Shown here: positions 1-26,363 of the stretch, piece after piece
Numbering within the stretch: the first letter of the stretch is position 1
How the letters are laid out: every line of letters starts with the position of its first letter
Origin: Candidatus Rokuibacteriota bacterium
GTDB taxonomy: Bacteria > Methylomirabilota > Methylomirabilia > Rokubacteriales > CSP1-6
DNA length: 26,363 nucleotides
Reading direction: 5' to 3'
Assembly (NCBI GenBank): GCA_016184305.1
Contig: JACPCX010000187.1
Location: 1 to 26,363, forward strand
The notes under the pieces: model-generated
What the model was told of the DNA's origin: nothing
What the model saw: the letters and a program-made list of their open reading frames with translations, nothing else
The model's database searches: none
Translations under genes and position numbers: made by a program

Positions 1-165
1 GATCCCGAGTTCTACGCCTTCTCGCGCACGCTCGAGGCCTACAAGGAGGGGCAGAACAAGAACTCCACGCTGATCCTGACCACGGAGAGCGACTACTACC
101 GGTACCTGAAGGACGCCGGGGTCCGACCCCTGCCCGGGGCGGCTCCGGCTCGGTCGAGCCGGTAG
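1..165 (+). CDS. hflC: HflC protease modulator (SPFH family), C-terminal end; partial at window edge
   Basis: Frame 1 reads DPEFYAFSRTLEAYKEG...STLILTTESDYYRYLK, matching the HflC C-terminal DPEFY.F.RSLEAY...LVL...S.FF.YL pattern; stop TAG at 163-165. Not in the ORF track. Confidence 0.85.
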   Translation, partial: DPEFYAFSRTLEAYKEGQNKNSTLILTTESDYYRYLKDAGVRPLPGAAPARSSR

Positions 166-299
166 CGCCGTGAGTCGGAAGCTCGCCGCGGATGGAGAGG
201 GTCTCGCGGGGCCTCGCGCGACTAAGGATAGGCCGGCCCAGGCGAGCCCCACAAGACGCTTGCGGGCCTGCGCCCCCGCCGGGGGATACTGTGGGTATC

Positions 300-726
300 G
301 TGGACTGGCGAAGCGAGGGGATCGGTGGGCAAGCACGGCCCCGCGGCCCAGATCGGCGCCGCGCTGGCCTCGGGGCTCGCATCGCTCCTGGCGCTGTGCC
401 CCGAGGACCGCAGGAAGGTGGGGGTGTGCGGGATCAGCGCCGGGTTCGCCGCACTGTTCGGGGCGCCGATCGCGGGATGCATCTTCGGGATCGATCGTGG
501 GACAGCCGCCGCGCTGGGCATCGTGTCGCTGGTGGCGGAGGCGGCGAACACGCCACTGGCCGCCTCGGTGATGGCCATCGAGCTGTTCGGGCCCGCGGTG
601 GGACCGCTGGCAGCCCTGGCGTGCATCGTGAGCCTCCTCATGGCCAGCCATCGGAGCGTCTTCGGGACCCAGCTTCTCGGTACACCAAGAGCGGGTCGCT
701 GCGCGGTCGAAGCCGCGCGGAGCTGA
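300..726 (+). pseudogene. CLC-family chloride channel/antiporter remnant with large internal deletion
   Basis: GSVGKHGPAAQIGA (CLC GKEGP motif) and CGISAGFAALFGAPIAG..FG are joined directly to the C-terminal AALG....AANTPLAAS.MAIELFG...HRSV segment. Only about 135 codons versus more than 400 for a CLC. The 5' boundary is uncertain. Confidence 0.75.
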
Positions 727-1022
727 GCCACGCCGCGGTCGTGCGGACGCCCCGACCGTGGCTCCGGCGTCTTCGGGCGCTCCGGGTAGGGTGGCACCGC
801 CGGCGCTCCCGGCGGCGCCCGGGCCGCTCCCGCCGAGCCGATCCGTGATGGCGCGTGCGCGCGCGTCATCGTGGCGGCGCGGCGCCAACCTGTCGCGGCC
901 TCGGGCGCGCCTCGATCCCGGCCGCGGCGCATCTGGCTTCCAAGTCCGCGCCGGGCAGGACGGACGCCGGGATCGCCCGCCGCCGACCATTGGCATCGTC
1001 CTTGCGAATCTCCCAGCGCGGG

Positions 1023-2312
1023 ATGAGTCACACGACGCCGATCATCTACAACCTCTTCCCGACCCTCGCGGGGCCGCTTCGGCTGTGGCAGGCCCATGCG
1101 GAGCGGGCCCACGAGATGGGCTTCAACTGGCTCTACGTCAACCCGGTGCATGCCCCGGGATTCTCGGGCAGCCTCTACGCGATCAAGGACTACGAGCGGC
1201 TCCATCCGGCGCTGACCCCGGGGGAGGCCGGCGCCAGCCTGGACCGCCTTGCTCCCGTGTTCCGGGCCATCCGCGATCTCGGCATGGGCGTGATGGTGGA
1301 TCTGGTGGTGAACCACACCGCCAAGGACAGCCCGCTCGTCGCCGAGCACCCGGCATGGTTCCGGTGGGACGCGAAGGGGCAGGTCGTGAGCCCCTCGGCC
1401 ATCGACCCGGCCGACACCGGAAAAGTCACGGTCTGGGGCGATCTGGCGGAGGTGGACAACGAGGACTCCCGCGACCGCGACCCGCTGTGGCGGCACTGGG
1501 AGGGCATCGTCCTGCGCCTCCTCGAGGTGGGCTGTACGGGCTTCCGCTGTGACGCGGCCTACAAGGTCCCCGTGCCGCTCTGGCGGCGCCTCATCAACAC
1601 GGCGCGGACGCGGCGCCCCGAGGTCGTGTTCGTGGCCGAGACCCTCGGCTGCCGCCTCGAGGAGATCGAGGCCCTGGGGGAGGCCGGGTTCGGGTATCTC
1701 TACAACAGCTCCAAGTGGTGGGACTTCGTGGAGCCGTGGTGCCTGGAGCAGCACGAGCAGTTCCGCGGCCTGGCGCCGTCCATCGCGTTTCCGGAGTCGC
1801 ATGACACCGCGCGCCTAGCGGCCGAGACCGGGGGAAGCGAGACCGTGCAGCGCCAGCGCTACGCCTTCGCGATCGCCTTCTCGGCGGGCGTGCAGATCAC
1901 CATGGGGTACGAGTTCGGGTTCCGGCGTCAGCTCCACGTGGTGGAGACCAGGCCGGAGGGCTGGGAAGCGCCGCTCTTCGATCTTCGCGCGTTCATCAGG
2001 GGCGTCAACGACCTCAAGCGGCGCCATCCTCTCCTGGCCGGCGAGGGCGTGCTGCGGCTCCACTCGACCCGGGCGCCTGACGTGACCGTGATCGAGCGCT
2101 GGTCCGACGAGCGCGGCACTCACCGCGGGCTCATTGTCGTCAACCGCAACGGCAGCGCCCCCCGCGAGGTGACGCTGGCGGGCGCGGCCCAGCCGCAGGG
2201 GGCCCGGCTGTTCCGGCCTTGCGTGGACGGCGCCACGCCGACCATCCTGCCGGGGGCCGGCCGCGTGCGGCTGGCGCCCGCCGAGGTGGCGCTCATCATG
2301 GAGGCGCTGTGA
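1023..2312 (+). CDS. GH13 alpha-amylase-family glycoside hydrolase/transferase
   Basis: MVDLVVNH (region I), GFRCDAA (nucleophile Asp), FVAET (acid/base Glu) and ESHD (region IV) are all intact. Start set at ATG 1023 (MSHTTPIIYNLFP). Confidence 0.9.
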   Translation: MSHTTPIIYNLFPTLAGPLRLWQAHAERAHEMGFNWLYVNPVHAPGFSGSLYAIKDYERLHPALTPGEAGASLDRLAPVFRAIRDLGMGVMVDLVVNHTAKDSPLVAEHPAWFRWDAKGQVVSPSAIDPADTGKVTVWGDLAEVDNEDSRDRDPLWRHWEGIVLRLLEVGCTGFRCDAAYKVPVPLWRRLINTARTRRPEVVFVAETLGCRLEEIEALGEAGFGYLYNSSKWWDFVEPWCLEQHEQFRGLAPSIAFPESHDTARLAAETGGSETVQRQRYAFAIAFSAGVQITMGYEFGFRRQLHVVETRPEGWEAPLFDLRAFIRGVNDLKRRHPLLAGEGVLRLHSTRAPDVTVIERWSDERGTHRGLIVVNRNGSAPREVTLAGAAQPQGARLFRPCVDGATPTILPGAGRVRLAPAEVALIMEAL

Positions 2313-2491
2313 CGGCCAGCGCCCCGTTGGGCCTCGCCGCGCGCGTCTTCGCCCCTGGCGCGCCGGCCTTCGGCGTGCTGCCCCGGCACCCGAGCCTCGC
2401 CCGGCTCGTGGCCGCGGTGCTGCAGCTCCTCGGCGTGCTCCTCCTCAAGCCCGAGCAGCGATGAGGGTGTCCGTGGCGCGCGCACGACGAC

Positions 2492-3242
2492 GTGAGGGGC
2501 GAGGGCTGGGGGATCGCGGACGGGTACGAGGACGCCCTGGGAGCCTGGCGCCCGACGAGACCCGGGCCGCGCTCGTCGCCGCGATGCGGGCGGGCGGGAG
2601 CGAGCGGGAGGCGGCCGGCTGGGTCCGGGTGCTTCGCCGGGGCCAGCGCCTGGCCGTGGACGGGCCGGCCGAGGTGAGGCTCGAGGACGGGACGGTCCTG
2701 GCGGTGAAGCACAACCTGCCCGCGGACCTCCCCCTCGGCTATCACGAGCTAAGTTGGCCGGACGGCTCGCATCCTGAAACCCTCATCGTGACCCCCGGCC
2801 GCTGCCATCTGCCCGCCGGGCTCAAGGCCTAGGGCCTGGCGGTGCAGCTCCACGCGCTTCGCTCCGCGGGGAGCTGGGGCATCGGCGATCTCGGCGACTT
2901 GCGGGCGCTCGGCGAATGGGCGAGCGCCGATCTCGGGGCACGCGTGAGCGTGATCAATCCGCTCCACGCCGCCACCCCCGTGCTGCCACAGGAGCCGAGC
3001 CCCTACCGGCCGTCGAGCCGGCGCTACCTGAGTCCCCTGTACGTGCGGATCGAGGAGGCGCCAGGCCCCTCGAAGACATGCTCGGAGTCGAGGAGCGCCC
3101 GAACATGCCAGCCACCACCGGAGCGCAATGGCCGAGCTGGTGCCTGGCTCTCCCGGCACCCCTGGAGGACATACAGCGCGCGGCGGCCGCGCGGGAAGTG
3201 GCCCAGGTGCTCCGAGCGCGGCAGGGAGCGCGCGCGCCATAA
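2492..3242 (+). pseudogene. malQ: 4-alpha-glucanotransferase (GH77 amylomaltase) pseudogene
   Basis: N-terminal WGIADGYEDALGAWR; frameshift near 2550; LPLGYHEL...LIVTPGRC; TAG at 2830-2832 where Trp of WG.AVQL is expected; QLHALRS..SWGIGDLGDL and NPLHA...EPSPY.PSSR; then a jump in another frame to the C-terminal LEDMLGVEERPNMP...WPSW.LALP.PLE. The catalytic core is missing. Confidence 0.88.
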
Positions 3243-3290
3243 TGCGCCTGGCGCGCGCCGGGGCGCAGCGCCCGGCGGGAGGCGACCAAG

Positions 3291-3599
3291 ATGAAGGACT
3301 CCGGAGGGCTCAAGACCCTGGTGGTGGCGGTGCTGGCGTCGGCGCTGACCGTGTTCGCCTTGCAGAACCACACGGCGGTAAGGATCCGGGTTCTCGTCTG
3401 GCACTTCGAGGGGATGTCGCTGGCGGCCGTGATCCTGCTCTCCGCGGCGGCCGGGATCGTGCTCGTCGGCGTGCCCCTGTGGATCGATCGCTGGCGGCTC
3501 CGGGCGCGGCTGCGGGTGCTCGAGGCGAAGGTAGTCGCGGCGGCCGACACCGCGCGCGCCGACCACGGTGGGATCGGCGATGTCGGCGCCCCGCGCTGA
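3291..3599 (+). CDS. LapA/DUF1049-family small inner-membrane protein
   Basis: Two hydrophobic segments flank FALQN...V.I....W....SLA.VILLS, followed by a basic amphipathic tail. GGAGG RBS upstream. Confidence 0.8.
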   Translation: MKDSGGLKTLVVAVLASALTVFALQNHTAVRIRVLVWHFEGMSLAAVILLSAAAGIVLVGVPLWIDRWRLRARLRVLEAKVVAAADTARADHGGIGDVGAPR

Positions 3600-3671
3600 C
3601 GCGGAGGTCCCGCAGTGCGGCCCGTGGGTGGGTGCCGCCGCGCGCGTCTAGAGGCGGCGCCCGCCCGCCGC

Positions 3672-5624
3672 CTACTCTTCCTCCCCGTACTTGTCCTTGA
3701 GGGTGGCCACCACCGCGGGGTCGGCGAGGGTCGTGGTGTCGCCCAGCGCGCGGCCCTCGGCGATGTCGCGGAGGAGCCGGCGCATGATCTTGCCGCTCCT
3801 GGTCTTCGGCAGGTCAGCGGCGAAGATCAGGTCGTCCGGGCGGGCCAGGGCGCCGATCTTCTTGGCGACGTGGCCCTTGAGCTCTTCCATCAGCTCCTTC
3901 GACCCCTGGGCCCCGTCGCGGATCGTCACGAAGGCCGCGATGGCCTGGCCCTTGATGTCGTGCGGGCGGCCGATGACGGCGGCCTCGGCCACGAGCGGGT
4001 GATCCACCAGCGCCGACTCCACCTCCATCGTGGACACGCGGTGGCCGGAGACGTTCATGACATCGTCCACCCGCCCCAGGAGCCAGAAATAGCCGTCCTC
4101 GTCCCGCTTGGCGCCATCGCCGGTGAAGTACGTGCGGGGGAAGCGGCTCCAGTACTGGGCCTTGTAGCGCTCCGGGTCTCCGTAGATGCCGCGGAGCATG
4201 GCTGGCCAGGGCTTTTTCAGGACCAGGTAGCCCGCCTTGGCGGGCTCGCCCTTGTCGTTGACCACGTCGGCGTCGATGCCGGGGAAGGGCCGGGTGGCCG
4301 AGCCCGGCTTGAGCGTGGTGAGGCCGGGCAAGGGGGTGATCAGGATCATGCCGGTCTCGGTCTGCCACCAGGTGTCCACCACGGGGCAGCGGCCCTGGCC
4401 GATGATCTTCCAGTACCAGACCCAGGCCTCCGGGTTGATGGGCTCGCCCACCGTCCCCAGGAGCCTCAGGCTCGAGAGGTTGCAGCGGTTCGGGTACTCC
4501 TCGCCCCAGCGCATGAAGGTCCGGATGGCGGTGGGCGCCGTGTAGCAGATGGTGATGCCGTGCTTCTCGATGATGCGCCAGAAGCGGTCCTTGTCCGGGT
4601 AGTCCGGCGTCCCCTCGTACATCATGCTCGTGGCGCCATTGGCGAGCGGCCCGTAGATCACGTAGGAGTGGCCGGTGACCCAGCCCACGTCGGCGGTGCA
4701 CCAGTAGACATCGGTATCCATCAGGTCGAACACCCACTTGGTCGTGGCATAGATCCCCGTGAGGTAGCCGCCTGTCGTGTGGACGATGCCCTTGGGCTTG
4801 CCCGTCGAGCCCGAGGTGTAGAGGAGGTAGAGCATGTCCTCCGAGTCCATCTTCTCGGCCGGACAGAGGGCCGGCGCGTCCTTGATGAAGTCGTCCCACC
4901 AGATGTCACGCCCGGGCTTCATGTGGATCTCCTGGCGCGTGCGCCGGAGCACGACGACCGTCGTGACGTCGGGGCACTCGTTGAGCGCCTCGTCCGCGGT
5001 CTTCTTGAGCGGCACGACCCCCCCCCGCCGGTAGCCGCCATCGGCCGTGATGAGGATGCGCGAGTCGGCGTCGTGGATCCGGTCGCGGATGGCATCGGGA
5101 GCGAATCCGCCGAAGATGACGCTGTGGGGCGCGCCGATCCGGGAGCAGGCCAGCATCGCCACCGCCAGCTCGGGCACCATGGGCATGTAGAGGGTGACCC
5201 GGTCCCCCTTCTTCACGCCGTGCTTCCTGAGCGCGGCGGCGAAGCGGTTCACGTCCCTGTAGAGGTCCCAGTAGGTGAGGGTCCGGGTGTCCCCCGGCTC
5301 CCCTTCCCAGATGAGGGCCGCCTTGGTCCGACGCGCCGTATCGATGTGGCGGTCCAGGCAGTTGTAGGAGACGTTGAGCTTGCCGCCGACAAACCACTTG
5401 GCGTCCGGCAGCTTCCACTCGAGCCCCTTCCTCCACGGCTTGAACCAGTGGAGCTCCTTCGCCCAGCGCTCCCAGAACTTCACGGGGTCCCTGGCGGCCT
5501 CGGCGTAGATGGATGCCCGCTTGGCGTTGGCGCGCTTGGCGAACTCCTTGGGCGGAACGAACTTCCGCCGCTCCTTGAGAAGGGCCTCGATCGGGGCCGT
5601 CCCGCCTGCCGTCTTGGTGGTCAT
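3672..5624 (-). CDS. acs: Acetyl-CoA synthetase (AMP-forming)
   Basis: [14 protein letters not shown]-binding motif, [15 protein letters not shown] and [11 protein letters not shown] (acetylatable Lys); 650 aa. Confidence 0.97.
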
Positions 5625-5763
5625 GAGTCACCCTCGCTCTGGTGTGCGATACGAATCGGCGCGCTCAGCGCACCGGCTCCCTGTGTCTAAACCATCTTCG
5701 GGCGGACTTCAAGGGGCCCCTGGCCCGCGTCGACGCTGAGCCTTCTATGACGGGTGGGCGTTC

Positions 5764-6054
5764 TCACTCCGGGGGCGGGAGCCGGTGGCGGGAGGCCAGC
5801 CCCTCGAAGGACGCCTCGATCTCGCCCGCGATCTCGGCGGCGACGGCATCGGGGCTGCCGGCTCGCTCGGCCTCCTCCCCTCGACTCCACCCCTCCAGGT
5901 AGGCGTCTGACGCCGAGGCGCCCGTGCGCATGGCCACGGCGTCGATGAGATCCTGGAAGCGCGGCGACAGCGGCCGACGCACCGTCCGGTCCCCGTCGGA
6001 GGCCTCGACGACCGACGGAATGCCCTGCCAGCGAACGATGCGGTAGCGCGCCAT
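5764..6054 (-). CDS. Small 'Virulence_fact' (PF13769-like) domain protein
   Basis: 96 aa from ATG 6054: W.GIPS.V...DG......LS.RFQ..ID..AM..G...SDAYLE.W, the recognisable pattern of this family (from recall, not a search). Confidence 0.75.
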   Translation of the reverse strand: MARYRIVRWQGIPSVVEASDGDRTVRRPLSPRFQDLIDAVAMRTGASASDAYLEGWSRGEEAERAGSPDAVAAEIAGEIEASFEGLASRHRLPPPE

Positions 6055-6099
6055 GGTCCGTATCCCGGCGCCCATTCTACCCAAACACGCCTCCTTCGC

Positions 6100-6128
6100 T
6101 TGACAAAGGTTCACCCCCCGCTTAGCCT
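6100..6128 (+). promoter_or_regulatory. Sigma70-type promoter of the DUF169-methyltransferase gene (leaderless)
   Basis: TTGACA (6100-6105) - 17 nt - TAGCCT (6123-6128) - 6 nt - ATG 6135; no Shine-Dalgarno sequence. Confidence 0.75.
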
Positions 6129-6134
6129 CCACCC

Positions 6135-7979
6135 ATGATCGATACCAAGACGGCGGAGCGGGAGCTCACGACCTATCTCCGGCCGCAGACCTTCCCCGTG
6201 GCCATCCGCATGCTCAAGCCCGGCGAGCCCATCCCCGAGCGCGCCAAGCGGCCCGCGCGCGACTTCAAGAAGCTCAGCATGGCGTGCCAGGTGATCGACA
6301 TGGCGCGCCGCTACGGCTGGATGATCGCGCTCACCCGCGAGGACCATATCTGCTCCCTCGGCATCACCGCCATCGGTTTCGACAGGCCCCTGCCGATCTA
6401 CAACGTGGGCACGCTCTGTGAGGGCATGTACACGGAGACGAAGGAGGCGGGACAGCGCTCGGAGGCAGCCATCGACAAGTTCGCCCCCGGCGAGTACGCG
6501 ACCCTCCTCGTCGCGCCGCTCGACCGCGCGGCATTCGAGCCCCACCTCGTGTGCGTCTATGGCAACCCGGCCCAGGTGATGCGCCTCACCCAGGCGGCGC
6601 TCTGGAAGCGGGGCGGGCGCCTGGCGTCATCCTTCGAGGGGCGCGCCGTGTGCGCCGACATCATCGTCACCACCATGCAAACCGGCGAGCCGCAGGTCAT
6701 CCTCCCCTGCTCCGGCGACCGCATCTTCGGCCAGACCCAGGACCACGAGATGGCGTTCACCATCCCGTGGCCGCGCATGGAGGAGATCATCGAGGGGCTC
6801 CGCGGGACCCACGCCGGTGGCATCCGCTACCCCATCACCCAGTTCATGGAGTACGAGGCGAAGATGCCGCCGCGCTACATGGAGGTGAACCGCCTCTGGG
6901 ACGCGGAGAAGGGCAAGGCCCCGCTCACCAACCGCGACCGCGTGGTGGCGGCCTACAAGCGCTCCTTCGCCGACCGGGTGCCGGTATACCCCATCGTCGC
7001 CTCCTTCGCCGGCACCCTGGACGGGCTCTCCATCGAGGAGTACTGCACGAACCCCGCCCGGGCCATCAAGGCGATGATGAACTACTACGAGCGCTACCAG
7101 CCGGACGTGGTGCTCGCCTACAACGACCTGGCGAAGGAGGCCGAGGCCTTCGGCTGCACGGTGAAGTACTCCGACTACGTGGTGCCCTCCATCGAGACGC
7201 ATATCCTCGAGGACAAGGCCGACCTGGCCCGGCTCACGATGCCGGACCCGTACCGGACAGCCAGGCTGCCCGGCTTCCTCGATCAGTGCGCGGCGCTCGT
7301 CAAGGCCGCCCCGCCGGCGGCCATGGGCGCGGTGGCGGTGGGCCCATGGACGATCGCCATGTTGCTCCGCAATCCCGAGACGATGCTGCTCGACACCTTC
7401 GAGGATCCCGCATTCATCCACGCGCTCATGCGGATCACCACGGACTTCTGCAAGGCCTGGGGCGAGGCCATCGTCACGACGAAGATCGGCCTGTCCTTCT
7501 CCGAGCCGACCGCGTCCAACAGCCTCATCTCGCCGGACAACTACCGCGAGTTCATCGCGCCCTATCACAAGGAGCTGGTGGACCACTTCAAGGCGAGGAA
7601 GGTGGGTCTCACGACCCACATCTGCGGGACCACCTACCCCATCTTCGAGGACCTGATCGCCTGCGGCTTCACCACGGTCTCCTTCGATCTGGACCAGCAG
7701 TCCGATCCGGCGCTCCACGTGGACCAGCTGAGCCGGTTCATGGAGGTCGCGCACGGGCGCGCCGTGGCCATCGGCAACGTGGACGCCACCCGGTTCGAGA
7801 CGGCCACCCGGGAGGAGATGGAGGCCGAGGTGCGGCGCTGCATCGACGCCGCGGCCAGGCAGTCCGGGTTCATCCTCTCCACGTCGTGCGAGATCCCGCC
7901 CCGCTCCGACCCGGAGATCGTGCGCTGGTTCATGGACACGGCCCACGACTACGGCCGCTACGACCGCCTCCTCGGGTAG
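6135..7979 (+). CDS. Fusion protein: N-terminal DUF169 (COG2043) domain plus C-terminal uroporphyrinogen-decarboxylase/MtaA-CmuA-family corrinoid methyltransferase domain
   Basis: Residues about 1-260: PVAI, ACQ...MARRYG, C.LG, GNPAQ.MRL, C.D, PCSGDR.FG...DHE (DUF169 pattern). Residues about 265-614: DRVPVYP, EAEAFG, GPWTIA, SEPTAS...ISP..Y.EF..PY, HICG (Zn-binding HxC), GNVD, FILSTSCEIP (third Zn ligand Cys). Confidence 0.85.
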   Translation: MIDTKTAERELTTYLRPQTFPVAIRMLKPGEPIPERAKRPARDFKKLSMACQVIDMARRYGWMIALTREDHICSLGITAIGFDRPLPIYNVGTLCEGMYTETKEAGQRSEAAIDKFAPGEYATLLVAPLDRAAFEPHLVCVYGNPAQVMRLTQAALWKRGGRLASSFEGRAVCADIIVTTMQTGEPQVILPCSGDRIFGQTQDHEMAFTIPWPRMEEIIEGLRGTHAGGIRYPITQFMEYEAKMPPRYMEVNRLWDAEKGKAPLTNRDRVVAAYKRSFADRVPVYPIVASFAGTLDGLSIEEYCTNPARAIKAMMNYYERYQPDVVLAYNDLAKEAEAFGCTVKYSDYVVPSIETHILEDKADLARLTMPDPYRTARLPGFLDQCAALVKAAPPAAMGAVAVGPWTIAMLLRNPETMLLDTFEDPAFIHALMRITTDFCKAWGEAIVTTKIGLSFSEPTASNSLISPDNYREFIAPYHKELVDHFKARKVGLTTHICGTTYPIFEDLIACGFTTVSFDLDQQSDPALHVDQLSRFMEVAHGRAVAIGNVDATRFETATREEMEAEVRRCIDAAARQSGFILSTSCEIPPRSDPEIVRWFMDTAHDYGRYDRLLG

Positions 7980-8022
7980 CCGATCACAGCGCGAGCGCTC
8001 AGGCTGTATCGTTTCTCGCACT

Positions 8023-8075
8023 CCCGATCTCCCCGGGCTGGCGATCCCAGTGGCGCCCCTCCGGGAAGAGCCGCG
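8023..8075 (+). repeat. Degenerate direct-repeat copy of the Uma2 gene 3' end (partner copy at 9063-9115)
   Basis: Manual ungapped alignment of 8023-8075 against 9063-9115 gives 46/53 identical positions. Confidence 0.85.
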
Positions 8076-8087
8076 ATGGCGCGATAC

Positions 8088-8122
8088 GCCGTATTGCGTT
8101 ACGGCACCCATGCTGGTAGGCT
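8088..8122 (+). promoter_or_regulatory. vapBC promoter with palindromic operator around the -35 element (leaderless)
   Basis: GCCGTA-ttgcgt-TACGGC inverted repeat at 8088-8105 encloses TTGCGT; 17-nt spacer; TG-g-TAGGCT extended -10 (8114-8122); ATG follows after 6 nt. Confidence 0.65.
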
Positions 8123-8128
8123 CCGGCC

Positions 8129-8332
8129 ATGGCCATCCAGAAGGTGACTGTGCACATCGATCGGGATCTGCTCCGCCGCGCCCGGGAGCGAACCGGCAAA
8201 GGGGTGAGCGTCACGATCCGCCAAGGCCTCGAGATCGTCGCCGCCAGCGAGGCCTACGATCGCCTGCGAGCCCTTCGCGGCAAGGTCAAGCTCTCCCTCG
8301 ATCTCGCCCGCCTCCGGGACGACCGCCGCTGA
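8129..8332 (+). CDS. vapB: Type II antitoxin, ribbon-helix-helix (VapB-like)
   Basis: 67 aa; KVTVHIDRDLL..A beta-strand/helix pattern typical of RHH antitoxins; directly upstream of and overlapping a PIN-domain gene. Confidence 0.8.
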   Translation: MAIQKVTVHIDRDLLRRARERTGKGVSVTIRQGLEIVAASEAYDRLRALRGKVKLSLDLARLRDDRR

Positions 8333-8721
8333 TCGCGCTCGATAGCAGCGCGCTTGTCTCGTACCTGGCGGGCGACGCCGGTGCGGACGTGGAGGCCACG
8401 GCGCTCGTTCTCGACCACAGGCAAGCCGTGCTTCCGCCGGTGGTGCTCTCGGAGCTGCTCAGCGACCCTGGACTGCCCGCTGCCGTCAGAGAGTCGCTAC
8501 TTCTCCTCCCGCGGCTGGAGGTGCTGGACGGCTACTGGGAGCGTGCCGGGCTCCTGCGGGCCCGCGTCCTCGCTCGGGGGCAGCGGGCGAGACTGGCCGA
8601 TACCTTGATCGCCCAGTCCTGCATCGACCACGACGTTGAGCTCGTGACCCGCGACGCGGACTTCCGGCACTTCGCGCGCGCCGGCGGGCTGCGCCTGTTC
8701 GGGGCACGGAGGATTCGATGA
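8329..8721 (+). CDS. vapC: PIN-domain ribonuclease toxin (VapC-like)
   Basis: IALDSS, LSELL, LADTLIA and LVTRDADF supply all four acidic PIN residues. The only coupled start is CTG 8329, overlapping the antitoxin TGA. Confidence 0.88.
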   Translation: MIALDSSALVSYLAGDAGADVEATALVLDHRQAVLPPVVLSELLSDPGLPAAVRESLLLLPRLEVLDGYWERAGLLRARVLARGQRARLADTLIAQSCIDHDVELVTRDADFRHFARAGGLRLFGARRIR

Positions 8722-8876
8722 ATCCCGCGGTCATCGGAGTCGGCATCGAGGGAACGGGCATCGCCGAAGTGCGCAGCGGCTGCGCTCCCGGGGGTCCTGC
8801 AGCGGCGTTAGCGCGAGCGCCTCGATGCCGCCGTCGAACCCACCGTCAAGATCCGGCCGCGGGCTGAGCCGCGAAG

Positions 8877-9110
8877 GTCGAGGTCCTCTCCCCCACCACC
8901 GCCGCCTACGACCGCACCACCAAGGCCCGCCGCTACGCCGCCCTCGGCGTCCCACACCTGTGGCTCGTGGACCTCGAGGCCGGCCGCGTCGAGTGCCACC
9001 GCCGGGAGGGCGCCAACTATCGGCTGCTGCTCGCCGCCGGCCCCGCCGACACGCTTACCCACCCCGACTTCTCCGGGCTGGCGATCCCGGTGGCGCCCCT
9101 CTGGGAATAG
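8877..9110 (+). pseudogene. Uma2/DUF820 endonuclease-fold gene, 5'-truncated remnant
   Basis: Reads VEVLSPTTAAYDRTTKARRYAALGVPHLWLVD...LTHPDFSGLAIPVAPLWE*, the Uma2 C-terminal half. An in-frame TGA lies at 8865-8867 and the upstream PD motif is absent. Not in the ORF track. Confidence 0.85.
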
Positions 9111-9351
9111 GCGCGGCCGCCCCGCGCCCGTGTGCCAGATCGCACGGAGCGCCGGTACGTCTCCATGTCGCGCGCCGCCCGGAGATGCATGGACCGCGCG
9201 TGGGCGGCAAGCGTCTCGATCTCCCGGTACGCGGAACGGCCGCTGCGCTCCCGGGCAATGAGCCAGAGATGCCCTACGTCCGCATCATGGTCTCCTTTGG
9301 CGCAGACGACGGGCTTGCGGGAGGAGAGGTCGGAGGCTTTCGATCGCGTCC

Positions 9352-9822
9352 ATGTGGCGGGGCCACGTCGTCTCGATCCACGTCACTGGCGAAGCCTCGG
9401 CGCCCATGGACACTCTCGCCGAGGCGCGCGCGGTGCCCGGCCGCGGGCTGGAGGGCGACCGGTACTTCCTGGGCACGGGCTTCTACTCCAACCGTCCGGG
9501 CGTCGGGGGGCGGGAGATCACCCTGATCGAGACGGAGACGCTGGACGCTCTCGCCAAGACGCTCAACATCAAGCTCCCGGCCGTCGAGTCCCGCCGCAAC
9601 ATCGCCATGTCCGGGGCACCACTCAACCACCCGGTGGACCGCGAGTTCTGGGTGGGCGAGGTGCGTCTCCTCGGCACGCGGCTCTGCGAGCCGTGCATGC
9701 ACCTGGAGCAGCTGACGGGGCTTCAGGGCGTGATGAGCGGGCTCGTCCACCGCGGGGGCTTGCGCGCGCGGATCCTCAACGAAGGCGTGATCCGCACCGG
9801 CGACGCGATCCGGCCGGCGTGA
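9352..9822 (+). CDS. MOSC-domain protein (YiiM-like)
   Basis: GLEGDRY, RRNI, CEPC and GGLRARIL..G.IR.GD motifs. Confidence 0.9.
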   Translation: MWRGHVVSIHVTGEASAPMDTLAEARAVPGRGLEGDRYFLGTGFYSNRPGVGGREITLIETETLDALAKTLNIKLPAVESRRNIAMSGAPLNHPVDREFWVGEVRLLGTRLCEPCMHLEQLTGLQGVMSGLVHRGGLRARILNEGVIRTGDAIRPA

Positions 9823-9826
9823 AACA

Positions 9827-9860
9827 GCAAGGGCGCGGTGGGAACCCACCGCGCCCTTGC
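9827..9860. terminator. Perfect hairpin between convergent genes, probable bidirectional terminator
   Basis: GCAAGGGCGCGGTGGG-aa-CCCACCGCGCCCTTGC, a 16-bp perfect inverted repeat between the MOSC and RRM stop codons; only short U-rich tails. Confidence 0.75.
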
Positions 9861-9882
9861 CCTTCTCGGTTCGACTCGGCTG

Positions 9883-10269
9883 CTACCAGCGGAACGGTTT
9901 CTTGGAGGGCGGCACGCCGTAGGCGCCCCGATCCCCACCACCACCACCACCGCGGCCGCCGCCGCCCGGACGTCCGGGGCCGCGACCGCCCCCACGAGGC
10001 CCGCCGCCCCCCCCGCCCGGCGCGCGCGGGTTGGACACATTGACCGTGAGCTTGCGCCCGTCCAGGTCCTTGCCGTTCAGCTCGGCGATGGCCCGCTGGG
10101 CCTCCTCCGCCGTGGACAGCTCGACGAAGCCGAAGCCGCGCGACTGCCCGGAGAACTTGTCGGTGACCACCGACGCCGACTCCACCGTCCCGCACTGCGC
10201 GAAGTACTCCCGCAGGGTCTCGCTGGTCGTGGAGTATGAGAGCCCGCCGACGTACAGTTTCGCTGCCAT
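9883..10269 (-). CDS. RRM (RNP-1) RNA-binding protein with Gly/Arg-rich tail
   Basis: KLYVGGL (RNP2), RGFGFVE (RNP1) and an RGG-rich tail. AAGGAG RBS precedes ATG 10269. Confidence 0.95.
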   Translation of the reverse strand: MAAKLYVGGLSYSTTSETLREYFAQCGTVESASVVTDKFSGQSRGFGFVELSTAEEAQRAIAELNGKDLDGRKLTVNVSNPRAPGGGGGGPRGGGRGPGRPGGGGRGGGGGGDRGAYGVPPSKKPFRW

Positions 10270-10363
10270 GTGAATCTCCTTCGGTTGTTCCTCGGCCCTG
10301 ACGCACGCCCCGCAAGGCCGAGGAGCCCATCGGAGGCACTGGTGGACCACACACACCAGTGTG

Positions 10364-10391
10364 ATTTTACACCACGATCGCGCGACCGCAA
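10364..10391 (-). promoter_or_regulatory. Sigma70-type promoter of the RRM gene
   Basis: Minus strand TTGCGG (10391-10386) - 16 nt - TAAAAT (10369-10364), an AT-rich patch in GC-rich DNA. Confidence 0.6.
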
Positions 10392-10424
10392 GGCGCGTGA
10401 CGGGACCATAACTCCGCTCCAAGG

Positions 10425-10829
10425 ATGGTCCCGCCGGGGGAGGGTGTCGGGGCCGAGCCCCCCTGCAGACCGCCGCGCCCGAGCAGCACGAACTGCCCCG
10501 GCGGCCGCGTGCGGTCCCCCCGGCGACGCCCGGAGCAGGCTGGGACGGGCCGAGGGACGGCCGGGCGGGGGGGTGCGCGGGGTCCCGAGCCTGATCCCGC
10601 GCGCGGGCTCGGCCAGCCGCTCGCGGAGCCAGAGGTCCAGCGGCGATCCGCGCCGGGTGCCGGCCGTCACCACGATGGGCGCGCCGCGGGCCGGAACGAA
10701 GCAGAGGCCGCCCGCGGTGGCGCCGGAGAGCGTCACGAGCCGCTCGAGGGTGCGGGCGAATCCGACCTCGGGGGAGGCGGCCCGACCCGGCGTGGCCCGA
10801 AGGTCGGCGAGGAGCCGCCCGATCTTCAT
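10425..10829 (-). pseudogene. Probable truncated/frameshifted gene remnant (possibly the N-terminus of a GAF-type sensor)
   Basis: ATG 10829 lies just after the D-aminoacylase stop. MKIGRLLADL...FARTLERLVTLSGATAGGLCF...IVVTAG reads as protein-like, then the plausible frame shifts (GQFVLLG in another frame) and runs into the RRM promoter. The 3' boundary is approximate. Confidence 0.35.
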
Positions 10830-10836
10830 CCGCCGG

Positions 10837-12426
10837 TCAGCTTTTTCTGAGCACCTGGCCGGGAAGGGCGCCGGTGTGCTCGCCCCCGTCGACGACCATG
10901 CGGCCGTTGACGAGCACGCCCTCGATCCCGCGGGCGTACTGATGCGGATCCTCGTAGGTGGCAAGGTCGGCGACACGCTCCGGGTCGAACAGCACAACGT
11001 CCGCCTTCGCCCCCACCCGGAGCACACCTCGATCGGCGAGGCCCAGCCGCGCGGCGGGTAGGGCCGTCATCTTCCTCACGGCGGCTTCCAGCGTCAGCAC
11101 GTGCTGGTCGCGGACATAGCGGGCGAGGACGCGCGGGAAGGTCCCGTAGCTGCGCGGGTGGGGCTTGCCGGCGGCCAGCTCCCCGTGGGCCGCCAGCGAC
11201 GAGCCGTCCGAGCCGATCATCACGCAGGGGTGGGCGAGCGCGCGGCGGAGGTCGGCCTCGTCGAGCTGGAAGAGGATCATGTAGCCTTTCCCCTTCTCGG
11301 CGAGGATCAGGTCGATGCATGCATCGAGAGGGTCTTGCTGCCAGCCCGCGGCGATGTCGGACAGGCGCCGTCCCTGGGCCTCCGGCCGCGACGGGGCATA
11401 GGCGACCATGATGTCCTCCCAGCCGAGCCCCCGCATGAGCGTCTCGCCGCCGCCGGTGAGCTCCGCACGGACGCGGGCGCACACGGCGGGGTCGCGGAGA
11501 CGCTCCAGCATGGCGTCGATGCCGCCTTCCAGCACCCAGTCGGGCAGGAGCGTGCGCAGCGTGGTGCTGGAGGCGGTGTACGGGTAGACGTCGGCCATCA
11601 CATCGAGGCCCTCGGCGCGGCCGGCGTCGATGAGCGCGAGGGCGTCCTTGACCTTGCCCCAGCTGGGGCGTCCGGCCGCCTTGATATGGCTCACCTGGAC
11701 CGGCAGCCCTCCCTCGCGCCCCACGCGGATGGCCTCGCTCACCGCGTCGAGGAGCGTGGCCCCTTCGCCGCGGATGTGGCTGGCGTAAAAGCCGCCGCAG
11801 GCCGCGACCCGCCGCGCCACGGCCACGATCTCCGCCGTGGCCGCATAGGAGCCCGGCGCGTAGATGAGCCCCGTGGCGAGCCCCGCGGCGCCCTGGGCCA
11901 TCGCCTCGTCGGCGAGGCGCTCCATCGTCGCGAGCTCTCGGGCGCTCGGCTCCCGCCGCGCGAAGCCCATGGCCGCCAGCCTGAGCGTGCCGTGGCCCAT
12001 GAGCTGGACGACGTTGACCGCCACGCCCCCGTCCTCGTAGCGGCGGAGGTACTCGCCCATCGAGCGCCACGAGAAGTCCATGCCCGGCGGCAGGTAGAGG
12101 GCGAAGCCCTTCATCTCCTCCCGGAACTCGTCCGAGACGGGCGCGGGCGAGAAGCCGCAGTTGCCGACGACCTCGGTGGTGACGCCCTGGCGGATCTTGG
12201 ACTCGGCGCGGCGGTTGGCCCAGAGCCGCCAATCCGAATGCGAGTGGATGTCGATGAAGCCGGGCGTGACGGTGAGCCCCGCGGCACCGATGGTCCGCCC
12301 CGCGCGCTCGCGGGAGAGATCCCCGATGGCGGTGATGGTGTCTCCCACGAGCCCCACGTCGGCGCGCGCGCCGGGGGTGCCGGTGCCGTCGATGACGGTG
12401 CCGCCCTCGATCTTGATGTCAAGCAC
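10837..12426 (-). CDS. N-acyl-D-amino-acid deacylase (D-aminoacylase, amidohydrolase superfamily)
   Basis: PGFIDIHSHSD, QGVTTEVVGNCG, SHIR, VSHIK, IGSDG and HPRSYGTFPRVL. Likely start is GTG 12426 (MLDIKIEGG). Confidence 0.92.
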   Translation of the reverse strand: MLDIKIEGGTVIDGTGTPGARADVGLVGDTITAIGDLSRERAGRTIGAAGLTVTPGFIDIHSHSDWRLWANRRAESKIRQGVTTEVVGNCGFSPAPVSDEFREEMKGFALYLPPGMDFSWRSMGEYLRRYEDGGVAVNVVQLMGHGTLRLAAMGFARREPSARELATMERLADEAMAQGAAGLATGLIYAPGSYAATAEIVAVARRVAACGGFYASHIRGEGATLLDAVSEAIRVGREGGLPVQVSHIKAAGRPSWGKVKDALALIDAGRAEGLDVMADVYPYTASSTTLRTLLPDWVLEGGIDAMLERLRDPAVCARVRAELTGGGETLMRGLGWEDIMVAYAPSRPEAQGRRLSDIAAGWQQDPLDACIDLILAEKGKGYMILFQLDEADLRRALAHPCVMIGSDGSSLAAHGELAAGKPHPRSYGTFPRVLARYVRDQHVLTLEAAVRKMTALPAARLGLADRGVLRVGAKADVVLFDPERVADLATYEDPHQYARGIEGVLVNGRMVVDGGEHTGALPGQVLRKS

Positions 12427-12553
12427 GGGCAACCGAGGCCTCGGTGCGCTCGATCTGCGCGAGGCACGCGGTGACAAGGTCCACCGGCGAGAGCGATCCG
12501 GCGCGGATCCGCCGAGCGGCCTCGGCTGCGGGGAGATCGTGGAGGTCGGGCAT
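12419..12553 (-). pseudogene. Amidase (amidase-signature/GatA family) remnant, N-terminus only
   Basis: MPDLHDLPAAEAARRIRAGSLSPVDLVTACLAQIERTEASVARA* (44 aa) is the typical amidase N-terminal helix pair. Its stop overlaps the D-aminoacylase start. Not in the ORF track. Confidence 0.8.
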
Positions 12554-12557
12554 CGGG

Positions 12558-12671
12558 CTAGCGGAGGGCCTCGAGGACTTCCGCGACGACCTCGAACCGC
12601 AAGATGGCGCCCATGGCGCCGTCGCCCAGGAGGGGGCGCTCGGCCAGACGCGCGACGAAGGGGGCGGCCAT
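12558..12671 (-). pseudogene. yitJ: Scar of a bifunctional homocysteine S-methyltransferase/methylenetetrahydrofolate reductase gene (YitJ-type)
   Basis: MAAPFVARLAERPLLGDGAMGAIL|RFEVVAEVLEALR* (37 aa): an HMT N-terminus with DGAMG fused to a segment resembling the YitJ C-terminal helix. The HMT part is solid; the YitJ assignment rests on 13 residues. Confidence 0.65.
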
Positions 12672-12672
12672 G

Positions 12673-13194
12673 CTAGCGCGCCGCCTGCTCGCGGGCCGCG
12701 AGCGCGCCGAGGATCCGTGACACGACCTGATCGGGGCCGAGGCCCGTGGTGTCCACGCTGAGGTCGGCCTGCCGGTAGAAGGGCTCGCGCGACCGGCAGA
12801 GCGCCTCCACCTCGTCGCGGGTCCGGCCCGCCAGCATGGGCCGCGCGCCCGCGCGCAGGGCCCGCTCGTAGAGCGCGCCGAAGTCGCCCGCGAGCCAGAT
12901 CACGGTGCCGAGCGCGCGAAGAGCCTCCATCCGTCCCTCGCGGCCCGGCAGGCCGCCCCCCGTGGCGATGACGCCGCTGGTCTTGAGGCGGAGGACGCGC
13001 AGCGTCTCCTCCTCGGCAGCGCGGAAGTGGGCCTCGCCGTGCCGGGCGAAGATCTCGGGAATGGAGCAGCCCTCCCGGGCGGTGATCATGTCGTCGGTCT
13101 CGACGAAGCAGCGGCCGAGGCGCCTGGCCAAGAGGCGCCCGACCGAGGACTTGCCCGCGCCCATGAAGCCCACGAGGATCAGGTTCTCGGGCAT
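12673..13194 (-). CDS. aroK: Shikimate kinase
   Basis: LVGFMGAGKSSVG P-loop, GEAHFR..E, IATGGG and RPML motifs. Alternative start at ATG 13206. Confidence 0.93.
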   Translation of the reverse strand: MPENLILVGFMGAGKSSVGRLLARRLGRCFVETDDMITAREGCSIPEIFARHGEAHFRAAEEETLRVLRLKTSGVIATGGGLPGREGRMEALRALGTVIWLAGDFGALYERALRAGARPMLAGRTRDEVEALCRSREPFYRQADLSVDTTGLGPDQVVSRILGALAAREQAAR

Positions 13195-13210
13195 GACAGG
13201 CGCCATCGTA

Positions 13211-14254
13211 TCACTTCCGCTCCCAGGCCGTCCCCTCGCCCCGCCGCATGGGCTCCACCCACAGCTGCCGCACCACCTCCCACACGCCCGCCAGGAGCGG
13301 AATGGCGACGAGGGCGCCCACGAGGCCCGCGAGCTGGACGCCCGCCAGGATCCCGAGCAGCACGGCCACCGGATGAAGCCCGGTGGCGCGGCCGATGAAC
13401 TGCGGAATGAGGAACTTGCCCTCGAGGAGATTCGCCCCCCAGAACAGGAGGGCCGTCCAGAGCGCCAGCGTGGGCGAGATGTTGACGGCGGAGAGCAGGC
13501 CGAGCACCGCCGCCGCCGGCGAGCCGAGGAACGGGACGATGTTCAGCGCCGCGGCGACGCCGCCGATCAGCAGCCAGTACGGTACGCCGAGGAGGCCGAG
13601 TCCCGCGGCGATCACCGCCCCGACGCACAGGCTCACGACGAGCTGGCCGCGGACGTATCCGCCCATGACGGCCAGCACCGGCCCGGCCAGGGCCGCCGCG
13701 CGCTCCCGGTGCGCGGGGGGCAGCAACGCTGCCAGCGCGCGACCGATGTGCTCGGCGTCGATCACGAGGTAGGCCGCCAACACGATGACGAGGAAGAAGC
13801 CCACGACGGCGCCGATGACCCCGGCCGTCGCGCGCAGGGTGTTCTCGATCAGGATCTTGCCGATGCCCGCCAGCCCGTCACCGCCCGCCGGAACTGCCGG
13901 CAGCGGGATCTCCCAGCGCGCCCCCCAGGCGATCACCTGCGCGGCCCAGCCCTTCGCGTTCTCGACGAGCGCCGGGAGCTGGCCGGCAAACTGCGTCCCC
14001 TGCTCGACGAACGCGGGGATGAGGAAGCGCCCGAGCACGGCGACCACGAGCGCGGCGCCCAGGTAGACGCCGGCCATAGTGGCGATGCGGGGGACGTGGC
14101 GGCGGTCCCCCCAGCGCGCCGCCGGCAGGATGGCCGCCGCCAGGATCAGCGCGGTGAGGAGCAGCATCCAGAGCTGCCACGTCTGCGCGAACACCCACAC
14201 CGCCGCGGCAGCGACAAGCAGCCGCCCGATGGTCGCCCAGGGCAGGACGCTCAC
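13211..14254 (-). CDS. AI-2E (PerM/TqsA/UPF0118) family transporter
   Basis: GYVRGQL, NIVPFLG, LEG.FLIP...G...GLHP and G.VGALVAIP motifs. GTG 14254 overlaps the upstream TGA. Confidence 0.92.
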   Translation of the reverse strand: MSVLPWATIGRLLVAAAAVWVFAQTWQLWMLLLTALILAAAILPAARWGDRRHVPRIATMAGVYLGAALVVAVLGRFLIPAFVEQGTQFAGQLPALVENAKGWAAQVIAWGARWEIPLPAVPAGGDGLAGIGKILIENTLRATAGVIGAVVGFFLVIVLAAYLVIDAEHIGRALAALLPPAHRERAAALAGPVLAVMGGYVRGQLVVSLCVGAVIAAGLGLLGVPYWLLIGGVAAALNIVPFLGSPAAAVLGLLSAVNISPTLALWTALLFWGANLLEGKFLIPQFIGRATGLHPVAVLLGILAGVQLAGLVGALVAIPLLAGVWEVVRQLWVEPMRRGEGTAWERK

Positions 14255-14985
14255 CGATGCACGGTCCGGTCGGCGGGCGCGCGGCGGAAGGCGCAATCGG
14301 CCATCCAGCAGCGGCGGCACTGGGTGAAGTAGTGGTCCACGCGGGCCTCCGGCCCGATGCCGACGAGGAAGGAGATGGTCTTGACCGGCATCATGAAGCA
14401 CGCCGCGTTGAGCGCGACCCCGATGGACGTTCCCGGGCAGAGGCGGAACAGCTCCCGCTGCTGGGCCGTGTCCCAGCCCGCGTAGCCCGGGCTGATGCGG
14501 TTGGTCACCCGGATCCCCTCGGCGATGGCATCCTGGCACAGGAGGTCGTTGACGTGCTCGGCCAGGCTCTCGACGGCGGCCGAACCCACGCTGTCGAGCA
14601 TCACCGCCAGCGGGAGATCGTGGGCGTCGAAGAGCGCTCGCACCTGGTCCTCGAGAGGCTGGCCCACGGTGCAGACGCCGGCGCCGACACTCGTGAGCGC
14701 ACCCCAGAGCCGGCCGACATGCGGGATGCGCAGCTGCTCGCCGGCGGCCTCGATGTGGCCGGCCTCCTGGCCCGAGACCGGGACGGCGCGGTACACGCAG
14801 CGCGGCTCCATGAGCCGCTCGCCGAGGGCGAGAGCCTCGTCGAAGAGGGCCATGACATCATCCGTGGGGACATCAATCCCCTTCTTGTAGCCCTGGAGGC
14901 GCAGGACCTCGTCGGGATCGACGCGAACGGGCAGCCCCTCGATGACGAGGGGCTCGGGGGACCGGACGGTGAGGACCTCGCTCAC
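14251..14985 (-). CDS. Stand-alone B12-dependent methionine synthase reactivation (AdoMet-binding)-like domain protein
   Basis: CTVG..LE, LDSVGSAAVESLAE, RISPGYAGW...QQ..LF, IGV.L...CFMMPVKTIS and a C-terminal CxxCxxxxC. GTG 14985 overlaps the upstream TGA. Confidence 0.85.
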   Translation of the reverse strand: MSEVLTVRSPEPLVIEGLPVRVDPDEVLRLQGYKKGIDVPTDDVMALFDEALALGERLMEPRCVYRAVPVSGQEAGHIEAAGEQLRIPHVGRLWGALTSVGAGVCTVGQPLEDQVRALFDAHDLPLAVMLDSVGSAAVESLAEHVNDLLCQDAIAEGIRVTNRISPGYAGWDTAQQRELFRLCPGTSIGVALNAACFMMPVKTISFLVGIGPEARVDHYFTQCRRCWMADCAFRRAPADRTVHR

Positions 14986-15905
14986 CGCTGACGGCGGGAG
15001 CGGACGACCTCGGCGATGAGGCGGACATGCTCGGCGCCGGAGCCGCAGCAGCCGCCGACGATGCTGCAGCCGGCGTCGAGCAGCGCGGGGTACTCCTTCG
15101 CCATGGCCTCGGGCCCGAGTTCGTATGTGGTCCGATCCCCGGAGGTGATGGGCAGGCCCGCGTTGGGGTACGCGACGAGCGGCACGGAGGTGGCGGCGCG
15201 CATCTCGCGGATGATGGAGATGGCCCGGTCGGGGCCGCGTCCGCAGTTCATCCCCACGATGTCGGCCCCCGCGGCCACGAGGTTGCGCGCGACGTCTGCC
15301 GGGCTCTGGCCCCACATGGTCCGGTCGCGGTCGTGCAGCTCCTCGTACTGGAAGAACATGGTGGCCATGACCGGCCGGTCGGTGGCCGCCTTGCAGGCCC
15401 GGATCGCCGCCACGGCCTCCTGGGGGAACATCATCGTCTCGACGGCGAAGATGTCCACGCCGCCCTCGGCCAGCGCCTCAGCCTGCTCCCTGAACGTCGC
15501 GACGTACTCCTCGTCGGTGGTGTCGCCAAGGGGCTCGTACTCGGCGGGCAGCCGGCTCGTGGGCCCGATGGAGCCCGCCACGTACCCGCCGGGCGGGCAC
15601 ACGGAGCGGGCCAGCCAGGCTCCCTTCTCGTTGAGCTCGCGGTTGCGGTTGCCGATCCCGTACTCGTTGAGCTTGAGCCGGGTGGCGCCGAAGGTGTTCG
15701 TCTCGACGAGGTCGGAGCCAGCCGCGAAGTACCCCGCGTGGATGCCGCGCACCACGTCACCGTGGGTGTCGTTCCACAGCTCGGGGCAGGCGCCGTTCGC
15801 GAGCCCGGCCTCGAAGAGGGCCGTGCCGTAGCCGCCGTCGAAGACGAGGAGCTCGCCAGCCTGCACCCGCTCGACGATCTCCCAGCCGCGGGCTCGGCCG
15901 GCCAT
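14982..15905 (-). CDS. Homocysteine S-methyltransferase domain protein (stand-alone MetH N-terminal module)
   Basis: FDGGYGT, AGSDLVETNTFGA, VAGSIGP, ETM, GMNCG, YPNAGLP and GGCCG, with the three Zn-binding Cys. Confidence 0.92.
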   Translation of the reverse strand: MAGRARGWEIVERVQAGELLVFDGGYGTALFEAGLANGACPELWNDTHGDVVRGIHAGYFAAGSDLVETNTFGATRLKLNEYGIGNRNRELNEKGAWLARSVCPPGGYVAGSIGPTSRLPAEYEPLGDTTDEEYVATFREQAEALAEGGVDIFAVETMMFPQEAVAAIRACKAATDRPVMATMFFQYEELHDRDRTMWGQSPADVARNLVAAGADIVGMNCGRGPDRAISIIREMRAATSVPLVAYPNAGLPITSGDRTTYELGPEAMAKEYPALLDAGCSIVGGCCGSGAEHVRLIAEVVRSRRQR

Positions 15906-16585
15906 CACGCCGCGGCCACCGGGACGCCCATCAGCGCCTTCGCCCGCACGACCGCCAGCGTGGAGTCCTTGGCGTAGCCGTCGGCGCCGATCTCATCGCA
16001 GTACGCCTGCGTGACGGGCGCGCCGCCGATCATGACCTTGACGCGCTCGCGCAGCCCCGCTTTCTGGAGCGCGTCGATGGTGCGCTTCATGCCCGGCATG
16101 GTCGTGGTCATCAGGGCCGAGATGCCGACGATCTGCGCGCCGTGCTCCTCAACCGCCGCGACGAACTTCTCTGGCGCCACGTCGCGCCCGAGATTGTGCA
16201 CCTTGAAGCCGGCGCCCTCGAGCATCATCCCGACCAGGTTCTTGCCGATGTCGTGGAGGTCGCCCTGGGCGGTGCCGATGACGACCACACCGAGCGACTG
16301 GCCGGCCGCCCCGGCGGCGGTGAGGAGCGGCTTGAGCAGGTCGAGCCCGGCGTACATGGCCCGAGCCGACAGGAGCACCTGCGGCACGTAGTACTCGTTC
16401 CGCCTGAACTTCTCGCCCACGACATCCATGCCGGGGATGAGCCCCCGGAAGATCAGGTCGATGGGGCGGAGCGAGAGCGCCAGCCCCTCTGTGGTCATCC
16501 TGAACACCGCGTCCTTGTCGCCCAGGATGAGGGCCCTCGACATGGCGGGGAAATCGAAGCCATCGAAGCTCGGCGATGTGCTCAT
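15905..16585 (-). CDS. Stand-alone corrinoid (cobalamin-binding) protein, cap plus Rossmann domains (MetH/MtaC/MttC-like)
   Basis: GLIPGMDVVG..F...EYYVPQVL cap, GDLHDIGKNLV (DxHxxG), SALMTTT and MIGGAP. Confidence 0.95.
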   Translation of the reverse strand: MSTSPSFDGFDFPAMSRALILGDKDAVFRMTTEGLALSLRPIDLIFRGLIPGMDVVGEKFRRNEYYVPQVLLSARAMYAGLDLLKPLLTAAGAAGQSLGVVVIGTAQGDLHDIGKNLVGMMLEGAGFKVHNLGRDVAPEKFVAAVEEHGAQIVGISALMTTTMPGMKRTIDALQKAGLRERVKVMIGGAPVTQAYCDEIGADGYAKDSTLAVVRAKALMGVPVAAA

Positions 16586-16662
16586 GCCCGGATTCTCCCA
16601 CAGGCCCGAAGAGCTCCGCAAGGCGAAGGGGCGTCCGACCCGCCCGCTCTAGGCCATTCGGC

Positions 16663-16692
16663 TTGACCCGCCTGTATCCGGTACACTAGAAT
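16663..16692 (+). promoter_or_regulatory. Sigma70-type promoter of the phosphodiesterase gene
   Basis: TTGACC (16663-16668) - 18 nt - TAGAAT (16687-16692). Confidence 0.6.
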
Positions 16693-16738
16693 TCGCAAAA
16701 TCGTAGCCTCGGGGCTCACCCGAGGGAAAGGGGGGCTG

Positions 16739-17503
16739 GTGAGGCTCAAGGTCCTTGGGGCCTACGGCAGCGAGGGTCAGGGGCAGCGGCCCTCGGCCTT
16801 TCTGGTGGATGACCGGGTGCTGGTGGACGCCGGCACCGTGGGCGGCGCGCTCTCGGTGCCCGCGCAGATCGCCGTCGAGCATGCGATCCTCAGCCACGCG
16901 CACCTGGATCACACGGTCGGCCTCGCCTTCCTCACGGATACCCTGGCGATGATCGCGCCCGAGCGGTGCATCACCGCGTGCAGCATTGCCCCGGTCATCG
17001 ACACGCTGCGCGCCCACATCTTCAACGACACCCTCTGGCCGAACTTCACGGTGATCCCCTCGCGCGCAGAGCCGGTGCTCAGGCTCCGCGAGCTCCCCGA
17101 GGAGACCGAGTCGCGCGTGGGGGAGCTGTGGGTGACACCGGTGCCGGTGGATCACACGGTGGCGACGGCGGGCTTCATCGTGCACGACGGGGAGACGGGG
17201 TTCGTCTACTCGGGCGACACGGGCCCGACGTTGCGCCTGTGGCAGACGGCCCGGGAGATGCGCGGACTCAAGGCCCTGATCGTGGAGACCGCCTTCCCGA
17301 ACCGGATGGACGGGCTGGCCCGGGCATCAGGCCATCTGACCCCGGCCATGCTCGGCCGCGAGATGGACAAGATGCCCCCGGACCTGCCGATCTGGGTGTT
17401 CCACGTCAAGCCGCAGATCTACGAGGAGACGGCCGAGGAGCTCGCCCGGATCGACCCCGCCCGCATTCACATCCTCGAGCAGGGCAAGACGTATAGTTTT
17501 TGA
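16739..17503 (+). CDS. 3',5'-cyclic-nucleotide phosphodiesterase class II-like, metallo-beta-lactamase fold
   Basis: LVDAG, SHAHLDH, HIFN...WPNF, VDHTV, SGDTGPT, ETAFPN...LA..SGHLTP and FHVKP. Confidence 0.85.
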   Translation: MRLKVLGAYGSEGQGQRPSAFLVDDRVLVDAGTVGGALSVPAQIAVEHAILSHAHLDHTVGLAFLTDTLAMIAPERCITACSIAPVIDTLRAHIFNDTLWPNFTVIPSRAEPVLRLRELPEETESRVGELWVTPVPVDHTVATAGFIVHDGETGFVYSGDTGPTLRLWQTAREMRGLKALIVETAFPNRMDGLARASGHLTPAMLGREMDKMPPDLPIWVFHVKPQIYEETAEELARIDPARIHILEQGKTYSF

Positions 17504-17692
17504 CCCGGCACGGGCACCCGGGCTGTTGCCCGCCCGTGCCCGCCGGATCCTCACGCTGCCCGACTTTCCTCACGCGATCTGAGCCGCTGTTATTCCTGAC
17601 CCGGCACGGGCACCCGGGCTGTCGCCCGCCCGTGCCCGCCGGATCCTCGCGCTACGCGACTTTCCTCAGGCGATCTGAGCCGCTGTCATCCC
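17501..17692. repeat. Two tandem 96-nt GC-rich palindromic repeat units (REP-like)
   Basis: 17501-17596 and 17597-17692 differ at 7 of 96 positions. Each holds a GGCACGGGC...GCCCGTGCC inverted repeat with an inner GGGC/GCCC stem. Confidence 0.9.
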
Positions 17693-17716
17693 GGTGGGCG
17701 GGGCCGGCGCGCCGCG

Positions 17717-18568
17717 TCACCGGGGACGGGTGGGGGCGTAAAGAAAGTCGGCCAGCCAGCCGTTCACCGTCGCCGCGTGCTCGATCTGCGGGAAGTGGCC
17801 GCAGCGCTCGAGCCAGCCGCCCTGGGCCGAGGGCAGCCCGCCAGCCACCGCCTTGGCGTGGGAGATCGGGACCACCGGATCCTGCCTGCCGTGAATCACC
17901 AGGAACGGCTGCTCGAGCCGGGCCAGCGCCGTCCGGTACGCGGCAGCCTCAGCGGTGAAGGCGGCCCTGACGGAGCGCAAGGTGGAGAGATAGGCGGCAC
18001 GACCCGCCGCGCTCGAGCGCGCGGCGTACTCGTGGGCGACGAGGAACGCGATCTCATCGGAGTCGGGCGCGGCGAAGCAACGGGCCAGCGCAGCGGCGCA
18101 GAGGCCGGGGGTGAGAAGGGCCGAGGCGATCTCTCCGACCCCGGGCAGCGCCATGAGCCGGTAGACGAGGGACGGGCGCAGCGGAAAACCCGGGACCGTC
18201 GCGCCGAGGAGCGCCAGGCGCTCCACCCGTCCGGGCCACAGGACGGCGCAGGTGACTGCGACGGCGCCGCCGAGGGAGTGGCCTACCAGCCGGACGCGCT
18301 CGACCCCGAGGACCCGGAGCAGACCATCCACCGCCCGGGCGTGGAAGGAGAGCCGGTACGCGCGGCGCGGCTTGGCGGATTGGCCGAAGCCCGGGAGATC
18401 CAGCGCGATCACCGTCCCGTCGCCGCGGAGCGCGGCGACGGTGCCACGCCACGACTCGGCGAACCCGCCCAGGCCGTGTATGAGCAGCGTGACGGGACCG
18501 CGTCCCTCGATGACATAGTGGAGGCGGAGCCCGTCGAGATCGCCGCCGACCAGGGTGAGCTCGGGCAC
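17717..18568 (-). CDS. Alpha/beta-fold hydrolase
   Basis: LIHGLGG, DLPGFGQS, GHSLGG nucleophile elbow, GRQD and CGHFPQIE. Start set at GTG 18568. Confidence 0.92.
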   Translation of the reverse strand: MPELTLVGGDLDGLRLHYVIEGRGPVTLLIHGLGGFAESWRGTVAALRGDGTVIALDLPGFGQSAKPRRAYRLSFHARAVDGLLRVLGVERVRLVGHSLGGAVAVTCAVLWPGRVERLALLGATVPGFPLRPSLVYRLMALPGVGEIASALLTPGLCAAALARCFAAPDSDEIAFLVAHEYAARSSAAGRAAYLSTLRSVRAAFTAEAAAYRTALARLEQPFLVIHGRQDPVVPISHAKAVAGGLPSAQGGWLERCGHFPQIEHAATVNGWLADFLYAPTRPR

Positions 18569-18578
18569 GGCGGCGGGG

Positions 18579-19586
18579 CTATGAGTGGCGCGGGGGCTCC
18601 CCGTCCAGCAGCCGGGAGAGCGGCTCCCTGAACGGGAAGAGGCTGAAGATTCCGCCCGTGTGGACGAAGCACAACCGCTGGCCCAGCGCCCTGGGGTCCT
18701 TGCGGAGCGTGTCCAGGAGCCCGGCGAAGGCCTTGGCGGTGTACACGGGGTCGAGCACCACGCCTTCATCGCGGGCGAGCCGGACGATGACGCGAAGCTC
18801 CTCGTCGCCTACCGCGGCGCGCCCCATGCCCTGATAGCCGTCGAGCAGGTGGATCGTCTTCGGGACCTCGATGGCCAGACCGAAGCGGGTGATAGCCTTG
18901 ACCATCGTCCGGGCGATGTAGTCGCGGACCCGGTCGGCCGGGAACGCGATGGGGACTCCCACCACGTCCGAGGGCAGGCCCGCGAGCTGCTTGCCCATGA
19001 GCAGCCCGGCCTGGCTGCCGCCGCTGAACGCCGTGATGACCACCGAGTCGAAGCGCGGCGCGCCCTGGCCGATCTGCCCGGCCAGCTCCACGGCGCACTC
19101 GAGGTAGCCGAGCGCGCCCACCTCGTTGGAGCCGCTCTCCGGGATGACGTAAGGCCGGCCGCCGCGCTGCCGCACCTCCTCCGCGAGCCCATCCAGCGCC
19201 TCGTCGACCCGCTCGAACTCGGCATCGGACAGGTAGCGGATGTCGGCGCCGAGCAGCCGGTCCAGGAGGAGGTTGCCGTCGTAGGTCGCGGGCTTCCCAC
19301 CCTTGACGGCGAGCACGGCGCGCATTCCGAGCCGCGCCGCCACCGCCGAGACCGCGCGACAGCAGTTCGACTGCAGCGTGCCGCAGCTGATGAGGGTGTC
19401 GGCGCCCTCGGCCGCGGCCTCGCCCACGAGGAACTCCAGCTTGCGGACCTTGTTCCCCGATTCGAGCAGGCCGGTCAGGTCATCCCGCTTGAGGTACAGC
19501 TCGACGCCGAGCTGGCGGGAGAGGCGGTCGAGCTTGAGGATCGGCGTCGGACAGAGCGCGAGCGGATAACGCGGCGGCATTGCCAT
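18579..19586 (-). CDS. D-cysteine desulfhydrase/ACC deaminase-family PLP enzyme
   Basis: LKRDDLTG...SGNKVRKLEF (PLP Lys), QSNC, GNLLL, LDPVYTAKA and HTGG. Start ATG 19586. Confidence 0.9.
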   Translation of the reverse strand: MAMPPRYPLALCPTPILKLDRLSRQLGVELYLKRDDLTGLLESGNKVRKLEFLVGEAAAEGADTLISCGTLQSNCCRAVSAVAARLGMRAVLAVKGGKPATYDGNLLLDRLLGADIRYLSDAEFERVDEALDGLAEEVRQRGGRPYVIPESGSNEVGALGYLECAVELAGQIGQGAPRFDSVVITAFSGGSQAGLLMGKQLAGLPSDVVGVPIAFPADRVRDYIARTMVKAITRFGLAIEVPKTIHLLDGYQGMGRAAVGDEELRVIVRLARDEGVVLDPVYTAKAFAGLLDTLRKDPRALGQRLCFVHTGGIFSLFPFREPLSRLLDGEPPRHS

Positions 19587-19642
19587 GCCGTCATGGTAGC
19601 ACGCGCCTCTCCCACCCCGGCCCGGCGCTCCCGGAACGGGCG

Positions 19643-19960
19643 TCAGGGCGTTGCCTGCTCCGTCTTCAGAGTGACCGCGATGGGGGCGAAGTCGTAGGAG
19701 GGGAAGACCTGGTAGCGGAAGGCGCCCCATGCCTTCTGCTCCATGTACCGGTTCAGCGCGCGCACCTTGTCGGCCTTGACTCGGAGGTGGATCACGAAGC
19801 CGAAGGACATGGCCACGACCCAGGAGATCAGCTCGCTCCCCTCCGGCGGGAAGTCACGGTAGAAGCCGGTCTTCCTCAGGTGGGCCATGATCTCGTCGAG
19901 GGTCTTGGACTGGTCGTGGTGGAGCAGGACCGTGAGCATCACGTGATTGTCGCCGGGCAT
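19643..19960 (-). CDS. Hypothetical protein, 105 aa
   Basis: GGAGG RBS, strongly GC3-biased codons and globular composition (FPPEG.E..SW.V...AWGAF). No function recognised. Confidence 0.75.
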   Translation of the reverse strand: MPGDNHVMLTVLLHHDQSKTLDEIMAHLRKTGFYRDFPPEGSELISWVVAMSFGFVIHLRVKADKVRALNRYMEQKAWGAFRYQVFPSYDFAPIAVTLKTEQATP

Positions 19961-20030
19961 GGGCCCTCCCTGGTGAAGGCTGAGCTACGGGAACCCTATC
20001 ACAGGCGGCGACTTCGTCCATAATGGCCGG

Positions 20031-21239
20031 GTGACTCCCGACCGCGAGACCCTGGCGAACCCGCGGCTGTGGCTCGCCTTCGCCTCGATGCTCCTCGTCT
20101 CCGGGCTCGGCAACACCTTCCCGATCTTCTTCCCCGCCCTCCTCGCCGAGTTCGGCGGCTCCCGCGGCGCCACGGCCTCCACCGTCTCGTTCCTCTGGAT
20201 CGGCGGCGCCGTCCTCGGGCCCCTGTCCGGCTACCTGGTCACGCGCCGTAACCCGCGCCTCGTGGTCATGTGCGGCCTCGGCGCCGCGGCCGCGGGGCTC
20301 AGCGTGGGGACGCTGGCCACCTCGCTCCCCATGTTCATCGGCGCCGTCGGGATCGGCGGCGGGATCGGCGTCGGCTTCACCGGCATGGTGGCCCAGGCGG
20401 CGCTGCTCGCGGATGTCTACGTGACGCGGCGGGGGCTCGCCATGGGCATCGCCTTCTCGGGCTCGATGGCGGGCTATGCGCTCGCCCCGCTGATCCAGGG
20501 GGCGATCACCGTGGGAGGGTGGCGCGGAGCCCTCGGCTGCTACGTCGTCGCGCTGGTGGCGCTGATCGCGTGGGGCTGGCGGGTGTACCCGACCCGGCTC
20601 GAGGCGCCCGCGGCGCGAGCGCCGGCCGGAGGTCTCACGGCGCCGCGCAGCGTCGGCGGCATCGTGGCGTCCGTGCCCTTCTGGGCCCTCGCGGTGGTCT
20701 TCGCGGTGCCGCCGCTCTTCGGCTACCTCGCCACCACCCAGCACGCGCTCTACTTCACCGCCCGCGGCCTCTCGCCGGCCGAGGCTTCGGCGCTCCTCGC
20801 CATCGGCGGGTTGCTCTCGGCGAGCGGGCGCGCGCTGGCCGGGGTCGCGGCCGATCGTTTCGGCGCGGCGGCGGCGGGATTCCTTTCGTTCAGTTGCTCG
20901 ATCGTGGGGATGCTGTGTCTGTTCGGGATGGAGACGTGGCCGGGGCGGCTCTTCGCCTACGGGTACGCGTTCTTCCTCTTCCTGCCGCTCGGGTCCCGGG
21001 CGACCATCGTCTCGGTTCTCCTGAGCCGCATCGCCCCGCCCGCCCAGTACGGGATGGTGTTCGGCCTCCTCAGCATCGGGAACAGCCTGGGCGCCGCCGT
21101 GGGCCCGTGGATGTCGGGCTGGCTCTACGACGTCACGGCGTCCTACGTCGTGATCTTCCTCTGGGCGACGGGGCTTGCGGTGGCCGGGTTGCTGGCGCTG
21201 TCGGTCTTCGTCGTCACGGCGCGGCCGCCGCGCCCGTAG
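20031..21239 (+). CDS. Major facilitator superfamily transporter (OFA/MCT-like)
   Basis: About 12 hydrophobic segments; RRGLAMGIAFSG, GWR and G..ADRFG motifs. Confidence 0.92.
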   Translation: MTPDRETLANPRLWLAFASMLLVSGLGNTFPIFFPALLAEFGGSRGATASTVSFLWIGGAVLGPLSGYLVTRRNPRLVVMCGLGAAAAGLSVGTLATSLPMFIGAVGIGGGIGVGFTGMVAQAALLADVYVTRRGLAMGIAFSGSMAGYALAPLIQGAITVGGWRGALGCYVVALVALIAWGWRVYPTRLEAPAARAPAGGLTAPRSVGGIVASVPFWALAVVFAVPPLFGYLATTQHALYFTARGLSPAEASALLAIGGLLSASGRALAGVAADRFGAAAAGFLSFSCSIVGMLCLFGMETWPGRLFAYGYAFFLFLPLGSRATIVSVLLSRIAPPAQYGMVFGLLSIGNSLGAAVGPWMSGWLYDVTASYVVIFLWATGLAVAGLLALSVFVVTARPPRP

Positions 21240-22386
21240 CGCGGCGCCGCCAGCCGCGCGGTCTCCAGCGGCGGCCGGCGCGCACCGTCAGCACGGGGAC
21301 CAGCCGCCGCGCGGCCTTGATCTCGTGGCCGGCGGCATCGCCGAAGGTGAAGTCACCATCCTCGAGGTCGAGGACGGCCGCATCTCCGGACGCGCCGGGT
21401 GCAAGCACGCCGAGCCTGCCCGCCTGGCCGATGGCTCGCGCCGGGGCATCCGTCACGCCGCGAATCACCTCGGCGAGCGGCATGCCGAGGGCAAGGAACG
21501 TGGACATGACGCCGAGGAGGTCGTACATCCGGCGCGCCGCGGCGGGCTTCACCATGTCGGTGGACAAGGTCGTGGGCGGGAGCCCCTGGGCCAGCGCGGC
21601 GCGGGCCACCTCCACGTCAAAGTGGACGCCGGCATGCGCCACGTCGAGGACCACGCCCCGTGCGGCGGCGTCGCGGACGGCCTGGAGGACCTGCCCCGAG
21701 GCGTCCAGGATCCCGTGCTCGTGGCCGTTGAAGATGTGCGTGGCGATGTCGCCGGGCTTGAGCTGCTCGAGAATCATCTCGAGCGGGATCGGCGTCCCCG
21801 AGATGTGGACCATGAGCCGCGTGCCCGTGGCATCGCAGATGCGGCGGGCCATGTCCAGCACCGGCAGCGCATTGGCCTCCCCCGTCGCCTGGCGCTGGAT
21901 GCGCACCTTGAGGCCCAGGAGCTCCGGGAAGCGCCGGAAGGCGTCACCCGTGCGCTCCTCCTGGGCGAAGCGGAAGTCCTCGAGCTCCCCGACGCCGGCC
22001 GCGAGGGTCACGAGGCCGGTGGCGGCCAGGTGGAGAAAGGCGAGCACGCGGGTCTCGGCGTGATCGATGACGTGCTCGCGGAAGCCCGCGTAGGTCGCCC
22101 AGCCGCTGCTCCCCGCGTCCACGGCCGTGGTGACGCCGTTGGGCAGGCAGGCCTCGTCGGGATCCACGAAGAGCGGCTGGCCGCGATGGAAGAAATGGCC
22201 ATGCAGATCGATGAGCCCCGGCGTCACGAGCTTGCCGGTCACGTCGATGATCTCGGTGGCCGTGACGGACAGATTCGGGGCGATGGCCGCCACGCGCCCG
22301 TTGGCGAAGGCCACGTCGAGCCGGCCCTCGACCCCCTGGCCGGGATCGACGACGGTGCCGCCGCGGAGGAGCAGGTCGAAGTCCAT
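21214..22386 (-). CDS. Amidohydrolase/deacetylase-family metallohydrolase (dihydroorotase-like)
   Basis: PGLIDLHGH, GVTTAVDAGS, GLKVR (carboxy-Lys), MVHI, THIF, DVAH and LSTD. Confidence 0.88.
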   Translation of the reverse strand: MDFDLLLRGGTVVDPGQGVEGRLDVAFANGRVAAIAPNLSVTATEIIDVTGKLVTPGLIDLHGHFFHRGQPLFVDPDEACLPNGVTTAVDAGSSGWATYAGFREHVIDHAETRVLAFLHLAATGLVTLAAGVGELEDFRFAQEERTGDAFRRFPELLGLKVRIQRQATGEANALPVLDMARRICDATGTRLMVHISGTPIPLEMILEQLKPGDIATHIFNGHEHGILDASGQVLQAVRDAAARGVVLDVAHAGVHFDVEVARAALAQGLPPTTLSTDMVKPAAARRMYDLLGVMSTFLALGMPLAEVIRGVTDAPARAIGQAGRLGVLAPGASGDAAVLDLEDGDFTFGDAAGHEIKAARRLVPVLTVRAGRRWRPRGWRRRATGAAAAP

Positions 22387-22403
22387 CGGCTACGCGCCGT
22401 ACT

Positions 22404-24953
22404 TCATCGCGGGGTCCTCGCGAGGAGCGCGGCCAGCGCGGCCGCCTCCCGCTCCTGGAAGCGGACGGCGACGCGCAGCTGCTCGAGGTACTGCTCGAGC
22501 GTCTTGCCGCCCAGCACGATCCCCCGGCTCGCGAAGAACGTCTGCACGTCCTGCTCCCAGTCGGCGCTCACGAGGGCCGTGACGCCCTCGTACATCCGCC
22601 GGTAGGCGCTTCCCGGATACTGCCGGGACATGGTCTCCCAGTGCTCCTTCAGGAACTCCCAGGCGGGCCCCCGCGAGTAGACGCCGCCGAGCAGCGCGCG
22701 CATCAGGAAGGGCGCGTCCTGGCTCCGGACCTCGCCGTTGATGGTGCGCTCCAGCGTCCGGCCGATCAGCGCGGGCTGGCGGAAGGCGGCGAGCGCGTAG
22801 AGGTAGCGCTGCTCCTCCTGGGGCGTGCGGGCGCTCTTGAAGCGCTGGAGGAACTCGTCGTACTCGGCCTCGCCGCCCGAGGCCGCGAGGATCGAGATGA
22901 GCGCCGGCAGCAGGTTGGGATCCACGGCCGTCTCGTCGCTCCGGTACCCCTCGTAGAACGACCGCGCCCGCCGCTGGGTCTCCTCGTCATTGCCCAGCGT
23001 GCCGAGCACGCGCAGGAGGTCGGCGCGGAGCTGACGCGTGAGCTCGGGCTCCTCGAGCTGCCGCTCCCAGCCCAGCCGCTCCACGGCCGTCTCCAGCCGG
23101 TGACGGACCCAAGCCTCGAGCCCGGGGCGCACCCCCTCGGCGATGAGCCGGCTCAGGTAGGCGAAGGACCCGGTGAGCGCCGTCCAGACGTTGCGGTCCG
23201 TCTCGTCGCGGAAGCGTCCCGTGAGGTCCAGGTACTCGGCCGCGGCCATGGCGCCGGCCTGGGTGAGCGCCAGCGCGTCGTTCACGAGGTTGAAGCGCTC
23301 GATGGGCGGGATGCGTGACAGCGCCTTGGTCATGCGCCTGAGCATGGCCGGGGCGTACTGCACCCGGTAGAAGCCGTGGCCCCCCGCGTTGGCCACCGCC
23401 CATTCCGGCGGCGCCGGCAGCGCCACGCGCAGCTCGGCCTCCTCCAGCAGCACGCGCTTCTCGACCCAGCCCCCCTTGACCGCGGCGCGCAGCGCGACTG
23501 GAATGCGCCAGCGCTCGCTCTCCGCGGGCTCGCCGCCGAGGTAGGTGAAGCGCCGCTGGGAGAGCTTGAGACCGACTCCGTCCTTCTCCACCGTCACCAC
23601 GGGATAGCCGGGGCGGAAGATCCAGGCGTCCATCACCTCGGGGATCGGCTGCTTCGCGGCCTCGCCGAGGGCCGTCCAGAGATCGGTGGTCTCGGCGTTG
23701 CCGTGGCGGTGCTGCTCGAGGTAGAGGCGGACGCCGTCCCGGAACACCTCCGGCCCCAGGTGCTGCTCCAGCATCCGCAGGACCGACGCGCCCTTCTCGT
23801 AGGTGAGGAGATCGAACATGGCCTCGCAGTCGCGCGGCGCCCGGACCTCGAACTCGATGGGGCGGCTCGACAGGAGGCCGTCCACGCCCATGGCGGCCGC
23901 GCGCGAGACGCCGAAGTTGATCCAGCGCTCCCACTCGGGCTTCCAGGCGTCCACCGCCAGCATCTCCATGAACGTGGCGAAGGCCTCGTTGAGCCAGATG
24001 CCGTTCCACCAGGCCATGGTGACCAGGTCGCCGAACCACATGTGGGCGACCTCGTGCGCCACCACGTCGGCCACGCGCTCGAGCTCCGTGTGGGAGGCGG
24101 CCGCCTCGTCCACGAGGAGCGCGGTCTCGCGGTAGGTGATGGCGCCGAGATTCTCCATCGCGCCCGCGGCGAAGTCGGGGATGGCCAGCATGTCGAGCTT
24201 GTCGCCGGGGTACGCCACCCCGTAGTACCGCTCGAAGAACGCCAGCGCGAAGGCGCCGGCCTCCAGCGCGAAACGCGCCAGGCGCTGCTTCCCGGGCACG
24301 CACCAGACGCGCAGCGGCGTCCCGCCCACCATGACGGGCGCGGTCGCCTCGAGGTCGCCGACGACGAAGGCCACGAGGTACGTGGACATCTTCATGGAGT
24401 CGGCGAAGGTGACGATCTTGCGCCCATCCCCCGTCGGCTCCTCGCGGACGACGGCGGCGTTGGACACGGCTTGCAGCCGCTCGGGCACCACGAGCGTCAC
24501 GCCGAACACGGCCTTGCAGGCGGGCTCGTCCCAGCACGGGAAGGCGCGGCGGGCATCGGTGGACTCGAACTGCGTGGCCGCCAGCGCGTGCGCGACGCCG
24601 GCCGCGTCCTTGTAGGTACTCCGGTAGAAGCCGTGCAGCCGATCGTTGAGGGTGCCGGTGAACCGCAGCGTGAGCCGCCACTGGCCCGGAAGAAGGGGAG
24701 AGGGGAAGGTGAGCCGGGCGCGCTCGGCGGTCTCGTCCAGCGCCGCGCTCCCCTCCACCGCGCCGCCGCTGGCATCGCGGGCGGTGACGGAGAGGATGCG
24801 AAGCTCGGCGGCATTGAGCAGGACCTCCGTCACGGGCTCGCGCACGGTGACGGCAATCGTTTCCTCGCCGTTGAAGGTGGCGGCGTCGAGGTCGGGCTCG
24901 ATCCGGATGTCGTACCGGCTGGGCACGACCGTGATCGGCAAGCGGTAGTCCAT
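22404..24953 (-). CDS. pepN: M1-family (puromycin-sensitive/aminopeptidase N) zinc aminopeptidase
   Basis: TQFE..DARRAFPCWDEP, GAMEN, HEVAH-x18-E (WLNE) and YEKG; ERAP1-like C-terminal region. ATG 24953 has a GGAG RBS. Confidence 0.95.
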   Translation of the reverse strand: MDYRLPITVVPSRYDIRIEPDLDAATFNGEETIAVTVREPVTEVLLNAAELRILSVTARDASGGAVEGSAALDETAERARLTFPSPLLPGQWRLTLRFTGTLNDRLHGFYRSTYKDAAGVAHALAATQFESTDARRAFPCWDEPACKAVFGVTLVVPERLQAVSNAAVVREEPTGDGRKIVTFADSMKMSTYLVAFVVGDLEATAPVMVGGTPLRVWCVPGKQRLARFALEAGAFALAFFERYYGVAYPGDKLDMLAIPDFAAGAMENLGAITYRETALLVDEAAASHTELERVADVVAHEVAHMWFGDLVTMAWWNGIWLNEAFATFMEMLAVDAWKPEWERWINFGVSRAAAMGVDGLLSSRPIEFEVRAPRDCEAMFDLLTYEKGASVLRMLEQHLGPEVFRDGVRLYLEQHRHGNAETTDLWTALGEAAKQPIPEVMDAWIFRPGYPVVTVEKDGVGLKLSQRRFTYLGGEPAESERWRIPVALRAAVKGGWVEKRVLLEEAELRVALPAPPEWAVANAGGHGFYRVQYAPAMLRRMTKALSRIPPIERFNLVNDALALTQAGAMAAAEYLDLTGRFRDETDRNVWTALTGSFAYLSRLIAEGVRPGLEAWVRHRLETAVERLGWERQLEEPELTRQLRADLLRVLGTLGNDEETQRRARSFYEGYRSDETAVDPNLLPALISILAASGGEAEYDEFLQRFKSARTPQEEQRYLYALAAFRQPALIGRTLERTINGEVRSQDAPFLMRALLGGVYSRGPAWEFLKEHWETMSRQYPGSAYRRMYEGVTALVSADWEQDVQTFFASRGIVLGGKTLEQYLEQLRVAVRFQEREAAALAALLARTPR

Positions 24954-25069
24954 GGTCTCGTCTCCAGTGGCGCCGCGACTCTGCCGCCGGCGCCGTACGG
25001 AGGATACCAGAGTCGTGCTGGCGACACACTCTTGACATCGCTCCGGCGGCGGGCCCACACTCCCGGCCT

Positions 25070-25274
25070 GTGGACACCTTTTCAGAACCCGCAGAGCCCG
25101 CCGGGCAGCGAGGTGGAGCTGATCGGCCGCTCCCTCTCGCCCGAGCACGTGGCCGAGCGCGTGCTGCGCGCCGTCCGCGCCAACCGCCTCTACGTCATCA
25201 CCCACGAGGAGGGGCGCGAGCCGCTGCGGCGCCGCTTCGAGCGCCTGGCCCAGGGCATGGAGGCGTCGCGATGA
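25070..25274 (+). pseudogene. Short-chain dehydrogenase (SDR) remnant: start codons plus C-terminus only
   Basis: TTGACA-18-CACACT promoter-like sequence at 25032-25061, GTG GAC ACC TTT (MDTF), then in another frame LSPEHVAERVLRAVRANRLYVITH......RRRFERL*, a typical SDR C-terminus. Its stop overlaps the next ATG. Confidence 0.65.
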
Positions 25275-26200
25275 GATTCGAGCCTGTCGTCGGCTGGGGC
25301 GCGCTGCCCGGGGGGTGGCGCTACGTCGAGGCCGCGGGCGTGGCCGTGGACGCGAAGGACAATGTCTTCGTCTTCACCCGCGGGGAGCACCCCGTCATCG
25401 TCTTCGACCGCGACGGGCGGTTCCTCCGCTCCTGGGGAGAAGGGCTCGTCCGCCGGGCCCACGGCATCATCATCGACGCCGGCGGCATGGTGTGGCTCAC
25501 CGACGACGCCCAGCACACGATCAGGAAGTTCACGCCGGAGGGAACGCTGCTCCTCACCATCGGCGACCCCGACAATCCGAGCACGCTCCAGGGCGGCCAG
25601 CCGTTCAACCGCCCCACCCACGTGGCCATCTGCCCGAAGAGCGGCGATCTCTACATCTCCGACGGCTACGGCAACTCGCGCGTCCACAAGTACTCGCCCG
25701 ATGGCCGCCACATCTTCTCGTGGGGCGAGCCCGGCACGGACCCCGGCCAGTTCAACCTCCCGCACAACCTGACGACCGACGCCGGCGGCCTCGTCTACGT
25801 GGCCGACCGGGAGAACCACCGGATCCAGATCTTCGACGGCGCGGGCCACTACCAGGGGCAGTGGAACAACCTGCACCGGCCCTGCGGCCTCTTTACCGAC
25901 CGGCGCGACGGCGATCACGTCTACGTGGGCGAGCTGGGGTCGGGCAACCCGGTCACGGCGCAGACGCCGAACATCGGGCCGCGGGTCACGGTGCTCGACA
26001 GCAAGGGCCAGCGCGTCTGCCGCTTCGGCGGACAGCTCGCGGGAGAAGAGCCCGGCGAGTTCGTCGCCCCGCACGGCCTCGTCACCGATTCGCGCGGGGA
26101 CTGCTACGTCGCCGAGGTGTCCTGGACCCAGCGCGGCAAGCTCGAGACGCCGCCGCGCGAGGTGCGGTGTCTCCAGAAGTTCAGGCGGCTGGTCTCGTGA
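25271..26200 (+). CDS. NHL-repeat beta-propeller, peptidyl-alpha-hydroxyglycine alpha-amidating lyase (PAL)-like
   Basis: [43 protein letters not shown] and APHG repeats. Start ATG 25271. Confidence 0.9.
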
Positions 26201-26219
26201 ATCGGCGATCGGCGCGTCG

Positions 26220-26363
26220 ATGCTGACAACCGACATCAAGAGCCTGCCGTTCCTGCATAGCGGCAAGGTGCGCGACATCTATGCCGTGGGCGAGGACAAG
26301 CTGCTCATCGTCCAGACCGATCGCCTGTCCGCCTTCGACGTCGTGCTCGACGACCCGATCCCC
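26220..26363 (+). CDS. purC: SAICAR synthetase, N-terminal part; runs off window
   Basis: [48 protein letters not shown], with the GKVRD.Y and DRLSAFD signatures. Not in the ORF track. Confidence 0.93.

Follow-up and report, generated by a model that had tools for sequence, protein, structure and literature searches.

The question raised by this locus, from the metagenome-assembled genome (MAG) of an uncultured member of the Rokubacteria (Methylomirabilota) whose habitat is soil and groundwater, is whether a stand-alone corrinoid protein encoded next to a homocysteine methyltransferase might receive its methyl groups from a MtaA-like enzyme encoded some distance away, without methyl-tetrahydrofolate. 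The window, i.e., the whole 26,363-nucleotide stretch of DNA that was analysed, can tentatively be read as containing two separate pieces of one multi-component B12-dependent methyl-transfer system typical of Rokubacteria.

Gene content of the locus

The genes of the window were assigned by Pfam and NCBIfam profile searches. Three of them, all on the minus strand and with a 4-nt overlap between each adjoining pair, form a trio. The first (15905..16585) encodes a stand-alone corrinoid protein with B12-binding cap and B12-binding domains and the DxHxxG motif (226 aa counted from ATG; an alternative TTG start is present at 16621), which matches MtbC/MtgC-type cognate corrinoid proteins with 200-210 bits and MetH with 130 bits (NCBIfam). 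The second is a stand-alone homocysteine S-methyltransferase (HMT; 14982..15908, 308 aa) that matches PF02574 with 235.8 bits over the complete profile (positions 1-283 of 283), contains the NCG and GGCCG zinc-cysteine motifs, and is the sole PF02574 match of the assembly. The third, a MetH-activation-like protein (ACT; 14251..14985, 244 aa), shows weak similarity to PF02965 (24.5 bits in the window scan; 23.0 bits in the whole-genome scan, or 25.6 with frame neighbours, against a cut-off of 25) and carries an RxSPGY motif and a C-terminal CxxCxxxxC motif, both invariant in the alignment. The profile matches and the overlaps agree with the original prediction that these genes provide the corrinoid, homocysteine and reactivation modules of MetH; a pterin-binding module was predicted to be missing from the window, and none of the 59 open reading frames scanned with Pfam contains a Pterin_bind domain. 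The trio thus comprises a carrier, an acceptor-side enzyme and a reactivation-like module but lacks a donor-side methyltransferase.

The second piece, on the plus strand (6135..7979), ends 6.3 kb from the trio and encodes a protein of 614 aa in which DUF169 (196.5 bits, residues 11-221) is followed by a URO-D/MtaA barrel (213.7 bits, residues 265-606), as expected for the intact DUF169-MtaA/UroD fusion that had been proposed at about this distance. In NCBIfam, the protein comes closest to the MtaA/CmuA subfamily (TIGR01463), with 121.5 bits, under the cut-off of 235.4. The nearest solved structure by sequence is MtaA (4AY7, E 7e-14), which is also the top Foldseek match of the AF2 model (pLDDT 95.8; E 7e-23, TM-score 0.88 for the target). 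Of the 36 aligned sequences, 36, 35 and 36 retain the zinc ligands H495, C497 and C585, respectively. These results support the assignment of a MtaA fold with a His-Cys-Cys zinc site, which the available text of one study assigns to the S/Se methyltransferases of the superfamily (PMC10418091). Both the fusion and the HMT are zinc-thiol methyltransferases, so that sequence alone leaves the direction of transfer unfixed. Full-length matches of the fusion within the same family are 76-99% identical, and many of these genomes also encode a stand-alone MtaA-like paralog that is 64-66% identical to the fusion. Divergent from the fusion is the gene for a small PF13769 ("Virulence_fact") protein (5764..6132, minus strand; 54.3 bits), whose true start probably lies near 6054. 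Of 80 related loci, 32 have this gene beside the fusion. The protein Atlas contains the protein from residue 27 onward and returned same-family clusters exclusively.

In relatives, the trio operon continues with a SKI-family kinase and then YitJ, a bifunctional HMT/MTHFR protein (PF02574 and PF02219), which places the trio in a methionine context. In the genus studied here, an AI-2E family transporter (13211..14257, minus strand; 152.1 bits; approximate start taken from the 347-aa ortholog in the relative L037) is inserted between trio and kinase, an arrangement seen in 2 of 80 related loci. The shikimate-kinase-like protein (12673..13206, minus strand; SKI, 138.3 bits), a conserved operon member between trio and yitJ, scores under every NCBIfam shikimate kinase cut-off (best 134.1 against 186) and under that for the Desulfovibrio-type homoserine kinase (96.9 bits against 197). 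What remains of yitJ is a 37-codon in-frame scar (12558..12671, minus strand), recognized by blastn against L037 (97-99% identical) and by translation, which joins the first 21 and last 13 yitJ codons at a deletion joint between 12600 and 12604. Compared with L037, 1734 nt are gone, with a net loss of 1731 nt or 577 codons. Logan contigs from two runs of the same study, X1 (567 nt) and X4 (276 nt), cross this joint, and those from runs X5 and X6, of two further studies, run on into intact yitJ. The suspected deletion of an HMT-type gene, probably yitJ, is therefore borne out, the lost gene scoring 688 bits against the bifunctional HMT/MTHFR family NF006396 (cut-off 453). MTHFR is present (in the neighbourhood or the genome) in 70 of the 73 other genomes of the family, and in most of them yitJ is its sole match. 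Given that the ancestral operon ends with an MTHFR-bearing gene, it was not built folate-free.

Phyletic distribution and linkage

The comparison covers 121 genomes of the phylum with at least 80% completeness each, including 73 other genomes of the same family, 16 of family f5 and 11 of family f6. ACT is found in 72/73, 0/16 and 0/11 of these, respectively, and a RACo-type ATP-dependent corrinoid activase, encoded elsewhere in the genome and unlinked to the trio, in 68/73, 0/16 and 0/11. The fusion is present in 73/73 genomes of its own family and in 0/16 of f5; in f6, DUF169 occurs only as a stand-alone protein (4/11 genomes), which is encoded next to a cobalamin adenosyltransferase of the PduO type and has no MtaA-like gene in its vicinity. 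All 73 genomes contain some match to the carrier, and for 71 of them trio-type orthologs (78-100% identity) are listed. Thus, trio, fusion and activase share one phyletic pattern, although the relatives are not independent, so that a pattern common to a whole clade carries little weight; f9 is a family with variable presence, and there ACT and the fusion agree in only 5 of 7 genomes. For stand-alone DUF169, a MtaA-like or corrinoid neighbour was found in 0 of 3 lineages examined.

ACT and the fusion lie on the same contig in 44 of the 73 genomes, 4.7-23 kb apart (by hand tally of printed places). Within the family, this linkage could be inherited synteny because Acs, an RRM protein and an amidohydrolase are also syntenic. 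In two other families with different intervening genes, the gap is 0.9 kb (G117) or 3.4-3.9 kb (G014, G047). In G120, an HMT lies 2.2 kb from the DUF169/MtaA pair. As was anticipated, the fusion and the trio of the window are not in one operon, and no single operon contains both in any genome examined; the proposed check of co-occurrence and synteny comes out positive, with linkage conserved at 0.9-23 kb.

In the search of the whole genome for pterin-binding and MetH genes, PF00809 is matched within the assembly by dihydropteroate synthase alone (DHPS; contig C94), but the MAG is 3.2 Mb compared with 4.7-5.4 Mb for genomes of the same genus, so that genome-wide absences are unreliable. Indeed, the whole MetH locus of a same-genus genome has no counterpart in the assembly; the absence of MetH here reflects MAG incompleteness and is therefore uninformative. 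Most relatives possess a second Pterin_bind match beyond DHPS, which in the printed cases lies in a frame of ~670-1650 aa; B12-domain matches lie in frames as long as ~2000 aa, and both fit full-length MetH. Accordingly, the trio does not represent a fragmented form of the host's own MetH and, given these long frames and the prevalence of MTHFR, operates in a folate-using setting. Most genomes of the family contain two corrinoid-domain matches, those listed being the trio carrier and a 34-37% match in a MetH-sized frame. The trio carrier thus appears to be the only stand-alone corrinoid protein in most relatives. The glycine-betaine-type MttB, found in 1 of 73 genomes of the family, is ruled out as the general donor enzyme.

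A complex model of the fusion with the carrier passed, as the original prediction would have it, with a score of 0.65 (best of three controls, 0.00). Of 157 solved complexes, 116 attained this mark, as did 2 of 215 mismatched pairs, counts that apply here only roughly because own alignments were used. At least 94% of contacts agree between runs, partner pLDDT is at least 77, and the barrel face (residues 414-527) packs against the cap and His-loop region of the carrier. The model is not carrier-specific, as any other corrinoid protein would be indistinguishable and close cousins of true partners pass.

Predicted function and alternative explanations

We propose, with a probability of roughly 40%, a relay in which methyl groups move from a thioether or selenoether through the corrinoid protein to homocysteine. 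An S- or Se-bound donor would be demethylated either by the fusion, through its MtaA-like barrel, or by the stand-alone paralog, and the methyl group passed to the Co(I) carrier; HMT would transfer it to homocysteine, yielding methionine without methyl-tetrahydrofolate; and carrier oxidised to Co(II) would be rescued by the activase and/or the activation-like protein. In this scheme, a carrier common to these proteins, the direction of methyl flow, the donor and any part played by DUF169 are inferred. Loading of the carrier by the fusion, as originally suggested, is favoured by the zinc site, distribution, linkage, the sole carrier, the near-absence of MttB and the complex model; the long frames fitting full-length MetH in most relatives and the MTHFR carried by the ancestral operon speak against it. 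Of the predicted folate independence, the lack of a donor-side enzyme in the trio stands, but the ancestral MTHFR does not fit. With yitJ deleted, the relay, if real, may supply a larger share of methionine in this strain than in yitJ-bearing relatives.

It is unlikely that the trio instead works as a split-MetH type of methionine synthase that depends on folate, has no relation to the fusion and is loaded from methyl-tetrahydrofolate through a pterin partner from another locus, through the MetH folate module in trans (we know of no precedent) or through an unrecognised partner. The continuation of the operon into YitJ, the occurrence of MTHFR and the second, long-frame Pterin_bind match of most relatives would all suit such an enzyme, but most genomes of the family have no third Pterin_bind match besides DHPS and that one, and genus g16 (4 genomes, 90-93% completeness) combines trio and YitJ with at most one. 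A separate pterin subunit does exist in the split MetH of Phaeobacter and Ruegeria, according to the available text (PMC5764234, PMC12478193). Also improbable is functional independence, with proximity being the inherited gene order of one clade, the fusion working with free cobalamin, another partner or DUF169 as a cofactor-binding module, and the trio loaded otherwise, e.g., by the stand-alone paralog alone. The location of the two in separate operons on opposite strands, with unrelated genes filling the intervening 6.3 kb, their separation in several genomes of f2 and f9 (different contigs, or a distance of 52 kb), the PduO-associated DUF169 of f6 and the widespread paralog are compatible with this possibility, whereas the proximity kept in f3 and f8 despite different intervening genes, the shortage of other stand-alone carriers and the complex model argue for a connection.

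A reversed flow, in which the carrier is methylated from methionine via HMT or from S-adenosylmethionine via the activation-like protein, and the fusion transfers the methyl group to a thiol, selenol, sulfide or selenide in the service of detoxification, volatilisation or biosynthesis, seems rather remote. Thiols are the natural acceptors of MtaA-family enzymes and methyl-corrinoid proteins the donors, and the activation-like protein retains the AdoMet-type RxSPGY motif. Against this stand the methionine-synthesis setting of the operon, with YitJ, and the wastefulness of stoichiometric SAM use via an activation domain. Demethylation of methionine is energetically unfavourable, and no PF02574 enzyme is known to us to catalyse it. 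The MtaA-like Mlp2 does methylate selenide from methylcobalamin in vitro, as the available text reports (PMC10418091).

Comparison with known systems

The proposed relay from a thioether or selenoether to homocysteine shares features with several systems. The trio resembles cobalamin-dependent MetH in its Hcy, Cob and activation-like modules with characteristic motifs but consists of separate proteins, lacks the folate (pterin) module, has a carrier closer to the MtbC/MtgC type and an extra invariant CxxCxxxxC in ACT. A MetH form with a separate activation protein is reportedly present in Thermotoga (TM0268/TM0269). The YitJ of relatives is a member of NF006396, of which the window keeps the remnant alone. 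With the methanogen methylcobamide:thiol methyltransferases MtaA, MtbA and MtsA, the fusion shares the UroD-type barrel, the His-x-Cys...Cys zinc site and, as predicted by the model, docking of a corrinoid protein on the barrel face; it differs in its N-terminal DUF169, ~22% identity to MtaA (4AY7) in the fold alignment and the sub-threshold TIGR01463 score. To our knowledge, coenzyme M is not expected in a Rokubacteria host.

As described in the accessible parts of the sources, MtgBCDE of Ruegeria pomeroyi and Phaeobacter inhibens is a three-part split methionine synthase whose carrier additionally accepts methyl groups from a non-folate donor (PMC12478193, PMC5764234). It makes methionine with a corrinoid protein and a PF02574 homocysteine methyltransferase that are each encoded as stand-alone proteins, as the trio would. 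Unlike MtgBCDE, with its pterin subunit MtgD and MttB-type donor enzyme, the trio operon has no pterin subunit, MttB is nearly absent from relatives, and the candidate donor enzyme is the DUF169-MtaA fusion; reactivation, assigned there to RamA-like and DUF1638 proteins, might here involve the activation-like protein of the operon and the unlinked RACo-type activase. For the type 1 mlp clusters of Kountz and Balskus, methyl-sulfur/methyl-selenium metabolism has likewise been proposed, with the methyl group possibly recycled to methionine (PMC10418091). In the available text, those clusters are tight, belong to obligate anaerobes, mostly Firmicutes, and encode several Mlps, with no HMT or DUF169, whereas here the host is a Rokubacterium, the parts are dispersed, HMT is an explicit acceptor enzyme, and DUF169 precedes the MtaA-like domain within a single protein. 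The system is kin to the split-MetH/MtgBCDE and mlp-cluster systems, as a variant of them.

Corrinoid carrier operon

Pfam and NCBIfam scans re-identify every gene of the original prediction in the window. The corrinoid carrier (15905-16585, minus strand) matches PF02607 with 72.4 bits and PF02310 with 105.4 bits in Pfam, contains the motif D-x-H-x-x-G, which is invariant in alignment A2, and is nearer in NCBIfam to MtbC/MtgC-type carriers, with 200-210 bits, than to MetH, with 130. The homocysteine S-methyltransferase (HMT; 14982-15908, minus strand) aligns with PF02574 over profile positions 1-283 of 283 (235.8 bits), and both of its zinc-cysteine motifs, NCG and GGCCG, are intact. The third gene (14251-14985, minus strand) encodes a MetH-activation-like protein (ACT), which is a weak match to PF02965 (24.5 bits against a cut-off of 25; in the whole-genome scan, 23.0 bits, or 25.6 with the neighbors in frame included), and its ortholog in family f7 of the phylum reaches 44.4 bits. 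The motif R-x-S-P-G-Y is invariant in all 10 aligned ACT sequences. A C-terminal CxxCxxxxC motif is likewise shared by all 10 orthologs compared, which span five families, and C150 is nearly invariant; the CxxCxxxxC motif suggests a metal or iron-sulfur site. The activation domain of Escherichia coli MetH is not known to carry a motif of this type. Each adjoining pair of the three genes shares 4 nt. No riboswitch was detected at the Rfam gathering thresholds, and at E-values up to 1 there are just three implausible matches. In G112, a 98% complete genome of the same genus, the carrier (91% identity) and the fusion are both found on one contig, C75, and ACT was not found with this query, so that the ACT gene may have been lost in this close relative.

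Several neighboring genes deserve mention. A PLP enzyme encoded 2 kb from the carrier gene (18579-19730, minus strand) is placed by TIGR01275 (292.7 bits, cut-off 289.4) in the D-cysteine desulfhydrase family, and so in sulfur metabolism, and shows sub-threshold similarity to the D-cysteate sulfo-lyase CuyA and to XcbE, an enzyme of bacterial coenzyme M biosynthesis. The SKI-family kinase gene that is conserved between the trio and yitJ (12673-13206, minus strand) scores below every NCBIfam shikimate kinase cut-off and yields 96.9 bits with the Desulfovibrio-type homoserine kinase model (cut-off 197). Given these scores and the presence of a second SKI gene in the genome (contig C4, 12875-13306), the operon copy may not be AroK. 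For the PF13769 neighbor, a literature search for the accession found no mention, and the Atlas returned same-family clusters only.

In-frame deletion of yitJ

Comparison of the window with L037, a scaffold of a relative that is 97-99% identical, bears out the claim that yitJ has been reduced to a scar: 1734 nt are missing between positions 12600 and 12604, a net in-frame loss of 577 codons, and an ORF of 37 codons remains (12558-12671, minus strand). The intact gene of the relative combines PF02574 and PF02219 and scores 688 bits with NF006396, the bifunctional HMT/MTHFR model (cut-off 453). The joint is spanned by Logan contigs from two sequencing runs of one study, X1 (567 nt, depth 7.9) and X4 (276 nt, depth 72.7), so the deletion is no artefact of MAG assembly; because the source sample may be among these two runs, these contigs prove the allele as DNA, not its spread. 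In two runs from two other studies, X5 and X6, the contigs leave the window at 12600 and continue as an intact yitJ like that of L037.

The deletion removes what is, in most relatives, the only MTHFR match. Such matches are present in 70 of 73 further genomes of the same family, and for most of those listed the frame is about 600-800 aa long and shares its contig with the trio. None was found in the present assembly (3.2 Mb in 239 contigs, 88.8% complete by marker genes), of which the window is contig C221 (GC content about 71%) and whose nearest named relatives are MAGs of Candidatus Rokubacteria/Methylomirabilota. If the genome truly lacks MTHFR, folate-dependent methionine synthases would run short of substrate, and methionine would have to be supplied by a folate-independent relay or by core-MetE-type enzymes, the alternative being auxotrophy. 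Four core-MetE-like genes (PF01717, about 340-350 aa) are present, on contigs C41, C188, C161 and C191; the one on C41, which is cut by the contig end, scores 419 bits with PRK09121 (cut-off 392), and the other three are below the cut-offs. These genes are possible folate-independent methionine synthases that would compete with the relay as the source of methionine. The MesX profile (PF08908) has no match in the genome, an uninformative negative, since the control likewise has no match anywhere.

Pterin-binding module and MetH

The original prediction viewed the trio as a split MetH devoid of the pterin module. Indeed, none of the 59 ORFs in the window matches Pterin_bind (PF00809), and in the whole, incomplete assembly the only match is dihydropteroate synthase (DHPS). 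The weight of this absence is reduced by the relatives: in most of 73 further genomes of the family, DHPS is accompanied by one more Pterin_bind match, which among the matches listed falls in open frames of about 670-1650 aa; the matches to the B12 domain extend to frames of up to about 2000 aa. Both kinds of frame fit a MetH of full length. In the present assembly of 3.2 Mb, nothing corresponds to the 11.4 kb MetH locus of the same-genus genome G037, flanks included, apart from a short repeat, and the same-genus genomes are 4.7-5.4 Mb in size. Since the entire locus with its flanks is absent, the lack of MetH here is uninformative; module absences in a MAG can mislead when, as in this case, most relatives appear to have a complete MetH. 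Given the MetH-like frames of the relatives, the absent G037 locus and the small assembly, the interpretation of the trio as MetH in pieces was not borne out. Rather, the trio appears to be a further, conserved system that is normally found alongside MetH.

One repeat, about 100 bp long, is present at 41 places over many contigs of the present genome (e.g., C38, 11121-11220 and 12239-12338), in copies that are 89-99% identical, with none in the window. It recurs in the same-genus MetH locus and resembles elements of the REP or MITE type.

DUF169-MtaA fusion protein

The fusion gene (6135-7979, plus strand) encodes a protein of 614 aa in which DUF169 (PF02596, 196.5 bits against a cut-off of 27) is followed by a URO-D domain (213.7 bits). 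The top NCBIfam match is MtaA/CmuA (TIGR01463), with 121.5 bits, under the cut-off of 235.4. The nearest solved structure is MtaA from Methanosarcina mazei (4AY7), which is detected by sequence with an E-value of 7e-14 and by Foldseek, starting from an AF2 model with a pLDDT of 95.8, with an E-value of 7e-23 and a TM-score of 0.88 on the target. The zinc triad of the UroD-type barrel is conserved (H495 and C585 in 36 of 36 aligned sequences, C497 in 35 of 36). According to the available text of Kountz and Balskus (PMC10418091), His-Cys-Cys marks the S-/Se-methyltransferases of this superfamily, and the O-demethylases have carboxylates in place of the cysteines.

The DUF169 domain contains five residues that are invariant or nearly so in 53 sequences (C51, C73, C173, G194 and R196), and its predicted fold is confident when it is modeled alone (pLDDT 96.9). 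A Foldseek search of this fold against the PDB gives a best E-value of 0.28, VIA-align against 48,161 chains a best Z-score of 4.9 (thiolase/ketosynthase-like chains), which is under the stated noise level of the tool, and a PDB sequence search nothing below an E-value of 0.39. In print, supplements aside, nothing was found on DUF169-MtaA fusions or on the trio operon; the available portions of PMC5322559, bioRxiv 10.1101/648329 and PMC8762117 mention DUF169 in contexts with no bearing on the present system.

Stand-alone DUF169 proteins (about 260 aa) and stand-alone MtaA-like proteins (about 345 aa) are common, and clustering at 50% identity leaves only three near-full-length fusion representatives (P0122, P0125 and P0127). 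Among the best 120 of the 90%-clusters nearest to the fusion, identity is 82-94%. The stand-alone MtaA-like paralog is 64-66% identical to residues 257-614 of the fusion; the copy in the present genome, on contig C121, scores 125 bits with MtaA/CmuA and 33 with hemE. No corrinoid gene was found in the paralog neighborhoods of three genomes. In one of the three (scaffold L161, 6657-8746), the paralog and a luciferase-like monooxygenase gene share 4 nt, which suggests co-translation; this arrangement was not seen in the other two. Three stand-alone DUF169 lineages (genus g40 of family f6, a second copy in genus g16, and the metagenome lineage of P0144) have no adjoining MtaA-like or corrinoid gene. 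In f6 (L154, 8213-9782, and L155, 7908-10123), the stand-alone protein, 56-59% identical to the N-terminal domain of the fusion, is encoded between an MBL-fold gene and a divergent gene of a PduO-type cobalamin adenosyltransferase, a second hint, in one genus only, of a connection between DUF169 and cobalamin. MBL-fold genes also neighbor the carrier and the f7 fusion; a recurring MBL-fold partner was rejected, as these proteins are 28-30% identical and not orthologs.

A variable island lies at the 3' end of the fusion gene. Downstream of the stop codon, positions 7975-9298 of the window, with a PIN/VapC-like gene, differ from L037 (5097-8347), with genes for a xylose-isomerase-like TIM barrel and a B12-binding radical SAM protein, despite the 97-99% identity of this relative. 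The window contains the 3' end of the fusion gene only once.

Candidate partners of the fusion protein

By family precedent, the MtaA-like fusion and its paralog would need a corrinoid protein as partner. Most genomes of the family contain just two corrinoid-domain matches, and those listed are the trio carrier (78-100% identity) and a match at 34-37% identity within a long, MetH-sized frame; thus, to judge from gene content, the trio carrier is probably the sole partner available in most of these genomes. A complete RACo-type ATP-dependent activase (617 aa; Fer2 plus linker, middle and C-terminal RACo domains) is encoded on the unlinked contig C215 and would likewise be left with the trio carrier because MetH has its own activation domain.

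The model of the fusion with the trio carrier passes, with a score of 0.65 against 0.00 for the best of three controls. Of 157 solved complexes, 116 reach this mark, compared with 2 of 215 mismatched pairs; these counts apply only approximately here, as our own alignments were used. The runs share at least 94% of the contacts, and the partner pLDDT is at least 77. The predicted contacts join the barrel face at approximately residues 414-527 to the cap helix and the His-loop of the carrier, and do not involve DUF169. The model supports binding of the fusion to the corrinoid carrier, as predicted binding only; as modeled, it would not discriminate the trio carrier from other corrinoid proteins.

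The only MttB of the genome adjoins a second corrinoid protein on contig C224 (10447-17408; L024, 4448-11409), in a cluster with genes for histidinol-dehydrogenase-like, DUF364/DUF4213, cupin and OYE-type flavoprotein products. This cluster is probably involved in quaternary-amine demethylation; it contains no acceptor-side methyltransferase of its own. MttB is ruled out as a general donor enzyme, being present in 1 of 73 genomes of the family.

Distribution, linkage and competing interpretations

Among 121 genomes of the phylum with completeness of at least 80%, ACT, the trio marker, and the fusion show a shared pattern of presence. ACT is found in 72 of 73 genomes of the same family and the fusion in 73 of 73 (some as fragments); both occur in f2 (7/7), f3 (1/1), f7 (1/1), f8 (2/2) and f9 (4/7), where presence varies and the two agree in 5 of 7 genomes, and neither in f5 (0/16). 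Family f6 lacks ACT (0/11) and has stand-alone DUF169 only (4/11). The RACo-type activase is present in 68 of 73 genomes of the same family, in f2 (5/7), f3 (1/1), f8 (1/2) and f9 (7/7), and not in f7 (0/1), f5 (0/16) or f6 (0/11).

The possibility that the two loci are functionally independent has to be weighed against their linkage. A hand tally of the matches listed puts ACT and the fusion on one contig, 4.7-23 kb apart, in 44 of 73 further genomes of the family; the other 29 have them on separate contigs, or have a fragment or no copy of one of the two. Such linkage within the family could be inherited synteny, because synteny extends to the genes for Acs, an RRM protein and an amidohydrolase. 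Proximity is kept in f3, where the fusion of G117 is 0.9 kb from, and convergent with, an SK-ACT-HMT-carrier string, and in the two f8 genomes (ACT-fusion gap of 3.4-3.9 kb), with different intervening genes in each case; in the f9 genome G120, HMT is 2.2 kb from an adjacent DUF169/MtaA pair. As related genomes are not independent, distribution and linkage are only suggestive, and we consider functional independence of the loci unlikely. An equally improbable option, in our estimate, is a folate-dependent trio served by an unrecognized pterin partner; in genus g16, all four genomes contain the trio and YitJ with at most one Pterin_bind match.

We favor, with a probability of about 0.4, a relay from methylated sulfur or selenium compounds through the carrier to homocysteine. 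The MtaA-like barrel would move a sulfur- or selenium-bound methyl group from its donor to Co(I) of the carrier, HMT would hand the methyl group on to homocysteine, and carrier that had become oxidized would be restored by the activation-like protein of AdoMet type, the RACo-type activase, or both. Methionine synthesis is the proposed output because the operon ends in YitJ in relatives; reversal of the relay, with methylation of a thiol, selenol, sulfide or selenide, seems quite improbable. The folate-independent relay of the original prediction is partly supported: the underlying observation stands, and the view of the trio as a MetH in pieces does not. A bolder version, which we regard as rather doubtful, is that DUF169 might serve to recognize or process the donor in a novel class of thioether/selenoether demethylases dependent on corrinoid and, together with the carrier, HMT and activase, would form a folate-independent methionine synthase able to sustain a strain without its only detected methylenetetrahydrofolate reductase.

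If the relay exists, abundant soil and groundwater bacteria would obtain methionine from methylated sulfur or selenium compounds via a B12 carrier, bypassing folate, which would tie B12 demand and one-carbon metabolism in soils to the cycling of sulfur and selenium. For DUF169, a widespread domain so far without a known function and with no similar solved structure found, the relay would offer a concrete biochemical setting for testing, and the in-frame yitJ deletion is a natural experiment on whether it can replace methyl-tetrahydrofolate-dependent methionine synthesis.

Comparison with known systems

The nearest characterized system, as described in the available parts of PMC5764234 and PMC12478193, is the split methionine synthase/MtgBCDE network of Phaeobacter and Ruegeria. 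That network includes an MttB-family donor enzyme, whereas no such partner is evident for the trio carrier, the MttB of this genome adjoining the other carrier; it also includes the pterin-binding, bidirectional MtgD, whereas no stand-alone Pterin_bind protein beyond DHPS is found here or in most relatives. The counterpart of its RamA-like activase is the unlinked RACo-type protein on C215. In the type 1 mlp cluster, the Mlps, the corrinoid protein and Ram/RACE are encoded together, in contrast to the dispersed arrangement here: the fusion and carrier genes are 6.3 kb apart on opposite strands, the paralog is on C121 and the activase on C215. For the mlp systems, the available text of PMC10418091 includes the authors' proposal that methyl groups of methyl-S and methyl-Se compounds might be recycled into methionine. 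With MtaA/CmuA the fusion has the zinc-site barrel in common, while remaining under the TIGR01463 cut-off, and of YitJ the window holds only the 37-codon remnant, compared with the full HMT and MTHFR of the intact gene in the relative. The present system differs from both the split MetH/MtgBCDE and the mlp systems in its operon, which encodes HMT together with an activation-like protein of MetH type, and in the DUF169 fusion, the dispersal of its parts and its Rokubacterial host.

Follow-up and report, generated by a model that had tools for sequence, protein, structure and literature searches.

Within the UroD superfamily, a His-Cys-Cys ligand set marks the S/Se-methyltransferases (PMC10418091, accessible part). 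The methylcobamide:coenzyme M methyltransferases MtaA and MtbA are barrels of this fold. MtpA of Methanosarcina acetivorans is a methylmercaptopropionate:cob(I)alamin methyltransferase, which transfers methyl from a thioether to a corrinoid protein and feeds methanogenesis; with a methyl sulfide as donor, cob(I)alamin methylation is endergonic, at about +20 kJ/mol (10.1101/548461, accessible part). MtaA-like Mlp proteins with the His-Cys-Cys set occur in non-methanogens, where the mlp clusters of obligate anaerobes contain, besides corrinoid and RamA genes, at least Mlp2 and Mlp3. According to the accessible part of that report, type 1 mlp clusters have no folate methyltransferase, and recycling of methyl-Se/S into methionine has been proposed for them (PMC10418091). 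MtgBCDE of Phaeobacter and Ruegeria is a precedent for a split methionine synthase: it has separate corrinoid and homocysteine modules, RamA, a pterin module (MtgD) and the MttB-type MtgB, and a separate methyltransferase loads an outside methyl donor. A MetH reactivation domain is absent from the system as the accessible parts of the reports describe it (10.1101/192971, PMC12478193).

Here we analysed a window, meaning the whole stretch of 26,363 nt, from a member of the Rokubacteriales. Rokubacteria are uncultured bacteria known through soil and groundwater genomes. The window encodes a DUF169 domain joined to an MtaA-like methyltransferase.

A conserved DUF169–methyltransferase fusion in Rokubacteriales

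The gene and its surroundings comprise the following features:

5764..6054, − strand: small divergent neighbour, PF13769, often adjacent (Pfam)
6100..6128, + strand: candidate own promoter, TTGACA - 17 nt - TAGCCT (inferred from sequence)
6135..7979, + strand: fusion gene, DUF169 plus MtaA-like UroD-superfamily methyltransferase, 614 aa (translation, Pfam, homologues, AlphaFold2)
6165..6797, + strand: DUF169 domain, residues 11–221 (PF02596)
6285..6287, 6351..6353 and 6651..6653, + strand: near-invariant DUF169 cysteines C51, C73 and C173
6708..6710, + strand: variable DUF169 cysteine C192
6927..7952, + strand: MtaA-like barrel, residues 265–606 (PF01208, structure match to 4AY7)
7617..7619, 7623..7625 and 7887..7889, + strand: predicted zinc ligands H495, C497 and C585 of the barrel

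Translation of 6135–7979 gave 614 residues with zero internal stops, bearing out the single uninterrupted ORF described in an earlier note on this DNA. Both of the domains that the note had proposed scored far above their Pfam cut-offs: PF02596 reached 196.5 bits (cut-off 27; model positions 2–209) and PF01208 (URO-D) 213.7 bits (cut-off 23.9). The cysteines lie in the motifs ACQ (C51), HICSLG (C73), VCAD (C173), LPCSGDR (C192), HICG (with H495 and C497) and STSCEIP (C585). AlphaFold2 modelled the full-length protein with a mean pLDDT of 94.5; its pTM of 0.68, against 0.90 for DUF169 alone, does not support a fixed contact between the domains. The inter-domain part of this model may be affected by the input alignment, because the N-termini of its stand-alone UroD rows were misplaced. 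Database names for the protein vary between MtaA/CmuA-family, HemE-family and DUF169 protein.

The fusion is real and old. Of 183 Rokubacteriales genomes, at least 132 had full-length, stop-free copies (among the 150 matches listed, with 367 further), at 76–99% identity; the fusion also occurs in three more Methylomirabilota families. All 120 listed of 686 protein matches contained both Pfam domains and aligned over essentially the whole query. An assembly artefact or lost stop codon is ruled out by these two-domain homologues and stop-free copies, and the fusion is not confined to one assembly; such confinement would have undone the earlier claim. Junction length was constant in 31/31 aligned fusions. 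The fusions formed a single clade spanning four families with 99 SH-aLRT support in a quick tree, built without bootstrap and without any characterised MtaA, CmuA or Mlp sequence. In distant fusions the DUF169 half was 68–72% identical and the methyltransferase half 59–62%. At one metagenome locus (L194) the two halves are encoded by a split but overlapping gene pair. Plasmid searches matched five distant UroD-family records and one DUF169 record, none with fused DUF169–UroD. No description of the fusion was found in the literature searched, although subscription journals or supplements could mention one; the architecture appears not to have been characterised already. Being near-core, with unusually high conservation, in a large uncultured order, the protein probably has a central task.

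The candidate promoter ends 6 nt 5′ of the start codon, and the fusion transcript is possibly leaderless in this genome. A −10-like hexamer was present upstream in 65/79 related loci and a −35/−10 pair in 30/79, counted without a shuffle control. A consensus promoter/terminator scan found no site, and no Rfam riboswitch was found in the window or six loci. In 10 of 13 RNA runs the share of the gene's words was ≤0.12. The PF13769 neighbour is present in 33/80 related loci; locus genes were called by a codon-score script that misses genes in low-GC loci. A place of PF13769 in Roseobacter split-MetH clusters was unconfirmed, with zero occurrences in two papers.

The C-terminal half is MtaA-like

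The PF01208 score and the barrel fold place the C-terminal half in the UroD superfamily. Its best PDB sequence match was MtaA (4AY7, E 1.5e-55; best HemE 1.2e-31), which also headed the structural matches (Z 40.4, rmsd 2.1 over 329 residues, 23% identity; HemE Z 37.9). The His-x-Cys...Cys ligand set of zinc S/Se-methyltransferases is present: H495, C497 and C585 were invariant in 31/31 fusions and 23/23 stand-alone relatives, and the motif aligns residue for residue with that of MtaA. The C-terminal half thus resembles MtaA, carries a His-Cys-Cys site and is not HemE. This agrees with the earlier note, as do the HICG and STSCEIP ligands. No NCBIfam cut-off was reached, with 121.5 against 235.4 for TIGR01463 (MtaA/CmuA family) and equivalog scores of 96.8 against 400 (MtaA) and 90.5 against 600 (MtbA), so the substrate cannot be read off from any named family.

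A corrinoid protein and homocysteine methyltransferase lie near the fusion

Three genes 6–9 kb from the fusion, in the same window, encode separate modules of a split methionine synthase:

14251..14985, − strand: stand-alone MetH-type reactivation domain (PF02965, 26 bits, barely above the cut-off of 25)
14982..15905, − strand: stand-alone homocysteine S-methyltransferase (HMT) domain (PF02574, 235.8 bits)
15905..16585, − strand: corrinoid protein (B12-binding cap plus Rossmann; PF02607, PF02310), likely partner of the methyltransferase half

The trio has the opposite orientation to the fusion, with other genes in between, so it is not co-transcribed with it; the corrinoid gene is 8 kb off. 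DxHxxG was found in 8/8 corrinoid protein copies and the Cys...Cys-Cys motif of HMT in 22/22 related sequences checked. An orthologue of the reactivation domain is present in 164/251 genomes of the phylum and 143/158 of the family to which this genome belongs. Given this trio, homocysteine is the likely final methyl acceptor, through a separate enzyme. The earlier note saw no CoM pathway genes and called the thiol partner unknown; the probable partners at 14251–16585 had been overlooked.

The presence of the methyltransferase half follows that of the corrinoid protein from genome to genome. By family (numbered f1 to f13), a corrinoid orthologue was present in f1 (145/158), f2 (19/21), f3–f5 (3/3), f7 (6/21), f10 (5/6) and f12 (1/1), and absent from f6 (0/2), f8 (0/15), f11 (0/2) and f13 (0/20), the four families with no full-length fusion among the matches listed. 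Within one f7 genus of 20 genomes, four had both, two the methyltransferase half only, one the corrinoid protein only and 13 neither (Fisher p 0.014, with kin not independent; one genome whose gene is cut by a contig end was dropped). Fusion and corrinoid genes shared a contig in 66 of the 116 genomes with both listed, and lay within 25 kb of each other in 63 of these 66. Linkage was kept in f10 (two loci, 3–4 kb), in f7 (adjacent) and in a metagenome locus, L131, despite its different other neighbours. The distance grew to 40–53 kb in f2, the genes were on separate contigs in G022 and G048, and G005 and G039 had the corrinoid orthologue without the fusion. Rokubacteriales synteny also retains unrelated neighbours (an RRM protein in 68/80 loci, acs in 42/80).

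Docking of the methyltransferase half on the corrinoid protein was predicted with a score of 0.79, against 0.00 for the best of three controls, which did not include other corrinoid proteins. Runs had at least 47% of contacts in common and a partner pLDDT of at least 77, and the mark is reached by 116/157 solved complexes and 2/215 mismatched pairs. Both folds, like the docking, are predictions, and the docking pass may stem from likeness to solved methyltransferase–corrinoid complexes. We consider it probable that the C-terminal half acts as a zinc corrinoid S/Se-methyltransferase, with the corrinoid protein of the window as its partner.

A folate module was sought in 16 fusion-bearing genomes, none of which had a separate pterin-binding module. 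Pterin domains above cut-off were limited to one folP-like match per genome (identity established by gene context in G000 only) and to those embedded in MetH, which was present in eight; the other eight had no pterin module, neither in MetH nor free. MtrH was found in 0/5 genomes. Besides MetH in those eight carriers, MetE-like genes were present in 17/26 genomes, so other methionine synthases are common, which counts against the proposed route. A free pterin methyltransferase lies near HMT in f6, which has no fusion. Other candidates for the donor side are an MttB operon with its own corrinoid protein (contig C224) and, next to RamA, a distant UroD-like gene. A further one is the solo paralogue of the methyltransferase half that this genome has on contig C121; it nests inside the fusion clade and has no DUF169.

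DUF169 persists without the methyltransferase

All four DUF169 cysteine motifs listed in the earlier note are present, but conservation separates them: among 47 stand-alone DUF169 proteins, C51 was retained in 46, C73 in 45 and C173 in 46, as against 21 for C192, leaving three rather than four family-wide cysteines. Q147 and R196 were also near-invariant. The domain model was confident (pLDDT 96.6) and placed each of the three cysteines at, or adjacent to, a predicted helix start. Foldseek gave zero matches to solved structures at E ≤ 0.001, and the best VIA match (Z 4.7, thiolase/ketosynthase-like chains) was within background; these nulls demonstrate neither a new nor a different fold. A PDB sequence search gave a chance match only (E 0.52), and the weak thiolase resemblance found no support when profiles were compared against a single thiolase (probability 0.8%). 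An ESM Atlas feature search returned GGGtGRT (0.90), AA_synth (0.87) and HDC (0.87) as leads only. The cysteine pattern tips the balance slightly towards a metal or Fe-S site in DUF169. Searches for DUF169, COG2043 and PF02596/IPR003748 returned mentions in passing and no function, so the family appears to be uncharacterised, as the earlier note had stated. The fusion offers a soluble DUF169 that is modelled well, has three cysteines to target and lacks a clear relative among solved structures. Stand-alone DUF169 proteins are also encoded by Bacteroides thetaiotaomicron and Methanosarcina acetivorans.

Close DUF169 orthologues (50–70% identity) persist without the methyltransferase half or a corrinoid orthologue in five genomes (G010, G018, G027, G037 and G047), two of which (G027 and G037) also lack RamA. 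Among metagenome loci of the closest stand-alone relatives, 77/80 had no match to the methyltransferase half, which shows existence and not frequency, since the query itself derived from stand-alone proteins. A DUF169–methyltransferase gene pair was found in one of 78 non-fusion loci, and in one protein (P0159) DUF169 is fused to MaoC-like domains. Neighbours of stand-alone DUF169 varied: Mrp/ApbC in 8/80 loci, 2-oxoacid dehydrogenase E1/E2 in four, and QueG, PduO and CoA transferases in three each. A search from P0148 for longer DUF169 proteins (0/707 candidates) was uninformative, as it missed known fusions too.

The earlier note had taken the fusion as a Rosetta-stone clue to DUF169 function. 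The fusion is genuine, but the clue is a weak one, because DUF169 is widespread alone, with most close relatives living without the methyltransferase, and because this genome has a solo methyltransferase paralogue. A suggestion that DUF169 reduces the corrinoid has likewise lost ground: a RamA/RACo activase was found in 10/10 Rokubacteriales tested (on contig C215 in this genome), in addition to the common reactivation gene. Since orthologues persist without these partners and dedicated corrinoid activators exist, DUF169 probably has a corrinoid-independent job of its own.

Possible roles of the fusion protein

Our preferred reading, a methyl loader plus an independent DUF169 reaction, has as a whole a little under an even chance. 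At its His-Cys-Cys zinc site, the MtaA-like half would take methyl from a methylated S or Se compound and load it onto the corrinoid (B12) protein, from which the separate homocysteine methyltransferase would make methionine. The three cysteines of the DUF169 half would bind a metal or iron-sulfur cluster for a separate, B12-independent reaction. For the direction taken alone, the donor side with methyl salvage into methionine, we put the chances at even. That DUF169 produces the methylated substrate or clears away the freed thiol or selenol, the fusion coupling two steps of one route, is possible but doubtful. If the preferred reading holds, the protein would bring a new donor module to a split B12 methionine synthase that has no folate part, tying Rokubacteriales to methylated sulfur or selenium cycling. 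A bolder version, unlikely as it stands, would make this a core methionine route of Rokubacteriales that is free of folate: a single fused enzyme would generate or capture the methylated S/Se compound at an Fe-S or metal site of DUF169, a fold not yet solved, and pass the methyl through B12 to homocysteine. This would be the first function for DUF169 and would point to an unrecognised soil sink for methanethiol-, dimethylsulfide- or methylselenide-type compounds.

The methyltransferase half could instead act on the acceptor side, as an MT2 enzyme like its closest solved relative MtaA. Methionine, SAM or other MT1 enzymes would then be the methyl source, and corrinoid-bound methyl would end up on a thiol, sulfide, selenide or metalloid that is to be detoxified or excreted. 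This is the thermodynamically easy direction (10.1101/548461, accessible part), some genomes have MttB- and MtmB-type MT1 genes, in vitro methylation of selenide is known for ClMlp2 (PMC10418091, accessible part) and selD was found in 26/26 genomes. However, selD does not discriminate, being present without the fusion too, comA (a CoM gene) was found in only 2/5 genomes and not in G000 (88.8% complete), and the trio already has an intact homocysteine methyltransferase as acceptor and no donor module; we regard acceptor-side function as rather unlikely. The proposal of the earlier note, that DUF169 is a dedicated accessory which binds or activates the methyltransferase substrate or reduces the corrinoid, seems less likely again. 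The single old clade, the overlapping pair in L194 and a DUF169 half conserved as much as or above its partner are in its favour. Against it stand the solo DUF169 orthologues at 57–70% identity, including those without RamA, the rarity of the gene pair, the MaoC-like fusion and the DUF169-free paralogue, and reduction is already covered by RamA and the reactivation domain.

Two adjacent housekeeping genes from unrelated pathways might also have fused once in the phylum ancestor. A single origin, halves that also occur alone, varied DUF169 neighbours and an inter-domain orientation that is not confident would all suit such a passenger fusion, but its intactness at 76–99% identity, its constant junction and the independent-looking pair in L194 make it improbable. 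Still more improbable is a methyl-tetrahydrofolate:corrinoid methyltransferase that replaces the MetH folate domain and is fed by a neighbouring HMT-MTHFR protein. The carriers tested have no free pterin module, the HMT-MTHFR gene is in the region in 38/81 clustered loci, and the same possibility was raised for Mlps; yet the zinc site points to an S or Se ligand (PMC10418091, accessible part), and the assembly of this genome keeps the fusion while HMT-MTHFR is missing. Uroporphyrinogen decarboxylase (HemE) shares the fold, and no HemE above cut-off was found in G000 and six fusion carriers of f7, f10 and f12. We nevertheless reject this identity, with almost no probability left to it, on the TIGR01464 score (45 bits, cut-off 302.95), the absence of the RQAGR and NLGHG motifs of Rokubacteriales HemE (87/319 identities) and the separate hemE above cut-off in 9/9 other Rokubacteriales tested; the half also lies far from HemE in the quick tree.

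Comparison with known systems

The fusion's DUF169 is a full-length member of COG2043/PF02596 with the three family cysteines, distinguished by being fused, in a family without a function in the literature searched. The C-terminal half has the UroD-fold barrel of MtaA and MtbA, but it falls below all family cut-offs, is joined to DUF169, belongs to a non-methanogen without consistent comA and has a split methionine synthase as its likely partner set. MtpA, likened here by its description, is the precedent for donor-side chemistry; unlike the salvage proposed here it serves methanogenesis, and DUF169 is not mentioned in the accessible part of its report (10.1101/548461). The Mlp proteins, also likened by description (PMC10418091, accessible part), share with the fusion the MtaA-like His-Cys-Cys set and a non-methanogenic host. 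In contrast to a type 1 mlp cluster, the window has one UroD-family gene, fused, with the trio apart and RamA on another contig. The trio resembles MtgBCDE in its separate corrinoid and homocysteine modules; unlike that system it is without a pterin module and has a reactivation domain, and its candidate loader is UroD-fold.

A near-core fusion in the Rokubacteriales

The fusion gene lies in the window as a single open frame:

6135-7979 (+): DUF169 + URO-D fusion, 614 codons

All motifs quoted in the earlier note were present in its translation, and Pfam assigns residues 11-221 to DUF169 and residues 265-606 to URO-D, both far over cut-off. The fusion is real, near-core and not confined to one assembly. 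Both domains were found in 120/120 proteins (the best 120 of 686 matches). Some match occurred in 219 of the 251 Methylomirabilota genomes compared. Counted as lower bounds from the 150 matches listed, the gene was full-length and stop-free in at least 132 of 183 Rokubacteriales genomes (76–99% identity) and partial in at least nine more. It recurred at 64–66% identity in at least eight genomes of families f7 and f10 and at 55% in one f12 genome, with no match in any of 20 f13 genomes. The source records of related loci were titled Rokubacteria or Methylomirabilota. The junction between the domains had the same length in 31/31 aligned fusions, and in a quick tree the fused methyltransferase halves from four families formed one clade (99 SH-aLRT). 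A search started from the remotest fusion gave two-domain proteins in 120/120 cases (the best 120 of 610 matches); the few carrying organism names were Rokubacteria or Methylomirabilota, except one labelled Calidithermus. No clear fusion outside the phylum was found among the matches listed in this non-exhaustive search.

Eight loci (L015, L024, L029, L036, L037, L039, L059, L062) bear titles of other taxa (Nitrosocosmicus, Eisenbacteria, Nitrosotalea, Limnocylindria, Acidoferrum, Deferrimicrobiaceae, Binatia, Alicyclobacillus), yet show 83–89% identity and Rokubacteria-type gene order; they are probably mislabelled. In genome G020 a frameshift near residue 298, perhaps a sequencing error, interrupts the fusion (L105:9696-11535). 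Downstream of the window copy, a small ORF and a PIN-domain ORF (8129-8721, +), absent from 80 related loci, form a probable toxin-antitoxin insertion.

A C-terminal half that probably works like MtaA

The best solved relative of the C-terminal half, by sequence and by structure, was MtaA (4AY7). All 31 aligned fusions and all 23 stand-alone relatives keep His495, Cys497 and Cys585. In the accessible text of Kountz and Balskus (PMC10418091), His-Cys-Cys marks the S/Se-methyltransferases of the UroD superfamily, and the O-demethylases have carboxylates in its place; CdmB is described as lacking zinc in the available part of PMC13222342. The half probably resembles MtaA in its working, yet it scored under the cut-offs of the MtaA/CmuA, MtaA and MtbA families and is not filed as MtaA. 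The earlier note had set it apart from HemE, and this held: HemE was ruled out at 45 versus 303 bits with HemE motifs absent, and 9/9 other Rokubacteriales examined carry a separate true hemE. No hemE above cut-off was found in the window's genome (G000; completeness 88.8%) or in six f7, f10 and f12 fusion carriers; G043 has an AhbD-like match slightly below cut-off.

Other UroD-type and methyltransferase genes are candidate corrinoid loaders in G000 besides the fusion:

L084:1474-2559 (G000 contig C121): paralogue of the methyltransferase half (64% identity) that stands alone and retains the ligands
L109:6864-9836 (G000 contig C224): MttB-family methyltransferase, second corrinoid protein and DUF4213/DUF364 gene in a single operon
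L119:10470-11480, L123:9418-10413, L085:1006-2223: third, distant UroD-like family, with copies in G000, G183 and G204

The paralogue nested within the fusion clade in the quick tree. In the third family, the G000 copy has His-x-His replacing His-x-Cys, and the G183 and G204 copies lie directly downstream of RamA. An mlp-like cluster in G047 (L111:4771-12538) comprises RamA, a corrinoid protein, two UroD-family genes, a homocysteine methyltransferase (HMT), DUF1638 and a convergent MtaB.

A corrinoid protein that tracks the fusion

Three genes in the window, assigned by Pfam and with motifs intact, form a trio:

15905-16585 (-): corrinoid protein
14982-15905 (-): HMT
14251-14985 (-): MetH reactivation domain

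The corrinoid orthologue was present in 145/158 genomes of f1 (the window's own family), 19/21 of f2, 3/3 of f3-f5, 6/21 of f7, 1/1 of f9, 5/6 of f10 and 1/1 of f12, and in none of the 39 genomes of f6, f8, f11 and f13; its distribution thus tracks the fusion closely. The exceptions are G005 and G039, with the orthologue and without the fusion, and G006 and G020 (gene frameshifted), with the methyltransferase half and without the orthologue. Both genes shared a contig in 66 of the 116 genomes where both were listed (median distance 13.8 kb; 63 of 66 within 25 kb). Much of this linkage is shared synteny, which keeps unrelated neighbours too; more telling are f10 (3–4 kb), G012 of f7 (adjacent) and locus L131, where the other neighbours differ. 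Complex prediction of the C-terminal half with the window corrinoid protein scored 0.79 (best control 0.00), by a mark that 116/157 solved and 2/215 mismatched pairs passed, with at least 47% contact agreement and partner pLDDT of at least 77. This score may stem from likeness to solved complexes rather than specificity for this corrinoid copy.

A few kb past the trio lies a gene of sulfur metabolism (18579-19580, -), also seen at locus L101. It encodes a PLP enzyme that belongs with the D-cysteine desulfhydrases, scoring over the TIGR01275 cut-off and below those of CuyA and XcbE.

Searches of 16 fusion carriers, eight of which also lack a MetH pterin domain, gave no free pterin-binding methyltransferase, and MtrH was not found in 5/5 genomes examined. 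In f6, which has no fusion, a free pterin module adjoins HMT. Close relatives carry an HMT-MTHFR gene (YitJ-like, ~614 aa; reference copy L001 11373-13108) between amidohydrolase and aroK. It is cleanly absent at window 12600-12604, and the rest of the G000 assembly gave no copy either.

DUF169 without its partner

C51, C73, C173, Q147, R196 and G81 are almost invariant in DUF169; C192 is not. In the domain model (pLDDT 96.6, pTM 0.90) the cysteines lie at or adjoining helix starts, a placement that would suit a metal or Fe-S site. PDB sequence and structure searches gave no clearly matching solved structure, and literature searches, with supplements and subscription journals outside their scope, found neither a function for DUF169 nor a published description of the fusion. 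G000 has a second, distant DUF169 (L082:1372-2184, contig C208; 25% identity, Asp for Cys51), followed by genes for an amidohydrolase and further small enzymes, and protein P0159 has DUF169 between two MaoC-like dehydratase domains, these flanks being under Pfam cut-off.

The earlier note read the fusion as a Rosetta-stone clue to DUF169, for example as corrinoid reducer. Direct counter-cases weaken this reading: in G010 and G018 DUF169 (69–70% identical) ends in a stop codon, with no methyltransferase half and no corrinoid orthologue, and G027, G037 and G047 keep it alone at 57–59% identity. Of 80 metagenome loci ordered by their similarity to a stand-alone relative, two were fusions, one was an overlapping two-gene pair (L194) and 77 had no methyltransferase-half match; in 55 of these the DNA extends 1.5 kb or more downstream. 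Neighbours were mixed: Mrp/ApbC Fe-S carrier (8), 2-oxoacid dehydrogenase (4), MetE-like pairs (4), and 2-oxoacid:ferredoxin oxidoreductase, QueG, PduO and CoA transferases (3 each). Since DUF169 is kept without the methyltransferase half or the corrinoid orthologue, and beside mixed neighbours, its function is probably independent of B12, and it is unlikely to be a dedicated reducer of the corrinoid.

At L128, L137, L141, L145, L153 and L174 a stand-alone DUF169 immediately follows Mrp/ApbC, and 2-oxoacid:ferredoxin oxidoreductase or Fur often comes next. In L145 a MetE-like pair also lies upstream, and IscA- and NifU-like genes were recognised by eye. These neighbourhoods are a lead for an Fe-S link. 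At L151, L152, L159 and L178 a stand-alone DUF169 immediately precedes an operon for 2-oxoacid dehydrogenase E1a/E1b/E2.

Proposed route and known systems

In the proposed route, methyl-S/Se-R and Co(I) would give methyl-Co(III) and zinc-bound thiolate, and HMT would then move the methyl from the corrinoid to homocysteine; RamA, found in 10/10 Rokubacteriales examined, and the reactivation domain would restore oxidised cofactor. The main rival is methyl transfer in the reverse direction, away from the corrinoid. Loading of the corrinoid would be endergonic alone, and the homocysteine step would pull it. As many fusion carriers also have MetH or MetE-like genes, the loading route would be salvage, not the sole methionine source. 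Among genomes of the phylum, 26/26 examined have selD, and in 25 the best match contains an in-frame TGA, a sequence pattern pointing to selenocysteine use throughout the phylum.

On this reading the fusion would be a UroD-fold corrinoid methyltransferase serving a split methionine synthase. The proposed first step follows the chemistry of MtpA, a precedent for the methyl-S donor step in the available part of its report (10.1101/548461), and the layout of trio and loader is comparable with that of the split synthase and MtgBCDE, as far as the accessible text of their reports describes it (10.1101/192971, PMC12478193).
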